Origin: Escherichia coli
Lineage (GTDB): Bacteria; Pseudomonadota; Gammaproteobacteria; Enterobacterales; Enterobacteriaceae
Assembly: GCF_003018255.1 (NCBI RefSeq)
Contig: NZ_CP027440.1
Length of the DNA stretch: 64,000 nucleotides
Direction: 5' to 3' (one strand)
In this document: positions 1-64,000 of the stretch, piece after piece
Numbering within the stretch: the stretch's first letter is position 1
How the letters are laid out: each line of letters starts with the position of its first letter
Translations under genes and position numbers: made by a program
Notes under the pieces: generated by a model
Seen by the model: the letters and a program-made list of their open reading frames with translations, nothing else
Told to the model about the DNA's origin: nothing
Database searches by the model: none

Positions 1-1353
<1,353 letters not shown>

Positions 1354-1465
1354 ATAGCGCAATATTTCATCGTTGGTGCAAAAATGTAACGCACTGTGCA
1401 CTGTCATAGTGCGTTTTTGTTTTCAATCTTCTTAACTTCCTGCTCTCCTTCTCGTTTTTCATTTC

Positions 1466-1481
1466 TGGCACACCGCTTGCA
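1466..1481 (+). promoter_or_regulatory. sigma-54 (-24/-12) promoter TGGCAC-N5-TTGCA upstream of glnK; NtrC-like TGCA-rich dyads at about 1374-1420
   Basis: Sequence tggcacaccgcttgca read directly; glnK-amtB is a known NtrC/sigma-54 operon. Confidence 0.7.
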
Positions 1482-1533
1482 ATACCTTCTTCGTGTAGCA
1501 GAACCATTACCGAATTCTGACCGGAGGGGATCT

Positions 1534-1872
1534 ATGAAGCTGGTGACCGTGATAATCAAACCATTCAAGCTGGAAGACGTTCGTGAAGCGTTATCTTCCA
1601 TTGGTATTCAGGGCCTGACCGTCACCGAAGTGAAAGGTTTCGGGCGTCAGAAAGGGCATGCCGAGCTGTACCGGGGAGCGGAATACAGCGTCAACTTTCT
1701 GCCAAAAGTAAAAATTGATGTGGCGATTGCTGATGACCAACTCGATGAAGTGATCGATATCGTCAGTAAGGCGGCTTACACCGGAAAAATTGGCGACGGC
1801 AAAATCTTTGTCGCTGAATTGCAACGCGTCATTCGTATTCGTACCGGCGAAGCCGACGAAGCGGCGCTGTAA
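1534..1872 (+). CDS. glnK: Nitrogen regulatory protein PII-2
   Basis: 112-aa product MKLVTVIIKPFKLEDV...; internal start of ORF 1396..1872; immediately upstream of amtB. Confidence 0.95.
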   Translation: MKLVTVIIKPFKLEDVREALSSIGIQGLTVTEVKGFGRQKGHAELYRGAEYSVNFLPKVKIDVAIADDQLDEVIDIVSKAAYTGKIGDGKIFVAELQRVIRIRTGEADEAAL

Positions 1873-1901
1873 TCTCTGGCACACAGCAACAGGAACGAAA
1901 A

Positions 1902-3188
1902 ATGAAGATAGCGACGATAAAAACTGGGCTTGCTTCACTGGCGATGCTGCCGGGACTGGTAATGGCTGCACCTGCGGTGGCCGATAAAGCCGACAATGCG
2001 TTTATGATGATCTGTACTGCGCTGGTGCTGTTTATGACTATTCCGGGGATTGCCCTGTTTTACGGTGGGTTGATTCGCGGCAAAAACGTGCTGTCGATGC
2101 TGACGCAGGTGACGGTGACGTTTGCACTGGTCTGTATTCTCTGGGTGGTTTACGGTTACTCGCTGGCGTTTGGTGAGGGCAACAACTTCTTCGGCAACAT
2201 TAACTGGCTGATGCTGAAAAACATCGAACTGACGGCGGTGATGGGCAGCATTTATCAGTATATCCACGTAGCGTTTCAGGGATCGTTTGCCTGCATTACC
2301 GTAGGCTTGATAGTTGGGGCGCTGGCGGAACGAATCCGCTTCTCAGCTGTGTTGATTTTCGTGGTGGTATGGCTGACGCTCTCCTACATTCCGATTGCGC
2401 ATATGGTGTGGGGCGGTGGTTTGCTGGCTTCTCACGGTGCGCTGGATTTCGCGGGTGGCACGGTGGTGCACATTAACGCCGCAATCGCCGGTCTGGTGGG
2501 CGCATATCTGATAGGCAAACGCGTGGGCTTCGGTAAAGAGGCGTTTAAACCGCACAACCTGCCGATGGTCTTCACCGGGACTGCCATTCTCTATATCGGT
2601 TGGTTTGGCTTTAACGCCGGGTCAGCGGGCACGGCGAATGAAATCGCGGCACTGGCATTTGTGAATACTGTGGTCGCAACGGCGGCGGCAATTCTTGGCT
2701 GGATCTTCGGTGAATGGGCGCTGCGCGGAAAGCCTTCACTGCTGGGAGCGTGTTCTGGTGCGATTGCCGGTCTGGTCGGCGTGACGCCAGCGTGTGGCTA
2801 CATTGGTGTTGGCGGCGCGTTGATTATCGGCGTGGTAGCTGGTCTGGCGGGCTTGTGGGGCGTTACCATGCTCAAACGCTTGCTGCGGGTGGATGATCCC
2901 TGCGATGTCTTCGGTGTGCACGGCGTTTGTGGCATTGTCGGCTGTATCATGACCGGGATTTTTGCCGCCAGCTCGCTGGGCGGCGTGGGCTTCGCTGACG
3001 GTGTGACGATGGGCCATCAGTTGCTGGTACAGCTGGAAAGCATCGCCATTACGATCGTCTGGTCCGGTGTGGTGGCGTTTATTGGCTACAAACTGGCAGA
3101 TCTGACGGTTGGCCTGCGTGTGCCGGAAGAACAGGAGCGAGAAGGGCTGGATGTCAACAGCCATGGCGAGAATGCATATAACGCGTAA
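1902..3188 (+). CDS. amtB: Ammonium transporter
   Basis: 428-aa polytopic membrane protein with signal peptide, recognised AmtB sequence. Confidence 0.95.
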   Translation: MKIATIKTGLASLAMLPGLVMAAPAVADKADNAFMMICTALVLFMTIPGIALFYGGLIRGKNVLSMLTQVTVTFALVCILWVVYGYSLAFGEGNNFFGNINWLMLKNIELTAVMGSIYQYIHVAFQGSFACITVGLIVGALAERIRFSAVLIFVVVWLTLSYIPIAHMVWGGGLLASHGALDFAGGTVVHINAAIAGLVGAYLIGKRVGFGKEAFKPHNLPMVFTGTAILYIGWFGFNAGSAGTANEIAALAFVNTVVATAAAILGWIFGEWALRGKPSLLGACSGAIAGLVGVTPACGYIGVGGALIIGVVAGLAGLWGVTMLKRLLRVDDPCDVFGVHGVCGIVGCIMTGIFAASSLGGVGFADGVTMGHQLLVQLESIAITIVWSGVVAFIGYKLADLTVGLRVPEEQEREGLDVNSHGENAYNA

Positions 3189-3237
3189 CAAGCACTGCAA
3201 AAAAACAGCCGGACGGTTTTCACCTCCGGCTATTTTT

Positions 3238-4098
3238 TTAATTATGATTACGCATTACCCCTTCCTGAACGGTCGAGGCAACCAGCACGCCATCCTGGGT
3301 ATAAAACTCACCGCGCACAAAGCCGCGAGCGCTGGACGCCGAGGTGCTCTCCACGCTATACAGCAGCCATTCATTCAAATTAAACGGGCGATGGAACCAC
3401 ATGGAATGGTCAATGGTGGCAATCTGAATCCCCGGTTCGAGAAAACCGATGCCGTGCGGCTGTAAAGCTACCGGCAGGAAATTAAGATCAGAAGCGTAAC
3501 CGAGCAGATACTGATGAACGCGCAGATCATCCGGCACGTTACCATTTGCGCGGATCCACACCTGACGATGCGGTTCTGCGACGTGCCCTTTCAGTGGGTT
3601 ATGAAACTCCACCGGACGGACTTCAAGCGGACGATCGCAGATGAATTTATCTTTCAGCACTGGCGGCAGCAGGTGCGCCAGCGATTGGGCGATTTGCGTT
3701 TCCGAAGGCAGGCCATCAGGCGCTGGCGCGGACGGCATTGTTTTTTGATGTTCGAAACCCGCTTCTGGTGCCTGGAAAGAGGCAGTCATATAAAAAATCG
3801 GTTTGCCGTTTTGAATAGCAGCAACCCGGCGGGCGCTGAAGCTGTTACCGTCACGCAGCGTTTCGACATCATAAATAATCGGCTTCTTACTATCGCCTGG
3901 GCGAAGAAAGTAGCTGTGAAACGAATGTACCAGCCGCTCTTCAGGGACGGTCTCTTTTGCAGCATACAAGGCCTGACCCACGACCTGGCCGCCAAACACC
4001 TGGCGTAAACCTAAATCTTCACTCTGGCCGCGAAAGAGTCCTTCCTCAATTTTTTCCAGATTTAACAATGTCAGTAAATTTTTTAGCGCCTGACTCAT
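3238..4098 (-). CDS. tesB: Acyl-CoA thioesterase II
   Basis: Product [31 protein letters not shown]...; start taken at internal Met of ORF 3238..4182. Confidence 0.9.
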
Positions 4099-4315
4099 AT
4101 AACTCTCCAGTAACAAAGCTGCCGCAGCAAGCCAAAGTGAGTTGAGTATAACGCAAATTTGCCACTGGTCCGATGGGTGCAATGGTCTGAATTACGGGCT
4201 AATTACAGGCAGAAATGCGTGATGTGTGCCACACTTGTTGACGTTACTATTTTGTTAACCACTCTTCCGGCGAGGAAAGTTAGCCCGCTGGTGCATTGAT
4301 AATAAGGAGAAGTGA

Positions 4316-4885
4316 ATGAAACTCGTGCACATGGCCAGTGGTTTAGCGGTTGCGATTGCGTTGGCGGCTTGCGCAGATAAAAGCGCGGATATTCAGACGC
4401 CAGCACCGGCTGCAAATACGTCTATTTCAGCAACACAACCTGCTATCCAGCAACCGAATGTCTCCGGTACCGTCTGGATCCGTCAGAAAGTCGCACTGCC
4501 GCCTGATGCTGTGCTGACCGTGACACTTTCTGACGCGTCGTTAGCCGATGCGCCGTCAAAAGTGCTGGCGCAGAAAGCGGTGCGTACCGAAGGTAAACAG
4601 TCACCATTCAGCTTTGTTCTGCCATTTAACCCGGCAGATGTTCAGCCGAACGCGCGTATTCTATTGAGTGCGGCGATTACCGTGAATGACAAACTGGTAT
4701 TTATTACCGATACCGTTCAGCCGGTGATCAATCAGGGCGGAACTAAAGCCGACCTGACATTGGTGCCGGTGCAGCAAACCGCCGTGCCGGTTCAGGCCAG
4801 CGGTGGCGCAACGGCTACCGTACCTTCGACTTCACCAACTCAGGTGAATCCGTCTTCGGCAGTTCCAGCTCCTACGCAATATTAA
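4316..4885 (+). CDS. ybaY: Lipoprotein YbaY
   Basis: Signal peptide with lipobox LAAC, 189 aa, Pro/Thr-rich C-terminus. Confidence 0.85.
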   Translation: MKLVHMASGLAVAIALAACADKSADIQTPAPAANTSISATQPAIQQPNVSGTVWIRQKVALPPDAVLTVTLSDASLADAPSKVLAQKAVRTEGKQSPFSFVLPFNPADVQPNARILLSAAITVNDKLVFITDTVQPVINQGGTKADLTLVPVQQTAVPVQASGGATATVPSTSPTQVNPSSAVPAPTQY

Positions 4886-4915
4886 GCGCAGTTAACCCTC
4901 TCCGCCCGGAGAGGG

Positions 4916-5305
4916 TTAGTAGTTCCAGCGATAACGCTGCAAGTCGATTTGCCCGCTTCCCGATACCATCACACCTTCTGCCAGTAATGCCTGTCGTTGA
5001 CGCTGTAAATCCGGTCCGGTTAGCGAAATTGTGCCGTGGCGATTAACCACCCGGTGCCAGGGCAAGGTGCTGCCTTCGGGGAGACGCTTTAACACACCGC
5101 CTACCTGGCGCGCGGCGCGCGGCGATCCCGCCAGTTTCGCCACATCACCGTAAGTGGTGACATAGCCTTCGGGAATAGCGGCGACGATTTGCCAGACGCG
5201 TTGGGGAAATGAATCTTCTTTTTCCATCTTTTCTTCCTGAGGTAATTTTTCAGCATAATCTGGAAAAACGCCCGAGTGAAGCCGCATTGCGCAAGAAACC
5301 AGCAT
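4916..5305 (-). CDS. ybaZ: Alkyltransferase-like protein (Ogt-family DNA-binding domain, no catalytic Cys)
   Basis: Product ...YGDVAKLAGSPRAARQVGGVL...LPWHRVVN; start placed at internal Met (ORF 4916..5326). Confidence 0.8.
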   Translation of the reverse strand: MLVSCAMRLHSGVFPDYAEKLPQEEKMEKEDSFPQRVWQIVAAIPEGYVTTYGDVAKLAGSPRAARQVGGVLKRLPEGSTLPWHRVVNRHGTISLTGPDLQRQRQALLAEGVMVSGSGQIDLQRYRWNY

Positions 5306-5381
5306 CTGGCACGCAATGGGTTGCAATTAGCCGGGGCAGCAGTGATAATGCGCCTGCGCGTTGGTTCTCAACGCTCTCAAT

Positions 5382-5495
5382 GGGGGCTCTGTTGGTTCTC
5401 CCGCAACGCTACTCTGTTTACCAGGTCAGGTCCGGAAGGAAGCAGCCAAGGCAGATGACGCGTGTGCCGGGATGTAGCTGGCAGGGCCCCCACCC
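5382..5495 (+). ncRNA. ffs: 4.5S RNA (signal recognition particle RNA)
   Basis: 114-nt sequence gggggctctgttggttctcccgcaacgc...ggcagggcccccaccc matches the 4.5S RNA sequence recalled from memory; located between ybaZ and ybaA as in K-12. Confidence 0.95.
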
Positions 5496-5605
5496 ATTTC
5501 TGCCTCCCCCCGTTTCGTCAAAAAATCCCAACATGGCTAAACTTTAACCACAACTGACGTCGCAAGAATTGTCTGGCTGCGCAGTACGCTTCGGAGGTAT
5601 GTCTG

Positions 5606-5959
5606 ATGAAGTATGTTGATGGTTTTGTTGTTGCCGTTCCTGCCGATAAAAAGGATGCCTATCGGGAAATGGCCGCTAAGGCCGCGCCATTATTTAAAGA
5701 GTTCGGTGCGCTTCGTATTGTCGAATGCTGGGCCAGCGATGTACCGGATGGTAAAGTGACCGATTTTCGTATGGCGGTGAAAGCGGAAGAGAATGAAGAG
5801 GTTGTCTTTAGCTGGATTGAATACCCTTCAAAAGAGGTCCGCGACGCTGCTAATCAAAAGATGATGTCGGACCCACGGATGAAAGAGTTCGGCGAGTCCA
5901 TGCCGTTTGACGGCAAGCGAATGATCTATGGTGGATTCGAATCAATCATCGACGAGTAG
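5606..5959 (+). CDS. ybaA: DUF1428 family protein YbaA
   Basis: 117-aa ORF at the conserved position downstream of ffs. Confidence 0.8.
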   Translation: MKYVDGFVVAVPADKKDAYREMAAKAAPLFKEFGALRIVECWASDVPDGKVTDFRMAVKAEENEEVVFSWIEYPSKEVRDAANQKMMSDPRMKEFGESMPFDGKRMIYGGFESIIDE

Positions 5960-6000
5960 GTAGCGTGACGGGCTGTGCGGCGTGCCGTCAGCCCTAAAAT

Positions 6001-7557
6001 TCACAAATGTTGCTCGGCCCAGCGTAAGAAATCCTCTTTCGGTAATGCCTTGCTGTAGAGCCAGCCCTGACCGTAGTGCACGCCATGCTGGCGTAACCAC
6101 TCTTCTTGTTTACTGGTTTCGATTCCCTCCGCTACCATTTTCAGTTTCAGTGTTTTTGCCATTTCGATGATATGCGGCGTGACATTTTTATATTCCAGCG
6201 CATCAACGAAAGATTTATCGATCTTCAGAATGTCGACATCCAGATCCTGTAAATAACTTAAACTTGAATACCCCGTACCAAAATCATCGAGATAAATTTC
6301 ATGGCCCGCCTCCCGGTAGCGAGAAATTATCGGGGCGCTGGTTTTCGGATCGGCAAACTCGCGTTCAGTGAGTTCAAGCGCGATCTGTCTGGGATTAACC
6401 TGATAGTGATTGATCATTTCACGCAGCAATTGCGGGATTTTTTCCGAGGTGAGCACGGTGGATTCAAGATTGATCGAAATATGCTGCTGCGGATGCTGAC
6501 GCAGCCAGTCGCCCATATCTTCGAAGACGCTTCTTATGATCAGTAGCGTCAACGGCTCAGAAAGGCCCGTTTGCTGTGCCAGCGGAATAAAACTATCTGG
6601 TGACAACCAACTACCGTCTGTCTGCGGCCAGCGCGCCAGTGCCTCAGCACCGACAATTTTGCCATTGGCTAAGGAGACAATCGGCTGATAGTGCACGCAA
6701 ATATCACGATTTTCGATAGCATCCTGCAGCCGATGATGCGGTGACTGGATACGGCGCAAAATACGCAGCACAAACATCGCTGCCAGCAGGCCAATCACCA
6801 ACCCGAGCGGTAACCAAATAAAGACTTGCCGATGCCAGCCTTTCTGCAACATTTTCGTTGAAGACCAGGTGATGATCGAAATATTCATTTCCGGGAAGGG
6901 CAGGATATCGTAAATGATTCCATTATTTTCGATATGCTCACCGGGTGTTTTTTGTAGTCTGGTAATAATTCCCTGAGCAATTTCATCGCTGCTGGTTATC
7001 ACAACGTTATGGGCATTGCCAATAATGGCGGCATCAATTTGCCATGAGCTATAGGGAATGACATCAATAAAGGAAGCGGGGTCGATCATGACGACATAAT
7101 GTGCCGTTCCCATGGCAACCATGTAACGGATAATGCCTAAATCGTTATGCGATGTTAACCAGACACGATAACCATCTTTCGAAATTTTACCTGGCTCGGG
7201 GAAGGTATCGGGCGGGCTTTCATGCTCCAGAGACGAACACTGGGGAACGTTGTTATCGATATAAACCACTTCCTGAATATAGCGATAACTGTAAGATACC
7301 CGACGCATTTCCATGAGATGGGCTTCGCTACAGGCAGCGCCTTGCCATCTTTCCAGCTCTTGCAGCGCATCTTTCCCTTGTGTCGCCACCTTATTGGCCC
7401 GAATAGCGACGCGGGAGGAATACGTATTCAGCTCTTCAATAAATGATGTTTCTACCTGCTGATGGGCCAGCCAGATGCTTAAGCCGACAGGCAGCAATAC
7501 TGAAAGAATCAGTACTCCCGAAATAAGGCCGACCAGATGTCGTGTTCTCACCAGCAT
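6001..7557 (-). CDS. pdeB: c-di-GMP phosphodiesterase (CSS + EAL domains)
   Basis: 518-aa ORF with N-terminal TM/periplasmic region and C-terminal EAL motifs (EALARW, DDFGTGYSSL). Confidence 0.9.
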   Translation of the reverse strand: MLVRTRHLVGLISGVLILSVLLPVGLSIWLAHQQVETSFIEELNTYSSRVAIRANKVATQGKDALQELERWQGAACSEAHLMEMRRVSYSYRYIQEVVYIDNNVPQCSSLEHESPPDTFPEPGKISKDGYRVWLTSHNDLGIIRYMVAMGTAHYVVMIDPASFIDVIPYSSWQIDAAIIGNAHNVVITSSDEIAQGIITRLQKTPGEHIENNGIIYDILPFPEMNISIITWSSTKMLQKGWHRQVFIWLPLGLVIGLLAAMFVLRILRRIQSPHHRLQDAIENRDICVHYQPIVSLANGKIVGAEALARWPQTDGSWLSPDSFIPLAQQTGLSEPLTLLIIRSVFEDMGDWLRQHPQQHISINLESTVLTSEKIPQLLREMINHYQVNPRQIALELTEREFADPKTSAPIISRYREAGHEIYLDDFGTGYSSLSYLQDLDVDILKIDKSFVDALEYKNVTPHIIEMAKTLKLKMVAEGIETSKQEEWLRQHGVHYGQGWLYSKALPKEDFLRWAEQHL

Positions 7558-7714
7558 ATCCTTATTAACACAGTGTAGGGAAAGTATATCTGATTGTGGA
7601 AAAAGGCTGGCAGGAGATAAGGAGGTAGAGCCGGGATTTCATGAAGGGATGGGTGGAAACGAACGTTGTCATTTGACCAGGCGCAGAGCTTTACGCCTGG
7701 TATGTAACCCTAAC

Positions 7715-8185
7715 TTAAGATGTTGATTCGGCGCGAGCGAGGGTAAAAATATCGTAAAAAGATAGTTCACCTTTACGGACGATCATTTTTTGCAGTTGTT
7801 CTTTATGAACATCCGCGACACGCGGAGAGTTCAGGATGGCTTCAACTAGCGCGGCAGGTACAAAGCGCGTGTTGTACCATTCGCCGTTATAGCAAACGCG
7901 GAAATCCAGCACGTCGATATCTTCATAGCGGTAGCGTGGGTAGACATCGAAAAAGAAGAAACCATTAAGCAGGATAAATAATACAACCAGTAGCCAGACA
8001 GAGCCTGAAAGCGTTTCGGACTGCAACATCACTGCCAGGGTGGCAAAAAAAGCAACGTACATACCGATAAACAACCCCGGATGTTTACGGATAAAACTGA
8101 TACTAAAGCGGGGTTTGTTGTCGCGTTTTTCGCGGGTATTTAGAGACTCAATTGTTTCGGTCAGCAGGCGTTGTATTTCGGTCAT
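7715..8185 (-). CDS. ylaC: Inner membrane protein YlaC
   Basis: Product [22 protein letters not shown]... with two TM helices; internal start of ORF 7715..8224. Confidence 0.8.
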
Positions 8186-8300
8186 CGTTTGCCTTCGTGG
8201 TATCTGCAACTTTCCAGGGAACACCCTATTTTAACGTGGGAATAGTAGAGGGAAAGTAACAGATTTACCACAATTTTGCATAACAGTTGCGAAAAACCGA

Positions 8301-8852
8301 TTACAATTTTTTAATTATTCTGGCTGGATTACCGCCCACGACAACGTTGTCCGGGACATCTTTTGTGACAACTGCACCTGAGGCTACCACGACGTTATCA
8401 CCAATGGTCACACCAGGGTTAATGACCGCACGTCCGCCAATCCAGACGTTATTACCGATGGTGACGGGTTTCCCCAGTTCAGCACCGCTATTACGTGCTA
8501 CAGGGTCGATGGGATGTGTTGCCGTGTAGATATGAACGCCTGGTGCCAACATACAGTTATCACCAATGCGAATAGGGCAGACATCAAGCATCACGCAATC
8601 GAAGTTGGCGAAAAAATTATTGCCGAGAAAAATGTTATAACCATAGTCACAGCGAAACGTTGGCTCAATATAAGCCTCTGTCACCTGACCGAATAAATCA
8701 GCAAGAATTTGCTGGCGTAATGTGTGCTCTTCCGCCAGGGAATGATTGTATCGGTGAATAAGCCGACGAGCGCGCAGGCGATCGCGAGATAACGCCTCAT
8801 CTGCCGAGTGATACAACTCACCAGCAATCATCTTTTCTTTTTCTGTGCTCAT
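8301..8852 (-). CDS. maa: Maltose O-acetyltransferase (hexapeptide-repeat)
   Basis: 183-aa product with left-handed beta-helix hexapeptide repeats. Confidence 0.9.
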
Positions 8853-9024
8853 TACTGACCTCCGGTTGCTGAAAATGCGGCAACACAGTAAGACGAAAAG
8901 TCAGTGAAGAGAACGTTCCCATTACATCTGTGTGATGAAGATCACATAGGGTATGCCTTCATGGCGAAAGAATTATAAAACTCTTAATAAACAGCCGGTT
9001 ATAGCTCCGAAAGCGAGTTATTTA

Positions 9025-9243
9025 TTAGCGAATAAATTTCCATACTGAGGAAGGGATCTTGTCGTACAGTTTATTCATGGTCAATTCGGCGAGGCGGTGA
9101 TCTGCGGCTGAGTAAAATACCGCCAGTTCATTATCTGATAATTCGTATTTATTTTTCTCGATAACACGCTCCAGCGTGTCAATTGTCTGGCAACGACGTA
9201 AACGCATTAAATAATCGGTTTTTGTTAAAGGTTTTTCGGACAT
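9025..9243 (-). CDS. hha: Haemolysin expression-modulating protein Hha
   Basis: 72-aa product [72 protein letters not shown]; internal start of ORF 9025..9489. Confidence 0.95.
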
Positions 9244-9268
9244 ACTTCTACCCATGGTTGTAATAATT

Positions 9269-9643
9269 CTAACAAGATAAACTCGCAGGATTCTCTTTCG
9301 TCGCATTGACAAAACAACGGAATAGTCGATTACCTGACTTCCGCCATTTCTGAAGATCCTGCATATTAATACCATAACTACTGAACAACATAAAGGTGTC
9401 ATCCAGATATTCGTCGATCTGCTCAATGAGCTTATTGTCTTCATTATACTTAATTTTGTAATTAAGTGCGAAGGTCGCAATATGCTCAATCAGTTCATTC
9501 AACTGGAGGTTGATCGCCGAGGTTGGGTCGTTAACCCAGCCATGATTGCTTTCTTCAAGGTTTGCAAGACAGTCATGATACAGGGTTTCACAGAGAAACT
9601 TAAGCTGCGCGATATCATGTCTTTTGGGTGAGTATTCATCCAT
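9269..9643 (-). CDS. tomB: Hha toxicity modulator TomB
   Basis: 124-aa ORF directly upstream of hha, recognised TomB (YbaJ) sequence. Confidence 0.9.
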
Positions 9644-10149
9644 AACGCGTCCCCTTCTTAGCGGTTGAACTAACGGACACCTTTCGGGATGGAAAAAACT
9701 TACTGACCTGGACTTGCCCTCTCGTTTGTTAGCTTAACTATAAGCCACTCTTTGCAGGTTTTCATCGCATTATTACGAAAAATTACAATTAGGAAGGAAG
9801 CGGGACAGGACTCACTTTTTCATACTAGCACTAACCCGCAGCAGGTAAAAGCAGTTTGCTCGAACTGTTCATAACATTTCAGGATTATCGCCAGATGAAA
9901 TTGGTAACACTAATACCAGGATTGCTCTGAATATGACGTAATAACCGAGGAATGAATAAAGAATTACCGTAAATAATTAAGAATAGCCTCTAAATGATTA
10001 TGGATTATTAAATCTATTAGCGCTACTTAATATAAATTAACTAACAATCAGTATTTTTTATGAATTTTATACGTGTTTAATACTGGTTTTCGTATGAGAT
10101 CCTGAGTTGGTGGTTCAATGACTCCTTAATGTTCGTCGGTTATGCATAA

Positions 10150-10178
10150 AAAAGGCCGCTTGCGCGGCCTTAGTGATT
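10150..10178 (-). terminator. Rho-independent terminator downstream of acrB
   Basis: GC-rich hairpin ggccgcgcaagcggcc followed by T-run on the minus strand just after the acrB stop. Confidence 0.6.
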
Positions 10179-10188
10179 ACACGTTGTA

Positions 10189-13341
<3,153 letters not shown>

Positions 13342-13360
13342 TTAACGGCTCCTGTTTAAG

Positions 13361-14554
13361 TTAAGACTTGGACTGTTCAGGCTGAGCACCGCTTGCGGCT
13401 TGCTGGTTATTATCAGCGGTAACTTCTTGTGCTTTTACCTGGACACCAGGACGCACTTTCTGCAGCCCACTTATTACTACGCGATCGCCTGCTTTCAGAC
13501 CTTCTGTCACCAGCCACTTATCGCCGATAGCCTGGCTTGCAACGATCGGACGGGTTTCCACTTTGTCATCCGCGCCAACCACCAGTACGGTGGCATCGCC
13601 ACGCGGCGTACGGGTTACGCCCTGTTGCGGGACTAAAATAGCGTTTGGATTAAGCCCTTCTTCCAGACGTGCACGTACGAACATACCCGGCAGCAGAGTG
13701 TGATCCGGGTTCGGGAAGATAGCGCGTAGGGTGATAGACCCGGTGGTCTGATCAACGGTAACGTCAGAGAATTCCAGCGTACCGTCCTGCGGGAACTTAA
13801 TGCCGTCACTGGTGATCAGCGACACTTTGGCTTTGCCGTTCTCTTGTTTCAGCGTGCCATTTGCCAGTTCCTGTTTCAGGCGCAGGAAGTCGTTGCTGGA
13901 CTGGGTCACATCAACGTAGATCGGATCAAGTTGCTGCACGGTTGCCAGCGCAGTCGCCTGACCGTTCTGTACCAATGCGCCTTCTGTCACGTTCGACTTA
14001 CCAATGCGACCGCTAATCGGAGAGGTAACTTTGGTGTAAGCCAGATTGATTCGCGCAGTTTCAACGGCAGCTTTCGCCGCAGTTACCGCAGCATTCGCCT
14101 GTTGCGCATCAGCCAGAGCCTGATCGTACTCTTGTTTACTGATGTACTGAGTACCGAGCAGTTTCTGATAACGATTCACCGTCAATTGCGCGATATTTGC
14201 TGCAGCCTGGGCTTTCGCCAGATCACCTTTCGCACTGTCGTATGCCGCCTGATAGGTCGCAGGATCAATCTGATAGAGAGAGACACCTGCTTCGATGTCG
14301 CTACCTTCTTTGAAATTACGCTTCAGGATAATCCCGCTAACTTGAGGACGAACTTCTGCGATCCGGTAGGCACTGGTGCGACCCGGAAGCTCGGTTGTGA
14401 TCTGCAGAGGTTCAGTTTTGACTGTTACTACGCCAACGGCGGGCATCTGCTGGCCACCTTGTTGGGCCTGTTTGTCGTCACATCCTGTTAGGGCTAAGCT
14501 GCCTGAGAGCATCAGAACGACCGCCAGAGGCGTAAACCCTCTGTTTTTGTTCAT
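13361..14554 (-). CDS. acrA: Multidrug efflux periplasmic adaptor AcrA
   Basis: Product MNKNRGFTPLAVVLMLSGSLALTGC... (lipoprotein); internal start of ORF 13361..14590. Confidence 0.95.
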   Translation of the reverse strand: MNKNRGFTPLAVVLMLSGSLALTGCDDKQAQQGGQQMPAVGVVTVKTEPLQITTELPGRTSAYRIAEVRPQVSGIILKRNFKEGSDIEAGVSLYQIDPATYQAAYDSAKGDLAKAQAAANIAQLTVNRYQKLLGTQYISKQEYDQALADAQQANAAVTAAKAAVETARINLAYTKVTSPISGRIGKSNVTEGALVQNGQATALATVQQLDPIYVDVTQSSNDFLRLKQELANGTLKQENGKAKVSLITSDGIKFPQDGTLEFSDVTVDQTTGSITLRAIFPNPDHTLLPGMFVRARLEEGLNPNAILVPQQGVTRTPRGDATVLVVGADDKVETRPIVASQAIGDKWLVTEGLKAGDRVVISGLQKVRPGVQVKAQEVTADNNQQAASGAQPEQSKS

Positions 14555-14643
14555 ATGTAAACCTCGAGTGTCCGATTTCAAATTGGTCAATGGTCAAAAG
14601 TTAATAAACCCATTGCTGCGTTTATATTATCGTCGTGCTATGG

Positions 14644-14667
14644 TACATACATTCACAAATGTATGTA
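14644..14667. promoter_or_regulatory. AcrR operator, 24-bp palindrome in the acrR/acrAB divergent promoter region
   Basis: tacatacattcacaaatgtatgta read directly; perfect inverted repeat between acrA and acrR. Confidence 0.8.
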
Positions 14668-14695
14668 AATCTAACGCCTGTAAATTCACGAACAT

Positions 14696-15343
14696 ATGGC
14701 ACGAAAAACCAAACAAGAAGCGCAAGAAACGCGCCAACACATCCTCGATGTGGCTCTACGTCTTTTCTCACAGCAGGGGGTATCATCCACCTCGCTGGGC
14801 GAGATTGCAAAAGCAGCTGGCGTTACGCGCGGTGCAATCTACTGGCATTTTAAAGACAAGTCGGATTTGTTCAGTGAGATCTGGGAACTGTCAGAATCCA
14901 ATATTGGTGAACTCGAGCTTGAGTATCAGGCAAAATTCCCTGGCGATCCACTCTCAGTATTAAGAGAGATATTAATTCATGTTCTTGAATCCACGGTGAC
15001 AGAAGAACGGCGTCGATTATTGATGGAGATTATATTCCACAAATGCGAATTTGTCGGAGAAATGGCTGTTGTGCAACAGGCACAACGTAATCTCTGTCTG
15101 GAAAGTTATGACCGTATAGAACAAACGTTAAAACATTGTATTGAAGCGAAAATGTTGCCTGCGGATTTAATGACGCGTCGGGCAGCAATTATTATGCGCG
15201 GCTATATTTCCGGCCTGATGGAAAACTGGCTCTTTGCCCCGCAATCTTTTGATCTTAAAAAAGAAGCCCGCGATTACGTCGCCATCTTACTGGAGATGTA
15301 TCTCCTGTGTCCCACGCTTCGTAACCCTTCCATTACCGAATAA
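14696..15343 (+). CDS. acrR: TetR-family repressor of acrAB
   Basis: 215-aa TetR-like product with N-terminal HTH. Confidence 0.95.
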
Positions 15344-15470
15344 CCCTGAATCTGACTCCAGGATTTTTCCTGGACATTTTCGTCGTTGCTATTCTGGTTC
15401 ACTGCGTCGTGATATTCTTGCGGTTTGACTTTTTCAGGTCGTTCTTCAGGTTCAGAAACCTTCATTCATC

Positions 15471-18400
15471 ATGACTATGTTCCAGTATTACAAACGATCA
15501 CGGCATTTTGTTTTTTCAGCATTTATTGCTTTTGTTTTTGTCTTGTTATGCCAGAACACGGCGTTTGCGCGGGCGTCATCGAATGGTGATCTGCCGACAA
15601 AAGCGGACCTGCAGGCACAACTTGACTCACTGAATAAACAAAAAGATCTTTCTGCTCAGGACAAACTGGTGCAGCAGGATCTGACAGATACATTAGCTAC
15701 CCTCGATAAAATCGATCGCGTAAAAGAAGAGACAGTTCAGCTACGGCAAAAGGTTGCTGAAGCGCCGGAAAAAATGCGCCAGGCGACCGCGGCGTTAACT
15801 GCACTTAGCGATGTCGATAATGACGAAGAAACGCGCAAAATTCTGAGTACGCTTTCGTTGCGCCAGCTGGAAACTCGCGTTGCCCAGGCGCTGGACGATT
15901 TGCAAAACGCACAAAACGATCTGGCGTCTTATAACAGCCAGCTGGTTTCGTTACAGACGCAGCCCGAACGCGTGCAAAATGCGATGTATAACGCTTCGCA
16001 GCAGCTGCAACAAATTCGCAGTCGTCTGGATGGGACTGATGTCGGCGAGACTGCCTTACGTCCCAGCCAGAAAGTGTTAATGCAGGCTCAGCAGGCGTTG
16101 CTGAATGCCGAGATTGACCAGCAGCGTAAAAGCCTGGAAGGGAACACAGTCTTACAGGATACCTTGCAAAAGCAACGGGATTACGTGACGGCGAACAGCG
16201 CCCGTCTGGAGCACCAGTTGCAGCTGTTGCAAGAAGCAGTAAACAGCAAGCGTCTGACTTTAACCGAAAAAACGGCGCAGGAAGCCGTCTCCCCGGATGA
16301 AGCCGCGCGTATTCAGGCTAATCCGCTGGTGAAGCAGGAACTGGAAATTAACCAGCAGTTAAGTCAGCGTCTGATTACCGCGACTGAAAACGGTAATCAG
16401 TTGATGCAGCAAAACATTAAAGTCAAAAACTGGCTGGAGCGGGCGCTGCAATCGGAACGCAATATTAAAGAGCAGATTGCCGTCCTGAAGGGCAGCTTGC
16501 TGTTGTCTCGTATCCTTTACCAGCAACAACAAACGCTGCCCTCGGCGGATGAACTGGAAAACATGACCAACCGCATCGCGGATTTGCGTCTCGAACAGTT
16601 TGAAGTTAACCAGCAGCGTGATGCACTCTTCCAGAGCGATGCGTTCGTCAACAAACTGGAAGAAGGTCACACCAACGAAGTCAACAGCGAAGTTCACGAT
16701 GCATTATTGCAAGTGGTTGATATGCGTCGCGAATTGCTGGATCAGCTTAACAAACAGTTGGGTAACCAATTGATGATGGCCATTAACCTGCAAATCAACC
16801 AGCAGCAGTTAATGAGTGTGTCGAAAAACCTGAAATCCATCCTGACTCAGCAAATCTTTTGGGTGAACAGTAACCGTCCAATGGACTGGGACTGGATCAA
16901 AGCGTTCCCGCAAAGCCTGAAAGATGAATTTAAGTCGATGAAAATCACGGTGAACTGGGAAAAAGCCTGGCCTGCCGTTTTTATCGCTTTCCTCGCCGGT
17001 TTGCCGCTGCTGTTGATTGCCGGGCTGATCCACTGGCGTCTGGGCTGGCTGAAAGCGTATCAACAAAAACTGGCTTCCGCTGTGGGTTCCCTGCGTAACG
17101 ACAGCCAGCTCAACACACCAAAAGCGATCCTTATCGACCTGATCCGTGCGCTGCCGGTGTGCCTGATTATTCTCGCGGTTGGCCTGATTCTGTTGACCAT
17201 GCAGCTCAACATCAGCGAACTGCTATGGTCGTTCAGTAAAAAACTGGCGATTTTCTGGCTGGTGTTTGGCCTGTGCTGGAAGGTACTGGAGAAAAACGGC
17301 GTTGCCGTGCGTCACTTTGGTATGCCGGAACAGCAGACCAGCCACTGGCGTCGGCAAATTGTCCGCATCAGTCTCGCGTTGCTGCCTATCCATTTCTGGT
17401 CTGTGGTGGCAGAACTTTCCCCGCTGCATCTGATGGATGATGTGCTGGGGCAGGCGATGATTTTCTTCAACTTGCTGCTGATTGCCTTCCTGGTGTGGCC
17501 GATGTGCCGCGAAAGCTGGCGTGATAAAGAGTCGCACACCATGCGACTGGTCACCATTACCGTACTGTCGATTATCCCGATTGCGTTGATGGTGCTGACT
17601 GCCACGGGTTATTTCTACACCACGCTGCGCCTCTCCGGGCGTTGGATTGAAACCGTTTATTTGGTGATCATCTGGAACCTGCTGTACCAGACGGTATTGC
17701 GCGGCTTAAGCGTAGCGGCGCGGCGTATCGCCTGGCGTCGTGCGCTGGCGCGTCGGCAGAATCTGGTGAAAGAGGGCGCAGAAGGTGCTGAACCGCCGGA
17801 AGAACCCACCATTGCACTGGAGCAGGTTAACCAGCAGACGCTGCGTATTACCATGTTGCTGATGTTTGCGCTGTTCGGTGTCATGTTCTGGGCAATTTGG
17901 TCCGATTTGATCACCGTGTTCAGCTATCTGGACAGCATCACGCTCTGGCATTACAACGGCACTGAAGCTGGCGCTGCGGTGGTGAAAAACGTCACCATGG
18001 GCAGTCTGTTGTTTGCGATTATCGCCTCAATGGTGGCCTGGGCGTTGATTCGCAACCTGCCTGGTTTACTGGAAGTGCTGGTGCTCTCGCGACTGAATAT
18101 GCGCCAGGGCGCGTCGTATGCCATTACTACCATCCTTAACTACATCATTATTGCCGTTGGTGCGATGACGGTGTTCGGATCGCTGGGCGTCTCGTGGGAT
18201 AAACTCCAGTGGCTGGCGGCAGCATTATCCGTAGGTCTTGGTTTTGGTTTACAAGAGATCTTCGGTAACTTCGTTTCCGGTTTGATCATTCTGTTCGAAC
18301 GTCCGGTGCGCATAGGCGACACGGTAACCATTGGTAGCTTCTCGGGTACGGTCAGCAAGATCCGTATTCGTGCGACAACGATTACCGATTTCGATCGCAA

Positions 18401-18833
18401 AGAAGTGATTATCCCGAACAAAGCGTTTGTTACCGAGCGTCTGATCAACTGGTCGTTGACTGACACGACTACGCGTCTGGTGATCCGTCTCGGCGTAGCT
18501 TATGGCTCCGATCTGGAAAAAGTGCGTAAAGTGTTGCTGAAGGCGGCGACTGAGCACCCAAGGGTGATGCACGAACCAATGCCGGAAGTCTTCTTTACGG
18601 CATTTGGTGCCAGCACGTTGGATCATGAGCTGCGTCTGTATGTGCGTGAACTGCGTGACCGTAGCCGTACTGTCGATGAGCTGAACCGTACTATCGATCA
18701 GCTGTGCCGTGAAAACGACATCAACATTGCCTTTAACCAGCTTGAAGTGCATCTGCACAACGAGAAGGGCGATGAGGTGACGGAAGTCAAACGCGACTAC
18801 AAAGGCGACGATCCGACGCCAGCGGTAGGGTAA
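15471..18833 (+). CDS. mscK: Potassium-dependent mechanosensitive channel MscK
   Basis: 1120-aa product with signal peptide, long coiled-coil periplasmic domain and C-terminal MscS-like channel domain. Confidence 0.95.
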   Translation: MTMFQYYKRSRHFVFSAFIAFVFVLLCQNTAFARASSNGDLPTKADLQAQLDSLNKQKDLSAQDKLVQQDLTDTLATLDKIDRVKEETVQLRQKVAEAPEKMRQATAALTALSDVDNDEETRKILSTLSLRQLETRVAQALDDLQNAQNDLASYNSQLVSLQTQPERVQNAMYNASQQLQQIRSRLDGTDVGETALRPSQKVLMQAQQALLNAEIDQQRKSLEGNTVLQDTLQKQRDYVTANSARLEHQLQLLQEAVNSKRLTLTEKTAQEAVSPDEAARIQANPLVKQELEINQQLSQRLITATENGNQLMQQNIKVKNWLERALQSERNIKEQIAVLKGSLLLSRILYQQQQTLPSADELENMTNRIADLRLEQFEVNQQRDALFQSDAFVNKLEEGHTNEVNSEVHDALLQVVDMRRELLDQLNKQLGNQLMMAINLQINQQQLMSVSKNLKSILTQQIFWVNSNRPMDWDWIKAFPQSLKDEFKSMKITVNWEKAWPAVFIAFLAGLPLLLIAGLIHWRLGWLKAYQQKLASAVGSLRNDSQLNTPKAILIDLIRALPVCLIILAVGLILLTMQLNISELLWSFSKKLAIFWLVFGLCWKVLEKNGVAVRHFGMPEQQTSHWRRQIVRISLALLPIHFWSVVAELSPLHLMDDVLGQAMIFFNLLLIAFLVWPMCRESWRDKESHTMRLVTITVLSIIPIALMVLTATGYFYTTLRLSGRWIETVYLVIIWNLLYQTVLRGLSVAARRIAWRRALARRQNLVKEGAEGAEPPEEPTIALEQVNQQTLRITMLLMFALFGVMFWAIWSDLITVFSYLDSITLWHYNGTEAGAAVVKNVTMGSLLFAIIASMVAWALIRNLPGLLEVLVLSRLNMRQGASYAITTILNYIIIAVGAMTVFGSLGVSWDKLQWLAAALSVGLGFGLQEIFGNFVSGLIILFERPVRIGDTVTIGSFSGTVSKIRIRATTITDFDRKEVIIPNKAFVTERLINWSLTDTTTRLVIRLGVAYGSDLEKVRKVLLKAATEHPRVMHEPMPEVFFTAFGASTLDHELRLYVRELRDRSRTVDELNRTIDQLCRENDINIAFNQLEVHLHNEKGDEVTEVKRDYKGDDPTPAVG

Positions 18834-18889
18834 TAACCAAAGGGGGCGACATTTAGTTGCCCCGAGATTACTAACAAAGTGCGCGTTGT

Positions 18890-18995
18890 TCATGCCGGAT
18901 GCGGCGTGACCGCCTTATCCGGCCTACGAAACCGCAAGAATTCAATATATTGCAGGAGCGGTGTAGGCCTGATAAGCGTAGCGCATCAGGCAGTT
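18890..18995. repeat. REP/BIME element cluster (two REP units in opposite orientation)
   Basis: gccggatgcggcgtgaccgccttatccggcctac and gtaggcctgataagcgtagcgcatcaggc palindromic units. Confidence 0.8.
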
Positions 18996-19044
18996 TTGCG
19001 TTTGCCCACAATCTTAGGGGACATTTAGCGACCCCATTTATTTC

Positions 19045-19206
19045 TCACTTTTCCGCCTCATCATCGCGCGTTAATTTCTTTTCATAATCGCGTTTTACAA
19101 TATCCAGCGCGCGCAGTACGGTGCGGGCTGGGATCTGATTTTCTTCCAGCAGCACAATCAAATCGACGGCCAGTTTGACATCGTCAGGGGCATTTTCCAG
19201 TGACAT
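19045..19206 (-). CDS. ybaM: Small protein YbaM (DUF2496), 53 aa
   Basis: Hand-translated from the minus strand: [53 protein letters not shown]; below the ORF-track length cutoff. Confidence 0.8.
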
Positions 19207-19219
19207 ACTCTCTCCATTG

Positions 19220-19747
19220 CTAGCGGGTTAAACGCGCTAACCTGTTTTCGATTTTTTCCAGCGCATGGCGGCAGCGTGCCAGGCGCGCTTCATAGGCTTC
19301 CACTTCACGATGCAGCGTTTGCTGTTCCACGAGATCGGTCACCCGCGCCAGGCGGGCTCGACGTTCAGCAACCATCTCACTTAGCCGCCGCTCAAAATCC
19401 TGATGCTGAATACGTTTACGCTGCCAGCGGGCAATTTTCGGTGGCGCACTGTCCCACTCGCGTAGCGACCAGGCTGTGGCTTCACGCGCTATAGCCTCCA
19501 GTTGCGCCGCCAGATGTTCCGCCAGCCAGGCGACTTGCGGCAGCTGTTGCTGCTCAACCGCATGACGAAGCGCAGCCAGATTATCGCCCGCCTCATCGAG
19601 ACAAGCCTGCAGTGTTGTCGCACGAGTCTGAAAAAGATGCCTGTCAAAACGGGCGCTTAGCGTGGCAAATTGCGCTACCGGGGCACAACGCTGACGCAGC
19701 GTAGCGAGCTGTCCTTCCAGTTTTTCCAGCAGCAGGGCGGTTTTCAC
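19220..19747 (-). CDS. priC: Primosomal replication protein N''
   Basis: 175-aa basic helical protein at the conserved position. Confidence 0.85.
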
Positions 19748-19816
19748 GATAAGACCTCAATGAAAATGATAATTGTTATGCTAAAGTAGCAACTCTGTAA
19801 GCTGACAACACTCAAT

Positions 19817-20194
19817 ATGCAACGAATCATTTTAATCATCATTGGCTGGCTGGCGGTAGTGCTGGGTACGCTGGGCGTGGTATTACCGGTATTACCGACG
19901 ACGCCGTTTATCCTGCTGGCGGCCTGGTGCTTTGCCCGTTCTTCCCCGCGCTTTCACGCCTGGTTGCTGTACCGCTCATGGTTTGGCAGCTATCTACGTT
20001 TCTGGCAGAAACATCATGCGATGCCGCGCGGCGTCAAACCGCGGGCGATTTTGCTTATTTTGCTCACGTTTGCCATTTCTCTGTGGTTCGTCCAGATGCC
20101 ATGGGTGCGCATCATGTTGCTGGTAATTCTCGCCTGTTTGCTTTTTTATATGTGGCGAATTCCAGTGATTGATGAAAAGCAAGAAAAGCACTGA
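19817..20194 (+). CDS. ybaN: Inner membrane protein YbaN (DUF454)
   Basis: 125-aa hydrophobic product. Confidence 0.85.
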
Positions 20195-20346
20195 AGCACA
20201 ACAATCGCAGTTGCAATTATTGCGTACAGCCAGTACATTCTGGCGTTTTCGAGCACAGGCGCAGGCGGTCAAAGGTTAAACAACTGTTACTTTTGATACG
20301 TTTAAAACGCGCCGTGAGTACCACCGTAACAAGCAGGCATACACTT

Positions 20347-20898
20347 ATGACCGCGACTGCACAGCAGCTTGAGTATCTCAAAAATAGCATCAAAAGCATT
20401 CAGGACTACCCAAAACCCGGCATTCTTTTCCGCGATGTCACCAGCTTACTGGAAGACCCGAAAGCTTACGCTCTCAGCATCGACTTGCTGGTTGAGCGTT
20501 ACAAAAATGCGGGCATTACCAAAGTGGTCGGCACCGAAGCGCGTGGCTTCTTGTTTGGCGCTCCGGTAGCTCTGGGTCTGGGCGTTGGCTTTGTACCGGT
20601 CCGTAAACCGGGCAAACTGCCGCGTGAAACCATCAGTGAAACTTACGACCTGGAATACGGCACCGATCAGCTGGAAATCCACGTTGATGCCATCAAACCG
20701 GGCGACAAAGTTCTGGTGGTGGACGATTTGCTGGCAACCGGCGGCACTATCGAAGCGACCGTTAAACTGATCCGTCGTCTGGGTGGTGAAGTAGCTGACG
20801 CTGCGTTCATTATCAACCTGTTCGATCTTGGCGGCGAACAGCGTCTCGAAAAACAGGGCATTACCAGCTACAGCCTTGTCCCGTTCCCGGGCCATTAA
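20347..20898 (+). CDS. apt: Adenine phosphoribosyltransferase
   Basis: 183-aa product [32 protein letters not shown]... with PRPP-binding motif [13 protein letters not shown]; internal start of ORF 20293..20898. Confidence 0.95.
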
Positions 20899-21026
20899 TT
20901 ATCGTCAGTCTTGCGCTGCTCACGCTACGGGCAGCACAAGATGTGCATTCAGCCTCGCCGTTCTGACGGGGCTGTGTTAGCATTACCCCTTCGTGAATCC
21001 ACCTTCCAGCGTTTCAGAGCCTGCCA

Positions 21027-22958
21027 ATGAGTTATCAGGTCTTAGCCCGAAAATGGCGCCCACAAACCTTTGCTGACGTCGTCGGCCAGGAACATGTGCT
21101 GACCGCACTGGCGAACGGCTTGTCGTTAGGGCGTATTCATCATGCTTATCTTTTTTCCGGCACCCGTGGCGTCGGAAAAACCTCTATCGCCCGACTGCTG
21201 GCGAAGGGGCTAAACTGCGAAACCGGCATTACCGCGACGCCGTGCGGCGTGTGCGATAACTGTCGTGAAATCGAGCAGGGGCGCTTTGTCGATCTGATTG
21301 AAATCGACGCCGCCTCGCGCACTAAAGTTGAAGACACTCGCGACCTGCTGGATAACGTCCAGTACGCTCCGGCGCGTGGTCGTTTCAAAGTTTATCTCAT
21401 CGACGAAGTGCATATGCTGTCGCGTCACAGCTTTAACGCACTGTTAAAAACCCTTGAAGAGCCGCCAGAGCACGTTAAGTTTTTGCTGGCGACGACCGAT
21501 CCGCAGAAATTGCCGGTGACGATTTTGTCACGCTGTCTGCAATTTCATCTCAAGGCGCTGGATGTCGAGCAAATTCGCCATCAGCTTGAGCACATCCTCA
21601 ACGAAGAACATATCGCTCACGAGCCGCGGGCGCTGCAATTGTTGGCACGCGCCGCTGAAGGCAGCCTGCGAGATGCCTTAAGTCTGACCGACCAGGCGAT
21701 TGCCAGCGGTGACGGCCAGGTTTCAACCCAGGCGGTCAGTGCGATGCTGGGTACGCTTGACGACGATCAGGCGTTATCGCTGGTTGAAGCGATGGTCGAG
21801 GCCAACGGCGAGCGCGTAATGGCGCTGATTAATGAAGCTGCTGCCCGTGGTATCGAGTGGGAAGCGTTGCTGGTGGAAATGCTCGGTCTGTTGCATCGTA
21901 TTGCGATGGTACAACTTTCGCCTGCTGCTCTTGGCAACGACATGGCCGCCATTGAGCTGCGGATGCGTGAACTGGCGCGCACCATACCGCCGACGGATAT
22001 TCAGCTTTACTATCAGACGCTGTTGATTGGTCGCAAAGAATTACCGTATGCGCCAGACCGCCGTATGGGTGTTGAGATGACGCTGCTGCGCGCGCTGGCG
22101 TTCCATCCGCGTATGCCGCTGCCTGAGCCAGAAGTGCCACGCCAGTCCTTTGCGCCCGTCGCGCCAACGGCAGTAATGACGCCAACACAGGTGCCGCCGC
22201 AACCGCAATCAGCGCCGCAGCAGGCACCGACTGTACCGCTCCCGGAAACCACCAGCCAGGTGCTGGCGGCGCGCCAGCAGTTGCAGCGCGTGCAGGGAGC
22301 AACCAAAGCAAAAAAGAGTGAACCGGCAGCCGCTACCCGCGCGCGGCCGGTGAATAACGCTGCGCTGGAAAGACTGGCTTCGGTCACCGATCGTGTTCAG
22401 GCGCGCCCGGTGCCATCGGCGCTGGAAAAAGCGCCAGCTAAAAAAGAAGCGTATCGCTGGAAGGCGACCACTCCAGTGATGCAGCAAAAAGAAGTGGTCG
22501 CCACGCCGAAGGCGCTGAAAAAAGCGCTGGAACATGAAAAAACGCCGGAACTGGCGGCGAAGCTGGCGGCAGAAGCCATTGAGCGCGACCCGTGGGCGGC
22601 TCAGGTGAGTCAACTTTCGCTACCAAAACTGGTCGAACAGGTGGCGTTAAATGCCTGGAAAGAGGAGAACGGCAACACGGTGTGTCTGCATTTGCGCTCC
22701 TCTCAGCGTCATCTGAATAACAGTGGCGCACAGCAAAAACTGGCTGAAGCGTTGAGCACGTTAAAAGGTTCAACGGTTGAACTGACTATCGTTGAAGATG
22801 ATAATCCCGCGGTGCGTACGCCGCTGGAATGGCGTCAGGCGATATACGAAGAAAAACTTGCGCAGGCGCGCGAGTCCATTATTGCGGATAATAATATTCA
22901 GACCCTGCGTCGGTTCTTCGATGCGGAGCTGGATGAAGAAAGTATCCGCCCCATTTGA
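21027..22958 (+). CDS. dnaX: DNA polymerase III tau subunit (gamma subunit produced by -1 frameshift)
   Basis: 643-aa product with AAA+ Walker A GTRGVGKTS. Confidence 0.97.
   Translation: MSYQVLARKWRPQTFADVVGQEHVLTALANGLSLGRIHHAYLFSGTRGVGKTSIARLLAKGLNCETGITATPCGVCDNCREIEQGRFVDLIEIDAASRTKVEDTRDLLDNVQYAPARGRFKVYLIDEVHMLSRHSFNALLKTLEEPPEHVKFLLATTDPQKLPVTILSRCLQFHLKALDVEQIRHQLEHILNEEHIAHEPRALQLLARAAEGSLRDALSLTDQAIASGDGQVSTQAVSAMLGTLDDDQALSLVEAMVEANGERVMALINEAAARGIEWEALLVEMLGLLHRIAMVQLSPAALGNDMAAIELRMRELARTIPPTDIQLYYQTLLIGRKELPYAPDRRMGVEMTLLRALAFHPRMPLPEPEVPRQSFAPVAPTAVMTPTQVPPQPQSAPQQAPTVPLPETTSQVLAARQQLQRVQGATKAKKSEPAAATRARPVNNAALERLASVTDRVQARPVPSALEKAPAKKEAYRWKATTPVMQQKEVVATPKALKKALEHEKTPELAAKLAAEAIERDPWAAQVSQLSLPKLVEQVALNAWKEENGNTVCLHLRSSQRHLNNSGAQQKLAEALSTLKGSTVELTIVEDDNPAVRTPLEWRQAIYEEKLAQARESIIADNNIQTLRRFFDAELDEESIRPI
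22310..22350 (+). other. dnaX: dnaX programmed -1 ribosomal frameshift site: A AAA AAG heptamer, -1 frame stop UGA at 22319-22321, downstream stem-loop
   Basis: Heptamer at 22310-22316 in frame with dnaX codons; -1 frame reads AAA AAA GAG TGA; hairpin ccggcagccgctacccgcgcgcggccgg follows. Confidence 0.9.
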
Positions 22959-22995
22959 TCGTAAGCACAGCTTACGTTCGTCATCCTTAACGTGA

Positions 22996-23339
<344 letters not shown>

Positions 23340-23340
<1 letters not shown>

Positions 23341-23945
23341 TGCAAACCAGCCCGCTGTTAACACAGCTTATGGAAGCACTGCGCTGTCTGCCGGGCGTTG
23401 GCCCGAAGTCGGCGCAGCGTATGGCGTTCACGCTGCTTCAGCGCGATCGTAGCGGCGGGATGCGTCTGGCGCAGGCGCTCACCCGGGCGATGTCGGAAAT
23501 CGGCCACTGCGCCGATTGCCGCACCTTCACCGAACAGGAAGTCTGTAACATCTGTTCGAATCCGCGTCGTCAGGAAAACGGTCAAATCTGCGTGGTGGAG
23601 AGTCCGGCGGACATCTACGCCATTGAGCAGACGGGGCAGTTTTCAGGCCGTTATTTTGTGTTGATGGGACACCTGTCACCGCTGGACGGCATCGGTCCGG
23701 ATGATATCGGGCTTGATCGTCTGGAACAGCGTCTGGCAGAGGAAAAAATCACTGAAGTGATCCTCGCCACCAACCCCACGGTTGAAGGTGAAGCTACCGC
23801 TAACTACATTGCCGAGCTTTGCGCGCAATATGACGTGGAAGCCAGCCGAATCGCTCATGGCGTACCGGTTGGCGGCGAACTGGAAATGGTCGATGGCACC
23901 ACGCTGTCACACTCCCTTGCCGGGCGTCATAAGATTCGTTTTTAA
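23340..23945 (+). CDS. recR: Recombination protein RecR
   Basis: 201-aa product with C4 zinc finger (CADCRTF...CNIC) and Toprim domain. Confidence 0.95.
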
Positions 23946-24054
23946 GCAAACGAGAGCAGGATCACCTGCTCTCGCTTGAAATTATTCCCCCTTGTCCCCA
24001 TCTCTCCCTCATCCTGTTTTTAACCTTAAAATGGCATTATTGAGGTAGACCTAC

Positions 24055-25929
24055 ATGAAAGGACAAGAAACTCGTGGTTTTCAGTCAGAAGTGAAGCAGC
24101 TTCTGCACCTGATGATCCATTCTCTCTATTCCAATAAAGAAATCTTCCTGCGTGAGCTTATCTCTAACGCCTCCGATGCGGCGGACAAGCTGCGTTTCCG
24201 CGCGCTCTCTAACCCGGATCTGTACGAAGGTGATGGCGAACTGCGCGTTCGTGTCTCTTTCGATAAAGACAAGCGCACGCTGACCATCTCCGATAACGGC
24301 GTGGGGATGACCCGCGACGAAGTGATTGACCATCTGGGGACTATCGCTAAATCCGGCACCAAATCATTCCTCGAATCCCTGGGTTCTGACCAGGCGAAAG
24401 ACAGCCAGCTGATCGGTCAGTTTGGTGTTGGTTTCTACTCTGCGTTTATCGTGGCCGACAAAGTGACCGTGCGTACTCGCGCGGCAGGCGAAAAACCAGA
24501 AAACGGTGTTTTCTGGGAATCGGCTGGTGAAGGTGAATACACCGTTGCCGACATCACCAAAGAAGATCGTGGTACTGAAATCACCCTGCATCTGCGTGAA
24601 GGCGAAGACGAGTTCCTCGATGACTGGCGCGTGCGTTCCATCATCAGCAAATACTCCGACCATATCGCGCTGCCGGTAGAGATCGAAAAACGCGAAGAGA
24701 AAGATGGCGAAACCGTTATCTCCTGGGAGAAAATCAACAAAGCGCAGGCGCTGTGGACCCGTAACAAGTCGGAAATCACCGATGAAGAGTACAAAGAGTT
24801 CTACAAACACATCGCCCACGACTTTAACGATCCGCTGACCTGGAGCCACAACCGTGTTGAAGGTAAGCAGGAGTACACCAGCCTGCTGTACATTCCGTCC
24901 CAGGCTCCGTGGGATATGTGGAACCGCGATCATAAACATGGCCTGAAACTGTACGTCCAGCGTGTGTTCATCATGGACGACGCAGAACAGTTCATGCCGA
25001 ACTATCTGCGCTTCGTGCGTGGTCTGATTGACTCCAGCGATCTGCCGCTGAACGTTTCCCGTGAAATCCTCCAGGACAGCACGGTAACGCGTAACCTGCG
25101 CAATGCGCTGACCAAGCGTGTGCTGCAAATGCTGGAAAAACTGGCGAAAGACGACGCGGAAAAATACCAGACCTTCTGGCAACAGTTTGGCCTGGTACTG
25201 AAAGAAGGTCCGGCGGAAGATTTCGCTAACCAGGAAGCGATCGCCAAACTGCTGCGTTTTGCTTCTACCCATACCGATTCTTCTGCGCAGACCGTGTCTC
25301 TGGAAGACTACGTTTCCCGCATGAAAGAAGGGCAGGAGAAAATCTACTATATCACCGCAGACAGTTACGCGGCAGCGAAGAGCAGCCCGCACCTGGAACT
25401 GCTGCGTAAGAAAGGCATCGAAGTTCTGCTGCTTTCCGACCGCATCGATGAGTGGATGATGAACTATCTGACTGAGTTCGACGGTAAACCGTTCCAGTCT
25501 GTGTCTAAAGTTGACGAGTCGCTGGAAAAACTGGCTGACGAAGTTGATGAGAGCGCGAAAGAAGCGGAGAAAGCACTGACTCCGTTCATCGACCGTGTGA
25601 AAGCCCTGCTCGGCGAGCGCGTGAAAGATGTCCGTCTGACTCACCGTCTGACCGATACGCCAGCGATCGTTTCGACCGACGCGGACGAAATGAGCACTCA
25701 GATGGCGAAACTGTTCGCTGCGGCGGGCCAGAAAGTGCCAGAAGTGAAATACATCTTCGAACTGAACCCGGATCACGTACTGGTGAAACGTGCGGCGGAT
25801 ACTGAAGATGAAGCGAAGTTCAGCGAGTGGGTAGAACTGCTGCTGGATCAGGCGCTGCTGGCAGAACGCGGTACGCTGGAAGATCCGAACCTGTTTATTC
25901 GTCGTATGAACCAGCTGCTGGTTTCCTGA
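24055..25929 (+). CDS. htpG: Chaperone HtpG (Hsp90)
   Basis: 624-aa product [42 protein letters not shown]... Confidence 0.98.
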
Positions 25930-25933
25930 TGTC

Positions 25934-25975
25934 ATGCCGGATGACCTTCGTGTCATCCGGCATTTTTCTTTTCTT
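25934..25975 (+). terminator. Rho-independent terminator after htpG
   Basis: Hairpin atgccggatgac...gtcatccggcat followed by T-run. Confidence 0.8.
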
Positions 25976-26037
25976 CATCTGCACTTTCCGCAAATTATCT
26001 TGCCATTAACCGTTTCAGCCTCAGGTGCCTTTCTTGA

Positions 26038-26754
<717 letters not shown>

Positions 26755-26885
26755 TCAAGCCGCAGCAGATCTGCTTTCGGGCAGGTCTGCTCATCCTCCT
26801 CAGGCAATACCTCTCACAGCAATTAGTTCTTCTTCTTCACTTTTCCGCTACAATTATCAACAAGTTGAATCGATAAGAGGCGGTA

Positions 26886-27848
26886 ATGCGTCAGACTAAA
26901 ACCGGTATCCTGCTGGCAAACCTGGGGACGCCCGATGCCCCCACACCTGAAGCGGTAAAACGCTATCTGAAACAATTTTTAAGCGACAGACGTGTGGTTG
27001 ATACCTCACGGTTGTTATGGTGGCCATTGCTACGCGGCGTGATTTTGCCGCTGCGCTCGCCGCGTGTGGCGAAGCTGTATGCCTCTGTCTGGATGGAAGG
27101 TGGCTCGCCGCTGATGGTTTACAGCCGCCAGCAACAGCAGGCGCTGGCACAACGTTTACCGGAGACGCCCGTAGCGCTGGGAATGAGCTACGGCTCGCCA
27201 TCACTGGAAAGCGCCGTAGATGAACTACTGGCAGAGCATGTAGATCATATTGTGGTGCTGCCGCTTTATCCGCAATTCTCCTGTTCAACGGTCGGTGCGG
27301 TATGGGATGAACTGGCACGCATTCTGGCGCGCAAACGTAGCATTCCGGGGATATCGTTTATACGTGATTACGCCGATAACCACGATTACATTAATGCACT
27401 GGCGAACAGCGTACGCGCTTCTTTTGCCAAACATGGCGAACCGGATCTGCTGCTGCTCTCTTATCATGGCATTCCCCAGCGTTATGCAGATGAAGGCGAT
27501 GATTACCCGCAACGTTGTCGCACAACGACTCGCGAACTGGCTTCCGCACTGGGGATGGCACCGGAAAAAGTGATGATGACCTTTCAGTCGCGCTTTGGGC
27601 GGGAACCCTGGCTGATGCCTTATACCGACGAAACGCTGAAAATGCTCGGAGAAAAAGGTGTAGGTCATATTCAGGTGATGTGCCCGGGCTTTGCTGCGGA
27701 TTGTCTGGAGACGCTGGAAGAGATTGCCGAGCAAAACCGTGAGGTCTTCCTCGGTGCGGGCGGGAAAAAATACGAATATATTCCGGCGCTTAATGCCACG
27801 CCGGAACATATTGAAATGATGGCTAATCTTGTTGCCGCGTATCGCTAA
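26886..27848 (+). CDS. hemH: Ferrochelatase
   Basis: 320-aa product, recognised HemH. Confidence 0.95.
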
Positions 27849-28804
27849 AGCTGAGCGGTAAAGAATTGAGCGCCGTCGCGAAGAGCCTCGTCGGCGGTTT
27901 TCATCATCCGTGAATAATGCAAAAAGGCGTGCAGCGTGCCTGGGTAGAGTTTGAACTCACAGGGCTGCTGATGCGCCGCTAACGTCTGGTAAAGCAGACG
28001 GCTGTCATCCAGCAGCGGATCGAACTCCGCCCCGGCAATAAAACAGGGCGGAACTTCGCGAGTGAGATCATTATTAAACAGGCAGTAATACGGCGACTCG
28101 CGGTCCGCGTCGTTACTTAAATACGCCTCTTCATACATCTGTAAATCCTGTTGCGTTAAGCCATCCCAGACACCGCCCAACAGACGACGAGTCACGGAAT
28201 CCCGTAATCCGTAAAGCCCATACCACAGCAAAACGCCCGCAACTTTACCGCAATCGATCTGTTTATCACGCAACCACAACGCACTGGCGAGCGCCAGCAT
28301 GGCACCTGCGGAATCACCGGCAAAGCCAATGCGGGACATATTGATTTGATAATCTTCCGCCTGCTGGTGGAAATAACAACAGGCAGCCACAATTTCCTCT
28401 ATCGCTTGCGGAAAACACGCTTCAGGTGAAAGGGTGTAATCAATGCCAATCACCGTACATTGGCTGTAGCTTGCCAGCAGGCGCATGATGCGATCGTGGG
28501 TATCAAGATTGCCGAGAATAAAACCGCCGCCATGCAAATAAAATAGCGTCGCCGGGCTATCTGGCTGCGGACAAAAGAGACGTGTTTCCACCTGCCCATA
28601 TTTTGTTGGAACCATGTAAGCTCTGGTTGCCATTTCTGGAGCGCCCGCATTCCAGAATCGGCGCTCAAGCGTGTAATGCTGTCGTTGCTCAGCAATCGTT
28701 CCCGTTGCGGGCCAGGGCGGTAAATCCGGCTGAAGAGTATTCACAACGGTCTTCATTTCAGCAGAAATAAGGTCCAGAACGGGTAATTTGTTTTCCGGCT
28801 TCAT
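27845..28804 (-). CDS. aes: Acetyl esterase (alpha/beta hydrolase, HSL family)
   Basis: 319-aa product with HGGGF oxyanion motif and GDSAG catalytic serine motif. Confidence 0.95.
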
Positions 28805-28955
28805 GCAAAAACTCCTTTCAAATTACGTCATTGTAAGGAACCACTGCCATGAAAATGCGATCCCGCCTGCTGATATTGAAACTGGCTGCGTCTCGCGCGC
28901 TCCCGTCAGATTGTGTTAACATTCGCCGCTCAGTTAACCACCCGTAAAAACAACC

Positions 28956-30260
28956 ATGAAATTTCCCGGTAAACGTAAATCCAAACATTACTTCCCCGTA
29001 AATGCACGCGATCCGCTGCTTCAGCAATTCCAGCCAGAAAACGAAACCAGCGCTGCCTGGGTAGTGGGTATCGATCAAACGCTGGTCGATATTGAAGCGA
29101 AAGTGGATGATGAATTCATTGAGCGTTATGGATTAAGCGCCGGGCATTCACTGGTGATTGAGGATGACGTTGCCGAAGCGCTTTATCAGGAACTAAAACA
29201 GAAAAACCTGATTACCCATCAGTTTGCGGGTGGCACCATTGGTAACACCATGCACAACTACTCGGTGCTCGCGGACGACCGTTCGGTGCTGCTGGGCGTC
29301 ATGTGCAGCAATATTGAAATTGGCAGCTATGCCTATCGTTACCTGTGTAACACCTCCAGCCGTACCGATCTTAACTATCTACAAGGCGTGGATGGCCCGA
29401 TTGGTCGTTGCTTTACGCTGATTGGCGAGTCCGGGGAACGTACCTTTGCTATCAGCCCTGGCCACATGAACCAGCTGCGGGCTGAAAGTATTCCGGAAGA
29501 TGTGATTGCCGGAGCCTCGGCACTGGTTCTCACCTCTTATCTGGTGCGTTGCAAGCCGGGTGAACCCATGCCGGAAGCAACCATGAAAGCTATTGAGTAC
29601 GCGAAGAAATATAACGTACCGGTGGTGCTGACGCTGGGCACCAAGTTTGTCATTGCCGAGAATCCGCAGTGGTGGCAGCAATTCCTCAAAGACCACGTCT
29701 CTATCCTTGCGATGAACGAAGATGAAGCCGAAGCGTTGACCGGAGAAAGCGATCCGTTGTTGGCATCTGACAAGGCGCTGGACTGGGTTGATCTGGTGCT
29801 GTGTACCGCAGGGCCAATCGGCTTGTATATGGCGGGCTTTACCGAAGACGAAGCGAAACGTAAAACCCAGCATCCGCTGCTGCCGGGTGCTATAGCGGAA
29901 TTTAACCAGTATGAGTTTAGCCGCGCCATGCGCCACAAGGATTGCCAGAATCCGCTGCGTGTCTATTCGCACATTGCGCCGTACATGGGCGGGCCGGAAA
30001 AAATCATGAACACTAATGGAGCAGGGGATGGCGCACTGGCAGCGTTGCTGCATGACATTACCGCCAACAGCTACCACCGTAGCAACGTACCAAACTCCAG
30101 CAAACATAAATTCACCTGGTTAACTTATTCATCGTTAGCGCAGGTGTGTAAATATGCTAACCGTGTGAGCTATCAGGTACTGAACCAGCATTCACCTCGT
30201 TTAACGCGCGGCTTGCCGGAGCGTGAAGACAGCCTGGAAGAGTCTTACTGGGATCGTTAA
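28956..30260 (+). CDS. gsk: Inosine-guanosine kinase
   Basis: 434-aa PfkB-family product at the conserved position. Confidence 0.93.
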   Translation: MKFPGKRKSKHYFPVNARDPLLQQFQPENETSAAWVVGIDQTLVDIEAKVDDEFIERYGLSAGHSLVIEDDVAEALYQELKQKNLITHQFAGGTIGNTMHNYSVLADDRSVLLGVMCSNIEIGSYAYRYLCNTSSRTDLNYLQGVDGPIGRCFTLIGESGERTFAISPGHMNQLRAESIPEDVIAGASALVLTSYLVRCKPGEPMPEATMKAIEYAKKYNVPVVLTLGTKFVIAENPQWWQQFLKDHVSILAMNEDEAEALTGESDPLLASDKALDWVDLVLCTAGPIGLYMAGFTEDEAKRKTQHPLLPGAIAEFNQYEFSRAMRHKDCQNPLRVYSHIAPYMGGPEKIMNTNGAGDGALAALLHDITANSYHRSNVPNSSKHKFTWLTYSSLAQVCKYANRVSYQVLNQHSPRLTRGLPEREDSLEESYWDR

Positions 30261-30274
30261 GTTATCGACCAGAC

Positions 30275-30333
30275 CGGACGACGATGGCATCCGTAGGCCG
30301 GATAAGATGCGTCAGCATCGCATCCGGCAATGG
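30275..30333. repeat. REP-like palindromic element between gsk and ybaL
   Basis: ggcatccgtaggccggataagatgcgtcagcatcgcatccggc. Confidence 0.6.
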
Positions 30334-30343
30334 AATCAATGTT

Positions 30344-32020
30344 TTACCCCGTCACCACCTCACCCGCCGGTGGCGTTTCCAGCAGTTCCAGCATAGTACG
30401 AGCAATTTCACGCTCACCCATCACTACCTGATTCGCACCACGTTCGGTGATATACGCCACTTCATCGTCATAATGGGCGCGGGCAATAATCTCAATATCC
30501 GGATTTTTCGCGCGGGCAGATGCCACAATCTCGCCCGCTTCATAACCGTTGGGAATCGTCAGGATCAGCCATTTTGCACATTCCAGATGCGCCAGTTGCA
30601 TAATTTCTTCGTTCGCCGCATTGCCCAATACTGCGCGGACCCCGCGCTCTCGCAGTTCATCAACACGGGTTCGTGACGTCTCAATCACCACCAGCGGAAT
30701 ATCAGAGGCGAGCAATTTCTCCCCCAGCAGGCTGCCTACACGACCGTAACCTACCAGTAGCGCATGGTTGCAAATATCCACTGGGATCTGCTTCTCTTCT
30801 TCGATAGCCTCTTCCAGCGTCTGCTCTTCCAGCGTTTCGGTCTTCGCCAGATATTTCTCCAGCAGCGCAAACAGGACCGGGTTGAGCATAATCGACAAAA
30901 TCGCCCCTGCCAGTACCAGGTTCTGCCCGGCTTGCGGCAATAGATCCAGCGCCATGCCCAGTCCCGCCAGGATAAACGCGAACTCACCAATTTGCGCCAG
31001 GCTGGCGGCGATAGTTAATGCCGTACGTTGGGAGTGACCAAACAGTCGCACCAGGAAAAACGCGGCTAACGACTTACCAAACAGAATAATCGCCAGCGTC
31101 GCCAGCACTGCCAGCGGTTGCTGAATCAGAATTAACGGATCAAACAACATCCCGACGGAGACAAAAAACAGCACCGCAAACGCGTCGCGCAATGGCAGCG
31201 TATCGTGGGCGGCACGGTGACTCAGTTCAGACTCGTTCAGTACCATCCCGGCAAAGAACGCACCGAGTGCAAAGGAGACATCAAACAGCTCCACCGCACC
31301 AAAGGCAATCCCTAACGCCAGTGCCAGCACCGACAGGGTAAACAGCTCACGGGAACCGGTTGCTGCGCTACGTGCCATAATCCACGGCACCAGACGGCGA
31401 CCTACCAGCATCATAATGGCGATAAATGCGATCACCTTGCCGATGGTGATCCCCATATCGACAGCAAGAGTGGCAAAGCCCACATCGCCTTGTTCCATCA
31501 TTCCTGCCACTGCGGGCAGCAACACCAGCGTCAGAACCATGACCAGGTCTTCCACAATCAACCAACCGATGGCGATTTGCCCACGCTGACTGTCAATTAA
31601 TTGCCGTTCTTCAAGTGCGCGCAGTAACACCACGGTACTGGCGGTGGAAAGACATAAACCGAACACGATACCGGTCATTAACGACCAACCCAGCACGGCG
31701 GAGAGCGCCATACCCAGCAGCGTAGCCACGGCTATCTGGGCGATCGCGCCGGGAATGGCGATGGCCTTTACCGCCATCAAATCCTTGAGCGAAAAGTGCA
31801 AACCGACGCCAAACATCAACAGAATGACGCCCAGTTCAGCCAGTTCCGGCGCAAGCTTGGTATCGGCAACAAAGCCCGGAGTGAATGGTCCTGCCAGCAC
31901 ACCCGCTAACAGATATCCCACCAGAGGAGAAATACGTAGTTTATTGGCCAGCATGCCGAGGATAAAGGCGAGCACAAGGCCGCCAACAATGGTGGTGATA
32001 AGCGGGGTGGCGTGATGCAT
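30344..32020 (-). CDS. ybaL: CPA2-family cation/proton antiporter with C-terminal TrkA-N (KTN) domain
   Basis: 558-aa polytopic product with C-terminal Rossmann GYGRVG motif. Confidence 0.9.
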   Translation of the reverse strand: MHHATPLITTIVGGLVLAFILGMLANKLRISPLVGYLLAGVLAGPFTPGFVADTKLAPELAELGVILLMFGVGLHFSLKDLMAVKAIAIPGAIAQIAVATLLGMALSAVLGWSLMTGIVFGLCLSTASTVVLLRALEERQLIDSQRGQIAIGWLIVEDLVMVLTLVLLPAVAGMMEQGDVGFATLAVDMGITIGKVIAFIAIMMLVGRRLVPWIMARSAATGSRELFTLSVLALALGIAFGAVELFDVSFALGAFFAGMVLNESELSHRAAHDTLPLRDAFAVLFFVSVGMLFDPLILIQQPLAVLATLAIILFGKSLAAFFLVRLFGHSQRTALTIAASLAQIGEFAFILAGLGMALDLLPQAGQNLVLAGAILSIMLNPVLFALLEKYLAKTETLEEQTLEEAIEEEKQIPVDICNHALLVGYGRVGSLLGEKLLASDIPLVVIETSRTRVDELRERGVRAVLGNAANEEIMQLAHLECAKWLILTIPNGYEAGEIVASARAKNPDIEIIARAHYDDEVAYITERGANQVVMGEREIARTMLELLETPPAGEVVTG

Positions 32021-32257
32021 TCCGTCTCCTTTTCCTGGTGGTTATTGTCCATTTTTGGCCGGGAAAACCAAAATTACAGGTAATAGTTTATGACAATTTC
32101 ATTGATGATGTTTATGAATAATTGTTGAATTTTGCAGAAAAATGGAATTAGCTGCAAAAAAAGCACGGATCGGAAAACTGAAGGCGGTTTAACAGAGGAA
32201 AGGCTTATAGCGACTGTAAAACGATGCAGCCAAAGTTTGCCTTTGGCTGCAATGAAA

Positions 32258-33478
32258 TCAGTCTTTATGCCGGTTATCAGGCAGGAATATGGTCAACATC
32301 CCCAATAGTGGCAGGAAAGCACAGATTTTATAGACTAACTCTATGCTGGTGTGGTCGGCGATAAGCCCCAGAACTGCCGCCCCCAGACCTCCCATGCCAA
32401 AAGCAAAACCGAAAAAGAGTCCAGAAACCATACCGATACGTCCCGGAAGTAGCTCCTGAGCGTAGACCAGAATGGCAGAGAATGCCGAAGCGAGGATAAA
32501 TCCAATAATCACCGTTAAAACCCCCGTCCAGTGCAGGCTGGCGTAGGGTAAAATCAGCGTAAACGGCGCAACGCCGAGGATAGAGCCCCAAATCACATAT
32601 TTTCGCCCAATTTTATCCCCTACAGGCCCGCCGATCACCGTACCTGCCGCAACGGCAAACAGGAAGGCAAACAGATGAAGCTGGGCATTCTGGATAGATA
32701 ATCCGAATTTTTGCATCAGATAAAAGGTGTAATAGCTGCTGATGCTCGCCATATAGAAATATTTCGAGAAAATGAGGATTAACAGAATGCTGACCGCCAG
32801 TACCACTTTGTTGCGCGGCAGTGGATTGATAATCGTCGCTTTGGGTTTTCCTTTATTCATTCGGTGCTGTGCCGAGTACCAACGGCTAATTTGCGCCAGC
32901 ACCACGATCGCCAGCAGTGCCGCAAGCACAAACCAGGCAACGTTGCCTTTGCCATAAGGCGCGATAATCACCGCCGCCAGCAAGGGGCCCAGGGAACTGC
33001 CAAAGTTGCCGCCGACCTGAAAGATAGATTGTGCCAGGCCATGCCGCCCGCCGGACGCCATACGGGCCACGCGAGAAGATTCCGGATGAAAGACCGATGA
33101 ACCGGTACCGACCAGCGCCGCCGCCAGCAGAACTGCGCCAAAACTGCCCGCCAGCGCAAGCAGCACCAGACCACTTAAGGTAAAGCACATGCCAATTGGC
33201 AACGACCACGGCATCGGATATTTATCGGTCCAGTAACCGACCACCGGTTGCAGTAGCGAAGAGGCGAGCTGGAAGGTGAGGGTTATCATGCCAATCTGCA
33301 TAAATGTCAGAGAAAACTCTGACTGAAGCAGCGGATAAATCGCCAGAATCAGCGATTGGATCATGTCGTTCAGCAGATGTGAGAGGCTGATAGCACCTAA
33401 AATACCAAACGATGTTCGGGCCTTGGTCGTTGACGCAGCCGCGCCCGCCACAGGCTGGGTTTGTTCACTCATTGCCAT
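32258..33478 (-). CDS. fsr: Fosmidomycin resistance MFS transporter
   Basis: 406-aa 12-TM MFS product. Confidence 0.9.
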   Translation of the reverse strand: MAMSEQTQPVAGAAASTTKARTSFGILGAISLSHLLNDMIQSLILAIYPLLQSEFSLTFMQIGMITLTFQLASSLLQPVVGYWTDKYPMPWSLPIGMCFTLSGLVLLALAGSFGAVLLAAALVGTGSSVFHPESSRVARMASGGRHGLAQSIFQVGGNFGSSLGPLLAAVIIAPYGKGNVAWFVLAALLAIVVLAQISRWYSAQHRMNKGKPKATIINPLPRNKVVLAVSILLILIFSKYFYMASISSYYTFYLMQKFGLSIQNAQLHLFAFLFAVAAGTVIGGPVGDKIGRKYVIWGSILGVAPFTLILPYASLHWTGVLTVIIGFILASAFSAILVYAQELLPGRIGMVSGLFFGFAFGMGGLGAAVLGLIADHTSIELVYKICAFLPLLGMLTIFLPDNRHKD

Positions 33479-33695
33479 AGGAAAGTCACTTTTTCAGGGT
33501 TGCGATGTAAAGAATGATCTTATTTGTGATTATTACCCGACTAACATACCTGTATGCGTCGCCTGAAGGAAGTCTCAACGCTGAATACAGAATTTCTAAT
33601 CTGGATGCAGATTTATCTTCACCGGACGCAGACTTGTCTATGATGTCGCGTCATACTATTTTTCAACACGTTGAAATCAGGTCAGGGAGAGAAGT

Positions 33696-35348
33696 ATGAA
33701 ATTATTGCAGCGGGGCGTGGCGTTAGCACTGTTAACCACATTTACACTGGCGAGTGAAGCTGCTCTGGCGTATGAGCAGGATAAAACCTACAAAATTACA
33801 GTTCTGCATACCAATGATCATCATGGGCATTTTTGGCGCAATGAATATGGCGAATATGGTCTGGCGGCGCAAAAAACGCTGGTGGATGGTATCCGCAAAG
33901 AGGTTGCGGCTGAAGGCGGTAGCGTGCTGCTACTTTCCGGTGGCGACATTAACACTGGCGTGCCCGAGTCTGACTTACAGGATGCCGAACCTGATTTTCG
34001 CGGCATGAATCTGGTGGGCTACGATGCGATGGCAATCGGTAATCATGAATTTGATAACCCGCTCACCGTATTACGCCAGCAGGAAAAGTGGGCAAAGTTC
34101 CCGTTACTTTCTGCCAATATCTACCAGAAAAGTACCGGCGAGCGCCTGTTTAAACCATGGGCGCTGTTTAAGCGTCAGGATCTGAAAATTGCCGTTATTG
34201 GCCTGACGACGGATGACACAGCGAAGTTAGGCAACCCAGAAAACTTCACCGATATTGAGTTCCGTAAGCCCGCCGATGAAGCGAAGCTGGTGATTCAGGA
34301 GCTGCAACAGACAGAAAAGCCAGACATTATTATCGCGGCGACCCATATGGGGCATTACGACAATGGTGAGCACGGCTCTAATGCACCGGGCGATGTGGAG
34401 ATGGCACGCGCGCTGCCTGCCGGATCGCTGGCGATGATCGTCGGTGGTCACTCGCAAGATCCGGTCTGCATGGCGGCAGAAAACAAAAAACAGGTCGATT
34501 ACGTGCCGGGTACGCCATGTAAACCGGATCAACAAAACGGCATCTGGATTGTGCAGGCGCATGAGTGGGGCAAATACGTGGGGCGGGCCGACTTTGAGTT
34601 TCGTAATGGCGAAATGAAAATGGTTAACTACCAGCTGATTCCGGTGAACCTGAAGAAGAAAGTGACCTGGGAAGACGGGAAAAGCGAGCGTGTGCTTTAT
34701 ACCCCTGAAATCGCTGAAAACCAGCAAATGATCTCGCTGTTATCGCCGTTCCAGAACAAAGGCAAAGCGCAGCTGGAAGTGAAAATAGGCGAAACCAATG
34801 GTCGTCTGGAAGGCGATCGTGACAAAGTACGTTTTGTACAGACCAATATGGGGCGGTTGATTCTGGCAGCACAAATGGATCGCACTGGTGCCGACTTTGC
34901 GGTGATGAGCGGAGGCGGAATTCGTGATTCTATCGAAGCAGGTGATATCAGCTATAAAAACGTACTGAAAGTGCAGCCATTCGGCAATGTGGTGGTGTAT
35001 GCCGACATGACCGGTAAAGAGGTGATTGATTACCTGACCGCCGTCGCACAAATGAAGCCAGATTCAGGTGCCTACCCGCAATTTGCCAACGTTAGCTTTG
35101 TGGCGAAAGACGGCAAACTCAACGACCTGAAAATCAAAGGCGAACCGGTCGATCCGGCGAAAACTTACCGCATGGCGACATTAAACTTCAATGCCACCGG
35201 CGGGGATGGCTATCCGCGCCTTGATAACAAACCGGGCTATGTGAATACCGGCTTTATTGATGCCGAAGTGCTGAAAGCGTATATCCAGAAAAGCTCGCCG
35301 CTGGATGTGAGTGTTTATGAACCGAAAGGTGAGGTGAGCTGGCAGTAA
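33696..35348 (+). CDS. ushA: UDP-sugar hydrolase / 5'-nucleotidase (periplasmic)
   Basis: 550-aa product with signal peptide and metallophosphoesterase motifs (LHTNDHHGH, GNHEFD). Confidence 0.95.
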   Translation: MKLLQRGVALALLTTFTLASEAALAYEQDKTYKITVLHTNDHHGHFWRNEYGEYGLAAQKTLVDGIRKEVAAEGGSVLLLSGGDINTGVPESDLQDAEPDFRGMNLVGYDAMAIGNHEFDNPLTVLRQQEKWAKFPLLSANIYQKSTGERLFKPWALFKRQDLKIAVIGLTTDDTAKLGNPENFTDIEFRKPADEAKLVIQELQQTEKPDIIIAATHMGHYDNGEHGSNAPGDVEMARALPAGSLAMIVGGHSQDPVCMAAENKKQVDYVPGTPCKPDQQNGIWIVQAHEWGKYVGRADFEFRNGEMKMVNYQLIPVNLKKKVTWEDGKSERVLYTPEIAENQQMISLLSPFQNKGKAQLEVKIGETNGRLEGDRDKVRFVQTNMGRLILAAQMDRTGADFAVMSGGGIRDSIEAGDISYKNVLKVQPFGNVVVYADMTGKEVIDYLTAVAQMKPDSGAYPQFANVSFVAKDGKLNDLKIKGEPVDPAKTYRMATLNFNATGGDGYPRLDNKPGYVNTGFIDAEVLKAYIQKSSPLDVSVYEPKGEVSWQ

Positions 35349-35356
35349 TCCGAAAG

Positions 35357-35380
35357 TGCCGGATGTTCGCATCCGGCACA
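35357..35380. terminator. Bidirectional hairpin terminator between convergent ushA and ybaK
   Basis: gtgccggatgttcgcatccggcac perfect stem-loop. Confidence 0.7.
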
Positions 35381-35384
35381 ATGC

Positions 35385-35879
<495 letters not shown>

Positions 35880-35985
35880 TTAAACAAAAAAACGAAGCAA
35901 GCATACGCCTGATGGCGGTCCAAAAAAAAGAGTCATCTTGCCTAAGAGTATTGGCAGGATGGTGAGATTGAGCGACAATCGAGTT

Positions 35986-36069
35986 ACACCGTCGCTTAAA
36001 GTGACGGCATAATAATAAAAATATGAAATTCCTCTTTGACGGGCCAATAGCGATATTGGCCATTTTTTT
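35986..36069 (+). ncRNA. chiX: sRNA ChiX (MicM/SroB)
   Basis: acaccgtcgcttaaagtgacggcataataataaaaatatgaaattcctctttgacgggccaatagcgatattggccattttttt matches ChiX as recalled; lies between ybaK and ybaP as in K-12. Confidence 0.9.
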
Positions 36070-36862
36070 AGCGCAACATCTGCGGCAAATTCCCTTCTCC
36101 ATACAGGTGTAGTGCACCGACCGCGACCACATATCGCCCCGGCGGCATGGCGCGTAATTTGTCCCGCCAGGCGAGATTTCGCTGATGCATCAGCACATCG
36201 TACAGCGACTGACTGAACGTATTAGGCAGCGTTATTTCATTATTTTGTGGCGGTGTATTCAGCCACCAGCTCATCATTTGTTGCAGCAACCGTGCGTTGG
36301 TGTGCCAGTGGGTCAGCGTATCGTCCAGCAGCGCCAGTCCGTTGTCAGGGAGCTGGAGCAACATGGCAATCTGGTTTTCTGCCCCTTCCAGTTCAATCAC
36401 GGGTTTATGTTGTTGCTTCGCCGCCTGCAATAGCTGGTAATCGATACCGTATTCTGCCCGCAGCCCCAGTTTTTGTGCCTGCGTCGCCTGAAGAACCATC
36501 GCGATTTGCCACAGCGGTTGAGTAGAAAAGAGCGACGGAGAAATGCCCATCTCCTGGCTAATATGCTGCAGATTTTGGAGTTGCTCCTCGCTAATGCGCT
36601 CTTCCAGCGTCTCGCAGGCAGGCAAATTAGCAAAAGGCGTATCGCTGGTGGAAACATCCGCCTCGACGATCAGCGCATCGGCGTTTTTGAGCTTTTTGAG
36701 CAAACGGGTGGGCAGGGGAGCCATATCGTGGCTACCCATATGAATACTGCCAATCAGATGAAAATGGCGATTGCCGGGAAGAGAGATATCGATAGCAGGC
36801 CAGGTGTAATGATTACCGCGCAGCGCGGCCCAAAGCGTTTTTACCCGGTACAACAGATCCAT
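36068..36862 (-). CDS. ybaP: TraB/GumN-family protein YbaP
   Basis: 264-aa ORF at the conserved position. Confidence 0.85.
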   Translation of the reverse strand: MDLLYRVKTLWAALRGNHYTWPAIDISLPGNRHFHLIGSIHMGSHDMAPLPTRLLKKLKNADALIVEADVSTSDTPFANLPACETLEERISEEQLQNLQHISQEMGISPSLFSTQPLWQIAMVLQATQAQKLGLRAEYGIDYQLLQAAKQQHKPVIELEGAENQIAMLLQLPDNGLALLDDTLTHWHTNARLLQQMMSWWLNTPPQNNEITLPNTFSQSLYDVLMHQRNLAWRDKLRAMPPGRYVVAVGALHLYGEGNLPQMLR

Positions 36863-36994
36863 ACGACCTCCCTTTGTGAAATATCATGCTAGCGCGCGGG
36901 GAGGGATGGCGCAAATGGAGTTGATTGTTGCACTTGCGCACAGTGCTTGTGTGCATTACAATGATTAAATAATGGACAAGGAGATGAGAGAGGA

Positions 36995-37297
36995 ATGGCT
37001 CAAAAGAAAAATATAAGGAGTTTTCGTGATGCCTGGTTGGCTGATTTTTTTGTCCATTCAACGCCACATCGAAAGATCCCTGCTGAAATCCATACCACGT
37101 TATCACGAAAGTTGGACATCATTAATGCTGCCACTTCTCATCGGGATTTACGCTCCCCTCCGGGGAACCGATACGAAGAGTTATCCGGGAAATTACAGGA
37201 ATACTCCTCCATTAGAGTGAATAAACAGTACCGACTGATTTTTAAATGGGTTAATGGCAAGGCCGAAGAATTGTTTTTAGACCCACACAACTACTAA
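36995..37297 (+). CDS. HigB/RelE-family type II toxin (putative mRNA interferase)
   Basis: 100-aa product with HigB-like layout (...NRYEELSGKLQEYSSIRVNKQYRLIFKWVNGKAEELFLDPHNY); 35 bp upstream of HTH gene ybaQ. Confidence 0.7.
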   Translation: MAQKKNIRSFRDAWLADFFVHSTPHRKIPAEIHTTLSRKLDIINAATSHRDLRSPPGNRYEELSGKLQEYSSIRVNKQYRLIFKWVNGKAEELFLDPHNY

Positions 37298-37332
37298 AAC
37301 ATAGCTGTCGTATTGACGAGAAAGGTAAAACT

Positions 37333-37674
37333 ATGAAACAGGCAACAAGAAAACCGACGACACCCGGAGATATTCTTCTCTATGAATATCTGGAACCGCT
37401 CGATTTGAAAATCAATGAGTTAGCAGAGTTGCTGCATGTTCATCGTAATAGCGTCAGTGCACTGATCAATAACAATCGTAAACTCACCACTGAGATGGCA
37501 TTCCGTCTGGCGAAAGTTTTTGATACCACAGTCGATTTTTGGCTAAACCTCCAGGCGGCAGTTGATCTTTGGGAAGTTGAAAACAACATGCGTACCCAGG
37601 AAGAATTGGGACGGATTGAAACAGTGGCTGAATATTTGGCACGCCGTGAAGAGCGTGCAAAAAAGGTCGCGTAG
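37333..37674 (+). CDS. ybaQ: HigA-like HTH (XRE-family) DNA-binding protein, candidate antitoxin
   Basis: 113-aa product with HTH (INELAELLHVHRNSVSALINNNRKLTTEMAFRLAKVF). Confidence 0.85.
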   Translation: MKQATRKPTTPGDILLYEYLEPLDLKINELAELLHVHRNSVSALINNNRKLTTEMAFRLAKVFDTTVDFWLNLQAAVDLWEVENNMRTQEELGRIETVAEYLARREERAKKVA

Positions 37675-37731
37675 AATAATTTCCCTATAACGGATGCGCC
37701 ACCCTAAAGCAGTGCATCCGCAATGATGTAC

Positions 37732-40236
37732 TTATTCCTTCGGTTTAAACCGCAGCAACCGGTTGGCGTTACTCACTACGGTAATCGACGAGAGCGCCAT
37801 TGCCGCTCCGGCGACCACCGGGTTAAGCAGCGTACCGGTGAACGGCCACAAAATACCGGCGGCGACCGGAATACCAATGCTGTTGTAGATAAACGCACCG
37901 AGCAGGTTCTGCTTCATGTTGCGCAGCGTTGCGCGGGAAATTGCGAGCGCATCCGCAACACCCATCAGGCTATGGCGCATCAGGGTAATCGCCGCGGTTT
38001 CAATGGCAACATCACTGCCGCCACCCATCGCAATACCGACATCCGCCTGAGCCAGCGCTGGCGCATCGTTAATGCCGTCGCCCACCATTGCTACCTGACG
38101 TCCTTCACTTTGCAGACGTTTGATCGCTTCGGCTTTACCGTCTGGCAGCACGCCGGCTATCACCTCATCAATCCCTGCTTCTTTAGCGATCGCATTGGCG
38201 GTGGTCGGGTTATCCCCGGTTAGCATCACCAGGCGATATCCCGCTTTATGCAGGCGTTGCAGCGCCGCCACGCTATCACTACGCAACGGATCGCGTACAG
38301 CCAGCAGGGCTACCGCTTTCCCGTCAACCGCCAGCAGCACAGGCGTTGCCCCTTGCGATGCCTGAGCTGAAATATCTGCTTCAATTGCTTTGGTATCGAC
38401 CTGTTGGTCATTTAACAGCGCCTGATTACCCAGCAATACCGCATGACCTTCAGCTTCACCGCTCACACCCAGCCCGCGCAATGTGCGGAAACCGTTGACC
38501 TGCGGCAGCTGCATATCACCTGCTTTATCGAGGATCGCCCGTGCCAGCGGGTGGCTGGAACCTTGCTCCAGCGCCGCCGCCAGACGCAGCGCCTGCGCTT
38601 CATCAACATCAGCAAATGTTTTTACTGCGACAACCTGCGGCTTCCCTTCGGTCAGCGTCCCGGTTTTATCGAACACCACGGTGTCGAGCGTACTGGCGCG
38701 TTGCAGCGCGTCGGCGTCCCGCACCAGCACGCCAAACTCAGCCGCCCGCCCGACGCCCGAAATAATCGACATCGGCGTCGCCAGTCCCAGCGCACACGGA
38801 CAGGCGATAATCAGCACCGTGGTGGCAATCACCAGGGTATAAACAATTTGCGGTGCCGGGCCAAAGAAATACCAGATTGCCGCACTGACCAGCGCAATGA
38901 CTACCACCACCGGCACAAACACAGCGGAGATTTTATCCGCCAGTTGACCGATTTCTGGCTTGCTGCTCTGGGCCTGTCGCACCATGCGAATGATCCGTGA
39001 CAGCGTAGTATGGCTGCCGACCGCACTGGCGCGAAACAGCACACTGCCGTCCTGTACCACTGTCCCGGCATGGACGCTATCGCCTTCGCCTTTTTGCTGC
39101 GGGATTGGTTCGCCCGTCAGCATCGCTTCATCCAGCCACGCTTCGCCCTGGGTAATTTCACCATCTACCGGCACCCGATCACCCGTCGTCAGGCGCAGCA
39201 ACATACCTGGCTGAACATCTGCCAGCGGCACGTTTTTTTCACCTTCGTTGGTGACCAGGCGCGCCGTCGGTGGGGTTAAATCGAGTAATTTCTCCAGCGC
39301 CTTAGAAGAACGCTGACGTGCGCGCGCTTCCAGCATATGACCGAGATTAATCAGACCGATAATCATCGCACTGGCTTCATAGTAAAGATGTCGCGCTTCC
39401 ATCGGGAACCACTGCGGCCACAGGTTGACGCTCATTGAATAGAGCCACGCCACGCCCGTACCCAGCGCCACCAGCGTATCCATCGTCGCTGCACCGTTCA
39501 GCAGGCTTTTCCATGCGCTGCGGTAAAAATGGCCGCCGGCGAAAACCATTACCGCCAGGGTTATCAGGCCGATAACCAACCACAGGCTGCGGTTGTCGGC
39601 GGTGACCATCATGTTATCGCCGATCATCCCCCAGACCATCACCGGGATACCCACCGCCAGTGCGACAATCGCCTGCCAGCGGAAGCGCTTCATCGTAGCG
39701 ACGGCGGTTTCTTGCTGGCGCTCGCGGCGTTTAGCGTCATCTTCAATCGCTTCCGCGCCGTAGCCCGCTTTTTCCACCGCCTGCACTAAATCTTGTGGGG
39801 AGGCACTGCCCATCACCAGCGCAGTACGCTCCGCCAGGTTTACCCGTGCCTGAGTGACGCCCGGTACGCTTTGCAACGCATTTTGTACGCGGGTGACACA
39901 GCTGGCGCAGCTCATGCCGCTCAGCAGCAACTGCTGGCTGTCATCGTCATCGGCGGTCGCTGCCGGAAGCGCCTCAGAAACCGCTGTCAGTGCTTCCGAC
40001 GGGATTGATGACTCCGCCAGCGGTTTAGCCTTTGGGTGGCTTACAGATGCGTCATAACCCGCTTGTTTGATGGTTTCGATCAGCTGTTCTGCACTGGCAG
40101 TCCCGGTAACGTGCGCTTCAGTGACAGACACATCCGCCTGCTCAACATCCGGGCGCTGTTCGAGACTTTCTTTCACGCGTTTAACGCAGTGACCGCAGGA
40201 CAGGCCGTCCAGGGTCAGGTCGATAGTTTGTGACAT
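37732..40236 (-). CDS. copA: Copper-exporting P1B-type ATPase
   Basis: 834-aa product with two N-terminal GMSCASC/GLSCGHC metal-binding motifs, [18 protein letters not shown]. Confidence 0.98.
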
Positions 40237-40283
40237 AAAACACTCCTTTTAAGACAGTTTTGACTGGCTGTGATAAAGGTTAA

Positions 40284-40304
40284 ACCTTCCAGCAAGGGGA
40301 AGGT
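40284..40304. promoter_or_regulatory. CueR (MerR-family) operator dyad in the copA promoter
   Basis: accttccagcaaggggaaggt inverted repeat upstream of copA. Confidence 0.75.
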
Positions 40305-40498
40305 CAAGAAATTAATAAACCAGGCGGGTAAAAGTCCGTAAAGATTAAAAAATCGGCTCGATTTGCATCAGGATTAGACATTTATCTCTTTGTTTTCCTG
40401 TAGTTAAGTTGCGGGTGCTAAGTTAAATCAGGATGCCTGAAAATTGGCACCGGGGTGAGGAATTACCTCCCGCATCTATAAAAAGGAGTTAACAAAAG

Positions 40499-41431
40499 AT
40501 GTTAGATGCAAACAAATTACAGCAGGCAGTGGATCAGGCTTACACCCAATTTCACTCACTTAACGGCGGACAAAATGCCGACTACATTCCCTTTCTGGCG
40601 AATGTACCTGGTCAACTGGCAGCAGTGGCTATTGTGACCTGCGATGGCAACATCTATCGCGCGGGTGATAGTGATTACCGCTTTGCGCTAGAATCCATCT
40701 CGAAAGTCTGTACGTTAGCCCTTGCGTTAGAAGATGTCGGCCCGCAGGCGGTACAGGACAAAGTTGGCGCTGACCCGACCGGATTGCCCTTTAACTCAGT
40801 TATCGCCTTAGAGTTGCATGGCGGCAAACCGCTGTCGCCACTGGTAAATGCTGGCGCTATTGCCACCACCAGCCTGATTAACGCTGAAAATGCCGAACAA
40901 CGCTGGCAGCGAATTTTACATATCCAACAACAACTGGCTGGTGAGCAGGTAGCGCTCTCTGATGAAGTCAACCAGTCGGAACAAACAACCAACTTCCATA
41001 ACCGGGCCATTGCCTGGCTGCTGTACTCCGCCGGATATCTCTATTGTGATGCAATGGAAGCCTGTGACGTGTACACCCGTCAGTGCTCCACGCTCATCAA
41101 TACTGTTGAACTGGCAACGCTTGGCGCGACGCTGGCGGCGGGTGGTGTGAATCCGCTGACGCATAAACGCGTTCTTCAGGCCGACAACGTGCCGTACATT
41201 CTGGCTGAAATGATGATGGAAGGGCTGTATGGTCGCTCCGGTGACTGGGCGTATCGCGTTGGTTTACCGGGCAAAAGCGGTGTAGGTGGCGGTATTCTGG
41301 CGGTCGTCCCTGGCGTGATGGGAATTGCCGCGTTCTCACCACCGCTGGACGAAGAAGGCAACAGTGTTCGCGGTCAAAAAATGGTGGCATCGGTCGCTAA
41401 GCAACTCGGCTATAACGTGTTTAAGGGCTGA
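40499..41431 (+). CDS. glsA: Glutaminase 1
   Basis: 310-aa serine-dependent glutaminase-family product. Confidence 0.9.
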   Translation: MLDANKLQQAVDQAYTQFHSLNGGQNADYIPFLANVPGQLAAVAIVTCDGNIYRAGDSDYRFALESISKVCTLALALEDVGPQAVQDKVGADPTGLPFNSVIALELHGGKPLSPLVNAGAIATTSLINAENAEQRWQRILHIQQQLAGEQVALSDEVNQSEQTTNFHNRAIAWLLYSAGYLYCDAMEACDVYTRQCSTLINTVELATLGATLAAGGVNPLTHKRVLQADNVPYILAEMMMEGLYGRSGDWAYRVGLPGKSGVGGGILAVVPGVMGIAAFSPPLDEEGNSVRGQKMVASVAKQLGYNVFKG

Positions 41432-41433
41432 TC

Positions 41434-42726
41434 ATGATGAACACGGAAGGTAATAACGATAACAAACCCCTCGGTCTATGGAACGTCGTTTCCATCGGTA
41501 TTGGGGCAATGGTGGGGGCGGGGATCTTCGCGCTGCTGGGGCAGGCTGCGTTGCTAATGGAAGCCTCGACCTGGGTCGCCTTTGCTTTTGGCGGTATTGT
41601 GGCGATGTTTTCCGGTTATGCCTATGCGCGCCTAGGGGCGAGCTATCCCAGCAATGGCGGTATTATCGACTTCTTTCGTCGCGGATTAGGCAACGGCGTC
41701 TTTTCGCTGGCACTCTCGTTATTGTACCTGTTGACGCTGGCGGTGAGCATCGCCATGGTCGCCCGTGCTTTTGGCGCTTATGCCGTGCAGTTTTTGCATG
41801 AAGGCAGTCAGGAGGAGCACCTTATATTGCTCTACGCGTTGGGGATCATTGCGGTGATGACGCTTTTCAACTCCTTAAGCAACCATGCGGTAGGGCGGCT
41901 GGAAGTGATCCTCGTCGGCATTAAAATGATGATCCTGTTATTGCTGATCATTGCCGGTGTCTGGTCGCTGCAACCGGCGCATATTTCCGTCTCTGCGCCC
42001 CCCAGCTCCGGTGCGTTCTTCTCCTGTATCGGGATAACCTTCCTTGCCTATGCGGGCTTTGGCATGATGGCGAACGCGGCGGATAAAGTGAAAGATCCGC
42101 AGGTCATTATGCCACGGGCGTTTCTGGTGGCGATTGGCGTTACCACGTTGCTTTATATCTCGCTGGCGCTGGTTTTGCTTAGCGATGTATCGGCATTAGA
42201 GTTAGAAAAATATGCCGATACCGCCGTAGCGCAGGCTGCTTCTCCGCTGCTCGGGCATGTGGGTTATGTGATCGTCGTCATCGGCGCTTTACTGGCGACG
42301 GCTTCAGCCATAAACGCGAACCTGTTCGCCGTGTTTAACATCATGGACAACATGGGCAGCGAACGCGAACTGCCGAAGCTAATGAATAAATCCCTGTGGC
42401 GGCAGAGTACCTGGGGCAACATCATTGTCGTGGTGCTGATTATGCTGATGACGGCGGCGCTGAATTTAGGCTCACTCGCCAGCGTTGCCAGCGCCACCTT
42501 TTTGATCTGCTATCTGGCGGTGTTTGTGGTGGCGATCCGCCTGCGTCATGATATTCACGCCTCGTTGCCGATTCTTATCGTTGGTACGTTGGTTATGTTG
42601 TTGGTGATCGTTGGCTTTATCTACAGTCTCTGGTCCCAGGGCAGCCGTGCGCTGATATGGATTATTGGCGCACTCTTACTCAGCCTTATTGTGGCAATGG
42701 TCATGAAGCGCAATAAAACTGTATAA
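41434..42726 (+). CDS. ybaT: APC-family amino acid permease
   Basis: 430-aa 12-TM product immediately after glsA. Confidence 0.9.
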   Translation: MMNTEGNNDNKPLGLWNVVSIGIGAMVGAGIFALLGQAALLMEASTWVAFAFGGIVAMFSGYAYARLGASYPSNGGIIDFFRRGLGNGVFSLALSLLYLLTLAVSIAMVARAFGAYAVQFLHEGSQEEHLILLYALGIIAVMTLFNSLSNHAVGRLEVILVGIKMMILLLLIIAGVWSLQPAHISVSAPPSSGAFFSCIGITFLAYAGFGMMANAADKVKDPQVIMPRAFLVAIGVTTLLYISLALVLLSDVSALELEKYADTAVAQAASPLLGHVGYVIVVIGALLATASAINANLFAVFNIMDNMGSERELPKLMNKSLWRQSTWGNIIVVVLIMLMTAALNLGSLASVASATFLICYLAVFVVAIRLRHDIHASLPILIVGTLVMLLVIVGFIYSLWSQGSRALIWIIGALLLSLIVAMVMKRNKTV

Positions 42727-42850
42727 CATCTCTCTGTGCGCAGTACCTCCTGTATTATTGTGGTGGCGGTCGATATTCGCACTGGCAAAAAAACGTGCTT
42801 GAATATCTGTTGAAACCCTTTAACAAAGCACAGGAGGCGTTGCGCGAACG

Positions 42851-43258
42851 ATGAACATTAGCGATGTAGCAAAAATTACCGGCCTGACCAGCAAAGCCAT
42901 TCGCTTCTATGAAGAGAAGGGGCTGGTGACGCCGCCGATGCGCAGCGAAAACGGTTATCGCACCTACACGCAGCAGCATCTCAACGAACTGACCTTACTG
43001 CGCCAGGCACGCCAGGTGGGCTTTAACCTGGAGGAGAGCGGCGAACTGGTGAATCTGTTTAACGATCCGCAGCGTCACAGCGCCGACGTCAAACGTCGTA
43101 CGCTGGAGAAAGTGGCGGAGATCGAACAGCATATCGAAGAACTGCAATCCATGCGTAACCAGCTGCTGGCGCTGGCGAATGCCTGCCCCGGTGATGACAG
43201 CGCCGACTGCCCGATTATCGAAAATCTCTCCGGCTGCTGTCATCATCGGGCGGGGTGA
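42851..43258 (+). CDS. cueR: Copper-responsive MerR-family regulator
   Basis: 135-aa product [26 protein letters not shown]... with C-terminal metal-binding [10 protein letters not shown]. Confidence 0.97.
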
Positions 43259-43989
43259 TTAAGGCTTGCGAAAATAGTCGTCCATTATTTTCGTCAGCTC
43301 CGGACGTTCCCCGTCATCATTGATGGCAAAATCCAGAAAAAAAGCATCTGCTTGCGGCGTTCGGTTTTGCGCCATCAACCGGAAGGTGAGGGGGCCTGAC
43401 CAGGTTTCGGATGGGCTGATGTGCTTATCAGGGCCGAAACTCTCCCATGCGTTGGGCGGTAATGTTTTGCACGCGGTGAGTTTTGGTATGTGGTATTGCA
43501 GCTCTGTTTTGTGCAGACATTCCCCGCCAGGAAATACCAGGGTTTGTTGCTCATCATTAAAATGGGTTGCCGTGCTGAGCACCAGTGTTTTGAGCGGTCG
43601 CCCTTCCAGCGCGGCGGCAGTAGCCTTATGGTGTCCGTCGAGCAGAACGCAGAGATAGGAATCAGGGAGATACCAGGCCAGAGCGCGGGCGATTCCAGTT
43701 TTCGAGAGCAGACAAAAACCGGGCGGCTCCCTGTTCACCCTCCGCAAAACCGCTGTAGACAAATTCCGCACAGGTAGGGCAACCAGCCTCGGACCAGAAA
43801 CGTATTAACGGGACATCCTTGCCAGCAGAGCGAATGGATAAGACCGTGCGAGTGCGGATCGTAAATCACACATTGACGCAGAAATCCTTTCCCGGACTTC
43901 ACCGAAAAAATGACGCCCGCAGCGGTATTTTTCAGCAGACGTACTTCAGGTTTTCGAAAGGGGAAAAAGCATGGCCACTCCTTAGCCAA
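43259..43989 (-). pseudogene. Hypothetical gene split into two overlapping reading frames (43735..43989 then 43259..43804); apparent frameshift
   Basis: Two minus-strand ORFs in different frames overlap at 43738-43804; the downstream frame is open upstream of its first start codon; no recognisable family. Confidence 0.4.
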
Positions 43990-44060
43990 AATTTCAGTTC
44001 CCTGAACTGTGCCAGAAAATTACGCTGGTGACTATTGCTCTGGAAATGGAAACAGTGTCC

Positions 44061-44267
44061 TTACCCATTAATCCCCGTTTGTACCGAAAGAATATGTTGC
44101 AAACTTTCTACCATAATGCGCCCCGACTGAAATAAGCCTTCCTGGATTTCATTGTTAACATTCACAGCGTGAACCAGGGAGGCTAATAACACCACTTGCA
44201 AGAAGGCAAAAATAAACGCACCGATAATCATAATATGCGTCAGGGGGATTTTCCTTTGCTCCTTCAT
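44061..44267 (-). CDS. Small single-pass membrane protein (68 aa), hypothetical
   Basis: Start overlaps the upstream lipoprotein stop (ATGA); one hydrophobic helix IMIIGAFIFAFLQVVLLASLV. Confidence 0.5.
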   Translation of the reverse strand: MKEQRKIPLTHIMIIGAFIFAFLQVVLLASLVHAVNVNNEIQEGLFQSGRIMVESLQHILSVQTGING

Positions 44268-44686
44268 TTTAAATAACCCACAAACTGGCCTTCTTTCATT
44301 AAGGCGACTTTTCCTGTGTGATGATAAACAATGACATTATACAGACCCGACTGATAAACCGTGGCATCGGCATTATCTTCATCTATGGCACATAATGAAT
44401 CATTGAGATAAGCAAAATTCTTACTACTCATTCTAAAGGTCATGCCAAATCCTTTATAAATGGCTTTTTTTGCCGCCTGGGCATGTTGTGCGGCTTCTGC
44501 ATTTTTAAATGCCTGCGCTTCAGAAGCACTTAAAATAGCCGTCTGGCGCTGCTGTTCTGCGAGATAACAGGTGTCATGGCTGACGCCCTGCGCCTGACAA
44601 TCTGCGATGCGGGAAGCGGGTGAGCTACAGCCAGCCAGTAATATAACCGCCAGCAGGGAAAAGGATTTAATGGAGCTATTCATCAT
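44264..44686 (-). CDS. Putative lipoprotein (140 aa), hypothetical
   Basis: Signal peptide with lipobox LLAGC; 4 Cys; downstream of the autotransporter gene on the same strand. Confidence 0.6.
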   Translation of the reverse strand: MMNSSIKSFSLLAVILLAGCSSPASRIADCQAQGVSHDTCYLAEQQRQTAILSASEAQAFKNAEAAQHAQAAKKAIYKGFGMTFRMSSKNFAYLNDSLCAIDEDNADATVYQSGLYNVIVYHHTGKVALMKEGQFVGYLK

Positions 44687-44771
44687 TGTTAACCTTAAAT
44701 AATGTGCGAATTAATGAAGAGGTGAAACCCGGCAAGCTTCCTTGCTCTTATTTATATTGAGGATTGAAATA

Positions 44772-45788
44772 TTAGAACGAATATCCTACGCCGACACCTG
44801 CGCCGAAATCAGATTGCGTATCCGCAGAAATACCGGCTTTAAGTACCGTATGCGTTCCGGCATTAAAAGATGTTCCGACAGACACCGCAGATTCACCGTT
44901 GAAGGTTCCCGCTCCCGCTGACACCATCATCACGTCACCGGTTTTAACCTGTGGTTGTGAGGCGATAGCGATGGCAGATGCAGTTCCCGCATTGGCTTCT
45001 TTACGGTTGTCCTCAACTTCGTTTTTCAGCGAACTGTAATGGTTATTGAGCGTGTTAATTTGTTGGCTGTTATCTGCGACCCGTTTTTGCGTGTTGCTTA
45101 ACTGTTGCTGCGTTTGTGCGGAATCTTGTCTCAGACTTTCAATTTGCTCATGTGCCTGGACAGACTTCTGCGCCAGACTTTGCATTTGTTTATCGTATTG
45201 AGCCCTTTCTTTTTGCTGTTGTGCTGCCACATCGGTTGTCAGTGCATTCATTTTCTGCCCTTGTTCCGTGGTAGTGCGCTGATTAGCCTCATTTTGAGCC
45301 GCCAGTCTGGCATTAATCATCTCCTGATAATGCGCAGTATTTTGCGTATCTCCAGTCGCGGCGAGCGTTTTTTGTGTGGCTACGATCTGCGCCTGTTGCT
45401 CTGTAATTTGCGTTTGCTGGGCATCAGTTACCGCAGACTGTCGGGCGTTGATCATGCTCTGATAACGGGCAGGTGTCTGTGTATCACCTGTAGCGGCAAC
45501 GGTTTTTTGTCCTGCGTCAGGATCTGTCTGGACAGTGGGAGTCTGAGTGGTATCAGGTGTTTCAGAAGGGATGTAGTGATGTTCAGTCAAATAGGTATAC
45601 GCAGCGGGGCTGTTGTCTGTGCGTTCTAAAAAGCGGGTAATCTTCTGCTCAATCTCCGATTGCGACATGCCAGAGTTAATGGCTGAAAGCTCTGTTGCCG
45701 CCGCTTCAATGGTATCACCAGCTAAAACAACAGGGCTGGATGTTGCTGAAATTATGAGTGCCAGTAAAGCTACGTTTACAGTTTTCAT
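44772..45788 (-). CDS. Trimeric autotransporter adhesin-like protein (type Vc, YadA-like C-terminal anchor), 338 aa
   Basis: Signal peptide MKTVNVALLALIISATSSPVVLA; Gln-rich coiled-coil stalk with a tandem repeat (ATGDTQ..YQ.MINAR); C-terminal anchor ...AGTASAIAIASQPQ...GAGVGVGYSF ending in aromatic residue. Confidence 0.75.
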   Translation of the reverse strand: MKTVNVALLALIISATSSPVVLAGDTIEAAATELSAINSGMSQSEIEQKITRFLERTDNSPAAYTYLTEHHYIPSETPDTTQTPTVQTDPDAGQKTVAATGDTQTPARYQSMINARQSAVTDAQQTQITEQQAQIVATQKTLAATGDTQNTAHYQEMINARLAAQNEANQRTTTEQGQKMNALTTDVAAQQQKERAQYDKQMQSLAQKSVQAHEQIESLRQDSAQTQQQLSNTQKRVADNSQQINTLNNHYSSLKNEVEDNRKEANAGTASAIAIASQPQVKTGDVMMVSAGAGTFNGESAVSVGTSFNAGTHTVLKAGISADTQSDFGAGVGVGYSF

Positions 45789-46154
45789 TCATTTTCTCTT
45801 GTTCAAAATAAGTCGCATTAATGTTTCTATAAGAAACAAATAATATTATTTTAAGAAATAAACTGCGTTGCAATTTAATCGAAATCTACGCCGCCATTTG
45901 TGTGATGTAAAGCGCATTTTTGTCTGGTGTAAGCGTAAACACCACCAATAAGAAACAAAAAATGTTTCTTATATAAATAAAATCGAAAATCATTTTGTGC
46001 TCTTTCAATGTAAAAAAGAGTAAAGACTTGTTTTGATAAGCGAAATAAATTCTGTTTCTGGACTAAACGTGAAGCGGTTCCTGATGTGTGCTAAAATGCG
46101 TTTCTTTGATAAATCTCAATTTTTAAGAGGTTTACGCCAGGCAGGAAAATTTAA

Positions 46155-46517
46155 ATGAATGAATTTGAGAAGATTTTTAATGAAATGAATCTGGACCGGG
46201 CATTGTTACCGATCCTTTTTCGTTCGAACCGGTCGACAGTGTGGAAGTATTTAAGCGGCGATAGTACGGCTCCTGCCTCTGCCATGTCGCTGATCATGCT
46301 GTTGCAGTTGATCCAGAAACGAAACCCCGATCTGTTAGCCGAATGGTTAACGCTTTCTGATTTCACCATTCCGCCAGAAGTTTACCTGGACCAACCTGAT
46401 TACTGGAAAGGGTGGGTGTATACCCAACACAAGGTCAATAAAAACGTCCTGGAATATCTAAAAAAACACTATCCGGATGAAGACCAAAAAAGTATGGGTA
46501 AAGGCCGGGAAGAGTAA
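46155..46517 (+). CDS. Hypothetical protein (120 aa), divergent from the autotransporter operon
   Basis: ORF with ATG start after an AT-rich 365-bp intergenic region; no family recognised. Confidence 0.4.
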   Translation: MNEFEKIFNEMNLDRALLPILFRSNRSTVWKYLSGDSTAPASAMSLIMLLQLIQKRNPDLLAEWLTLSDFTIPPEVYLDQPDYWKGWVYTQHKVNKNVLEYLKKHYPDEDQKSMGKGREE

Positions 46518-46519
46518 TT

Positions 46520-46620
46520 TTGCCTCTACTCGGCTATATGCCGGATGCGGCGCAAGCGCCTTATCTGGCCTACGATTCGGGCATATTTTGTAGGCATGAT
46601 AAGACGCGCCAGCGTCGCAT
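46520..46620. repeat. REP/BIME elements (two inverted REP units) at the island/ybbJ junction
   Basis: gccggatgcggcgcaagcgccttatctggcctac ... gtaggcatgataagacgcgccagcgtcgcatcaggc. Confidence 0.75.
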
Positions 46621-47078
46621 CAGGCGATGACCGCACGGATAATCAGCGTTATCCCTTCTATCGCAATCACCTCAACATGCGTACCTGCACTGAGATCCTC
46701 GCTGGCGCTGACAGGCCATGAACTGTCACCGACGCGCATATGACCACGCCCGTTGACCAGCGGAGATTCCAGAACAAAACGTCGGCCAATCAACTGCTGC
46801 CCGCGCTGGTTTAAATGACTGTCGCTGTGCTTTTGTTCGCGCACCCGCCGCGACAACCATTTCCACCACAGCCAGGCGGCGAGCAGCGTCAGGACGGCAA
46901 ACATTACCCCTTGCCACTCCCAACCCAGCGGCAGCAACCAGACCACCAGACCGGTAATCACCGCTGCCACGCCGCTCCACAACAGATAACCATTGCCGCC
47001 CAACATCTCGGCTGCCAGCAGCAAACCGCCGAGACTTAGCCAGAAAATATGTGGATGAACGACCATTAACTCCATCAT
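46620..47078 (-). CDS. ybbJ: NfeD-family inner membrane protein
   Basis: 152-aa product overlapping qmcA by 4 nt. Confidence 0.85.
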
Positions 47079-47992
47079 GGCTGAGTCCGTTTGTTGGCGC
47101 TGTCTTTCACCAGCTCAGCAATCCCGGCAATCGACCCCATCAGGCTGCTGGCCTCTAATGGCATCATCACCACTTTGCTGTTACTGGACGAACCGATCTG
47201 CTGTAACGCTTCGGTGTATTTCTGTGCGACGAAGTAGTTCACCGCCTGAATATCACCGGAGGCAATGGCTTCAGACACCATTTTAGTGGCGCGGGCTTCT
47301 GCTTCAGCGGAACGTTCACGCGCTTCAGCCTGTAAAAACGCCGACTGACGTTCGCCTTCCGCTTTCAGGATTTGCGACTGTTTTTCACCTTCGGCTTTGA
47401 GGATTTCCGCCTGACGGATCCCTTCCGCTTCAAGGATGTAAGCGCGTTTGGTACGTTCCGCTTTCATCTGCGCGTTCATTGAAGAGATAAGCTCTGCCGG
47501 TGGGCGCACGTCGCGAATTTCAATACGGGTGACTTTAATCCCCCACGGGTTGGTGGCCTCATCGACAATACGCAGCAGGCGTGAGTTGATGCTGTCGCGC
47601 TGAGAGAGCATTTCGTCAAGTTCCATTGAACCCAGCACGGTACGGATGTTAGTCATGGTCAGGTTGATGATCGCCAGCTCCAGATTGCTGACTTCATAAG
47701 CCGCGCGCGGCGCGTCAATCACCTGAATAAAGCACACGGCGTCGATGGTAACGTTGGCGTTATCTTTCGAGATAACTTCCTGGGAAGGGATATCGAGCAC
47801 TTGCTCCATCATATTGATCTTGCGACCAATGCGATCCATAAACGGCACCACCAGACTGAGCCCCGGCTGTAACGTTTTGGTATAGCGACCAAAACGTTCT
47901 ACTGTCCACTGATAGCCCTGCGGCACGATTTTGACGCCCGCGCCGACAATGACCAGCGCGACAAAAATGAGAATCGGGATAAAGATAAGCAT
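47075..47992 (-). CDS. qmcA: SPFH/band-7 (stomatin-like) protein QmcA
   Basis: 305-aa product with N-terminal TM and PHB domain. Confidence 0.9.
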
Positions 47993-48137
47993 CGGAAAAA
48001 CCTCCTGTTGTACCGTCCATAATCAGCAAAATTGCTGCTTGATTAAACAAATTATACCTGATTACTGAAAGAGAGTTCCCCCTTATTCCTGCGAAGGATA
48101 AACTGTTTTTAGTAAAAATCAGAAAAAGGGAACAGTG

Positions 48138-48815
48138 ATGCAGGAAAATAGTCCTTTGCTTCAGCTACAAAACGTAGGATATCTGGCGGGTGATGCGAAG
48201 ATTCTTAATAACATCAATTTTTCGCTGCGTGCTGGCGAATTTAAGTTAATTACCGGTCCTTCTGGTTGTGGCAAAAGTACGCTGCTAAAAATAGTTGCTT
48301 CATTGATCAGCCCAACCAGCGGAACGTTACTGTTTGAAGGTGAGGATGTCAGCACACTAAAGCCAGAAATCTACCGCCAGCAAGTCTCTTATTGCGCCCA
48401 GACGCCGACGCTGTTTGGCGACACGGTATACGATAATCTGATCTTTCCCTGGCAGATCCGTAACCAGCAGCCTGACCCAGCCATTTTTCTCGATTTTCTC
48501 GAACGCTTCGCCTTACCGGACACCATTTTGACGAAGAATATCGCCGAGCTATCTGGTGGTGAAAAACAACGCATCTCATTGATTCGTAACCTGCAATTTA
48601 TGCCGAAGGTTTTATTGCTGGATGAAATAACCAGTGCGCTGGACGAAAGTAATAAACATAACGTTAATGAGATGATCCACCGTTATGTGCGCGAGCAAAA
48701 TATTGCCGTGCTGTGGGTGACACACGATAAAGACGAAATTAATCATGCGGATAAAGTGATTACACTGCAACCGCATGCCGGAGAAATGCAGGAAGCACGC
48801 TATGAACTCGCATAA
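48138..48815 (+). CDS. fetA: ABC transporter ATP-binding protein FetA (YbbL)
   Basis: Walker A GPSGCGKST, signature LSGGEKQR. Confidence 0.9.
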   Translation: MQENSPLLQLQNVGYLAGDAKILNNINFSLRAGEFKLITGPSGCGKSTLLKIVASLISPTSGTLLFEGEDVSTLKPEIYRQQVSYCAQTPTLFGDTVYDNLIFPWQIRNQQPDPAIFLDFLERFALPDTILTKNIAELSGGEKQRISLIRNLQFMPKVLLLDEITSALDESNKHNVNEMIHRYVREQNIAVLWVTHDKDEINHADKVITLQPHAGEMQEARYELA

Positions 48816-49581
48816 TATTACTAACGAATCATTAGCACTGGCATTGATGCTGGTGGTGGTGGCAATCTTAATTAGCCATAAAGAAAAACTGGCGCTGGAG
48901 AAAGATATTCTCTGGAGCGTCGGGCGCGCGATAATCCAGCTGATTATTGTCGGCTATGTGCTGAAGTATATTTTCAGCGTGGATGATGCCAGCCTGACAT
49001 TATTGATGGTGTTATTTATCTGCTTTAATGCGGCGTGGAACGCGCAAAAACGCAGTAAATATATTGCTAAAGCTTTTATCTCATCGTTTATTGCCATTAC
49101 GGTCGGGGCGGGAATTACCCTGGCGGTGCTGATTCTCTCAGGGTCGATTGAATTTATCCCGATGCAGGTGATCCCTATCGCCGGGATGATAGCCGGCAAC
49201 GCCATGGTAGCGGTGGGGTTGTGTTACAACAATTTAGGGCAACGGGTCATTAGCGAACAGCAACAGATTCAGGAGAAACTGAGTCTTGGCGCGACGCCGA
49301 AACAGGCTTCAGCGATATTGATTCGCGACAGTATTCGCGCGGCTTTAATTCCGACGGTCGATTCAGCAAAAACGGTAGGCTTAGTGAGTTTACCAGGAAT
49401 GATGTCCGGGCTGATATTTGCCGGGATTGATCCGGTGAAGGCGATTAAATATCAGATTATGGTGACCTTTATGCTGCTCTCAACCGCCAGCTTGTCGACC
49501 ATTATTGCCTGCTATTTAACCTATCGTAAGTTTTACAATTCGCGCCACCAATTGGTGGTGACGCAATTGAAGAAGAAATGA
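48802..49581 (+). CDS. fetB: ABC transporter permease FetB (YbbM)
   Basis: Product MNSHNITNESLALALMLVVVAIL...; internal start of ORF 48775..49581. Confidence 0.85.
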   Translation: MNSHNITNESLALALMLVVVAILISHKEKLALEKDILWSVGRAIIQLIIVGYVLKYIFSVDDASLTLLMVLFICFNAAWNAQKRSKYIAKAFISSFIAITVGAGITLAVLILSGSIEFIPMQVIPIAGMIAGNAMVAVGLCYNNLGQRVISEQQQIQEKLSLGATPKQASAILIRDSIRAALIPTVDSAKTVGLVSLPGMMSGLIFAGIDPVKAIKYQIMVTFMLLSTASLSTIIACYLTYRKFYNSRHQLVVTQLKKK

Positions 49582-49614
49582 TGCGATGCCGGACGCGCAG
49601 CATCGCATCCGGCG
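49580..49614. repeat. REP-like palindrome / bidirectional terminator between fetB and cnoX
   Basis: gatgcgatgccggacgcgcagcatcgcatccggcg. Confidence 0.6.
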
Positions 49615-49643
49615 TTGTGGTTCATGTGCCGATCAACGGAAAC

Positions 49644-50540
<897 letters not shown>

Positions 50541-50558
50541 TTAAGCGCGCGCTTCAAC

Positions 50559-51368
50559 TCACCCCTGCAATATTTTGTCCATCACGCGCCCCGGCAGCAG
50601 GCGCTTAAGCACCATTACCGCCCAGGTCACCAGCGTTACCGGATAGCGCATCTTCGGCTTCTCGCTAATAAAAGCATGGCGTACTTTGTCCACCACCGCT
50701 TCCGGTCCCAACGTAAAGCGGGCGGCGATGCCGGGATTTTCGACTGGTTTATCACTTTGCGTCTGGTTGACGTTGTCGGTGAAGCGAGTACGAATGGGAC
50801 CGGGTTCGATCAGGCTGACTTTAATTCCACAGTGGCGTAGCTCCATGCGCAGCGCGTCTGACCACGCCTCCAGCGCATATTTACTGGCCGCGTAAGCACC
50901 ACGACCCGGCGTGGAGATTAATCCCATCACCGATGAGGTCATCACAATACGCCCTTCACCGTGCGGTAACATCGCGGGTAACAGGCGCATGGTGAGCTGG
51001 TGTGCGCCGAAAAAGTTGGCGGAAAACTGCTGTTCCATCTGCGCACGGCTGATGGTGGAAAGGGGGCCATACATGCCGAATCCGGCATTGTTAAAGATCC
51101 CATACAGACAATTATCGGTCAGGGCGATCACCTCGTTGGCTGCGCGATCAACACTTTCTGGTGAATCCAGATCGATCAACACGCCGGTAAATCCCATGCT
51201 GTTCATGCGCTCAACATCATCCGGTTTCCGGCAACCTGCCAGCACATGAAAACCCTGGCGTTTTAATTCGAGCGCGCTTTCCAGGCCAATTCCACTGGAA
51301 CATCCGGTAATTAAGACCGATTTTTGCATAACTTTACCTGTCAGGATCTCCGTTGCTTTATGAGTCAT
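50559..51368 (-). CDS. ybbO: Short-chain dehydrogenase/reductase YbbO
   Basis: SDR motifs TGCSSGIG and YAASK. Confidence 0.9.
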   Translation of the reverse strand: MTHKATEILTGKVMQKSVLITGCSSGIGLESALELKRQGFHVLAGCRKPDDVERMNSMGFTGVLIDLDSPESVDRAANEVIALTDNCLYGIFNNAGFGMYGPLSTISRAQMEQQFSANFFGAHQLTMRLLPAMLPHGEGRIVMTSSVMGLISTPGRGAYAASKYALEAWSDALRMELRHCGIKVSLIEPGPIRTRFTDNVNQTQSDKPVENPGIAARFTLGPEAVVDKVRHAFISEKPKMRYPVTLVTWAVMVLKRLLPGRVMDKILQG

Positions 51369-51984
51369 GATTTACTAAAGGCTGCAACTGCTTCGCCATC
51401 CAGTCGGCAATAAACGGCTGGGCGTCGCGGTTGGGATGAATACCGTCATCCTGCATCCATTGTGGTTTGAGGTAGACCTCTTCCATAAAAAAGGGCAGCA
51501 GCGGAACATCAAACTCTTTGGCGAGTTTGGGGTAAATGGCGCTAAAGGCTTCATTATAACGGCGACCATAGTTTGCAGGCAGACGTATTTGCATTAACAA
51601 TGGTTCAGCGTTGGCGGCTTTGACATCCTGCAATATCTGGCGCAGCGTTTGCTCGGTTTGTTGTGGCTGAAAACCACGCAAACCGTCATTGCCGCCCAGT
51701 TCTACCAGCACCCAGCGCGGCTGATGCTGTTTCAGCAGAGCCGGAAGGCGCGCCAGCCCTTGTTGCGAGGTGTCGCCGCTGATGCTGGCATTGACTACCG
51801 ACGTTTTACTCTGCCACTTATCGTTCAACAAGGCAGGCCAGGCCGCGCTGGCAGACATTCGATACCCGGCGCTCAGGCTATCACCCAGAATCAATAACGT
51901 GTCCGCTGCGGCGGCACGGAAGGTTAACAGGACCAGGAACAGGAAGGGCAAATGCCAGCGGAAAACATTGTTGAAGTTCATCAT
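51358..51984 (-). CDS. tesA: Acyl-CoA thioesterase I / lysophospholipase L1 (SGNH hydrolase)
   Basis: Product MMNFNNVFRWHLPFLFLVLLTFRAAAADTLLILGDSLSAGY...; GDSL motif. Confidence 0.93.
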   Translation of the reverse strand: MMNFNNVFRWHLPFLFLVLLTFRAAAADTLLILGDSLSAGYRMSASAAWPALLNDKWQSKTSVVNASISGDTSQQGLARLPALLKQHQPRWVLVELGGNDGLRGFQPQQTEQTLRQILQDVKAANAEPLLMQIRLPANYGRRYNEAFSAIYPKLAKEFDVPLLPFFMEEVYLKPQWMQDDGIHPNRDAQPFIADWMAKQLQPLVNHDS

Positions 51985-52638
51985 CTTAAGAAGTCCGTCG
52001 GTCAGGGGGAGCATGAACTCTCCATCCTCACCGGAGTTGAGCTGGTTGTCAAACGTGGCGAGACCATCGCACTGGTGGGCGAGTCGGGATCGGGTAAGTC
52101 AACTTTGCTGGCGATCCTCGCCGGGCTGGATGACGGCAGCAGTGGCGAAGTGAGTCTGGTGGGACAACCGCTACATAATATGGACGAAGAAGCGCGGGCA
52201 AAGTTGCGCGCGAAGCACGTCGGCTTTGTTTTTCAGTCATTTATGTTAATTCCTACCCTTAACGCGCTGGAAAACGTCGAGCTTCCGGCGCTGCTGCGCG
52301 GTGAGAGTAGCGCGGAAAGTCGTAACGGGGCGAAAGCGTTGCTCGAACAGTTAGGGCTGGGTAAACGTCTGGATCATCTTCCGGCACAGCTTTCCGGCGG
52401 TGAACAGCAACGAGTGGCGCTGGCACGAGCCTTTAACGGTCGACCTGATGTGCTGTTTGCCGACGAACCCACCGGCAATCTTGACCGACAGACGGGCGAT
52501 AAAATTGCCGACCTGCTATTTTCCCTCAACCGTGAGCATGGCACCACGTTGATTATGGTGACCCACGACCTGCAACTGGCGGCACGCTGCGACCGCTGCT
52601 TACGGCTGGTGAACGGGCAATTGCAGGAGGAAGCATGA
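51952..52638 (+). CDS. ybbA: LolD-like ABC transporter ATP-binding protein YbbA
   Basis: Walker A GESGSGKST, signature LSGGEQQR. Confidence 0.9.
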   Translation: MPAENIVEVHHLKKSVGQGEHELSILTGVELVVKRGETIALVGESGSGKSTLLAILAGLDDGSSGEVSLVGQPLHNMDEEARAKLRAKHVGFVFQSFMLIPTLNALENVELPALLRGESSAESRNGAKALLEQLGLGKRLDHLPAQLSGGEQQRVALARAFNGRPDVLFADEPTGNLDRQTGDKIADLLFSLNREHGTTLIMVTHDLQLAARCDRCLRLVNGQLQEEA

Positions 52639-55049
52639 TTGCACGTTGGTTCTGGCGCGAATGGCGCTCGCCGTCGCTATTAATTGTCTGGCTGGCGCTA
52701 AGCCTGGCGGTGGCCTGCGTGCTGGCGCTGGGCAATATCAGCGATCGCATGGAGAAGGGCTTAAGCCAGCAAAGCCGGGAGTTTATGGCGGGCGATCGGG
52801 CGTTGCGCAGTTCACGCGAAGTGCCACAAGCGTGGCTGGAGGAAGCGCAAAAGCGCGGCCTGAAAGTCGGCAAGCAGCTGACTTTCGCCACAATGACCTT
52901 TGCAGGCGACACACCGCAGCTGGCGAACGTCAAAGCGGTGGATGATATCTACCCGATGTATGGCGATCTGCAAACTAATCCCCCTGGCCTGAAACCGCAG
53001 GCGGGCAGCGTATTGCTGGCCCCACGCCTGATGGCACTGCTTAACCTGAAAACAGGCGACACCATCGACGTGGGTGATGCCACCTTGCGGATTGCCGGAG
53101 AAGTGATTCAGGAACCGGATTCCGGTTTTAACCCCTTCCAGATGGCTCCGCGTCTGATGATGAATCTGGCGGATGTCGATAAAACCGGAGCCGTGCAGCC
53201 GGGGAGTCGGGTCACCTGGCGCTATAAATTCGGCGGCAGCGAGAACCAGCTCGACGGCTATGAGAAATGGTTGTTACCCCAGCTTAAACCTGAACAACGC
53301 TGGTACGGTCTGGAACAGGACGAAGGCGCGCTGGGGCGATCGATAGAACGTTCGCAACAGTTCCTGCTGCTTTCGGCGCTTCTGACCTTGCTGCTGGCGG
53401 TGGCGGCGGTTGCGGTGGCGATGAATCATTACTGTCGCAGTCGCTACGACTTGGTGGCGATCCTCAAGACGCTGGGGGCAGGGCGAGCGCAACTGCGTAA
53501 GTTAATCGTCGGTCAGTGGTTGATGGTGCTGGCGCTTTCAGCCGTTACCGGTGGTGCGATAGGCCTGTTGTTCGAAAACGTGTTGATGGTGCTGCTCAAG
53601 CCCGTTTTGCCTGCTGCACTACCGCCAGCCAGCCTCTGGCCGTGGTTGTGGGCGCTGGGCACCATGACGGTCATCTCGCTGCTGGTGGGGCTACGACCGT
53701 ACCGCTTGTTGCTGGCAACGCAGCCTTTACGCGTATTACGTAATGATGTGGTCGCGAACGTCTGGCCGCTGAAGTTTTATCTGCCGATTGTCAGTGTGGT
53801 GGTTGTGCTGCTGCTCGCCGGATTAATGGGTGGCAGCATGCTGCTTTGGGCGGTGCTGGCGGGCGCGGTAGTACTGGCTTTGCTGTGCGGTGTGCTGGGC
53901 TGGATGCTGCTGAATGTACTTCGCCGCATGACGCTGAAATCGCTACCTCTGCGCCTGGCGGTTAGCCGCCTGTTACGTCAGCCGTGGTCAACGTTAAGCC
54001 AGCTTTCGGCATTTTCGCTCTCCTTTATGCTGCTGGCGCTGTTGCTGGTATTGCGTGGCGATCTGCTCGACCGCTGGCAGCAGCAGCTACCTCCAGAAAG
54101 CCCGAACTACTTTTTAATTAACATCGCCACAGAACAGGTAGCACCGCTAAAAGCGTTCCTCGCGGAACATCAGATAGTCCCGGAATCGTTTTATCCGGTG
54201 GTGCGGGCGCGGCTGACGGCGATTAACGATAAGCCGACAGAAGGCAATGAAGATGAGGCGCTCAATCGCGAACTCAATCTTACCTGGCAAAATACGCGGC
54301 CCGATCATAATCCGATTGTCGCCGGTAACTGGCCGCCAAAAGCCGATGAAGTGTCGATGGAAGAGGGGCTGGCGAAACGCTTAAACGTTGCCCTCGGTGA
54401 TACCGTGACTTTTATGGGCGATACCCAGGAGTTCCGCGCTAAAGTGACCAGCCTGCGCAAAGTGGACTGGGAAAGTCTGCGGCCTAATTTCTATTTTATT
54501 TTCCCTGAAGGGGCATTAGACGGGCAACCGCAGAGCTGGCTTACCAGTTTCCGCTGGGAGAATGGCAACGGCATGTTGACGCAACTCAACCGCCAGTTCC
54601 CTACTATTAGCCTGTTAGACATTGGCGCGATTTTAAAACAGGTCGGTCAGGTGCTGGAGCAGGTAAGTCGGGCGCTGGAGGTGATGGTGGTGCTGGTCAC
54701 CGCCTGCGGTATGTTGCTGTTGCTGGCACAGGTGCAGGTGGGAATGCGTCAGCGTCATCAGGAGCTGGTGGTGTGGCGCACACTCGGTGCGGGGAAAAAA
54801 CTGCTGCGTACCACGTTGTGGTGTGAGTTCGCCATGCTTGGGTTTGTTTCTGGCCTGGTAGCCGCAATTGGTGCGGAAACGGCGCTGGCAGTGTTGCAGG
54901 CGAAAGTGTTTGATTTTCCGTGGGAGCCAGACTGGCGATTGTGGATTGTGCTGCCGTGCAGCGGTGCACTGCTGCTGTCGCTTTTCGGCGGCTGGCTGGG
55001 TGCGCGACTGGTTAAGGGTAAGGCGCTGTTCAGGCAGTTTGCGGGATGA
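52635..55049 (+). CDS. ybbP: FtsX-like ABC transporter permease YbbP
   Basis: 804-aa duplicated FtsX-type permease overlapping ybbA stop. Confidence 0.9.
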   Translation: MIARWFWREWRSPSLLIVWLALSLAVACVLALGNISDRMEKGLSQQSREFMAGDRALRSSREVPQAWLEEAQKRGLKVGKQLTFATMTFAGDTPQLANVKAVDDIYPMYGDLQTNPPGLKPQAGSVLLAPRLMALLNLKTGDTIDVGDATLRIAGEVIQEPDSGFNPFQMAPRLMMNLADVDKTGAVQPGSRVTWRYKFGGSENQLDGYEKWLLPQLKPEQRWYGLEQDEGALGRSIERSQQFLLLSALLTLLLAVAAVAVAMNHYCRSRYDLVAILKTLGAGRAQLRKLIVGQWLMVLALSAVTGGAIGLLFENVLMVLLKPVLPAALPPASLWPWLWALGTMTVISLLVGLRPYRLLLATQPLRVLRNDVVANVWPLKFYLPIVSVVVVLLLAGLMGGSMLLWAVLAGAVVLALLCGVLGWMLLNVLRRMTLKSLPLRLAVSRLLRQPWSTLSQLSAFSLSFMLLALLLVLRGDLLDRWQQQLPPESPNYFLINIATEQVAPLKAFLAEHQIVPESFYPVVRARLTAINDKPTEGNEDEALNRELNLTWQNTRPDHNPIVAGNWPPKADEVSMEEGLAKRLNVALGDTVTFMGDTQEFRAKVTSLRKVDWESLRPNFYFIFPEGALDGQPQSWLTSFRWENGNGMLTQLNRQFPTISLLDIGAILKQVGQVLEQVSRALEVMVVLVTACGMLLLLAQVQVGMRQRHQELVVWRTLGAGKKLLRTTLWCEFAMLGFVSGLVAAIGAETALAVLQAKVFDFPWEPDWRLWIVLPCSGALLLSLFGGWLGARLVKGKALFRQFAG

Positions 55050-55477
55050 TGAGAGTAAATAAGGGGCGTTCTGGTTGAATGGAACGCCTTGTTTAAATTA
55101 ATTCTACAATATGTTTCATTGATGATGTTATTGAATTGGTGATTTCCTATCTTTCTATTGCTGATATTAATCTGAATCGGTGGAGTTTAATGATTTTAAA
55201 TATAGCCCTACAAAAATAACTCAGACTAATAAAATCATAAATCATATGCGTTGAATGGATATTATCCATATAGTGAATTTGTTGATAATGAATTCATCTG
55301 TGCTAAAAATGTTAGTTTAATAAAATATTGAAAGTGACCTGTAATAACAGTTGTTGTTGATTGAGAACAAATAAGTTTATGTGAAAAATATATAAATACA
55401 TTAGCTGGTCTTGTGTGTCATTTTATTTTTTTGTTGCTAACACAGGGATATGAACAATAACTAAAAGGGCACTTTAT

Positions 55478-56933
55478 ATGAGCGGAAAACCAGCGGCGCG
55501 TCAGGGAGATATGACTCAGTATGGCGGTCCCATTGTCCAGGGTTCGGCAGGTGTAAGAATTGGCGCGCCCACCGGCGTGGCGTGCTCGGTGTGTCCGGGC
55601 GGGATGACCTCGGGCAACCCGGTAAATCCGCTGCTGGGGGCGAAGGTGCTGCCCGGCGAGACGGACCTTGCGCTGCCCGGCCCGCTGCCGTTCATTCTCT
55701 CCCGCACCTACAGCAGCTACCGGACGAAGACGCCTGCGCCGGTGGGGATTTTTGGCCCCGGCTGGAAAGCGCCTTCTGATATCCGCTTACAGATACGCGA
55801 TGATGTACTGGTACTCAACGACAACGGCGGACGGAGCATTCACTTTGAGCCGCTGCTGCCGGGTGAGGCGGTGTACAGCCGCAGCGAGTCCCTGTGGCTG
55901 GTGCGTGGCGGTAAGGCAACGCAGCCGGACGGCCACACGCTGGCACGGCTGTGGGCGTCGCTGCCGCCGGATATCCGGTTAAGCCCGCATCTTTACCTGG
56001 CGACCAGCAGCGCACAGGGGCCGTGGTGGATACTGGGGTGGTCTGAGCGGGTGCCGGGTGCTGAGGACGTACTGCCAGCGCCGCTGCCGCCGTACCGGAT
56101 GCTTACCGGGCTGGCGGACCGCTTCGGGCAGACGCTGACGTACCGGCGTGAGGCCGCCGGTGACCTGGCCGGGGAAATCACCGGCGTGACGGACGGTGCC
56201 GGGCGGGAGTTCCGTCTGGTGCTGACCACGCAGGCGCAGCGGGCGGAAGAGGCCCGTAAACAGCACACCGCTTCCTTATTTTCCCCTGACACCCCCCGCC
56301 CTCTTTCAGACTCTGCGTTCCCCGACACACTGCCCGGTACGGAATACGGCCCCGACAGGGGCATCCGTCTTTCGGCGGTGTGGCTGATGCACGACCCGGC
56401 ATACCCGGAAAGCCTGCCCGGTGCGCCACTGGCGCGGTACACGTATACGGAAGCCGGTGAACTGCTGGCGGTATATGACCGCAGCAATACGCAGGTGCGC
56501 GCTTTCACGTATGACGCGCAGCACCCGGGCCGGATGGTGGGGCACCGTTATGCGGGAAGGCCGGAGATGCGCTACCGCTACGACGATGCGGGGCGGGTGG
56601 TGGAGCAGCTGAACCCGACAGGCCTGAGTTACCGCTACCAGTATGAGCAGGACCGCATCACCATCACGGACAGCCTGAACCGGCGAGAGGTGCTGCATAC
56701 AGAAGGCGGGGCCGGGCTGAAGCGGGTGGTGAAAAAAGAACTGGCGGACGGCAGCGTCACGCACAGCGGGTATGACGCGGCAGGAAGGCTCACGGCACAG
56801 ACGGACGCGGCGGGACGGCGGACAGAGTACGGCCTGAATGTGGTGTCCGGCGATATCACGGATATCACCACGCCGGACGGGCGGGAGACGAAATTTTACT
56901 ATAACGACGGGAACCAGTTAACGGCGGTGGTGT
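55478..56933 (+). pseudogene. rhsD: Rhs protein, N-terminal part (PAAR-like N-terminus and start of YD-repeat core), interrupted by an IS element
   Basis: Product MSGKPAARQGDMTQYGGPIVQGSAGVRIGAPTGVACSVCPGG...; reading frame runs into IS sequence and stops at 56971. Confidence 0.85.
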
Positions 56934-56967
56934 CCTTGACCCACGATATTCAGACAGTCGTTGTATC

Positions 56968-57849
56968 TTAAGTTGACGTTACCCGCTGACGTCGATATTC
57001 CCTTGGTGAGAGATAACCTAACGCACTATGCGGATGGGTTTCATTGTAATGCTCGATCGCCACTGCAAGGTTATGCAATGCCGTTCTTACATTCGGTTTC
57101 GGCATGAACGCGATGTAGTCTTCTTTCATCGTTTTCACGAACCTTTCTGCCATTCCATTGCTCTGAGGGCTACTGACTGCCGTTGTGCAGGGCTCCAGAT
57201 TCAACTCTCTGGCGAACTGCCGTGTTTCATGAGCTGTATAAGCCGAACCGTTATCAGTCAGCCACTGGATTGGCCGTTCCGCTCCTTTATCGCCAAAGCG
57301 TTTTTCTATTGCTCCTAACATGACATCCTGCACCGTTGCTTTGTCATAACCTCCCGTGCTTGCGGCCCAGTCTATGGCTTCACGATCGCAACAGTCCAGT
57401 GCGAACGTGACACGCAGTTTTGCGCCATCATCACAACCGAACTCAAAGCCATCGGAACACCAGCGCTGGTCGCTTTCCTTCACCGATATTCGGCCTTTAT
57501 GTTCCCGCTGCGGCCGTGAAGGTTTGTCATGTAACAACAACAGGTTATTTTCGCTCATTATCCGATAAACGCGCTTTGCATTCACGAACGGCACTCCTTT
57601 GTTACGGGACTGTCGTCTGAGAATGGCCCAGACACGACGATAGCCATATGTCGGCATATCGCTGATGATATCAAGGATACGTGCTAACACTTCCGCATCC
57701 GCAGCCTCATCACATCTGCGACGACGTTTATTCGGCTTATTACCAGATGTTTTCATCCGTTGTGCCAGTTGCGCACGCGACACGCCCAGAATACGGCTTA
57801 CCAGGGTTATTCCTTGTCCGTTGGCAACAAGGGCGCATGCGCTATCCAT
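56968..57849 (-). CDS. IS3-family transposase OrfB (DDE integrase core)
   Basis: Product contains ...WCSDGFEF...[12 protein letters not shown]...WLTDNGSAY...HPHSALGY..., IS2 InsD-like. Confidence 0.85.
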
Positions 57850-58232
57850 TTTCGCGACTGACCATACTCCACCGCTTCTTTGAGGATCTCAACTTCCATG
57901 GTTTTCTTACCCAGCAAGCGCTGTAACTCTTTTATTTGTTTTATAGCGGCAGCCAGTTCTGAGGCAGGAACGACATCCTCTCCGGCAGCAACAGCAGTGA
58001 GACTTCCTTCCAGATATTGTTTTTTCCACTTAAACAACAGGCTGGGCTGAATACCATGCAAACGCGCCACATGGGACACCGTCATACCGGGTTCCATTGT
58101 CTGCTGAATAATGGCGATTTTTTCCTGAGGAGTTTTACGTTTACGAAGCTCCTGCCCCAGCAAAATTCCAGTCATCTCAAAATTAGCACTAGTAGACATA
58201 TATCCAAGCCTATCTCTTATTTTAAGATACAT
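57807..58232 (-). CDS. IS3-family transposase OrfA (HTH)
   Basis: Product contains ...[43 protein letters not shown]..., IS2 InsC-like. Confidence 0.85.
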
Positions 58233-58263
58233 CCACTGTCTGGCGTTTCAAGGGGCCGGTTCA

Positions 58264-64000: not shown

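Follow-up and report, generated by a model that had tools for sequence, protein, structure and literature searches.

The intergenic spacer between tomB and acrB in Escherichia coli most probably consists of ordinary, and for the most part documented, signals of its two flanking operons, all of them on the minus strand. In this arrangement, transcription of acrAB would end at a conserved intrinsic terminator, 17 nt past the acrB stop codon. About 400 bp of very AT-rich DNA, bound by H-NS and containing a few short protein-binding islands, would then serve as the upstream control region of tomB-hha. The tomB-hha operon would be transcribed mainly from a σ70/σS promoter, P1, located about 87 nt before the tomB ATG, and the envelope-stress regulator CpxR would activate P1 from a tandem repeat, GTAAT-N5-GTAAT, which lies at a fixed spacing just upstream of the -35 element. 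Translation would begin from a strong ribosome-binding site in a leader that is short and unstructured. The core of this picture (the terminator, the promoter, Cpx control, and H-NS binding) is already known: the binding of RNA polymerase, σS, and H-NS within the spacer, as well as control by CpxR, comes from published work.

Within the window (the whole 64,000-nt stretch of E. coli DNA that was analysed), the spacer occupies positions 9644-10188, exactly 545 bp. It is bordered on one side by tomB (9269-9643) and then hha (9025-9243) and on the other by acrB (10189-13338). All three genes lie on the minus strand, and this order and orientation agree with the initial annotation, which had placed the spacer upstream of an hha-tomB operon. 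That annotation had also described a 545-bp noncoding, ORF-free gap between tomB and acrB that is conserved in K-12. Its coordinates are exact, and "ORF-free" holds in the sense that no open reading frame exceeds 40 codons. In K-12 MG1655 (K-12 position = window position + 471065), the spacer is likewise 545 bp long and carries no annotated feature. The two sequences are 98.5% identical, with 8 differing positions, none of which falls within 9644-9792; identity to NZ_AP025214.2 is 100%. The spacer is also AT-rich, as described. Its overall GC content is 0.378 vs 0.521 for the 64-kb window, and the 150 bp with the lowest GC content of all 64 kb (0.227) start at 9951. However, the extreme AT content is limited to approximately 9900-10100; positions 9644-9900 are about 41-42% GC. 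The density of TpA steps is 0.159 in 9900-10075, compared to 0.043 in the window, a 3.7-fold excess.

Of 5426 complete E. coli genomes, 5423 carry a single copy of the spacer, with 97-100% identity. The 20 E. coli records that rank highest have no annotated feature under it, nor do 39 of 40 drawn from across the ranking; in the 40th, a natural isolate, it is split by an IS1 insertion. For comparison, 80 orthologous loci were fetched from Enterobacteriaceae. Every locus that could be measured (76/76) has acrB and tomB as neighbours, and in all measured loci except one, the gap between them is 439-563 bp. Because this range is kept in all but a single case, the length of the spacer is not a matter of chance. 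The alignments are a mosaic: strongly conserved islands, each of them short, alternate with DNA for which no alignment between genera is possible. The anatomy of the spacer, the conservation of each element within it, and the fixed spacing described below are observed directly in these sequences.

The acrB terminator and the search for a hidden gene

The presence of an acrB terminator in the spacer, proposed in the initial annotation, is borne out. A terminator scan identifies an intrinsic terminator at 10146-10171 (minus strand), which begins 17 nt past the acrB stop codon. It is composed of an 8-bp stem with six GC pairs and a 4-nt loop (10152-10171), followed by six T residues. Across 22 genera, 100% of the alignment cells in the stem are paired, and two of the eight pairs show compensatory changes (AU/GC and CG/UA). 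The 3' UTR of acrB is consequently short, about 45 nt. No second terminator was found on either strand of 9200-10400, and that of acrB acts in one direction only.

These features bear on the idea, raised in the same annotation, that the spacer could hide a small RNA. Such an RNA might be free-standing, derived from the 3' end of acrB, or antisense to the tomB leader. The spacer is indeed long and AT-rich and has kept its length, a TATAAT-like hexamer is conserved in its distal part (discussed later), and a scan of the spacer and seven orthologous loci against Rfam returned weak matches, among them uxuA (22.8 bits) and STnc180 (15.4 bits). However, the gathering scores for these two families are 66.8 and 50 bits, respectively, and neither the E. 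coli spacer nor any of the seven related loci has a match near its gathering score. In the four best alignments for the window, that of uxuA among them, the match is largely to the terminator hairpin of acrB. STnc180 was dropped as a lead, because it does not reappear in the Salmonella spacer. In addition, the acrB terminator is the sole terminator-like site in the region and is unidirectional, the acrB 3' UTR is only about 45 nt long, and the DNA between the conserved islands is unalignable across genera. The K-12 reference annotation has no sRNA in the spacer, and the literature searched contains no report of an sRNA or a small protein there. Thus, an independent sRNA is highly improbable. 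A lineage-specific, unstructured transcript is possible.

The other product suggested for this interval was a small protein. The best candidate is a 13-codon ORF with a TTG start at 10077-10118 (minus strand), the only small ORF of the spacer with a strong ribosome-binding motif, a perfect AAGGAG at 10122-10127. Against its translation, the motif is only 3 nt from the TTG, and the ORF lies directly downstream of a strong terminator and has no predicted promoter. It is also located within a segment of about 70 bp (10075-10145) that is specific to Escherichia: the segment is a gap in the alignments of Salmonella, Citrobacter, Enterobacter, and most other genera, and it is poorly conserved even among Escherichia species, four of which (other than E. 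coli) have lost the ORF or carry it in disrupted form. A repeat or mobile-element origin for the segment was rejected, given that the spacer is found once per genome. The remaining small ORFs (40, 24, 21, and 11 codons) contain stops or frameshifts or have lost their starts in sister Escherichia species. With all five of the small ORFs tested being broken among the sister species, an unannotated small protein is exceedingly improbable.

Promoters, leader, and the GTAAT repeat upstream of tomB

At its tomB-proximal end, the spacer contains a predicted main promoter, P1 (9737-9765, minus strand). Its -35 element, ATGAAA (9760-9765), is separated by 17 nt from a -10 element, TATAGT (9737-9742), giving a match of 9/12 in a promoter scan. 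Hexamers alone are weak evidence here, since the whole 1.2-kb region yields 3 promoter-like sites vs 3.2 in shuffled sequences. Conservation and published binding data provide more. The TATAGT is found in 74 of 77 orthologues, and a genomic SELEX site for the RpoD holoenzyme lies in the spacer, with a predicted promoter that is exactly ATGAAA-17-TATAGT (PMC3946193). A σS ChIP-seq peak has also been assigned to tomB, with no known start inside the peak (PMC4447067). When converted, this peak corresponds to approximately 9632-9827 in the window and covers both P1 and the GTAAT repeat. The older K-12 numbering is offset by about 776-778 bp, a value that was checked against a PdhR site at window 10643-10659. 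That PdhR SELEX site, designated "tomB" (PMC7660256), itself maps within acrB, outside the spacer. From the position of the P1 hexamers, we infer that transcription would start at about A9730, approximately 87 nt upstream of the tomB ATG.

A second, weaker promoter, P2, is a candidate at 9822-9849 (minus strand). The promoter scan pairs TTTACC with an extended -10 sequence, TGCTAGTAT, across a 16-nt spacer. Speculatively, P2 would start transcription at about 9815, which would make the leader about 172 nt long. In Citrobacter, Klebsiella, Raoultella, and one of two Salmonella subspecies, a corresponding TGnTAnAAT or TATAAT lies equally far from the CpxR-like box; Enterobacter and four of five other Escherichia loci lack it.

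The predicted tomB leader (9644-9730, minus strand, about 87 nt) contains a Shine-Dalgarno sequence, AAGGGGA (9650-9656), and a conserved CCAUCCC (9686-9692). A structured leader in E. coli was considered and rejected: the fold has a z score of 0.17 relative to shuffled sequences and shows no covariation. The only consensus helix pairs UCCC with the Shine-Dalgarno sequence, and its bases are invariant and, thus, without covariation. Predictions pair CCAUCCC with the ribosome-binding site in roughly half of the other genera or somewhat more, but not in E. coli. The long 5' UTR that had been thought probable is not favoured, as the conserved P1 predicts a leader of about 87 nt and the orthologous operon of Yersinia has starts at 106 and 188 nt. 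About 400 bp of the spacer would be regulatory DNA rather than leader, because it lies upstream of the main promoter.

Just upstream of P1 is a 23-bp element, TAATTGTAATTTTTCGTAATAAT (9769-9791), which is near-invariant in the 77 orthologues. Within it, a direct repeat of the form GTAAT-N5-GTAAT (GTAAT-TTTTC-GTAAT, 9772-9786) has its centre about 49 bp before the start predicted for P1. The distance from the start of the GTAAT box to the start of the -10 is 45 nt in 64 of 65 loci. The 23-bp element is also kept in Cronobacter, Pantoea, and Erwinia, and in the latter two genera it is retained even though tomB-hha does not adjoin acrB.

The repeat resembles the binding site for CpxR. Tandem GTAAA-N5-GTAAA boxes lie upstream of the -35 element at cpxP, degP, yebE, and yccA. 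Like these Cpx-activated promoters, the tomB promoter has a direct repeat of pentamers with 5-bp spacing just upstream of a weak -35; unlike them, its pentamers are GTAAT rather than GTAAA. Compared to the CpxR pentamers GTAAA (TTTAC on the other strand), the repeat matches at 8 of 10 positions and has the N5 spacing, and the published consensus is TTTAC-N4-8-TTTAC (PMC13353760). Both tomB and hha are listed in the CpxR regulon of RegulonDB, and tomB belongs to the CpxR iModulon (PMC7657598). In the same five-TCS study, tomB is absent from the direct CpxR targets defined by ChIP (PMC7657598). In addition, ybaJ, the old name of tomB, is found within a run of Cpx-regulon names in an EcoCyc list of response-regulator targets, in which the regulators themselves go unnamed (PMC3118216).

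More is known in Yersinia, where CpxR~P shifts the ymoB-ymoA promoter region in a gel and promoter activity depends on CpxR (PMC13353760). The ATG is preceded by two ymoB-ymoA starts, TSS1 at a distance of 188 nt and the proximal TSS2 at 106 nt; relative to the CpxR motif, TSS2 is 56 nt downstream and TSS1 is 26 nt upstream (PMC13353760). The operon order is the same as in E. coli (tomB/ymoB, then hha/ymoA). In both operons, the proximal start would have a CpxR motif about 50-56 bp ahead of it and is itself about 90-106 nt from the ATG, and the second Yersinia start, 26 nt upstream of the motif, has a counterpart in the candidate P2 start, about 28 nt upstream of the box; this is a comparison of distances rather than of aligned sequences, and the E. 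coli starts in it are predicted ones. Together, these features suggest that the GTAAT repeat is a CpxR-box-like activator site, which fits the listed CpxR control of tomB-hha. For E. coli, the case for direct binding of CpxR comes from RegulonDB and from the orthologous operon of Yersinia.

Conserved islands in the AT-rich upstream region

The most sharply constrained element farther upstream is a 14-bp near-palindrome at 9917-9930, a candidate RcsB/RcsAB box. In E. coli it reads TCAGAGCAATCCTG and is sharply bounded, with flanks that are not conserved. Across the orthologues it takes the form T-n-R-G-A-nnnn-T-C-Y-T-R, of which TAGGAATATTCCTA, TAAGAATATTCCTG, and TAAGAATATTCTTA are the commonest versions. 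Positions G4, A5, T10, and C11 are invariant in 77/77 orthologues, and T1 (72/77), R3 (76/77), Y12 (77/77), and T13 (73/77) are nearly or fully so. It lies about 190-225 bp upstream of the main promoter; among 43 loci measured, the distance is 200-225 bp in 40 and 129 bp in the other three. The possibility that the island is an RNA or DNA hairpin was rejected. In 35 of the 77 orthologues, the symmetric positions 3 and 12 are A and C and so are not complementary, which argues that the island is a protein site instead.

Several observations make RcsAB a candidate for the protein. At most two mismatches to TAAGAATATTCCTA are present at the island in 54 of 80 loci, compared to 3 such matches in the other approximately 460 kb of those loci. 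The string TAAGAATATTCCTA is the RcsAB-box consensus and appears alongside the term "RcsAB box" in PMC4325325. The island shares with the RcsAB box TaAGaatatTCctA of wza/cps and rcsA its form as a 14-bp near-palindrome, and orthologous sites match this consensus at 12-14 of 14 positions. Like the RcsAB boxes of capsule promoters, which are typically placed far upstream, it is distant from its promoter. There are also differences. The E. coli copy matches the consensus at only 9 of 14 positions, and since the window contains 166 equally good sites, this match is by itself insignificant; the distance to the promoter also varies by about two helical turns. All five of the E. coli mismatches are at positions that vary among the orthologues. 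A scan with the RcsAB consensus finds sites with four mismatches upstream of K-12 rcsA (TAAGGATTATCCGA, 264 bp upstream of the ATG) and upstream of wza, which we take to be the published rcsA box and a published RcsAB box, respectively.

The literature searched contains no link between Rcs and tomB-hha, either in binding or in expression, and PMC11879457 does not mention tomB. Inhibition of LolCDE raises tomB expression 5.9-fold, a response that does not discriminate among regulators because Rcs, Cpx, and RpoS are all induced. Whether 9917-9930 is a working RcsB/RcsAB site, which would put tomB-hha under Rcs as well as Cpx, is close to an even question, with the balance slightly against it. 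Rcs control of tomB-hha is a reasonable and testable prediction, because the island is constrained in 77/77 orthologues and is near consensus outside Escherichia. It would be the one addition that the spacer makes to the known picture.

Two further conserved elements are evident in the conservation profile and the alignments. A small island at 9865-9880 has the consensus ..TAAC.CAATGAAT.., and a longer, AT-rich block is located distally at 9999-10070 (minus strand). The latter, with the consensus AAAATCATAAAA..CTTATTGT..GTTTATTTT..AAATAAG..TATAAT, is conserved across most genera and sits in the stretch of lowest GC content in the window. It could be an H-NS nucleation region, an array of transcription-factor sites, or a weak distal promoter. 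Consensus sequences for ArcA, PhoP, OmpR, IHF, Fur, NagC, and MarA, compared by eye, gave no convincing fit to the block.

The last hexamer of the distal block is relevant to the proposal that a long, structured 5' leader, similar to a riboswitch or thermosensor, takes up most of the spacer and is transcribed from a promoter near 10004-10009. Such a distal promoter would make the leader about 350 nt long. In 44 of 77 orthologues, a promoter-like site with TATAAT or CATAAT as its -10 scores at least 9 there. A start upstream of the CpxR site exists in Yersinia, and pairing between CCAUCCC and the ribosome-binding site is predicted in many genera, as noted above. In E. coli, however, the hexamer is AATAAT (10004-10009), its -35 is poor, and the site fails the promoter scan. 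The 250 nt between the distal hexamer and P1 are unconserved except for short islands that look like protein sites, one of which, the palindromic island, has not kept the complementarity expected of paired bases. Furthermore, the proximal leader folds no better than shuffled sequence, and even the upstream start of Yersinia lies no farther than 188 nt from the ATG. A long structured leader is, therefore, very unlikely. In some genera, given the conserved TATAAT, there may be a promoter far upstream and with it a long leader.

The preferred reading, in which this AT-rich DNA is an upstream control region, includes binding by H-NS. The 10-bp high-affinity H-NS motif is TCGATAAATT, and no close match to it is present in the AT-rich core of the spacer. 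Allowing two mismatches yields a single match, at 9775, which falls in the CpxR-like element. The region resembles the H-NS-bound, AT-rich regions upstream of stress and virulence promoters in its extreme AT content, its dense TpA steps, and the H-NS genomic SELEX site reported in this spacer, which overlaps the RNA polymerase site (PMC3946193); it differs from them in lacking a close match to the high-affinity motif in its AT-rich core. H-NS would be a candidate repressor of tomB-hha. The published SELEX site also upholds the earlier suggestion that the spacer contains binding sites for nucleoid proteins.

Alternatively, the AT-rich DNA beyond the terminator and the proximal promoter might be functionless filler. 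Most of it is unalignable between genera, and about 70 bp is specific to one lineage. In published work, a transposon inserted between tomB and acrB was still recovered after growth in competition for 700 generations, and, as described above, IS1 splits the spacer in a natural E. coli isolate. Yet filler would not be expected to show what this DNA shows: a length of 439-563 bp in all but one measured locus, a 14-bp island with four invariant positions in 77/77 orthologues set between unconstrained flanks, a distal block conserved across most genera, and reported H-NS binding. Filler is, on this evidence, unlikely. The islands are better read as protein sites within a control region, with the protein for each being a candidate.

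Envelope stress and the H-NS system

The spacer is cleared as a candidate for a hidden gene; it is an ordinary terminator plus the promoter region of an operon that has been well studied. Hha acts as a partner of H-NS, a global silencer, and is itself modulated by TomB. Three features appear to come together in the spacer: control by Cpx, binding of H-NS, and a site that resembles an RcsAB box and is under strong constraint. If the RcsAB-like site is indeed functional, one operon would be added to a known regulon, with no new kind of mechanism, and the H-NS silencing system would, via Hha, also come under the control of Rcs, an envelope-stress phosphorelay. Across the Enterobacteriaceae, the amount of a co-repressor of H-NS would then be tied to two envelope-stress pathways.

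An RcsAB-like island in the tomB-acrB spacer

The spacer between tomB and acrB contains a 14-bp island (window positions 9917-9930), which matches the RcsAB-box consensus or comes close to it. This island is kept in all 77 aligned Enterobacteriaceae spacers (77/77), with G4, A5, T10, and C11 as its invariant positions, and among the orthologous loci (L003-L082) the RcsAB-like sites lie at -334 to -237 relative to the tomB ATG. A literature search found no paper connecting Rcs to tomB-hha. A previous genomic-SELEX study reported a PdhR site named 'tomB', AAcgGaatcgACCAgcT (PMC7660256). This site (8/14) is located at 10643-10659, within the acrB coding sequence and outside the spacer.

Within E. 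coli, fewer than 80% of the spacer is present in one piece in 15 of the genomes having a spacer match. In strain TUM13773 (NZ_CP128912.1), the spacer is split by an IS1 insertion. Elsewhere in the window, only 55050-55477 matches the spacer's AT-richness (150-bp GC of 0.23-0.25); it is an intergenic gap flanked by plus-strand ORFs at 52635-55049 and 55478-56971.

The tomB leader and the tomB-hha genes

The tomB leader contains a conserved element, CCAUCCC (9686-9692), whose predicted pairing partner is the ribosome-binding site at 9650-9656. This pairing is predicted for 56% of the orthologous leaders, with a mean probability of 0.49; the predicted probability is ~0 in E. coli and E. albertii.

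In the Erwiniaceae (Erwinia amylovora locus L083 and Pantoea locus L085, 1004-1500), tomB-hha and acrB are not neighbours. Here a 117-codon ORF, whose function is not assigned, has its 3' end within the conserved TGTAATTTTT(A/G)GTAA element, and thus, the CpxR-like box overlaps a stop codon. The protein collection also includes proteins of 185-205 residues (P0005, P0008, P0010, P0026, and others) that carry both a TomB (PF10757) and an Hha (PF05321) domain; they appear to be either TomB-Hha fusions or artefacts of gene calling.

The acrB-proximal part of the spacer

Immediately past the acrB terminator is a 13-codon TTG ORF with a perfect AAGGAG (10077-10127). The segment holding it is found only in Escherichia, and the ORF shows no conservation among other Escherichia species. 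The conserved distal AT-rich block (9999-10070) ends in the hexamer TATAAT in most genera, but in AATAAT in E. coli. This block is a candidate that could serve as a weak, far-upstream promoter.

Follow-up and report, generated by a model that had tools for sequence, protein, structure and literature searches.

Paired hairpins around the BIME-1 between mscK and rsmS of Escherichia coli: a probable target-site duplication of an intrinsic terminator

The two related hairpins that bracket a pair of inverted REP units between the convergent genes mscK and rsmS (ybaM) of Escherichia coli are probably two copies of one bidirectional intrinsic terminator, a target-site duplication left by integration of the REP-bearing element, a BIME-1; we put the probability of this reading at about 75%. 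It is preferred because the hairpin is unique to its locus, because the boundaries of the element lie inside the two copies, because an allele with a single hairpin exists, and because the same arrangement recurs at other BIME-1 sites for which empty-site controls are available. The hairpins were originally predicted to belong to a composite, reusable BIME-like motif, a view that is contradicted by the locus-specific occurrence of their sequence and by the different hairpins that flank other BIME-1 copies.

The mscK/rsmS spacer and its hairpins

The window (the whole 64-kb stretch of DNA analysed here) is closest to the genome of strain 2017.09.02CC (99.8%), and K-12 strains are 96.8% identical to it in this region. 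The paired hairpins lie in a spacer of 211 bp that separates the stop codon of mscK from that of rsmS, the latter preceded upstream by priC, such that priC-rsmS is convergent with mscK. The features of the spacer and its borders are as follows; the RefSeq annotation of MG1655 gives no repeat feature between these two genes.

15471-18833, plus strand: mscK coding sequence, stop codon TAA at 18831-18833 (open reading frame list; annotation of matching E. coli genomes)
18834-18841: A-rich spacer TAACCAAA (sequence)
18843-18863: left hairpin copy, stem 18843-18850 with 18856-18863, loop ATTTA at 18851-18855 (fold; locus-specific)
18865-18893, plus strand: left terminal motif of BIME-1, AGATTACTAACAAAGTGCGCGTTGTTCAT (conserved in 12 BIME-1 copies)
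18894-18927, plus strand: Y-type REP, a palindromic unit (exact REP-pattern match; inverted repeat; sub-threshold Rfam naRNA4)
18928-18962 (35 bp): long linker L with IHF-type site (sequence; conserved among BIME-1 copies)
18963-18992, minus strand: Z1-type REP, inverted relative to the Y REP (inverted repeats; alignment of copies)
18993-19014, plus strand: right terminal motif of BIME-1, GTTTTGCGTTTGCCCACAATCT (imperfect inverted copy of the left terminal motif)
19017-19035: right hairpin copy, decayed (direct repeat of 18845-18863; weak fold)
19036-19044, plus strand: T-rich tract ATTTATTTC (sequence; matches TTTATTTTTT of the short allele)
19045-19206, minus strand: rsmS (ybaM) coding sequence, 53 aa, stop codon TGA at 19045-19047 (open reading frame list; annotation of matching genomes)

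The two inverted REP units predicted between the hairpins are confirmed as a single Y/Z pair, the only one between the two stop codons, and the BIME proposed between these convergent genes can be named more specifically as a BIME-1 (RIP/RIB). The second REP is assigned to Z1 rather than Z2 from a consensus that we take to be the standard one. The order of parts is that of a BIME-1, i.e. terminal motif, Y REP, linker with IHF site, Z1 REP and inverted terminal motif, and the IHF-type site ATTCAATATATTG (18940-18952) differs by one mismatch from WATCAANNNNTTR, as a match of sequence only. The element from about 18865 to 19014 thus reads as an ordinary BIME-1, an imperfect palindrome of 150 bp and of a known kind, and a member of the BIME-1/RIP/RIB family described by Gilson, Bachellier and Hofnung, by Boccard and Prentki, and by Oppenheim. 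BIME-1 elements consist of y and z1 units with a long L linker carrying an IHF site and occur as single copies (PMC3333891); they are about 140 bp long and are present or absent depending on the strain (PMC1187871). An Rfam scan of 18500-19400 returned only REP-derived families below threshold (naRNA4, 35 bits against a cut-off of 59.5, and ES036), with no match to a hairpin. In strain S3 an IS621 lies inside the mscK/rsmS BIME.

The left hairpin, GGGGGCGACATTTAGTTGCCCC, is found at 18842-18863 as originally predicted, a span that begins one G (18842) before the stem, and the right hairpin, GGGGACATTTAGCGACCCC, is at 19017-19035, one base to the right of the predicted 19016-19034. The two are direct repeats, identical at 15 of 19 bases in an ungapped comparison, with a common 9-mer, GACATTTAG, and a spacing of 172 bp. 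Shuffling the 211-bp spacer produced an equally good direct repeat in only 18 of 2000 cases, and the pattern GGGG-N0-3-ACATTTAG-N1-4-CCCC occurs at only these two places in the 64-kb window (0.00 expected). Folding, which had been proposed as a check, gives a stable left copy: on the plus strand an 8-bp stem of -15.6 kcal/mol (z -5.3), and on the minus strand -11.8 kcal/mol (z -3.6). The right copy has four G-C pairs and reaches -6.1 and -7.5 kcal/mol on the two strands (z about -1.5), a stability equalled by 16-17 of 200 shuffles (~8%). The pair was therefore overstated as near-identical hairpins; they are related direct repeats of which the right copy is decayed and weakly folding. The spacer region as a whole folds better than its shuffles (z -3.8 and -3.2), and its predicted fold has a long stem formed by the REP pair, closed at its base by GAGATT (18864-18869) with AATCTT (19010-19015); the left hairpin stands apart from this stem.

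Neither hairpin was called in a terminator and promoter scan of the window, and the TERMITe supplements contain no transcript 3' ends for mscK, ybaM, rsmS or priC. A G+C-rich stem-loop is evident in the left copy and lacking in the right, with its four G-C pairs and z of -1.5. On the plus strand the left copy, 9 nt past the mscK stop codon, is followed by GAGAUUAC without a U-tract, and there it could be a stem that protects the 3' end and not a terminator. A partial U-tract follows it on the minus strand, as the complement of TAACCAAA together with the G at 18842 supplies the U-rich tail CUUUGGUUAUUA; in K-12 the minus-strand left hairpin has a perfect stem and the tail CTTTCGTTTT, and passes a simple terminator scan. 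The right copy has a U-rich tail on the plus strand, and its stem is too weak for the terminator scan. Published studies connect REPs with mRNA stabilisation and with partial Rho-dependent termination, and place REPs in many bidirectional terminators at convergent genes (bioRxiv 10.64898/2026.03.23.713779; PMC3333891). The role in termination or insulation first suggested for the hairpins is plausible. Their relation to terminators is upheld by the short allele of this spacer and by the empty alleles of other sites described below, which have a single terminator at the matching position.

Element ends, hairpin occurrence and alleles of the spacer

Twelve BIME-1 copies from different loci were aligned, and their conservation extends from (C)AGATTG to CA(G/A)TCT, with unrelated sequence outside. 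These ends are imperfect terminal inverted repeats, AGATTRCTAAC... on the left and ...CAATCT on the right, kept across the 12 copies. Because conservation stops at AGATTG and CAATCT, the hairpins, which lie 1-2 bp beyond the REP-pair element, are outside it. We considered that they might form the outer part of the BIME inverted repeat; this is ruled out by their loops, which run in the same direction in the two copies at each of the six sites with repeated flanks.

Of 5426 complete E. coli genomes, 4057 gave exactly one place each to a 31-nt query centred on the left hairpin, always at the mscK/rsmS locus, and the others gave no match. A longer query of 57 nt, comprising the hairpin and adjacent sequence, gave extra partial places, with a median of three per E. 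coli genome, and these cover the inner part only. Two of these places, at yggL/yggN and close to fdhE, share AGATTG(C/A)T(A/G)ACAA(A/C)GTGCGCGTT..., which leads into a Y REP. Within the 64-kb window no significant further copy of the hairpin-adjacent motif AGATTGCTAACAAAG was found, and the BIME-1 there is single. The search of the genome for further acatttag hairpins, put forward with the original prediction, thus yields none in the window and a single place in each genome that has it. That prediction was to be given up if the motif occurred nowhere else and did not fold stably: it does occur nowhere else, and the unstable fold applies to the right copy only.

The long allele, matching the whole of a 601-bp test region at full length, is present in 3880 of 5426 E. 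coli genomes. In about 1370 E. coli genomes the same region measures 431 bp, 170 bp less, and is without the BIME-1. In ST131 and O157:H7 this short allele has a spacer of 38 bp with one hairpin, AATAAAGGGCGACAGTGATGCCGCCCTTTATTTTTT, whose folding energies on the two strands are -16.9 and -21 kcal/mol and which has A- and T-tracts on either side. Its left arm and left flank, AAAGGGCGACA, match the left copy of the window, and its T-tract matches the ATTTATTTC that flanks the right copy. A lone ancestral terminator serving both directions would be expected to have this form, and ATTTATTTC itself appears to be the plus-strand U-tract of that terminator. The short allele is no clean pre-insertion state, because its hairpin loop differs and the adjacent 3' end of rsmS has diverged over the last nine or ten codons (QSDETSQSE versus TRDDEAEK); it could have arisen by an old excision followed by divergence. 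A synthetic empty site, in which the two hairpins are merged to one with ACATTTAG, is absent from all E. coli genomes searched. That the short allele is a foreign import was also considered, and is ruled out by an RsmS tail that is a diverged homologue, by an intermediate in E. albertii and by the hypervariability of the tail across genera.

E. albertii shares the hairpin-BIME-hairpin structure; in L007, a divergent Escherichia genome, the two hairpins and the inverted termini are likewise present, and the core that they enclose is different. Elsewhere in the Enterobacteriaceae the length of the spacer varies between 0 bp and about 1 kb, with different repeats or single hairpins occupying it. 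The BIME-1 insertion at mscK/rsmS is old, because it is common to E. albertii and because the two hairpin copies are only 79% alike.

Flank duplications at other BIME-1 sites

Further sites were collected by scanning metagenome contigs for the junction GTGCGCGTTNTYCATGCCGGATG, which gave 120 stretches from about a dozen loci; the sample is small and biased, being drawn from metagenome contigs with one exact pattern. Viral contigs scanned for the junction pattern gave no match. The left flank of each site was compared with its own right flank, using the right flanks of other sites as control. A direct repeat between cognate flanks is present at six of ten distinct BIME-1 sites, mscK/rsmS among them. 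At five of these the repeat has a z of 5.5-8.1 and is equalled by no non-cognate pair; mscK/rsmS is the weakest of the six (z 2.8, 79% identity), being equalled by 2% of non-cognate pairs. What is repeated at all six is a stem-loop resembling a terminator, of a different sequence at each site; it abuts the ends of the element, and its loop points the same way in the two copies. A hairpin is lacking on one or both sides at about half of the sites in the sample.

Of the six sites with repeated flanks, four have an empty allele in E. coli, with exactly one terminator where the filled allele has two (slashes mark the ends of the element).

yqjF/yqjG: empty AAAAAACGAGGAGGAAGCTCCTCGTTTTT (K-12); filled ...CTCCTCGTTTC / AGATTG...CAATTTT / AAAACGAGG...; duplication of 24 bp
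yvcK/uvrB: empty ACGAAGCCGGAAGAATATTCCGGCTTCGT; filled, a copy on each side; duplication of about 23 bp
mltA/tcdA: empty AGGGTGAGGGGTAACCTCACCCTTTTT (strain CD306); filled, two copies (K-12); duplication of 20-22 bp
yhaH/yhaJ: empty TTAAGCACCTTGTAAAAGGTGCTTAA; filled ...AAGCACCTTGTAAAAGGTGCTT / CAAATTG...CAGTCAG / AAGCACCTTGTAAAAGGTGCTT...; perfect duplication of 22 bp

The duplicated segments are 20-24 bp long and centred on the dyad, and in long-armed hairpins they stop short of the outermost two base pairs. The filled allele of yhaH/yhaJ occurs in two genomes only, and at yqjF/yqjG one E. coli strain has the array hairpin-BIME-hairpin-BIME-hairpin. At mscK/rsmS the corresponding duplication would be about 21 bp, spanning the whole stem-loop.

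Origin of the duplication and its implications

A target-site duplication of this kind would follow if integration made cuts in the two strands that are about 22 bp from each other and equidistant from the dyad of the terminator palindrome, which would probably be recognised as an extruded hairpin or cruciform, with gap repair then copying the terminator onto both sides of the BIME-1. Such a defined cleavage geometry is favoured because the element ends are constant and the dyad-centred duplication is of constant size. At mscK/rsmS the insertion would have split the old bidirectional terminator into two half-functional units. The left copy would have retained the A-tract side and is likely to serve as the terminator of priC-rsmS after the transcript has crossed the BIME, and the right copy would have retained the T-tract side, its stem having since decayed, so that intrinsic termination of mscK at this weak copy would be expected to be leaky. 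The REP pair would then lie in the 3' untranslated regions of both mRNAs.

The best surviving alternative, though an unlikely one, accepts the duplication as real and attributes it to host processes rather than to a transposition-type staggered cut. Replication might switch template at a stalled hairpin, copying the terminator, jumping to a BIME-1 elsewhere and returning upstream of the terminator, or unequal recombination might occur between alleles with the BIME on opposite sides of the hairpin. Single-sided arrangements of both kinds, hairpin-BIME and BIME-hairpin, do occur (yggL/yggN, K-12 yvcK/uvrB and L090), the tandem array at yqjF/yqjG shows that unequal exchange happens there, and the known REP-associated enzyme makes no duplications (PMC3333891). 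However, the element ends are identical at every site (AGATTG...CAATCT), and a duplicated segment that is consistently 20-24 bp and centred on the dyad has a precision unlike that of microhomology jumps. Recombination between opposite-sided alleles would moreover need both configurations to have existed beforehand at six separate loci.

That the two hairpins are independent terminators, alike by chance or by convergence on GGGG...CCCC stems, we regard as improbable. Their identity is modest at 15 of 19 bases, G/C-rich stems are expected of terminators, and some 2% of non-cognate flank pairs are as good; yet few of the shuffles of the spacer (18 of 2000) reach the observed repeat, and what is shared includes the loop and its neighbours (GACATTTAG), beyond the runs of G and C. 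Each copy is also without one U- or A-tract, as expected of a split bidirectional terminator, and five other sites repeat the pattern, four of them with single-hairpin empty sites. A hairpin-REP-REP-hairpin cassette that acts as terminator or insulator, with the hairpins as its own outer modules, is an idea that draws on their symmetric placement 1-2 bp beyond the REP-pair element, on the folding of the whole region above shuffles (z -3.8 and -3.2) and on a different hairpin with a similar CATTTG loop abutting the AGATTG end at yggL/yggN, but is largely refuted and now scarcely credible, given a hairpin sequence limited to the mscK/rsmS locus, conservation of the 12 BIME-1 copies that ends at AGATTG and CAATCT, and, at other BIME-1 sites, unrelated flanking hairpins that each match the terminator of the corresponding empty site.

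The target-site duplication sets BIME-1 apart from the current view of REP movement. REPINs, inverted REP doublets with a spacer that form a long hairpin, are non-autonomous and dispersed (PMC3116915, PMC3337134, PMC3333891), and the likeness to them at mscK/rsmS is the inverted REP doublet with spacer found there. REP mobility is attributed to RAYT (TnpA-REP, an IS200/IS605-like Y1 HUH enzyme), with neither terminal inverted repeats nor target duplication (PMC3333891, PMC2817692), and this duplication-free model conflicts with target duplications of 20-24 bp at six sites. The flank duplications lower the standing of IS608-like movement, not the identity of the element as a REP doublet. REPs have been said in review to lack the signatures of MITEs (PMC3184786). 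Correia elements of Neisseria and ERIC/IRU are short, palindromic and non-autonomous, with terminal inverted repeats, sometimes an IHF site, target duplication and intergenic locations (PMC3184786, PMC2229807). The duplications of these MITEs are short and fixed (e.g. TA), whereas BIME-1 duplicates a whole terminator stem-loop of 20-24 bp that differs by site. Judged by MITE features, BIME-1 has terminal inverted repeats, target duplication at six of ten sites, verified against empty sites at four, and an atypical size.

A possible analogy in working mode is offered by CRISPR spacer integration by Cas1-Cas2 with IHF and by casposons, in which staggered attacks at the borders of a partly palindromic target duplicate the whole unit, and IHF is involved in E. 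coli. The analogy extends to the working mode, not to membership or to an involvement of Cas1: the insert here is a 150-bp repeat and the targets are terminators. Class C group II introns, IS1397 and IS621 likewise prefer structured extragenic palindromes at gene ends, either intrinsic terminators or REPs, and we know of no case in which they duplicate an entire hairpin. In the literature examined on BIME-1, target duplication and REPIN insertion, no duplication of a flanking hairpin is described, and the descriptions of BIME-1 among it mention neither conserved inverted termini (AGATTGCTGAC.../...CAATCT) nor a duplicated flanking terminator; flanking repeats may already have been noted in the older primary papers (Gilson 1991, Boccard & Prentki 1993, Bachellier 1997). 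The terminator-sized duplication may be a new property of BIME-1.

More tentatively, with the odds falling somewhat short of even, BIME-1 elements may be true MITEs that integrate at intrinsic-terminator palindromes with symmetric cuts about 22 bp apart, duplicating the terminator, and a boxC-like family (an inverted pair of GGGAGAGGG and GGGTGAGGG with the same termini, CAGATTGCTGACAAAG...CTTTGTCAGCAATCT) may do likewise. If so, REP doublets of E. coli would spread by structure-guided integration into double-stranded DNA and not by the duplication-free, single-strand RAYT mechanism, and every insertion would yield a spare copy of a terminator, free to decay or be reused.

How REPs and BIMEs spread has, to our knowledge, been a standing question from the time they were discovered, and their transposition in vivo has yet to be demonstrated in E. 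coli. The paired hairpins would on the preferred reading be an insertion footprint, one that is seen again at other BIME-1 sites, where empty alleles provide clean controls, and its defined target, element ends and duplication size would give concrete and testable predictions on how these elements move. Insertion targeted to terminators would explain the position of REPs and BIMEs between stop codons and terminators. It would also rewire 3' untranslated regions, turning one bidirectional terminator into two half-terminators around an IHF/REP module.

Spacer alleles and the RsmS tail

The two forms of the mscK-rsmS spacer, a long allele carrying BIME-1 and a short allele with a single terminator hairpin, do not track E. 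coli phylogroups (genome matches H50 and H68 versus H31). The long allele is present in LF82 and NC101 and the short in ST131, all of which we take to belong to phylogroup B2. Because the alleles cut across phylogroups, their distribution suggests recombination or repeated loss at the mscK/rsmS site.

The C-terminal tail of RsmS, following ...RDYEKKL, is hypervariable across Enterobacteriaceae (homologues in stretches L005-L084 from other genomes). The coding region for the 3' end of the gene lies at:

window 19045-19080, 3' end of rsmS
L001 and L002 (stretches from other genomes) 523-560, 3' end of rsmS

Two tails occur within E. coli: genomes with the long spacer allele encode TRDDEAEK, those with the short one QSDETSQSE. 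The E. albertii tail, TRDDEAQSEK, is intermediate. In several genera the tail is encoded by intergenic repeat DNA (e.g. PSPLPSP, PHPNPLP). The spacer itself is approximately 1 kb in Citrobacter, Salmonella arizonae, Klebsiella and Trabulsiella (L013, L014, L032, L051, L058, L062, L063), where an additional open reading frame seems to lie on its minus strand downstream of mscK. Shorter remnants of this frame are found in three further stretches (L044, L049, L054).

Interrupted and amplified BIME-1 copies

In E. coli S3 a copy of the IS110-family element IS621 lies inside the Z1 REP of the mscK/rsmS BIME-1 (L004 1818-3095, corresponding to ~18966 in the window), its left junction joining GGTGTAG to ATACTG... 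and its right junction joining ...ATACAAGG to CCTGATAAG. An identical left junction follows the Y REP in a second Escherichia genome (L006). Since ~177 genomes retain the left hairpin without the full-length spacer, such interrupted variants are perhaps not rare. Two of the 4057 left-hairpin matches fall on records classed as plasmids, and these may be plasmid-borne chromosomal segments or mis-assigned replicons.

At yqjF/yqjG, E. coli Z0117EC0005 carries a tandem array in which two BIME-1 copies alternate with three hairpins, one at each end and one between them (L210 255-700), which shows that, once the terminator has been duplicated, the BIME-1 plus hairpin unit can amplify by unequal exchange. 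Another Y-type REP is present in the window at 46540-46573, with one mismatch to the pattern, and no BIME-1 linker or terminal motif is found near it.

A second repeat family with BIME-1 termini

A further dispersed E. coli repeat, probably the boxC of older papers, is built from a pair of GGGAGAGGG/GGGTGAGGG units in inverted orientation and spans ~165-185 bp. The median number of places it occupies in a genome is 13. Copies were located in four stretches from other genomes:

L007 1832-2016, GGGAGAGGG/GGGTGAGGG repeat
L213 296-403, GGGAGAGGG/GGGTGAGGG repeat
L217 ~119-301, GGGAGAGGG/GGGTGAGGG repeat
L218 ~101-277, GGGAGAGGG/GGGTGAGGG repeat

This repeat and BIME-1 have common termini, CAGA(T/C)TGCTGACAAAG ... 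CTTTGTCAGCAAT(C/A)T. In L007 the GGGAGAGGG/GGGTGAGGG repeat is flanked by the same pair of hairpins at mscK/rsmS, and at yvcK/uvrB it is the element present in strain A_5. Either the two families have a common mobilisation machinery or their cores have been exchanged within a common frame.

Follow-up and report, generated by a model that had tools for sequence, protein, structure and literature searches.

The canonical programmed −1 ribosomal frameshift cassette of dnaX, intact in an Escherichia coli chromosome

Introduction

Escherichia coli is the best-known host of the programmed −1 ribosomal frameshift in dnaX. About 50% of ribosomes shift at dnaX in vivo and then "terminate one codon later" (PMC5009743), and the reported frameshifting efficiencies are ~50–80% (PMC5389563, PMC6771820, PMC7282821). 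In vitro, frameshifting fell to 50% when the Shine-Dalgarno (SD) element AGGGAG was mutated, from 84% to 20% when the hairpin was deleted, and to 2% when the shift site was made non-slippery (PMC5389563). Spacings of 9–14 nt have been reported between the SD and a −1 shift site (PMC5009743). The dnaX stem-loop, which has the loop UACCC, has been placed at the mRNA entry channel and begins 11 nt past the first P-site base (PMC8861025).

Other systems resemble this one in outcome or in principle. The dnaX genes of Thermus thermophilus and Caulobacter also give tau and a shorter gamma from one gene, but by different mechanisms: transcriptional slippage in T. thermophilus, with stops in both alternative frames, and proteolysis in Caulobacter (PMC5009743). 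The −1 frameshift of copA, at C_CCA_AAG, is likewise programmed and yields a truncated product that ends one codon past the shift. It differs from dnaX in the heptamer, the gene and the downstream stimulator, and it lies outside the Rfam family RF00382.

Here we analyse the dnaX locus in a 64,000-nt stretch of E. coli DNA (the whole of which we call the window). The frameshift cassette at this locus shares with that of E. coli K-12 all 65 nt, including AGGGAG, the 10-nt spacer, A_AAA_AAG, GAG-UGA and the 11-pair UACCC hairpin. It also shares the position of the shift at codons 428–430 of 643 and the predicted 431-aa gamma. Only the gene around the cassette differs (43 nt, 5 aa).

Results

The host gene

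The window comes from the E. coli chromosome and aligns colinearly with MG1655 positions 471,065–531,620. The ORF that contains the cassette has homologues in 5424 of the 5426 complete E. coli genomes searched (top match 99.7%), and the gene order here, mscK-rsmS-priC-ybaN-apt-dnaX-ybaB-recR-htpG, is the expected synteny. Because of the E. coli genome matches and the apt-dnaX-ybaB-recR-htpG synteny, sequence comparison identifies the host gene as E. coli dnaX, encoding DNA polymerase III tau/gamma. Two of the 5424 matches in this search fall on records labelled plasmids.

Compared to MG1655, dnaX of the window has 97.8% nucleotide identity, with 43 differences in 1932 nt. MG1655 and the window show zero differences across 22188–22393 (206 nt), so that identity extends for at least 100 nt on the 5' side of the 65-nt cassette and for 38 nt on its 3' side; the nearest differing sites are 22187 and 22394. 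Alleles at least 99% identical to that of the window were found in only 69 of the 5424 genomes.

The 30 upstream differences from MG1655 are, every one, synonymous. All five amino acid changes in tau (S548N, D549G, A551T, R566S and M578T; window 22669–22759) sit in 31 codons (548–578) of the tau-specific C-terminal part, a patch whose sequence looks like a recombined or lineage-specific one. An Rfam match to STnc460 inside dnaX (22809–22898) was dismissed as chance (26 bits versus a gathering score of 70).

Table 1. Features of the dnaX frameshift cassette and of the rest of the window (positions are those of the window).
Feature	Position	Strand	Basis and remarks
dnaX ORF	21027–22958	+	ORF list; zero-frame product tau, 643 aa
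gamma coding region	21027–22321	+	Frame arithmetic; zero frame to 22316, −1 slip, GAG, UGA
Full frameshift cassette, Rfam RF00382	22291–22355	+	Model positions 1–65 of 65
Internal SD-like AGGGAG	22294–22299	+	Sequence; 10 nt 5' of heptamer
Slippery heptamer A_AAA_AAG	22310–22316	+	Phase check; codon 428 third base through codon 430
−1 frame GAG (Glu), then UGA stop	22316–22321	+	−1 frame translation
Stimulatory hairpin	22322–22351	+	MFE fold and Rfam consensus structure; 11 pairs
copA −1 frameshift site C_CCA_AAG	40030–40036	−	Within copA, 37732–40236 (−); correct phase
338-aa protein with YadA-like membrane anchor	44772–45788	−	Pfam PF03895, E = 1.1e-11; in cueR-ybbJ insertion
4.5S RNA (ffs)	5390–5486		Rfam; position as expected from MG1655
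sroB/ChiX sRNA	35986–36069		Rfam; position as expected from MG1655

Slippery heptamer, stop codon and gamma product

The original prediction had described a dnaX frameshift signal made up of the heptamer A AAA AAG, an immediate −1 frame UGA and a GC-rich downstream hairpin. AAAAAAG is present as described and in the correct zero-frame phase (Table 1): it opens with the last base of codon 428 (GCA), and the zero frame reads GCA AAA AAG AGU GAA. The statement about the stop codon stands in part. A UGA is found in the −1 frame (22319–22321), but it is not immediate, as a GAG codon (Glu, 22316–22318) precedes it, in agreement with the published termination one codon past the shift (PMC5009743).

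With this codon included, the predicted gamma consists of 430 residues common with tau plus Glu, 431 aa in total or about two-thirds of the length of tau, and its end at 22321 is also the end of the joined gamma CDS of MG1655 (YP_009518751.1). The remark that an ORF caller gives the full-length product only is borne out here, where the ORF list shows the 643-aa ORF alone. In the RefSeq MG1655 record the joined gamma CDS is annotated, and PGAP genomes carry a single "gamma/tau" CDS together with a "DnaX frameshifting element" feature.

By itself the heptamer says little, because 24 copies of AAAAAAG occur in the window (13.4 expected). Three of them are in dnaX. The other two, at 22440 and 22518, were ruled out as alternative shift sites, both being in the non-slippery phase AAA_AAA_G.

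Stimulatory elements

The predicted GC-rich hairpin was confirmed by folding, and its end at 22351 is one base past the end coordinate given before. The 5' arm (22322–22333, with A22328 unpaired) and the 3' arm (22339–22351, with C22342 and G22345 unpaired) enclose the loop UACCC (22334–22338). The minimum free energy (MFE) is −19.7 kcal/mol (fold of 22317–22356). Of 200 dinucleotide shuffles, 5 were equally stable (z = −2.35); this z-score is only modest because any sequence of such GC content folds well. Counted from 22311, where the P-site codon AAA (22311–22313) begins, the hairpin starts 11 nt downstream, at 22322; this position and the loop are those of the dnaX stem-loop already described (PMC8861025).

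A third stimulator, absent from the original prediction, is the SD-like AGGGAG upstream of the heptamer. It is the SD that was mutated in the published in vitro work (PMC5389563), and its 10-nt spacer fits the reported range (PMC5009743).

The whole cassette

The whole arrangement matches RF00382 (DnaX ribosomal frameshifting element) over the full length of the model, with 96.8 bits (E = 1.8e-21; gathering score 35). In all, the window contains matches to just three Rfam families, RF00382 among them. A chance arrangement was ruled out on the score of the complete cassette, not on the heptamer, which is common by itself.

Base for base, the 65-nt cassette is that of MG1655. Of 5423 E. coli genomes, 5372 have the 65-mer at 99% identity or more; one-base variants in the 95–99% identity band account for the other 51. 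Inspection of the sequence shows that the heptamer and the −1 frame stop, on whose integrity the original prediction had been made to hang, are both intact. One genome matched dnaX but gave nothing in the megablast search with the 65-mer (5424 versus 5423 genomes).

Conservation of the hairpin across species

We scanned one genome per species with the pattern AGGGAG-N10-AAAAAAGAGTGA, leaving the hairpin unconstrained. This returned 120 loci, 77 of them inside dnaX homologues with 64–98% amino acid identity. The 77 enterobacterial loci, from Citrobacter, Enterobacter, Klebsiella, Kosakonia, Pantoea, Erwinia, Serratia, Buttiauxella, Mixta and others, gave 59 distinct 65-mers. The SD box, spacer, heptamer and GAG-UGA that these Enterobacterales share with E. 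coli are fixed by the search pattern, and the independent evidence is the hairpin and the flanks only.

All 59 cassettes fold with a hairpin that begins 5–6 nt past the heptamer, a distance shared with E. coli. The MFE ranges from −16.9 to −30.4 kcal/mol (median −20.3). Among the cassettes, the outer stem CCGGC/GCCGG is nearly invariant. Paired positions elsewhere in the stem change together: the closing pair 32–61 is A-U in 40 of 60 sequences and G-C, unlike E. coli, in 18; pair 36–57 goes from G-C to A-U in Mixta; and pair 42–50 does so in one Enterobacter (L054). Across the 60 sequences, hairpin cells were paired in 87–90% of cases, compared to 25–55% when the 3' partners were slid by 1–3 columns.

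Loops vary from 3 to 8 nt, and two pairing registers are seen in the inner stem: five pairs and a bulged C in the E. coli type, and four contiguous pairs (GCGC/GCGC) in the Enterobacter/Pantoea type. Because of these two registers, the comparison indicates that the helix persists as its sequence changes.

In a codon alignment of 51 full-length dnaX genes, synonymous conservation over the hairpin codons 432–442 was 0.847, compared to 0.677 ± 0.07 elsewhere, and only 1 of 600 other 11-codon windows was equally high. The flanks on both sides of the cassette were at background level (0.64–0.65). These data indicate that the synonymous constraint is real and is confined to the cassette. The 206-nt stretch that is free of differences from MG1655 had raised the idea of a cis element extending beyond the 65 nt; with the flanks at background, this is unsupported.

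Several loci returned by the scan stood apart. In Candidatus Pantoea persica (L053 3006–3033) the SD box, heptamer and GAG-UGA are kept and the hairpin region is rearranged (GCCGGCAGCGUCGGCU...). Its fold is different and the weakest of all (−16.9 kcal/mol), and the hairpin stimulator may be decaying in this symbiont. A locus labelled "Chryseobacterium sp. 18061" (L066 3024–3051) is an enterobacterial dnaX with 86% amino acid identity to the tau of the window. Its cassette is closely like that of the sister record "Citrobacter sp. 18056" (L063), and the assembly is probably mislabelled or contaminated.

The pattern AGGGAG-N10-A_AAA_AAG-GAG-UGA was also found in Collinsella, at L035 9769–9796 (−) and at about 35 other loci (for example L003, L004 and L013). 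It is there in slippery phase, near the start (first ~11 codons, MKGESVPKKSE...) of a sigma-70 (rpoD-like) gene that is conserved across Collinsella. We ruled out that these loci are a distant dnaX-like cassette, as they lie at the beginning of a gene for a sigma-70 factor and no hairpin is evident. The pattern is probably a coincidence multiplied by many species bins; a −1 shift at the Collinsella site, if it happened, would abort synthesis of the sigma factor.

Other features of the window

At the copA site, GGC UAA comes next in the −1 frame and gives the 70-aa CopA(Z) copper chaperone. The site is intact and identical to MG1655 from −30 to +110, and copA overall differs at 101 nt.

An insertion of ~3.4 kb compared to MG1655 lies between cueR and ybbJ (window 43264–46621). 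Besides the gene for the protein with the YadA-like anchor (Table 1), it includes three ORFs (43259–43771 −, 44264–44686 − and 46155–46517 +) for which no Pfam matches were found. This insertion is probably an accessory adhesin islet.

The rhs region (56935–60572) diverges from MG1655 rhsD: ~1.3 kb is unmatched and the following 2.3 kb is at 92.5% identity. The C-terminal/immunity segment is replaced compared to MG1655 rhsD, and the divergence is typical Rhs tip variability. The ybaP-ybaQ intergenic region (36924–37326) is ~330 nt longer than in MG1655 and unalignable, and smaller intergenic replacements were seen at 26756–26808 and 30268–30342.

Discussion

We conclude, with a probability of about 0.97, that the programmed −1 ribosomal frameshift cassette of E. 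coli dnaX is present in the window in its canonical, intact form and that gamma and tau should both be made from it. The cis elements, their phase and spacing, the identity with K-12 and the evolutionary conservation of the hairpin were seen directly here. Gamma should be produced in this strain, and the efficiency of its production should be as expected from the identity with the K-12 cassette and from the published K-12 experiments. The original prediction had called this a known mechanism, which agrees with our data, as the cassette has the sequence of K-12 MG1655, where −1 frameshifting to gamma has been shown experimentally (PMC5389563, PMC5009743).

The mechanism would proceed as follows. 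With the ribosome at A_AAA_AAG, one Lys codon would be in the P site and the other in the A site, and pairing between the 16S rRNA anti-SD and AGGGAG, 10 nt upstream, would still persist. The hairpin, which begins 11 nt past the first P-site base, would then stand at the entry channel for mRNA. The SD-anti-SD duplex and the hairpin would impede the EF-G-driven translocation of the two tRNA-Lys, so that translocation is slowed. In a large fraction of ribosomes, both tRNA-Lys would then re-pair one base back, on AAA_AAA, and resolve the block. Shifted ribosomes would read GAG and stop at UGA, yielding gamma (431 aa), and unshifted ribosomes would stay in the zero frame and yield tau (643 aa).

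No tRNA or 16S rRNA genes lie within the window. The trans-acting parts of the system are a single tRNA-Lys with a modified U34, which reads both AAA and AAG, and the canonical anti-SD of 16S rRNA. Both are expected here because the organism is E. coli.

Gamma could in principle arise without any ribosomal slip. If RNA polymerase slipped on the A-run, as it does in T. thermophilus dnaX, where stops are found in both alternative frames (PMC5009743), the A6 run of the heptamer would be the place for it. Productive transcriptional slippage, however, occurs on runs of ~9 A or T (PMC5009743), and only six are present here. The SD-like box and the hairpin with its compensatory changes are stimulators directed at the ribosome, for which transcriptional slippage would have no need, and a defined dnaX mRNA frameshifts efficiently in in vitro translation (PMC5389563). 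We consider this origin of gamma extremely improbable.

We give next to no credence to the idea that the motif is a chance occurrence or a relic, with tau alone being made or with gamma cut from tau by proteolysis as in Caulobacter (PMC5009743). AAAAAAG is frequent enough, in the window and within dnaX itself, to make the thought natural. Against it stand the score of the cassette with the curated RF00382 model, its identity with the experimentally validated K-12 version, the purifying selection at synonymous sites and the compensatory stem changes across genera.

The cassette might also work with an efficiency, or a tau:gamma ratio, unlike that of K-12, through the 43 other differences in dnaX or through trans-acting differences. 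Efficiency is tunable, since two substitutions in the stem-loop can lift frameshifting to 176% of wild type (PMC5009743). The differences from MG1655, however, lie more than 100 nt upstream and more than 38 nt downstream of the cassette, and the synonymous constraint stops at the cassette, with no sign of distal cis elements. We therefore regard a ratio different from K-12 as very unlikely. The more specific proposal that the minority dnaX allele sets such a ratio, by long-range pairing of the mRNA with the cassette or by way of trans factors, is likewise very unlikely. The reading we prefer is that the canonical −1 ribosomal frameshift operates at this locus.

The mechanism is already known, in its best-known host, and its presence here opens no new question. 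The finding has annotation value only: a plain ORF caller gives tau alone, and a joined gamma CDS (21027..22316, 22316..22321) is worth adding. As to its biology, the strain retains the usual route to both subunits of the clamp loader, tau and gamma.

Follow-up and report, generated by a model that had tools for sequence, protein, structure and literature searches.

For ribosome-dependent cutting at A-rich codons, the reference toxin is P. vulgaris HigB. It is encoded with HigA on plasmid Rts1 (PDB 4MCT, 4YPB and others) in a toxin-first arrangement, and the helix-turn-helix (HTH) antitoxin represses the pair through inverted repeats over the promoter. The same gene order is found in the GraT/GraA pair of P. 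putida (PDB 6F8S, 6F8H, 6FIX), whose graTA operator combines a central palindrome with distal sites. Two GraA dimers bind there cooperatively, on opposite faces of the DNA, each dimer placing one of its HTHs on a central half-site and the other on a distal site. Escherichia coli K-12 has a chromosomal, toxin-first HigB/HigA pair of its own (YgjN/YgjM), of the same class as the pair described here but at another locus, and its toxin belongs to a Pfam family other than PF05015.

YbaQ came into view separately. The K-12 protein was already called a solitary antitoxin in 2007 (RASTA-Bacteria), and its binding sites and motif in that strain were later described by ChIP-exo (Gao et al., 2018). In a survey of 18 E. 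coli strains, ybaQ proved essential in five, which belong to phylogroups B2 and F and carry an intact toxin gene, higB-1; in CFT073, where higB-1 is truncated, ybaQ is not essential (Rousset et al., bioRxiv 10.1101/2020.05.25.114553). The same authors reported that CRISPRi of ybaQ in strain S88 leads to strong overexpression of higB-1, that the higB-1 promoter holds the YbaQ motif of Gao et al. (2018), and that most phylogroups, K-12 included, lack higB-1.

The locus considered here lies in a window of 64,000 nucleotides, the whole stretch of DNA that was analyzed, from an E. coli chromosome. It is the locus of Rousset et al., between ybaP and copA in B2 and F strains, seen in another strain and without substantive difference. 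Since the S88 locus differs from that of the window by only 3 nucleotides in 869 (99.7% identity) and by a single toxin residue (R50W), the S88 experiments apply to it. Very probably, the two genes make up a HigB/HigA-type operon, a chromosomal toxin-antitoxin system of type II whose toxin belongs to the PF05015 family. RefSeq annotates both genes as a toxin-antitoxin pair in more than a thousand genomes (1265) and the pair has been described in print, so that it is not novel; with the genetics published in 2020/21, the initial annotation made a correct call on a known system, which carries little weight as a discovery. The study by Rousset et al. is said to have appeared later in Nat Microbiol, in 2021. 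What is added here is small: a conserved operator of four tetramers, the age of the toxin-less allele, and the repeated decay of the toxin across genera.

Gene order and family membership of the pair

The gene order in the window is ushA-ybaK-ybaP-higB-ybaQ-copA (Table 1), with 35 nucleotides between the higB stop and the ybaQ start. RefSeq gives the same coordinates for the two open reading frames (ORFs) at the identical locus of E. coli strain 104, where the 869-bp higB-ybaQ region is 100% identical to that of the window, and labels the products “type II toxin-antitoxin system RelE/ParE family toxin” and “ybaQ: HigA family addiction module antitoxin.” An intact 100-residue ORF 35 bp upstream of a 113-residue ybaQ, in the toxin-first order of HigBA, was what the initial annotation had read from the sequence; the ORFs and the gap are as it gave them, and the order recurs in the homologous pairs described below. 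Across 24 kb of the window (25000–49000), the highest identity to the complete E. coli genomes of the collection is 99.5%, with APEC O2-211, 20Ec-P-124, D10, and 181.1 among the best matches. On the upstream side, ushA (33696–35348) adjoins ybaK (35385–35864) in the window, an arrangement shared with strain 104 and K-12; S88 carries, at positions 10014–11314 of locus L023, two additional genes between them, for a hypothetical protein and a DUF6896 protein, at the place of window positions 35349–35384.

Table 1. Coordinates of the higB-ybaQ locus and its elements within the window.
Feature	Position	Strand	Description
Allele-specific segment	36924..37332		409 nt with operator, promoter, higB, and the spacer to ybaQ; K-12-type “solo ybaQ” strains have 76 nt of unrelated sequence in its place
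Putative YbaQ operator	36930..36954		25-bp dyad GCAC-N4-GCAC-N1-GTGC-N4-GTGC centred on 36942; from conservation in homologous promoters
Candidate sigma-70 promoter of the higB-ybaQ operon	36934..36962	+	-35 TTGCGC (36934-36939), 17-nt spacer, -10 TACAAT (36957-36962); from conservation
higB-type toxin gene	36995..37297	+	ATG start, 100 aa, MAQKKNIRSF...LFLDPHNY, intact; “higB-1” of Rousset et al.; RefSeq WP_000057523.1
T7 run inside higB	37045..37051	+	T6 in Nissle 1917, giving a toxin frameshift; RefSeq flags the Nissle copy “frameshifted”
ybaQ	37333..37674	+	113 aa; HigA-family antitoxin and XRE-type HTH repressor; C-terminal ClpXP degron ...RREERAKKVA
Hairpin between convergent ybaQ and copA	37691..37720		9 bp; RNA fold -14.3 kcal/mol, z = -3.3 against shuffles; without T-run

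The toxin matches the Pfam model PF05015.19 (HigB-like_toxin) at E 3e-32 and 111.4 bits, its residues 9–98 covering positions 2–91 of the 91 in the model. By this full-length profile match it is a member of the HigB-like family, within the RelE/ParE superfamily. It also matches PHROG 3066, a phage-protein family labeled “toxin of TA system” (E 1.6e-32). Its closest solved relative by sequence in the PDB is GraT (6F8S_B; 59.7 bits, E 2.8e-15), with which it shares the motifs LRSPPGNR and SIRVN.Q.RL.F, although their identity is only about 40% and GraT ends in DYH where the toxin of the window ends in DPHNY. P. vulgaris HigB matches weakly by sequence (E 0.02, 26–27% identity), and the K-12 HigB chain is not among the PDB sequence matches of the toxin. 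A search of NCBIfam returned no specific model for it, the YoeB and RelE matches all being below threshold.

An AF2 model of the toxin, made from 12 sequences, reaches a pLDDT of 86.8. It predicts helices at residues 13–21, 30–45, and 49–53 and strands at 70–74, 79–86, and 89–97, that is, N-terminal helices packed on a C-terminal antiparallel sheet, and in this model the toxin has the RelE/HigB microbial RNase fold. The top Foldseek matches are to P. vulgaris HigB (TM 0.82–0.85, rmsd 1.4–1.6 Å over 91–94 columns), the best structural counterpart of the predicted fold; that toxin is plasmid-borne, the pair of the window chromosomal. GraT matches with a TMt of 0.86–0.89, and RelE3, YafQ, and YoeB are weaker fold matches. 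The N-terminus of GraT is disordered and serves as a derepressor; in the model of the window toxin, residues 13–21 form a helix. A HigB/RelE layout had been suggested from the ORF alone, together with a profile search against those families; that search has now been run, and its significant HigB-family hit, the GraT match, and a predicted fold at TM 0.85 all bear the suggestion out.

The C-terminus of the protein departs from that of the reference toxins. The toxin terminates in D96-P97-H98-N99-Y100, so that it has D-P-H-x-Y, with the histidine kept, where HigB and GraT have the canonical D-Y-H. This ending is retained throughout the enterobacterial clade in a MAFFT alignment, and the motifs SPPGNR and YRLIF are conserved across genera. 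H98 apparently falls on one residue of the DYH triad in the MAFFT alignment and on another by the end of the Pfam match. The conserved R80 aligns in MAFFT with the arginine of WRITF in HigB, whereas His54 of P. vulgaris HigB is not conserved; neither this catalytic residue nor the C-terminal D90-Y91-H92 of P. vulgaris HigB, where the active site is predicted near His92, has a residue-for-residue counterpart in the toxin of the window. Divergent higB alleles of E. coli differ by 5–6 nucleotides yet by only 1–2 amino acids, which fits purifying selection.

YbaQ scores 105.3 bits against TIGR02607 (antidote_HigA equivalog), whose cut-off is 47.7, a match that marks it by profile as a HigA-family HTH antitoxin; the role of XRE-type antitoxin partner assigned to it earlier thus finds support. 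It is identical to the solved K-12 YbaQ (PDB 2EBY) and matches the structures of GraA, of HigA from P. aeruginosa and E. coli, and of VapI, the GraA and HigA matches lying at E 1e-9 to 1e-11 (GraA at 3e-10, and K-12 HigA, PDB 2ICP, at 3e-9). Homologues of YbaQ also form the phage family PHROG 1381 (E about 1e-30). The same protein (WP_000806442.1) stands in the records of strain 104, K-12, Nissle, and S88, and in two divergent toxin-positive strains. Synthetic biology uses its C-terminal peptide as a standard tag for degradation by ClpXP/ClpAP. The tag is reported to go back to work by Flynn et al. in 2003. The ending KK[VA]A, or a close variant of it, is present at the C-termini of all the antitoxin homologues, and such a degron fits a proteolytically labile antitoxin. 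No ClpXP degron is known for GraA, in contrast to YbaQ.

Relatives of the pair were collected by a scan with YbaQ as the query, one genome per species. It gave 17 loci: three at ybaP-copA, 13 at other enterobacterial sites (in Trabulsiella, Citrobacter, Enterobacter, Kluyvera, Sodalis, Erwinia, E. albertii, and other Escherichia), and one in a Caldilineaceae genome. A HigB homologue lies directly upstream of the YbaQ homologue in all 13 enterobacterial loci and in the distant Caldilineaceae locus, with gaps of 31–78 nucleotides in those whose toxin ORF is unbroken. Relative to the window pair, toxin identity (61 to 79%) and antitoxin identity (66 to 83%) rise and fall together, which argues that higB and ybaQ form a cognate unit rather than a toxin captured beside an unrelated regulator.

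Operator and promoter

A palindrome upstream of higB, gcacttgcgcacagtgc, had been put forward as an autoregulatory operator at about 36928. It is located at 36930–36946, with arms GCACT and AGTGC of 5 bp each around a 7-nt spacer, so that the coordinate needed correction; the operator role itself is supported, both by the conserved 25-bp dyad to which the palindrome belongs and by the published derepression. Taken alone, the palindrome does not rise above chance, its pattern being expected 3.1 times per shuffled window at up to 3 mismatches, and an inverted-repeat search of the window did not list it. What makes it significant is that 13 homologous pairs of other Enterobacterales, with unrelated flanks, have the same element equally far upstream.

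This can be seen in an ungapped alignment of 57 nt around “GCACTTG” from 14 promoters, those of the window and of the 13 homologous pairs (Escherichia, Citrobacter, Enterobacter, Kluyvera, Trabulsiella, Sodalis, and Erwinia). The consensus reads aTGCACTTGcGCAC.GTGCat..GTGC..TA..aT and stands in otherwise unrelated flanking sequence. The dyad is present in 14 of 14 promoters, and the four tetramers are kept in 12 or more of these. In the window these are GCAC at 36930–36933 and 36938–36941, then a single A, then GTGC at 36943–36946 and 36951–36954. The element may equally be read as two overlapping GCAC-N9-GTGC palindromes, at 36930–36946 and 36938–36954, the second of which also appears as a minus-strand self-match of the palindrome pattern.

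TTG (36934–36936) and TAnnnT (36957–36962) keep a constant spacing in the 14 aligned promoters and are likely, from this conservation, to be parts of the -35 and -10 boxes. A sigma-70 consensus scan of the window did not call the higB-ybaQ promoter, because its -35 box matches the consensus at 3 of 6 positions. The dyad, which overlaps both the inferred -35 box and the spacer, can be assigned as a putative YbaQ operator; this is supported by its conservation and by the rise of higB-1 expression that Rousset et al. saw on knocking down ybaQ.

In layout, a central inverted repeat with two outer copies, the dyad recalls the graTA operator, although the cores differ (TAACGTTA in graTA, GCAC-N-GTGC in the window). 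By analogy with GraA, YbaQ may bind as two dimers, and the four tetramers offer a concrete DNA target for asking whether it does.

Proposed mechanism and alternative explanations

In the mechanism proposed here, YbaQ dimers would bind the GCAC/GTGC dyad and, because this element overlaps the -35 box and spacer, would thereby repress transcription of the operon. YbaQ would also bind the HigB protein and neutralize it, as family knowledge suggests, and would itself be turned over by ClpXP through its C-terminal degron (...AKKVA). Were YbaQ to fall, free HigB would enter the ribosomal A site and cleave mRNA, and growth would stop, as with P. vulgaris HigB and GraT. The activity of the toxin as a ribosome-dependent mRNA endonuclease is in this scheme an extrapolation from its homologues. 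That it is harmful unless YbaQ is present has support in the literature, ybaQ being essential only where higB-1 is intact. Inducing the ORF alone or with ybaQ, and testing YbaQ on the upstream palindrome, had been suggested as experiments; they have in part been done already, in that the essentiality of ybaQ has been tied to an intact higB-1 and derepression has been seen on knock-down. In B2, F, or related pathogenic E. coli (ST131, ST95, APEC), deletion or silencing of ybaQ requires that higB be removed as well, whereas in K-12 ybaQ is a harmless orphan.

The same molecular mechanism could have been selected for something other than stress response or addiction, namely abortive infection against phages or the exclusion of mobile elements. 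Both proteins have homologues forming phage families (PHROG 3066 and 1381, at E about 1e-30), and the homologous pairs occupy different chromosomal sites in each species, which suggests mobility. Against this, PADLOC gave no match for the toxin and only marginal HTH matches for YbaQ, and this absence of a defence-system match leaves a defence role unsupported; the only flanks of the pair are ybaP and copA, neither of them a mobile-element or defence gene. An anti-phage role is accordingly unlikely, though it is the best placed of the alternatives.

It is less probable still that YbaQ acts chiefly as a transcription factor of the host, with a regulon in which higB would be only one target, so that essentiality in B2 and F strains would arise from derepression alone, without neutralization of the protein, and the two genes would not form a classical type II pair. 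The scores of YbaQ far above the curated HigA antidote cut-off, its homology to GraA and HigA, which were crystallized with their toxins (6F8S, 4MCT), and the strict placement of 13 of 13 enterobacterial homologues beside co-diverging toxin homologues all speak for an antitoxin. What gives the idea some substance is that YbaQ is 100% identical in toxin-less strains and K-12, that it has ChIP-exo sites and a motif in K-12, that the allele without toxin is old, and that regulation in GraTA is itself atypical, the toxin acting as a derepressor. The identity of YbaQ in the absence of a toxin, along with its other K-12 ChIP-exo sites, suggests that it may have a role besides that of antitoxin.

Equally improbable is that the toxin ORF is an inactive relic, open by chance or only of late, which cleaves no mRNA and leaves YbaQ an effectively solitary regulator: although 4161 of 5426 genomes lack the toxin, which is also frameshifted in Nissle 1917 and disrupted in 4 of 13 homologous pairs, and although its canonical C-terminal DYH is altered, the ORF is full-length with a full-length profile match, DPHxY, SPPGNR, and YRLIF are kept across genera while substitutions among the E. 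coli alleles are mostly synonymous, and ybaQ is essential beside a nearly identical intact toxin gene but not beside a truncated one.

Alleles and decay of the module

Of 5426 complete E. coli genomes, 1265 carry the toxin ORF, always as a single chromosomal copy at 95–100% identity, whereas ybaQ has a match in 5422; some genomes lack both genes. In E. coli as a whole the module is falling into decay, with ybaQ alone in about three quarters of the genomes and a frameshifted toxin in some B2 lineages. About 7 of 60 evenly sampled toxin-positive genomes gave the same 302-nt match as Nissle, a rough estimate of how often the shortened T-run occurs, the frameshift being verified in Nissle alone.

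The allele without toxin was defined by aligning the locus pairwise to that of K-12 NEB 5-alpha and to those of three Escherichia lineages other than K-12, the intergenic regions being compared directly. Between ybaP and ybaQ there are 470 bp in the window and 137 bp in K-12. The initial annotation knew of no annotated toxin partner at this locus in K-12; the ORF is truly absent there, and not just unannotated. The three divergent lineages, in which ybaP has 93–95% nucleotide identity, all carry the solo allele at ybaP-copA. Their 76-nt segment is the same as that of K-12, with a divergence about equal to that of the flanking genes. Such a common segment in divergent lineages makes the toxin-less allele look old, rather than a recent accident of K-12.

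The 76-nt segment was also considered as a decayed remnant of the operator and spacer, a reading that was rejected: the local alignment scores 9.5, against 9.58 ± 1.35 for shuffles. Its best partial matches to the window are colinear (36932–36957 and 37308–37324) but show no significant similarity, and an origin of the solo allele by simple deletion is not claimed. Close to the breakpoint, an imperfect 9-nt inverted repeat (GCGCAAATG at 36909–36917 and CACTTGCGC at 36931–36939, 89% complementary) joins the sequence just upstream of it to the first part of the operator, and may be due to chance.

The copA side differs as well. The ybaQ-copA intergenic region measures 57 bp in the window (37675–37731) and 315 bp in K-12 (locus L002, positions 3480–3794), where about 258 bp of tandem REP/BIME-like repeats (GCCGGATAAGGCGTTTACGCCGCATCCGGC...) are inserted between the ybaQ stop and the hairpin on the copA side. 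Because of this insertion, the toxin-less K-12 allele differs from that of the window on both sides of ybaQ. The hairpin is kept beside copA in K-12, and is a possible terminator.

That the solo ybaQ allele is old and under purifying selection, with YbaQ kept either because it guards against newly arriving higB-type modules, through anti-addiction or immunity, or because it was co-opted as a host regulator, can be offered only tentatively, and is on balance rather doubtful. Modules that might come in do exist in neighboring genera, with the same operator and with toxins 61–79% identical to that of the window.

Decay in the same direction, with the toxin lost first, is found in other species. 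The toxin is broken by a stop or a frameshift, and the antitoxin intact, in 4 of the 13 homologous pairs, those of C. portucalensis, C. koseri, Enterobacter sp. Bisph1, and Escherichia sp. ESNIH1. The locus provides a compact natural series of toxin-antitoxin decay, from the intact pair through a frameshifted and then a deleted toxin to the loss of both genes.

Two further homologous loci deserve mention. In E. albertii NBRC 107761 (locus L021, positions 2598–2634), a perfect heptanucleotide tandem repeat, AATGACC in 5.3 copies, runs into the start codon of the higB homologue. As each unit contains an ATG and its length is not a multiple of three, a change in copy number could shift or switch the initiation of toxin translation. 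Apparently about two copies of a related heptanucleotide unit are present in Escherichia sp. E1V33 (L012). This strain has two ybaQ copies: one at ybaP-copA (L011), without a toxin and with a C-terminus altered by a frameshift after about residue 93, and a second (L012), on another contig, in a full higB-ybaQ pair that is 79% identical.

Follow-up and report, generated by a model that had tools for sequence, protein, structure and literature searches.

The DNA between cueR and ybbJ in the Escherichia coli window (the whole analysed stretch of 64,000 nucleotides) is genuinely accessory but not new: it consists of O-island 29 (OI-29) beside a decayed older resident gene. Compared with K-12, the cueR–ybbJ gap contains 3,361 bp of extra DNA (43259..46619), made up of two parts with separate histories, a gene remnant (43259-43972) and OI-29 (44061-46517). 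Taken as a whole, the two-piece account, in which an ancestral remnant adjoins an OI-29 cassette encoding a trimeric autotransporter (TAA) and a putative regulator, z0640, probably holds. Within the island, the published function of z0639 conflicts with what its sequence predicts.

In K-12 MG1655, cueR extends to 514400 and ybbJ begins at 514401, leaving 0 bp between them and the two stop codons abutting. The original prediction of about 3.3 kb at this position that K-12 lacks is thus borne out, and it also rightly placed the segment directly against the cueR stop, where a minus-strand stop (43259-43261) lies immediately 3' of the TGA, REP sequences next to ybbJ, for which the Rfam matches are sub-threshold, and an AT-rich divergent region at 45789-46154. 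Its five open reading frames (ORFs) are instead four intact genes and one pseudogene, arranged as follows:

42851-43258, plus strand: cueR, the left flank, with its TGA stop at 43256-43258.
43259..43972, minus strand: decayed copy (pseudogene) of a 407-aa orphan gene, recognised by alignment with Nissle, O145, OV24 and O2:H6.
44061..44267, minus strand: 68-aa single-pass membrane protein taken from the ORF list, with a predicted TM helix at residues 14-32.
44264..44686, minus strand: z0638, a 140-aa lipoprotein with the lipobox LAGC, Cys20 and Ser at +2.
44772..45788, minus strand: z0639 (published as gmrA), a 338-aa headless YadA-family TAA by Pfam, PDB and PHROG matches and by its PGAP name.
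45789..46154, no strand: AT-rich divergent control region, with a measured GC content of 30.6%.
46155..46517, plus strand: z0640, a 120-aa cytoplasmic protein whose N-terminal ~65 residues weakly resemble an MqsA/HigA2-type XRE helix-turn-helix (HTH).
46518..46619, no strand: palindromic repeats of the REP type, filling the space from z0640 to the ybbJ stop.
46620-47078, minus strand: ybbJ, the right flank.

The GC content of the remnant (52.8%) resembles that of the flanks (53-57%), and that of the OI-29 part is 43.5%. An Rfam E-value scan of 42700-47200 for RNA elements gave nothing beyond sub-threshold matches to the REP-derived naRNA4/REP (46503-46570 and 46593-46662), and BLAST found short copies of the 46518-46619 repeats at other sites in many genomes.

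The gene next to cueR is intact in Nissle 1917 (WP_000492611.1) and in O145. In the window, it carries a 225-bp in-frame deletion at 43395/43396, a 287-bp deletion at 43685/43686 with CGGGCG microhomology, a +1 T near 43820 and a +1 A near 43968, immediately past the native ATG (43972-43970). PGAP labels the remnant 'frameshifted' in the identical strain JNE23-011; calling it a frameshifted gene, as had been done from the sequence at first, was correct but incomplete, as it left out the two internal deletions. The 407-aa family, which extends from Enterobacteriaceae to Clostridia and has no Pfam family, is undescribed, as are the families of z0638 and the 68-aa protein, and structure models of the 407-aa protein and of this pair are confident or usable. 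No partner gene of the 407-aa gene is conserved in both the Salmonella and the Clostridia contexts.

In a census of 5,426 complete E. coli genomes, 3,205 have an empty cueR–ybbJ junction, 965 carry the gene of the remnant, 1,416 (26%) carry OI-29, and 162 combine the two, as in the window. Carriage by K-12 and most E. coli, the outcome set beforehand as speaking for core DNA, was not what the census returned. A 'strain-specific insertion' therefore describes the segment correctly as accessory, but the census refutes both its singleness and its strain specificity. The same ybbJ–cueR slot holds the 407-aa gene in E. albertii and Superficieibacter, which makes the gene a long-standing resident and the vacant K-12 site a derived deletion. 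On this account, the 407-aa gene is the ancestral occupant of the slot in Escherichia and its relatives, lost completely in K-12 and kept as a non-functional wreck in the present strain, with intermediate states of decay still segregating within E. coli. As the locus illustrates, what looks like an "insertion relative to K-12" may be the reverse: here, an ancestral gene was cleanly deleted from the K-12 site.

The second part, 44061-46517, was probably gained horizontally as a four-gene cassette. It is the OI-29 of O157:H7 EDL933 (z0638, z0639 and z0640), and the initial view that none of its ORFs could be named does not hold, as the island has been studied experimentally (PMC5826968). In O157 strain 2149, the same cassette likewise lies between cueR and ybbJ. 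Identity to the O157 proteins is 95% for the TAA, 98% for the lipoprotein, 98.5% for the 68-aa protein and 99% for z0640. The primer arms of Yang et al. 2018 map onto the lipoprotein, TAA and 120-aa ORFs, with the z0640 arm falling on the 46155..46517 ORF. Pseudocitrobacter keeps the four-gene module at another site, between qmcA and fetA, and Enterobacter asburiae has the TAA and lipoprotein pair at an unrelated locus. Because the gene order, the ATGA overlap and the control-region motifs of the cassette are kept across genera, the four genes are likely to work together. From the AT-rich divergent promoter region, the genes for z0639, for the lipoprotein z0638 and for a small membrane protein coupled to it in translation run leftward as one operon, and z0640 runs rightward.

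The layout of z0639 comprises a signal peptide (residues 1-24), a variable N-terminal passenger, a Gln/Ala-rich stalk and a YadA anchor at residues 279-338. The anchor matches Pfam YadA_anchor (PF03895) over the full model (1-60/60) with an E-value of 2.6e-11, a PDB search retrieved the AtaA and Hia anchors (1.5e-6 to 2e-5), and the stalk and anchor match the PHROG 'adhesin' family phrog_17426 (4e-21). The protein ends in YSF, with a terminal aromatic residue. The signal peptide, read from the sequence, is predicted as MKTVNVALLALIISATSSPVVLAG|D, its hydrophobic core spanning residues 6-24. The passenger contains a 45-aa repeat, encoded by a 135-nt direct repeat, consists of Gln, Ala, Thr and Asn for 54%, scores against coiled-coil proteins alone, and differs among strains in sequence and length (338, 436 and 363-473 aa). 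YadA head or stalk repeat domains gave no Pfam match in z0639 even at E<=10; heads are common in TAAs and not obligatory. The protein would be exported by the Sec pathway, placed into the outer membrane via its YadA anchor and displayed, presumably as a trimer, in the form of a coiled-coil fibre with a strain-variable N-terminal part.

A narrower reading, in which z0639 is an Eib- or DsrA-like short TAA for serum resistance or immunoglobulin binding and its neighbours are unrelated passengers, is unlikely. It would accommodate the 'adhesin' match over stalk and anchor, the phage-borne homologues at 32-41% identity, the unchanged HeLa and Caco-2 adherence after OI-29 deletion and the passenger variation between strains, which is expected of an exposed antigen. 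However, the PDB search gave anchors alone, with no close likeness to the solved EibD, and the order, ATGA overlap and control-region motifs of the four genes that are shared between genera do not fit a set of passengers.

The two small envelope proteins are encoded directly downstream of the TAA. The z0638 gene begins 85 bp 3' of the TAA stop, and its product has conserved Cys30 and Cys40, a long Ala/Gln-rich helix and a C-terminal 8-stranded beta barrel. The ATG of the 68-aa ORF overlaps the z0638 stop (ATGA); the N-terminus of the protein is positively charged, the hydropathy over residues 14-32 is 2.65, and orthologues in Pseudocitrobacter occupy the same position with 34-43% identity. This ORF is missing from the original EDL933 OI-29 annotation. 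A lipoprotein gene lies next to the TAA in Pseudocitrobacter and Enterobacter asburiae as well. A constant pairing of the two is ruled out, as four of six independent contexts have no TAA, and a role of z0638 as a dedicated helper is weakened because its more distant homologues occur without an autotransporter. The lipoprotein and the 68-aa protein may nevertheless have a role in autotransporter display.

Control of the cassette may lie with z0640. Its Pfam matches, MqsA_antitoxin (E 0.12; 0.012 for the best family member) and Xre-like-HTH (0.067), are below significance, the best PDB profile match, to HigA-2 (E 0.58), is also non-significant but in the same register as the Pfam matches, and hhalign against MqsA gives a probability of 36%. 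These HTH signals are thus weak but concordant, and never significant. The z0640 family is tiny, with 19 matches among 1.84 billion representatives, all of them close family and none a remote homologue. The gene is divergent from the operon that it may control. The control region between them contains six GTTTCT motifs against 0.28 expected (at least six in 0 of 20,000 simulations), including the palindromes TGTTTCTataAGAAACA (45822-45838) and AGAAACAaaaaaTGTTTCT (45951-45969). Its conserved blocks, TACGCCGC...GTAAAGC and TGCTAAAATGCGTTTCTTTGATAAATCTCAATTTT, are invariant among E. coli, Pseudocitrobacter and Symbiopectobacterium; TGCTAAAATGCGTTTCTTTGATAAATCTCAATTTT, at about 46089-46097, resembles an extended -10 element, and promoter-like minus-strand sites lie at 45911-45883 and 45873-45845. 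The protein would bind the repeated GTTTCT sites and control both promoters, which would make z0640 a likelier regulator of the island than z0639.

These elements can be combined into a self-contained three-part autotransporter module, in which z0639 would be a surface fibre instead of a transcription factor, z0638, as an MliC/PliC-like barrel on a long helix, would pair with the 68-aa protein as its inner-membrane partner to provide a third, so far undescribed kind of TAA helper or anchor, z0640 would serve the cassette alone as a regulator from a new small HTH family with GTTTCT operators, and the published effect on motility would arise indirectly through the envelope. In this complete form, the proposal is tentative and rather improbable.

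z0639 owes the name "GmrA, transcriptional activator of fliA" to Yang et al. 2018 (PMC5826968). In that study, OI-29 and gmrA deletion mutants had fewer flagella and lower motility, gmrA (z0639) alone complemented the motility defect, binding to the fliA promoter was detected by EMSA with an N-terminally His-tagged protein and by ChIP-qPCR with a FLAG-tagged one, and the same phenotype was seen in eight strains; mutants in z0638 and z0640 had no motility phenotype, and deletion of the whole island caused no adherence defect on HeLa or Caco-2 cells (PMC5826968). The EHEC literature and reviews repeat the claim that GmrA is a horizontally acquired transcription factor. Despite this support, it is highly doubtful that z0639 is a cytoplasmic activator at the fliA promoter and OI-29 a motility-regulator island. 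The gmrA deletion arms and primers bracket exactly the autotransporter CDS in O157, and the deleted ORF encodes a YadA-family protein complete with Sec signal peptide, whole YadA anchor and terminal aromatic residue. Searches of Pfam, NCBIfam and PADLOC found no significant DNA-binding family in z0639; the "DNA" matches are coiled-coil look-alikes, namely SMC (22 bits against a cut-off of 567), DndD, JetC and TMF_DNA_bd (E 0.074). The "DNA-binding domain" called in Supplementary Fig. S3B of the 2018 study would likewise be an SMC- or TMF-type coiled-coil match in WP_000859816.1. Furthermore, a His6 tag before the signal peptide and a FLAG tag after the C-terminal Phe would be expected to block normal export or insertion, given the way in which Sec and BAM recognise their substrates. 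The motility effect of the z0639 deletion may be real, and an indirect effect is more likely than one via a DNA-binding activator. GmrA is listed as a transcription factor although its sequence points to an outer-membrane autotransporter, and z0640 was never considered as a regulator.

No link of the segment to an integrase, a transposase, a phage or a plasmid was found. The sole "plasmid" matches come from 4.9-Mb records that seem to be chromosomes deposited as plasmids, and phage records give distant stalk and anchor homologues alone, so that both a plasmid and a prophage origin were rejected. A PADLOC search with the products of all six ORFs and with the intact 407-aa protein yielded no usable match to a defence system, with five proteins having no match and the TAA producing coiled-coil noise alone (E >= 1e-3). 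That the segment is one strain-specific insertion with an uncharacterised system, such as one for defence or a toxin, is extremely unlikely: it is missing from K-12, is low in GC and includes three proteins without a Pfam or NCBIfam family, but it joins an ancestral remnant to an island found in 26% of complete genomes, shows no link to a mobile element and yields no more than noise in PADLOC. The significance of the locus is mostly small, as it combines a known and common accessory island with a pseudogene.

The middle domain of the 407-aa family is probably ParB/Srx-like, a view based on its invariant DGHH..A motif and on top Foldseek matches to ParB/Srx-fold proteins, which are non-significant; one UniRef member is titled 'ParB-like nuclease domain protein'. 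The intact product would be cytoplasmic, with an N-terminal beta domain, the ParB/Srx-like middle domain and a C-terminal helical repeat. In contrast to nucleotide-binding proteins of the ParB/Srx fold (ParB, Noc, sulfiredoxin and archaeal free serine kinase), the family has this distinct architecture, none of its 48 members matches Pfam ParBc, and the gene is solitary, without partition or defence partners, and a pseudogene in the window. z0640 resembles MqsA/HigA2-type XRE HTH proteins over residues ~5-63 in one register, including the ...P..A..LI.LL....P.L..E tail, but its scores are all sub-significant, it has neither a zinc ribbon nor a toxin partner, and it carries a C-terminal extension of ~55 residues.

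The EDL933 OI-29 occupies the same slot beside ybbJ, with an identical gene set and order. It differs in that it begins 3 bp past the cueR stop and trims the final codons of the 68-aa ORF, has no 407-aa gene and shows an extended REP array towards ybbJ. Unlike in O157, the 407-aa gene or its remnant sits between cueR and the cassette both in the present strain and in O145 RM8843. With short TAAs (DsrA, the Eib family from E. coli prophages and proteins with a YadA anchor in general), z0639 shares the signal peptide, the coiled-coil stalk and the 60-residue anchor. It differs from them in having neither the YadA head nor the YadA stalk Pfam repeats, in being accompanied downstream by genes for a lipoprotein and a membrane protein, in its chromosomal location outside a phage context and in its low identity (32-41%) to phage homologues.

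SadB and TpgA are the only described TAA helpers (bioRxiv 10.64898/2026.01.22.700529). Like SadB, which belongs to Salmonella SadA, and TpgA, which belongs to Acinetobacter AtaA, z0638 is a small envelope protein encoded in an operon with a TAA. It was rejected as a member of either type, since it resembles neither SadB nor TpgA in sequence or fold and lacks the BamE-like and OmpA-like domains of TpgA. In contrast to both, z0638 has homologues that occur without a TAA, and its gene lies downstream rather than upstream of the TAA, accompanied by the additional, coupled gene for the 68-aa membrane protein.

Compared with K-12 MG1655, the gap between cueR and ybbJ in the window holds 3,361 additional bases, since in MG1655 cueR (513993-514400) and ybbJ (514401-514859) abut with zero bases between them. 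The extra DNA expected at this position by the original prediction is therefore real. In the window, a minus-strand stop codon follows immediately after the TGA of cueR, and the final ~100 bp before ybbJ consist of REP-type repeats with sub-threshold naRNA4 matches in Rfam, of which BLAST finds short copies at other sites of many genomes.

Features of the cueR-ybbJ region in the window
41434-42726: ybaT (ORF scan)
42851-43258, plus strand: cueR (ORF scan)
43259-43972: piece A, remnant of a gene for a 407-aa protein
44061-44267: 68-aa membrane protein, ATGA overlap with the lipoprotein stop, one strong transmembrane helix
44264-44686: lipoprotein z0638
44772-45788: autotransporter z0639, 338 aa
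46155-46517: z0640, 120 aa, divergently transcribed
46620-47078, minus strand: ybbJ (ORF scan)
47075-47992, minus strand: qmcA (ORF scan)

In a census of 5,426 complete E. coli genomes, searched by megablast with the whole segment and then separately with each part, piece A and piece B (44061-46517) were found independently of each other. A K-12-like empty junction is present in 3,205 genomes, so the segment is accessory as proposed, while the cueR-proximal 735 bp occur in 965 genomes, the 2.46-kb cassette in 1,416 (1,402 near full length) and both together in 162. These four states cover essentially all genomes, and strain JNE23-011 is 100% identical to the window. The idea of a single strain-specific insertion is not sustained: piece B is O-island 29 (OI-29), already known and common (26% of complete genomes), and the composite of pseudogene and OI-29 is a minor variant (3%). 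Nor is the segment devoid of named elements, as the island has its designation and z0639 has been published as GmrA. No evidence for a defence system or for a prophage or plasmid origin of the segment was found.

The last ~8 codons of ybbJ (46620-46650) encode ...IIRAVIA* in the window strain versus ...HIRAVSS* in K-12, and when the K-12 cueR/ybbJ junction is taken as query, the best match in 1,334 genomes reaches just 90-95% identity. The site therefore has haplotypes that are old or recombinant. On the opposite side of cueR, a 98-bp stretch (42757-42854) lies just upstream of the gene and overlaps its start; PGAP annotates it in the identical strain as an incomplete gene remnant with a frameshift. 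O157 and O145 have at this place the end of an intact gene for an HlyD-family type I secretion adaptor, which overlaps cueR by 4 bp, and the remnant appears to be what is left of a lost T1SS/RTX island.

At the position of piece A, Nissle 1917, UPEC 536, 83972 and O145 RM8843 carry a 1,224-bp gene that is intact and encodes a hypothetical protein of 407 aa. Alignment to it reveals that the window copy has four lesions. Two are deletions, one of 225 bp that stays in frame and one of 287 bp with CGGGCG microhomology at its edges; the other two are single-base insertions, one inside the first codons. Since an O2:H6 strain has just the 287-bp deletion and one insertion, and both deletions are common to ST131-type strains, the gene decayed stepwise. 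The GC content of piece A (52.8%) is similar to that of the flanking core genes. In Escherichia albertii and Superficieibacter electus, homologues with about 90% and 47-48% identity, respectively, occupy the same slot, flanked by ybbJ (NfeD) and cueR (MerR). The 407-aa gene is therefore a long-standing occupant of this position and not an insertion, and the direct abutment in K-12 is derived, through deletion. The family of the intact protein (Nissle 1917 copy, L005:1501-2724) is undescribed, and its middle domain is probably ParB/Srx-like. None of 48 members has a Pfam match, a DGHH..A motif is invariant in the family alignment, and the AF2 model is confident. The gene stands alone wherever it occurs, over a range that extends from Enterobacteriaceae to Clostridia.

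The cassette also occurs in other genera. In Pseudocitrobacter (L008-L010, about 3470-6340), order and orientation of the four genes are kept, yet the site is qmcA/fetA, not cueR/ybbJ; the cassette has therefore landed twice, in different genera, at most a few kb away from the NfeD/Band_7 genes. A degraded copy in Symbiopectobacterium again lies near NfeD/Band_7, and Enterobacter asburiae contains a pair of TAA (trimeric autotransporter) and lipoprotein genes at an unrelated locus.

The 68-aa ORF is a real gene, sharing 34-43% identity with its Pseudocitrobacter counterpart. Four more distant homologues of the z0638 lipoprotein lack a TAA neighbour, which speaks against a dedicated helper role of the lipoprotein; three of the four adjoin secreted proteins that are rich in Ala/Gln and have a tail rich in Gly/His. 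These neighbours (L022:4816-5451, L023:3090-3872, L024:1725-2354) comprise 209-260 aa with the common motif SLPANT..TINGxT..TTAG. One of the three loci is carried on a Rep3 plasmid contig, and in L022 the beta domain of the lipoprotein is present a second time.

The z0640 family is very small: one search found 21 clusters, and another, covering 1.84 billion representatives, found 19. All its weak signals are of the MqsA/HigA2-type XRE helix-turn-helix, in one register and none significant. The adjacent intergenic region (45789-46154; GC 30.6%) has blocks invariant across E. coli, Pseudocitrobacter and Symbiopectobacterium, and contains six GTTTCT motifs versus 0.28 expected, a number reached in 0 of 20,000 simulations. 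The palindromes TGTTTCTataAGAAACA and AGAAACAaaaaaTGTTTCT are each formed by a pair of these motifs, and one of the two directly follows a sequence that resembles a promoter of the TAA operon. A further GTTTCT is located upstream of z0640, at a conserved element similar to an extended -10 (TGCTAAAAT). The protein may thus be the cassette's own regulator, binding the GTTTCT sites.

The original prediction was right that the segment is poorly understood. Of remaining interest are the undescribed 407-aa family, the candidate regulator z0640, the lipoprotein/membrane-protein pair and, for z0639, the mismatch between published function and sequence. By its sequence features, z0639 starts with a Sec-type signal peptide and finishes with a complete YadA anchor whose last residues are YSF; the passenger is 54% Gln/Ala/Thr/Asn, and a 45-residue stretch is repeated in it. 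It matches Pfam YadA_anchor (2.6e-11), the AtaA and Hia anchors in the PDB and a PHROG adhesin family (4e-21). YadA head and stalk repeats were not found in z0639, which is why it is classed as a predicted short, headless TAA. The passenger differs in length across strains and genera (proteins of 338, 436 and 363-473 aa); together with a 135-nt (45-codon) imperfect direct repeat at 45286-45510, this suggests that the exposed part expands and contracts by repeat-mediated change.

Yang et al. (PMC5826968) named the z0639 product GmrA, "a transcriptional activator", on three grounds: a DNA-binding domain predicted by CDD, assays of the fliA promoter by EMSA and ChIP-qPCR, and a motility defect that gmrA alone complemented. 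In the O157 locus, the primers used for the deletion lie at L002:3664-3701 and 4716-4757 and exactly bracket the YadA-family CDS (3702-4718). The published transcription factor is therefore the autotransporter, and gene names were not confused. Profile searches with z0639 found no significant DNA-binding family, and its DNA-related matches are all coiled-coil look-alikes (SMC, 22 bits versus a 567-bit cut-off; DndD; JetC; TMF_DNA_bd, E 0.074). The EMSA and ChIP proteins were tagged, either with His ahead of the signal peptide or with FLAG (PMC5826968). The construct name gmrA-3xFLAG suggests a C-terminal position, in which case the tag sits after the terminal Phe. From what is established about how Sec and BAM recognise their substrates, either tag would be expected to keep z0639 from its normal compartment. 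The motility phenotype may be genuine and yet indirect. Later reviews restate the transcription-factor assignment and leave the YadA anchor unmentioned, and a 2026 survey of TAA helpers (bioRxiv 10.64898/2026.01.22.700529) required a YadA head, so that the headless z0639 would fall outside its scope.

What the first reader, a model, noticed from the sequence alone, without database searches (positions are those of the whole stretch)
43259..43989. Unknown gene split by an apparent frameshift, abutting cueR
Two minus-strand ORFs in different frames overlap at 43738-43804, and the downstream frame is open for 11 codons upstream of its first start codon, as expected for one ~245-aa gene broken by a single frameshift. 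The product (…CVIYDPHSHGLIHSLCWQGCP… / …LLDGHHKATAAALEGRPLK…FPGGECLHKTEL…) matches no family I know. It may be a decaying accessory gene or a sequencing error.
Basis: seen in the sequence. Interest (0 to 1): 0.45.

Follow-up and report, generated by a model that had tools for sequence, protein, structure and literature searches.

The report
Decayed remnant of 407-aa accessory gene
The two overlapping reading frames next to the copper regulator gene cueR are the wreck of one 407-amino-acid E. coli accessory gene, killed by two internal deletions and two single-base insertions; it is an ordinary, already annotated pseudogene, not a sequencing error.

Summary
The window is E. coli chromosome (copA-glsA-ybaT-cueR … ybbJ-qmcA-fetAB). 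The two minus-strand ORFs exist exactly as described, and RefSeq/PGAP already marks this spot as a "hypothetical protein, frameshifted" pseudogene. The parent gene is not about 245 aa with one frameshift at 43738-43804. It is a 407-aa gene that is intact in CFT073, Nissle 1917, ATCC 25922 and O145:H28.

The window copy carries four lesions:
- +1 nt in the T/C tract just after the true ATG (43972-43970)
- +1 A at 43820/43819
- a 287-nt deletion at 43692|43691, between imperfect 15-nt direct repeats
- a 225-nt in-frame deletion at 43396|43395

In the "overlap" region the ancestral protein is encoded in the third frame. The same lesions occur in independent complete genomes (E2348/69, APEC O2-211), so this is not a sequencing error. 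Of 5,426 complete E. coli genomes, 965 carry the gene and only 271 at full length.

The intact protein belongs to an uncharacterised family (Salmonella STM0660; 785 clusters). It has no Pfam or NCBIfam match. The predicted structure has a ParB/Srx-like nucleotide-binding core (DGHHK motif) and a C-terminal helical-repeat domain. The interest is low.

The parts
43259..43972 (-). Whole pseudogene remnant, from ancestral ATG to stop: 714 nt left of a 1224-nt gene
   Evidence: Global alignment to the intact CFT073 gene (L002 2998-4221) gives 712 aligned nt with 5 mismatches. PGAP annotates it as 'hypothetical protein, frameshifted'.
43978..43983 (-). Ribosome-binding site AAGGAG, 5 nt upstream of the ancestral ATG (43972-43970).
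   Evidence: Sequence read. The alignment with CFT073 and O145:H28 shows GGCTAAGGAGT..CATG conserved.
43960..43969 (-). Lesion 1: homopolymer tract C-T5-C4, 10 nt where intact copies have 9. This +1 puts the ATG out of frame, giving MLFPLSKT*.
   Evidence: (start sequences) and the frame-1 translation.
43821..43968 (-).
   Evidence: tblastn with the CFT073 protein.
43819..43820 (-). Lesion 2: AA where intact copies have a single A (CTGGCAAGG against CTGGCAGG), a +1 frameshift
   Evidence: 'ins after cft 151 (+1: A)'.
43692..43819 (-). Segment encoding ancestral residues 51-93, including the conserved CPTC motif.
   Evidence: tblastn frame -3, 43820-43674, 92% identity to residues 51-99.
43677..43691 (-). 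Lesion 3 junction: a single hybrid copy (CGCCCGCGCTCTGGC) of an imperfect 15-nt direct repeat. The 287 nt between the two repeats (gene nt 280-566, residues ~94-189) are deleted, which shifts the frame. The deletion removes the YPTDGNGHFFW motif and the ParB Box I-like PxQ motif.
   Evidence: The intact gene has CGCCCGTGGTCTGGC and CGCCCGCGCTCTGGC 287 nt apart.
43396..43691 (-). It contains the LLDGHHKATAAA motif (DGHHK = 43639-43625).
   Evidence: tblastn at 97% identity, E = 4e-72. Motif invariance.
43395..43396 (-). Lesion 4 junction: 225-nt in-frame deletion (gene nt 863-1087, 75 codons, about residues 288-363) that removes most of the C-terminal helical-repeat domain. No flanking repeat.
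43259..43395 (-). Segment encoding ancestral residues 364-407 plus the stop codon (43261-43259), abutting the cueR stop
   Evidence: tblastn at 100% identity over 44 aa.
42851..43258 (+). cueR, the convergent neighbour. It is intact and not part of the pseudogene.
   Evidence: ORF; annotation.

Best explanation
Window 43259-43972 (minus strand) is a fixed, non-functional remnant of a 407-aa cytoplasmic accessory gene. That gene sits between cueR and ybbJ in a minority of E. coli.

Shown:
- Relative to the intact gene of CFT073 and O145:H28, the window copy has four lesions: one extra base in the T/C homopolymer just after the ATG, one extra A 150 nt further on, a 287-nt deletion, and a separate 225-nt in-frame deletion.
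- The 287-nt deletion has end points in a pair of imperfect 15-nt direct repeats.
- The ancestral reading frame therefore wanders through all three frames. No product longer than a fragment can be made from the ancestral start. The first in-frame stop comes after 8 codons.

Inferred:
- The 287-nt deletion arose by slipped-strand or illegitimate recombination between the repeats. Two junction alleles exist in E. coli. Type A crosses over in the first 6 nt of the repeat (the window, E2348/69, APEC O2-211, LF82). Type B crosses over in the last 6 nt (ST131 and others). This points to either two independent events or one unrepaired heteroduplex.
- The single-base insertions are later decay.
- The intact protein is most likely a nucleotide-binding or phosphotransfer protein. 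It appears to be built on a ParB/Srx-type core: a Box I-like LPxQ..F..R and a Box II-like LLDGHH(K/R)AxAAA. Before the core lie a beta-rich N-terminal domain with a CPTC motif and a YPTDGNGHFFW motif. After it lies a HEAT-like helical-repeat domain.
- Its cellular role is unknown. It is a stand-alone gene with no conserved partner.
- In the window copy, half of the ParB/Srx core and most of the helical-repeat domain are gone, so no function is expected.
For: Intact orthologues at the same locus:
- CFT073 WP_000492611.1 (407 aa) and O145:H28 WP_000898667.1 (407 aa).

Lesion map:
- Multiple alignment, tblastn and global alignment, repeat sequences, and 12-strain allele comparison.

Population:
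- 965 of 5,426 complete genomes carry the gene, and 271 have at least 80% of its full length.
- PGAP marks the deleted copies as frameshifted pseudogenes in every strain checked.
- K-12 lacks the gene, and ybbJ abuts cueR there.
- Intact copies are under purifying selection. dN/dS between CFT073 and O145:H28 is 0.195.

Family:
- 117 homologues, most of them full length, at E down to 1e-284 in Escherichia, Salmonella, Superficieibacter and Clostridia.
- 785 clusters at 50% identity.
- Invariant G130, F135 and D207-G208-H209-H210.

Structure and fold:
- AlphaFold model with pLDDT 89.7 and pTM 0.89.
- The only credible Foldseek hits are sulfiredoxin (prob 0.82), SerK (0.69), Noc, ParB and 1vk1.
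- hhalign against a ParB N-domain profile gives P = 0.0016 over 64 columns, in register with Box I and Box II.

Context:
- No conserved neighbours in five unrelated contexts.
Against: - Nothing here tests nucleotide binding.
- I cannot exclude that the 170-aa ORF (GTG 43771) is still translated into a fragment.
- The order and number of deletion events is inferred from 12 strains only.
- Allele frequencies are extrapolated from evenly sampled rows, not counted.
Confidence: 0.93

Rival explanations
1. One reading: one gene of about 245 aa broken by a single frameshift inside 43738-43804. Joining the two ORFs there would restore the protein.
For: Two overlapping ORFs in different frames. PGAP also uses the word 'frameshifted'.
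Against: All full-length homologues are about 400-460 aa. The alignment to the intact orthologue shows two deletions totalling 512 nt and two +1 insertions, none of them inside 43738-43804. In that interval the ancestral protein is read in the third frame. A joined 242-aa product matched no family.
Confidence: 0.02
2. A sequencing or assembly error in an otherwise intact gene.
For: Two of the four lesions sit in short homopolymer runs (T5C4 and AA), which is typical of some platforms.
Against: The same four lesions occur in independently sequenced complete genomes, including Sanger-era E2348/69 and APEC O2-211. Three genomes match 901 nt covering the locus (43200-44100) at 100%, and 131 match the 729-nt remnant at 99% or more. 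The 287-nt and 225-nt deletions cannot be base-calling errors and are shared by roughly 700 genomes.
Confidence: 0.01
3. The remnant has been recycled. The 170-aa ORF (43259-43771), or the 84-aa ORF, is a genuine new small gene that keeps part of the ParB/Srx core and the C-terminal helices.
For: The 170-aa ORF is open and retains the invariant DGHHK motif. The double-deletion allele is very common, at roughly 700 genomes by estimate. In the window allele the net change is a whole number of codons (714 nt).
Against: The first 27 residues of the 170-aa ORF are out-of-frame relative to the ancestor and follow no recognisable RBS. Box I and the preceding strands of the fold are deleted. Different lineages carry different extra indels near the start, as expected for neutral decay. 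Type-B alleles are 712-713 nt, not a whole number of codons. PGAP calls all of them pseudogenes.
Confidence: 0.04
4. Programmed ribosomal frameshifting or another recoding event restores a full product.
For: Overlapping frames exist, and a homopolymer tract lies near the start.
Against: Three separate frame changes would be needed. Even then 170 codons, including invariant motifs, are physically absent. Intact orthologues need no frameshift.
Confidence: 0.005

Closest known systems
WP_000492611.1 (E. coli CFT073, Nissle 1917) and WP_000898667.1 (O145:H28) 'hypothetical protein', 407 aa; Salmonella orthologue STM0660 ('putative cytoplasmic protein')
   Same: Same locus (cueR | gene | … ybbJ) in E. 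coli. The four retained segments are 92-100% identical at protein level and 99.3% identical at DNA level (5 mismatches in 712 nt). The STM0660 identity was verified by mapping the published primers onto the Salmonella gene.
   Different: The window copy lacks 512 nt and has two +1 insertions, so it is a pseudogene. The Salmonella gene sits at another locus, rihA-hscC. The only experimental hint is a listing under 'reduced swimming only' in a deletion-library screen (PMC4219756). I did not check whether that mutant was complemented.
ParB/Srx superfamily (ParB N-terminal CTPase domain PF02195; sulfiredoxin; free serine kinase SerK; SbnI; KorB; PadC)
   Different: No member hits PF02195. The family therefore lies outside the PF02195-based survey of the fold (PMC12704722). 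There is no HTH domain, no ParA partner and no parS context. Lys usually replaces the Box II Arg. The N-terminal beta domain with CPTC, the YPTDGNGHFFW motif and the C-terminal HEAT-like repeats are all additional. In the window copy the Box I half is deleted.
Ordinary E. coli accessory-gene pseudogenes produced by deletion between short direct repeats
   Same: The 287-nt deletion is bounded by 15-nt imperfect direct repeats, with one hybrid copy left at the junction. Homopolymer indels have accumulated afterwards.
   Different: Two junction alleles of the same-size deletion coexist in the species, together with a shared second deletion. This implies recurrence, unrepaired heteroduplex, and/or inter-lineage recombination.

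Membership tests
STM0660 / WP_000492611 family (uncharacterised ~400-460-aa proteins) | Significant collinear homology to full-length members | tested here: met
   tblastn gives four collinear segments, E = 1e-28 to 4e-72, 92-100% identity. The family is defined.
STM0660 / WP_000492611 family (uncharacterised ~400-460-aa proteins) | Uninterrupted ORF of about 400 aa containing all invariant motifs (CPTC, YPTDGNGHFFW, PxQ, LLDGHHK) | tested here: not met
   Residues ~94-189 (YPTDGNGHFFW, PxQ) and ~288-363 are deleted. The remaining segments lie in three different frames. It is a pseudogene of the family, not a functional member.
ParB/Srx superfamily (tested on the intact orthologue) | ParB/Srx core fold | tested here: inconclusive
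ParB/Srx superfamily (tested on the intact orthologue) | Phosphate-binding Box II motif (GxxRxxA / DGxHR) at the strand-helix junction, plus Box I | tested here: met
   Invariant D207-G208-H209-H210, followed by K/R and AxA. hhalign places it on GERRfRAA, and places PxQ..F on NPYQPRK.F, at P = 0.0016. Secondary structure: E202-207 then H209-218 then E222-229.
ParB/Srx superfamily (tested on the intact orthologue) | Match to the curated model PF02195 (ParBc) | tested here: not met
   0 of 68 members hit PF02195 at E <= 0.1. There is no hit for CFT073 or O145 at E <= 10.
ParB/Srx superfamily (tested on the intact orthologue) | NTP binding, hydrolysis or phosphotransfer | not testable with these tools
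   This needs biochemistry, for example DRaCALA with CTP, ATP and GTP as in PMC12704722.
Canonical partition ParB | HTH DNA-binding domain, C-terminal dimerisation domain, adjacent parA | tested here: not met
   No PF17762 or PF23552 hit. No parA gene in six genomic contexts.
Programmed-frameshift genes | A single conserved shift site, with orthologues that share the two-frame organisation | tested here: not met
   Orthologues are single ORFs. The window copy has four lesions and three frames.
Known anti-phage defence proteins (PADLOC) | Match to a defence-system HMM | tested here: not met
   0 families at E <= 10.

The most novel reading that the evidence does not exclude
The parent family (STM0660/WP_000492611; 785 clusters across Enterobacteriaceae and Clostridia) may be a stand-alone ParB/Srx-fold enzyme or nucleotide switch that has not been described. 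It combines a CxxC (CPTC) motif, a YPTDGNGHFFW motif and a HEAT-like domain, and PF02195-based surveys do not detect it. Its repeated loss in successful extra-intestinal E. coli lineages (ST131, E2348/69, APEC), through a deletion hotspot between 15-nt repeats, may reflect selection against the gene rather than neutral decay.
Probability: 0.25. Interest if true: 0.4.

Novelty: already known. Interest (0 to 1): 0.13.

Why it matters
For the window it matters little. This is a dead accessory gene that RefSeq already flags as a frameshifted pseudogene, and its neighbour cueR is unaffected.

Three modest points are worth keeping:
- **Method.** Two overlapping ORFs do not mean "one frameshift here". 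Only comparison with an intact orthologue showed that 42% of the gene is missing and that the overlap region is read in a third frame.
- **Population.** The locus is polymorphic in E. coli. It is absent (K-12), intact (CFT073, Nissle, O145:H28), carries the 287-nt deletion alone (LF82), or carries both deletions (ST131, EPEC, APEC). It could serve as a lineage marker.
- **Family.** The intact protein family has no curated annotation. It probably adds one more stand-alone branch to the ParB/Srx nucleotide-binding fold.

Tried and rejected
- **Profile searches.** The two ORFs and a conceptually joined 242-aa product gave nothing against Pfam. The full-length orthologues gave nothing against Pfam, NCBIfam, PADLOC or PHROGs. 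A scan of all 68 family members gave only scattered noise.
- **PDB by sequence profile.** The whole family and the ParB-like sub-region gave only chance hits, such as troponin C and designed repeat proteins.
- **AFDB Foldseek.** This library was unavailable.
- **hhalign against human sulfiredoxin alone.** No meaningful alignment.
- **Gene neighbourhood.** Five distant homologues showed no conserved partner, so guilt by association failed.
- **N-terminal extensions.** Three longer members (P0209, P0220, P0278) have no Pfam domain in their extensions.
- **Literature.** The accession numbers gave no hits. STM0660 appears only as a typing locus, in a motility screen and in an expression list.
- **Promoter and terminator scan.** Not above the shuffled expectation.
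- **Rejected readings.** Single frameshift, sequencing error, programmed frameshift, two genuine small genes, canonical ParB.

Full report
**1. Where we are**

The window is E. coli chromosome. Around the finding lie copA, glsA, ybaT and cueR (42851-43258, + strand). Next comes an accessory island, and then ybbJ, qmcA and fetAB. A 901-nt query covering the locus (43200-44100) is 100% identical in three complete genomes, for example NZ_CP116067.1.

**2. The observation**

It is correct as stated.
- There are two minus-strand ORFs in different frames: 43735-43989 (84 aa, TTG start) and 43259-43771 (170 aa, GTG start).
- The downstream frame is open for 11 further codons, up to 43804.
- The stop codon (43261-43259) abuts the cueR stop codon with no spacer.
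- No curated family matches either ORF or a joined product.
- PGAP annotates the identical sequence as "hypothetical protein; frameshifted". The existence of a broken gene here is therefore already on record.

**3. What it really is**

A BLAST search of the 729 nt against 5,426 complete E. coli genomes found the region in 965 genomes. In many of them the match was spread over about 1,236 nt in three pieces.

Those genomes carry an intact 1,224-nt gene at the same position, with its stop abutting cueR. It encodes a 407-aa protein (CFT073 WP_000492611.1 and O145:H28 WP_000898667.1). Alignment of the window to these copies shows four lesions:

| # | Lesion | Window position | Consequence |
|---|---|---|---|
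| 1 | One extra base in the T/C homopolymer right after the ancestral ATG (43972-43970) | tract 43969-43960, 10 nt instead of 9 | The ATG frame stops after 8 codons (MLFPLSKT*) |
| 2 | One extra A | 43820/43819 | +1 frameshift |
| 3 | 287-nt deletion (gene nt 280-566, residues ~94-189) | junction 43692\|43691 | Frameshift; conserved motifs lost |
| 4 | 225-nt in-frame deletion (gene nt 863-1087, about residues 288-363) | junction 43396\|43395 | 75 codons lost |

The ancestral protein is therefore encoded as follows:
- residues 51-93 in the third frame (43819-43692);

Both reader ORFs are out-of-frame noise there: the …GCPVNTFLVRGWLPYLCGICLQRFCGG tail and the MRNLSTAVLRRVNREPPGFCLLSKTGI head. 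The TTG "start" at 43989 reads through the gene's own Shine-Dalgarno sequence (AAGGAG, 43983-43978).

**4. How it was broken**

- The 287-nt deletion is bounded in the intact gene by imperfect 15-nt direct repeats, CGCCCGTGGTCTGGC and CGCCCGCGCTCTGGC. The window keeps one copy at 43691-43677. This is the signature of slipped-strand or illegitimate recombination, which is an inference.
- In 12 strains compared, the same-size deletion has two junction alleles:
  - Type A (CGCCCG|CGCTCTGGC) always comes with the extra A. It is found in the window, E2348/69, APEC O2-211 and LF82.
  - Type B (CGCCCGTGGTCTGGC|CTGG) lacks the extra A. It is found in ST131, SK1144, TUM14697 and 1002W03.
- LF82 and one other strain have type A without the 225-nt deletion. 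Both type A and type B occur with the identical 225-nt deletion, which has no flanking repeat.
- The simplest history is therefore either two crossovers at the same repeat pair or one unrepaired heteroduplex, followed by inter-lineage recombination. This is an inference from 12 strains.
- Extra indels near the start differ between lineages, as expected for neutral decay.

**5. It is not an artefact**

The four lesions of the window allele are identical in independently sequenced complete genomes, including E2348/69 and APEC O2-211. 131 genomes match the remnant at 99% or more.

Only 271 of the 965 carrier genomes have at least 80% of the full-length gene. From the evenly sampled rows I estimate these allele numbers, which are estimates and not counts:
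- about 100 window-type genomes;
- about 30-50 LF82-type;
- about 580 ST131-type.

K-12 has no trace of the gene. There ybbJ abuts cueR directly.

**6. The parent gene**

- *Selection.* Intact copies are under purifying selection. dN/dS between CFT073 and O145:H28 is 0.195.
- *Family size and spread.* The family has 117 homologues, most of them full length, among 5.8 billion clusters. It has 785 representatives at 50% identity, nearly all 400-460 aa. Members occur in Escherichia, E. albertii, Salmonella, Superficieibacter and many Clostridia and Ruminococcaceae.
- *Names.* Sources call it "hypothetical" or "cytoplasmic protein". One UniRef entry says "ParB-like nuclease domain protein".
- *Conserved residues.* Invariant residues are G130, F135 and D207-G208-H209-H210. 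Near-invariant residues include C64-P-T-C67, the YPTDGNGHFFW block and P169-x-Q171.
- *Salmonella orthologue.* It is STM0660, lying between rihA and hscC. I confirmed this by mapping the published STM0660 primers onto the gene. The only phenotype on record is a listing under "reduced swimming only" in a deletion-library screen (PMC4219756).
- *Context.* Gene neighbourhoods of five distant members share nothing. It is a stand-alone gene, often in variable or mobile regions.

**7. Likely mechanism of the intact protein (inferred)**

- The AlphaFold model is confident, with pLDDT 89.7 and pTM 0.89.
- The only Foldseek hits with appreciable probability are sulfiredoxin (0.82), SerK (0.69), Noc, ParB and 1vk1.
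- hhalign of the sub-region against a profile of 120 ParB N-domains gives P = 0.0016 over 64 columns, in register. The family's LPxQ..F..R falls on ParB Box I (NPYQPRK.F), and LLDGHHKAtAAA falls on Box II (GERRfRAA).
- No member reaches PF02195. The family is therefore outside the recent PF02195-based survey of the fold (PMC12704722).
- My best reading, at about 0.6 probability, is a nucleotide-binding or phosphotransfer module of the ParB/Srx type with family-specific additions. The substrate and cellular role are unknown.

**8. Consequence for the window copy**

The 287-nt deletion removes the YPTDGNGHFFW block, Box I and the preceding strands. The 225-nt deletion removes most of the helical-repeat domain. 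Even a translated 170-aa fragment would have only half of the core. The locus is a dead gene.

**9. Verdict**

The feature is ordinary and already annotated. Interest is low at 0.13. The one mildly novel aspect is the uncharacterised ParB/Srx-like parent family and its recurrent loss.

Noticed in passing
window 42786-42851 (+), overlapping the cueR start at 42851: This is a relic of the last 22 codons of a HlyD-family type I secretion adaptor. It is 82% identical to residues 370-391 of O145:H28 WP_001014332.1. PGAP flags it as a pseudogene fragment. In O145:H28, intact T1SS genes lie directly upstream of cueR instead of glsA-ybaT.
   Followed up: partly
window 43259-46619: An accessory island lies between cueR and ybbJ and is absent from K-12, where ybbJ abuts cueR. 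Besides the pseudogene it holds a 68-aa ORF (44061-44267), a lipoprotein (44264-44686), a YadA-family autotransporter adhesin (44772-45788) and a 120-aa ORF (46155-46517). CFT073 has only the 407-aa gene here.
   Followed up: partly
window 44772-45788 (-): The YadA-like adhesin is 338 aa. It is only about 52% identical to the 436-aa adhesin at the same position in O145:H28, so this surface protein is highly variable. It has internal ATGDTQ…Y(Q/E)xMINAR repeats.
   Followed up: no
window ~46540-46619, just downstream of the ybbJ stop (46620): A REP-like palindromic element (GCCGGATGCGGCG…CGCCTTATC) lies between the island and ybbJ. It is also present in CFT073.
   Followed up: no
window 46620-46645 compared with L020 (K-12) 3402-3430: The last 7 codons of ybbJ differ between K-12 (…LHIRAVSS*) and the window and CFT073 (…LIIRAVIA*). 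The K-12 junction TGA|TTAAG shares TTAAG with the 3' end of the 407-aa gene. This may be the scar of the deletion that removed the island.
   Followed up: no
L010 (Logan SRR5221246 contig) 8001-9275 and surroundings: A distant family member sits inside a conjugative or Tad-pilus region, with TraG/VirD4, TrbL, a prepilin peptidase, RcpC, a T2SSE ATPase, a group II intron reverse transcriptase and a SMODS-SLATT pair nearby. This hints that the family travels on mobile elements.
   Followed up: no

Follow-up and report, generated by a model that had tools for sequence, protein, structure and literature searches.

Evidence for a conserved head-to-head overlap of tesA and ybbA in Escherichia coli, with expression signals embedded in the partner gene

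In a stretch of 64,000 nucleotides of Escherichia coli DNA (NCBI RefSeq assembly GCF_003018255.1, contig NZ_CP027440.1; hereafter the window), the oppositely oriented genes tesA and ybbA share nucleotides at the 5' ends of their coding sequences. We are confident that this overlap is real, and we consider it likely that it represents a genuine, conserved head-to-head arrangement in which signals for expressing one gene lie within the other. The genes concerned are the following:

51952..52638, plus strand: ybbA coding sequence, 228 aa, ABC ATPase of the YbbAP type VII transporter (ORF list and RefSeq annotation)
51358..51984, minus strand: tesA coding sequence in its 208-aa form, periplasmic thioesterase I/lysophospholipase L1 (PGAP starts at the ATG at 51981, 207 aa)
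51952..51984, both strands: coding stretch shared by tesA and ybbA, 33 nt (30 nt with the PGAP start), in antiparallel codon-on-codon register
50559..51368, minus strand: ybbO, which follows tesA within one transcription unit and overlaps the tesA 3' end by 11 nt (51358-51368)
52635..55049, plus strand: ybbP (permease), overlapping the ybbA stop by a 4-nt ATGA (52635-52638)

According to the ORF list, the tesA reading frame ends with a stop at 51358 and has in-frame ATGs at 52014, 51984 and 51981. With the 208-aa TesA (MMNFNN..., the start used for K-12 and in UniProt) the overlap with ybbA spans 51952-51984, i.e. exactly the 33 bp at the 5' ends of tesA (minus) and ybbA (plus) that a preliminary description of the window had claimed; with the 207-aa TesA of RefSeq/PGAP, which begins at the second ATG, it shortens to 30 nt. 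The length of the overlap, 33 or 30 nt, would thus depend on which tesA ATG is used, 51984 or 51981. Within the overlap the codons for His10 and His11 of YbbA (CAT CAT) are read on the opposite strand as Met2 and Met1 of TesA, and Met1 of YbbA corresponds to His11 of TesA. Both proteins are bona fide, with solved structures of 100% identical sequence and thousands of homologues; the locus therefore holds two real genes on opposite strands that share 5' coding nucleotides, i.e. a divergent head-to-head overlapping pair. The whole locus is compact, overlaps packing the ybbO/tesA, the tesA/ybbA and the ybbA/ybbP junctions.

Judged over a stretch of 1.4 kb, 5415 of the 5426 complete E. coli genomes contain the locus, with ybbO-tesA and ybbA-ybbP annotated on opposite strands. 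Compared with K-12 MC4100, TesA and YbbA are unchanged in protein sequence, and 18 of 1401 DNA positions differ, all of them outside 51824-52103; this pattern is consistent with constraint on the central region, although it would be too weak as sole evidence. As a side observation, of 5418 complete E. coli genomes only 251 carry the stretch 51300-52700 with an identity of at least 99% (most show 98.4-98.8%), so that the window derives from a minority lineage of E. coli.

The expression signals of tesA are located inside ybbA. Kim et al. (2012, PLoS Genet, PMC3415461, supplementary TSS table) report a tesA transcription start site (TSS) at position 519021(-) of NC_000913.2, supported by 45 reads and giving a 5'UTR of 32 nt. 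The 51-nt sequence upstream of this published TSS maps exactly to 52066-52016 of the window, which places the TSS at 52016 and defines two elements:

52024..52052, minus strand: tesA sigma-70 promoter, TTGACA (52052-52047), a spacer of 17 bp and GAGGAT (52029-52024), overlying ybbA codons 24-34
51985..52016, minus strand: tesA 5'UTR, 32 nt from the mapped TSS, unstructured, with a weak Shine-Dalgarno sequence (GGA), overlying ybbA codons 12-22

The -35 hexamer TTGACA is perfect, and in a PWM scan this promoter was the top-scoring site on the minus strand (score 10.1; predicted TSS 52017). A strict consensus promoter scan of 51600-52400 found nothing; it missed the tesA promoter because the real -10 element, GAGGAT, matches at only 3 of 6 positions. 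In all Enterobacteriaceae loci the -35 hexamer is invariant and the -10 element reads [G/A]AGGAT. Promoter, TSS and 5'UTR thus all fall within ybbA codons 12-34, which bears out the proposal of the preliminary description that the expression signals of tesA lie inside ybbA. The folding of the tesA 5' region showed no excess stability compared with shuffled sequences (z=+1.0).

For ybbA the corresponding elements within tesA are:

51941..51948, plus strand: ybbA Shine-Dalgarno sequence AGGAAGGG, anti-SD duplex -7.0 kcal/mol, reverse complement of tesA codons P13-F14-L15
51797, plus strand: weak ybbA TSS within tesA, 155 nt ahead of the ybbA ATG, 2 reads; candidate promoter TTGCGA-17-TGGCAT
51565, plus strand: weak ybbA TSS within tesA, 387 nt ahead of the ybbA ATG, 2 reads; -10 TATAAC

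The two ybbA TSSs, each supported by 2 reads, come from the same source (Kim et al. 2012, PMC3415461). Their PWM scores (5.8 for 51797 and 6.1 for 51565) are no better than background, and the 51 nt upstream of the TSS at 51797 differ from K-12 at two positions. Hence, of the earlier proposal that both the promoter and the ribosome-binding site of ybbA lie inside tesA, the second part holds, the Shine-Dalgarno sequence being contained in tesA codons 13-15, and the first holds only weakly: the 2-read TSSs hint at transcription of ybbA from within tesA, and the true ybbA promoter, and with it the length of the transcript overlap, is uncertain. A search of the Cappable-seq supplement, SMRT-Cappable-seq and TRAINSPOTTER N-terminomics for further evidence on TSSs or translation starts of the two genes returned no matches.

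Since the tesA TSS lies inside ybbA and the ybbA TSSs lie inside tesA, the 5' transcripts are antisense to each other. The promoters face each other, and the transcripts are complementary over at least 220 nt (220 nt from the nearer ybbA TSS). The pair therefore shows the overlapping antisense 5' transcripts of a divergent excludon, with 2 reads supporting each ybbA TSS. A classical back-to-back bidirectional promoter was considered and rejected: there is no intergenic region, each TSS lies downstream of the partner's start, and the transcripts cross. No Rfam families were found in 51300-52700, and the putative ybbA leader folded no more stably than its shuffled versions (z=0.03); as neither leader folds better than shuffles, the idea of a structured regulatory RNA was dropped. 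A hairpin at 52210-52229 that resembles an intrinsic terminator is at chance level.

The double use of the DNA is reflected in the synonymous sites. We compared nine Enterobacteriaceae sequences that are collinear in the region and scored the fraction of same-amino-acid pairs with different codons. Along ybbA the synonymous pair differences are:

ybbA codons 1-11, shared with tesA: 0.047
ybbA codons 12-34, over the tesA 5'UTR and promoter: 0.187
ybbA codons 35-228, rest of the gene: 0.507

Elsewhere in ybbA no window of 23 codons falls below 0.424 (Mann-Whitney p=1.7e-7), and the edge of the low-divergence zone coincides with the tesA -35 hexamer. This profile shows that the embedded tesA promoter and 5'UTR constrain the synonymous sites of ybbA. 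The shared codons 1-11 of tesA are likewise nearly or fully invariant (0.027 or 0.000, compared to 0.45-0.51 elsewhere in the two genes); judged by these comparisons the overlap is conserved and under selection, to an extent greater than chance. In tesA codons 12-33, by comparison, synonymous divergence is only mildly reduced (0.33 vs 0.43, p=0.07), so that no comparably constrained ybbA promoter is visible. A separate dip in synonymous divergence (0.21-0.26 vs a mean of ~0.43) is seen at tesA codons 156-170 (about 51475-51519). It lies 46-90 nt ahead of the weak TSS at 51565, from which ybbA would be transcribed antisense to tesA, and may reflect either chance or the footprint of a regulatory site for the 51565 promoter.

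For a broader comparison, 80 loci from different gammaproteobacterial and related species were retrieved with a profile of TesA homologues. In all 80, tesA is divergent from and adjoins a ybbA homologue, and in 78 of them a ybbP homologue follows (none was detected in the 1-kb locus L038 or in the Massilia locus L078), i.e. tesA stands divergent and next to ybbA-ybbP, as in a YbbAP-TesA type VII ABC transporter-hydrolase locus. As a measure that is independent of annotation we used D, the distance from the TesA GDS motif to the YbbA Walker A motif. D amounts to 193 nt in Enterobacteriaceae, 196 nt in Serratia, Photorhabdus and Providencia, 194-203 nt in Vibrio and 215 nt in Pseudomonas. The start geometry was scored for 79 loci with the most plausible starts, the start calls being heuristic: 15 Enterobacterales have an overlap of 30 or 33 nt, 16 loci one of 2 nt (a shared CATG), 31 loci a gap of 0-20 nt (10-11 nt in Pseudomonas) and 15 loci larger gaps, so that the spacer is near zero in 64 of the 79. 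The loci sharing a CATG include 6 of the 8 scored Vibrio as well as Psychromonas, Rheinheimera sp. A13L, Dokdonella, Cycloclasticus and Nitrincola; the palindromic CATG shared by the two starts was noted in L016, L019, L020, L022-L025, L033, L035, L053, L054 and L069 (junction at about 3420-3510). Its occurrence in non-enterobacterial Gammaproteobacteria suggests ancestral back-to-back starts with zero spacer. Going by these start calls, the spacer-less head-to-head layout is the norm of the family, and the overlap of 30-33 nt seems to be a 5' extension of tesA peculiar to the Enterobacterales.

The position of the tesA promoter seems to be conserved over a wider range as well. In 23 of the 80 loci the best sigma-70-like site on the tesA strand has precisely the same offset from Walker A as in E. 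coli, and these include Aeromonas, Shewanella, Bowmanella and one Vibrio. Outside the Enterobacteriaceae this conservation may stem partly from conserved YbbA residues, because the Ile-Leu codons of YbbA, ATC CTx, read AGGAT on the opposite strand. In the Photorhabdus and Providencia loci (L012-L015) the E. coli-type promoter at the conserved offset is outscored by a sigma-70-like site located downstream of the tesA ATG, so that transcription of tesA may differ in these genera. Large values of D were observed in Salinicola tamaricis (L056, 749 nt), L047 (353 nt) and L080 (348 nt), with a spacer of about 445 nt between tesA and ybbA in Salinicola. Such loci are natural 'uncoupled' versions of the pair and possible comparators.

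Whether the arrangement has a regulatory effect is a different matter, as the transcriptional interference or coupling of tesA and ybbA that had been proposed at the outset is only geometrically plausible. The overlap might be a selected regulatory device, a divergent excludon in which antisense pairing and transcription from opposing promoters would adjust the ratio of TesA to YbbAP or make the expression of the two antagonistic. Indeed, tesA-ybbA is one of the 16 divergent excludons reported for E. coli MG1655 (ExcludonFinder, NAR 2025, PMC12288877), listed in at least 50% of 58 RNA-seq samples; the TSS data imply promoters that face each other, 64 of 79 loci keep the near-zero spacer, and the synonymous constraint over the embedded tesA signals is strong. 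However, an excludon call is trivial for any two expressed genes with overlapping coding sequences, mutually exclusive expression would be odd for TesA and YbbAP as partners in one complex, maintaining two reading frames together with a promoter and a UTR is a simple explanation of the constraint, and 15 of the 79 loci have larger spacers. We therefore regard this reading as possible but doubtful. A bolder version would see in the near-absent spacer an ancient selected device, with a tesA promoter fixed inside ybbA (23 of 80 loci) and face-to-face transcription setting the hydrolase:transporter stoichiometry, and in the Enterobacterales overlap an adaptive refinement, the YbbA histidine being fixed solely for the tesA start; this we hold to be unlikely.

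The remaining alternatives concern the start codons. For ybbA there is little room for choice. Residues 1-228 of YbbA (MPAENIV...) are 100% identical to YbbA in PDB 9GE6/7/8 (cryo-EM, full 228 aa), and besides the ATG at 51952 the only ATG, GTG or TTG before the Walker A motif is a GTG one codon ahead of it. As no other ybbA start is usable, the overlap depends only on the start of tesA. Solved structures of TesA begin at residue 27, the mature protein, and TesA is periplasmic, so that its gene has to encode a signal peptide. The tesA ATG (51984/51981) is kept in each of the 15 Enterobacterales loci; the second of the two (51981) is the universal one, and three genera have ACG ATG. Correspondingly, position 10 and/or 11 of YbbA is a histidine, always encoded by CAT, in 15 of 15 Enterobacterales, compared to a histidine in 2 of the 65 other loci (Fisher p=2e-14, a value that, for a single clade, counts lineages and not independent events). 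Outside the Enterobacterales the same columns hold mostly R/K/Q and N/S/G. The fixation of CAT at this site indicates that the tesA start codon is under selection, and this imprint on ybbA is the strongest argument for the canonical tesA ATG. The start codon is in this way assigned by conservation rather than by direct mapping, and the conservation of the overlap nucleotides would not be cleanly divisible between TesA and YbbA. Two other in-frame codons have to be weighed:

52012..52014, minus strand: upstream in-frame tesA ATG, complementary to the ybbA His21 codon; as a start it would yield a TesA of 218 aa and extend the overlap to 63 nt
51949..51951, minus strand: downstream in-frame tesA TTG (codon 12), which as a start would abut ybbA with 0 overlap

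If tesA began at the ATG at 52014, the 218-aa protein with its 63-nt overlap would have to be translated from a nearly leaderless mRNA, or from longer transcripts using the strong GGAG ahead of it. This ATG has a strong Shine-Dalgarno sequence (-8.4 kcal/mol), it is present at this position in most Enterobacteriaceae, the mapped tesA TSS (52016) lies 2 nt before it, and several automatic gene calls list the 218-aa TesA. However, its Shine-Dalgarno sequence is upstream of the mapped TSS and hence absent from the main tesA mRNA; the ATG is lost in Citrobacter FP75, Rahnella and P. caribbeanensis, and in Rahnella the extension contains a TAG stop directly upstream of ATGATG. Furthermore, the ATG is simply the complement of ybbA His21, and the 218-aa TesA would carry an atypical signal peptide of 36 aa with an acidic residue. 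Taken together, we consider this start very unlikely. The tesA -10 region GAGGATGGAG (52012-52029 of the window, minus strand) doubles as the strong Shine-Dalgarno sequence (-8.4 kcal/mol) for this ATG, which explains why automatic callers give 218-aa variants of TesA; near-identical TesA proteins in the databases range from 194 to 218 aa.

That tesA instead begins at the TTG at 51951-51949 (codon 12), which would make the overlap an annotation artefact and let the genes abut as in Vibrio and Pseudoalteromonas, is very unlikely: 8 of the 9 Enterobacteriaceae sequences do have TTG or GTG at tesA codon 12, and zero overlap would come near the 0-2 nt geometry common in other Gammaproteobacteria, but this TTG is without a Shine-Dalgarno sequence (-1.5 kcal/mol), is missing in C. 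werkmanii (L004), Serratia, Rahnella, Photorhabdus, Providencia and Acerihabitans (including all loci of the D=196 group), would give a signal peptide MPFLFLVLLTFRAAAA whose n-region is without a basic residue, and would leave the fixation of CAT for His10/11 of YbbA (15 of 15 Enterobacterales) unexplained. A downstream tesA start, which would abolish the overlap, is accordingly the disfavoured option as far as the sequence comparison goes.

A genuine, conserved overlap with embedded signals could have arisen as follows. The tesA/ybbA pair would ancestrally have been almost spacer-less, with starts sharing a CATG as in many Gammaproteobacteria. Most likely, tesA then adopted an ATG located 8-9 codons further upstream, within ybbA, which would have lengthened the overlap and, at the same time, the n-region of the TesA signal peptide. 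As the two genes leave no DNA between them, expression signals lie within the partner gene. The stronger tesA promoter would then be likely to damp the weak ybbAP transcription by asymmetric interference, and/or the complementary 5' mRNAs might form RNase III-sensitive duplexes. As the products act together in the YbbAP-TesA complex, the gene pair stays together. Alternatively, the layout would have no regulatory effect: in a gene pair that has always lacked a spacer, the start codon would have drifted and the resulting overlap would have been tolerated.

Much of the framework is known from standard annotation and from publications, namely the overlap, its call as a divergent excludon and the YbbAP-TesA complex. 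The tesA-ybbO operon has been described, it has been reported that the tesA-ybbO and ybbA-ybbP operons partially overlap and that the proteins form a YbbAP-TesA complex, and the conserved linkage was used to support a physical complex that was then solved (PLoS Biol 2025, PMC12646458; structure of the complex 9GE8). The K-12 genes described there, tesA (b0494) and ybbA (b0495), are the same genes with the same overlap and nothing substantive differs; that study gives the K-12 locus without an analysis of start codons, TSSs or synonymous-site constraint. Like the divergent excludons of PMC12288877, a concept that comes from Listeria, tesA and ybbA are divergent neighbours with overlapping 5' transcripts; in classic excludons, however, long 5'UTRs overlap and expression is antagonistic, whereas here the coding sequences overlap and the partners are cooperative. 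In PMC12288877 the p19/dsRNA data are given in aggregate form. According to the available text of Huvet & Stumpf (2014, PMC4161906), divergent overlaps are the rarest class, with 2 of 663 overlapping adjacent E. coli pairs; these pairs resemble tesA/ybbA in having a 5'-5' overlap of coding sequences made by start-codon movement, and that text leaves the two pairs unnamed. Relocation of the start codon upstream is the usual route to divergent overlaps (PMC2716372).

A further parallel to the tesA/ybbA promoters comes from phage, since there, too, promoters fire toward each other over a short region and one is much stronger (45 vs 2 reads in the case of tesA/ybbA). The pR and pL promoters of coliphage 186 are face-to-face (convergent) promoters with measured transcriptional interference. 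The two cases differ in that interference has been measured for the phage pair, while the region shared by tesA and ybbA also encodes two proteins.

For work at the native locus the arrangement has practical implications. Deletions at the 5' end, tags or promoter swaps in tesA or ybbA damage the partner gene, a clean deletion of ybbA removes the tesA promoter, and overexpression of tesA from its native locus or engineering of the leaderless 'TesA touches the ybbA start. Phenotypes of ybbA and tesA knock-outs should therefore be read with damage to the partner gene in mind. Beyond such bookkeeping the finding may have little consequence; what it does illustrate is the dual use of DNA, with two reading frames and a promoter, a 5'UTR and a ribosome-binding site accommodated within about 110 nt and leaving a measurable footprint in the synonymous sites.
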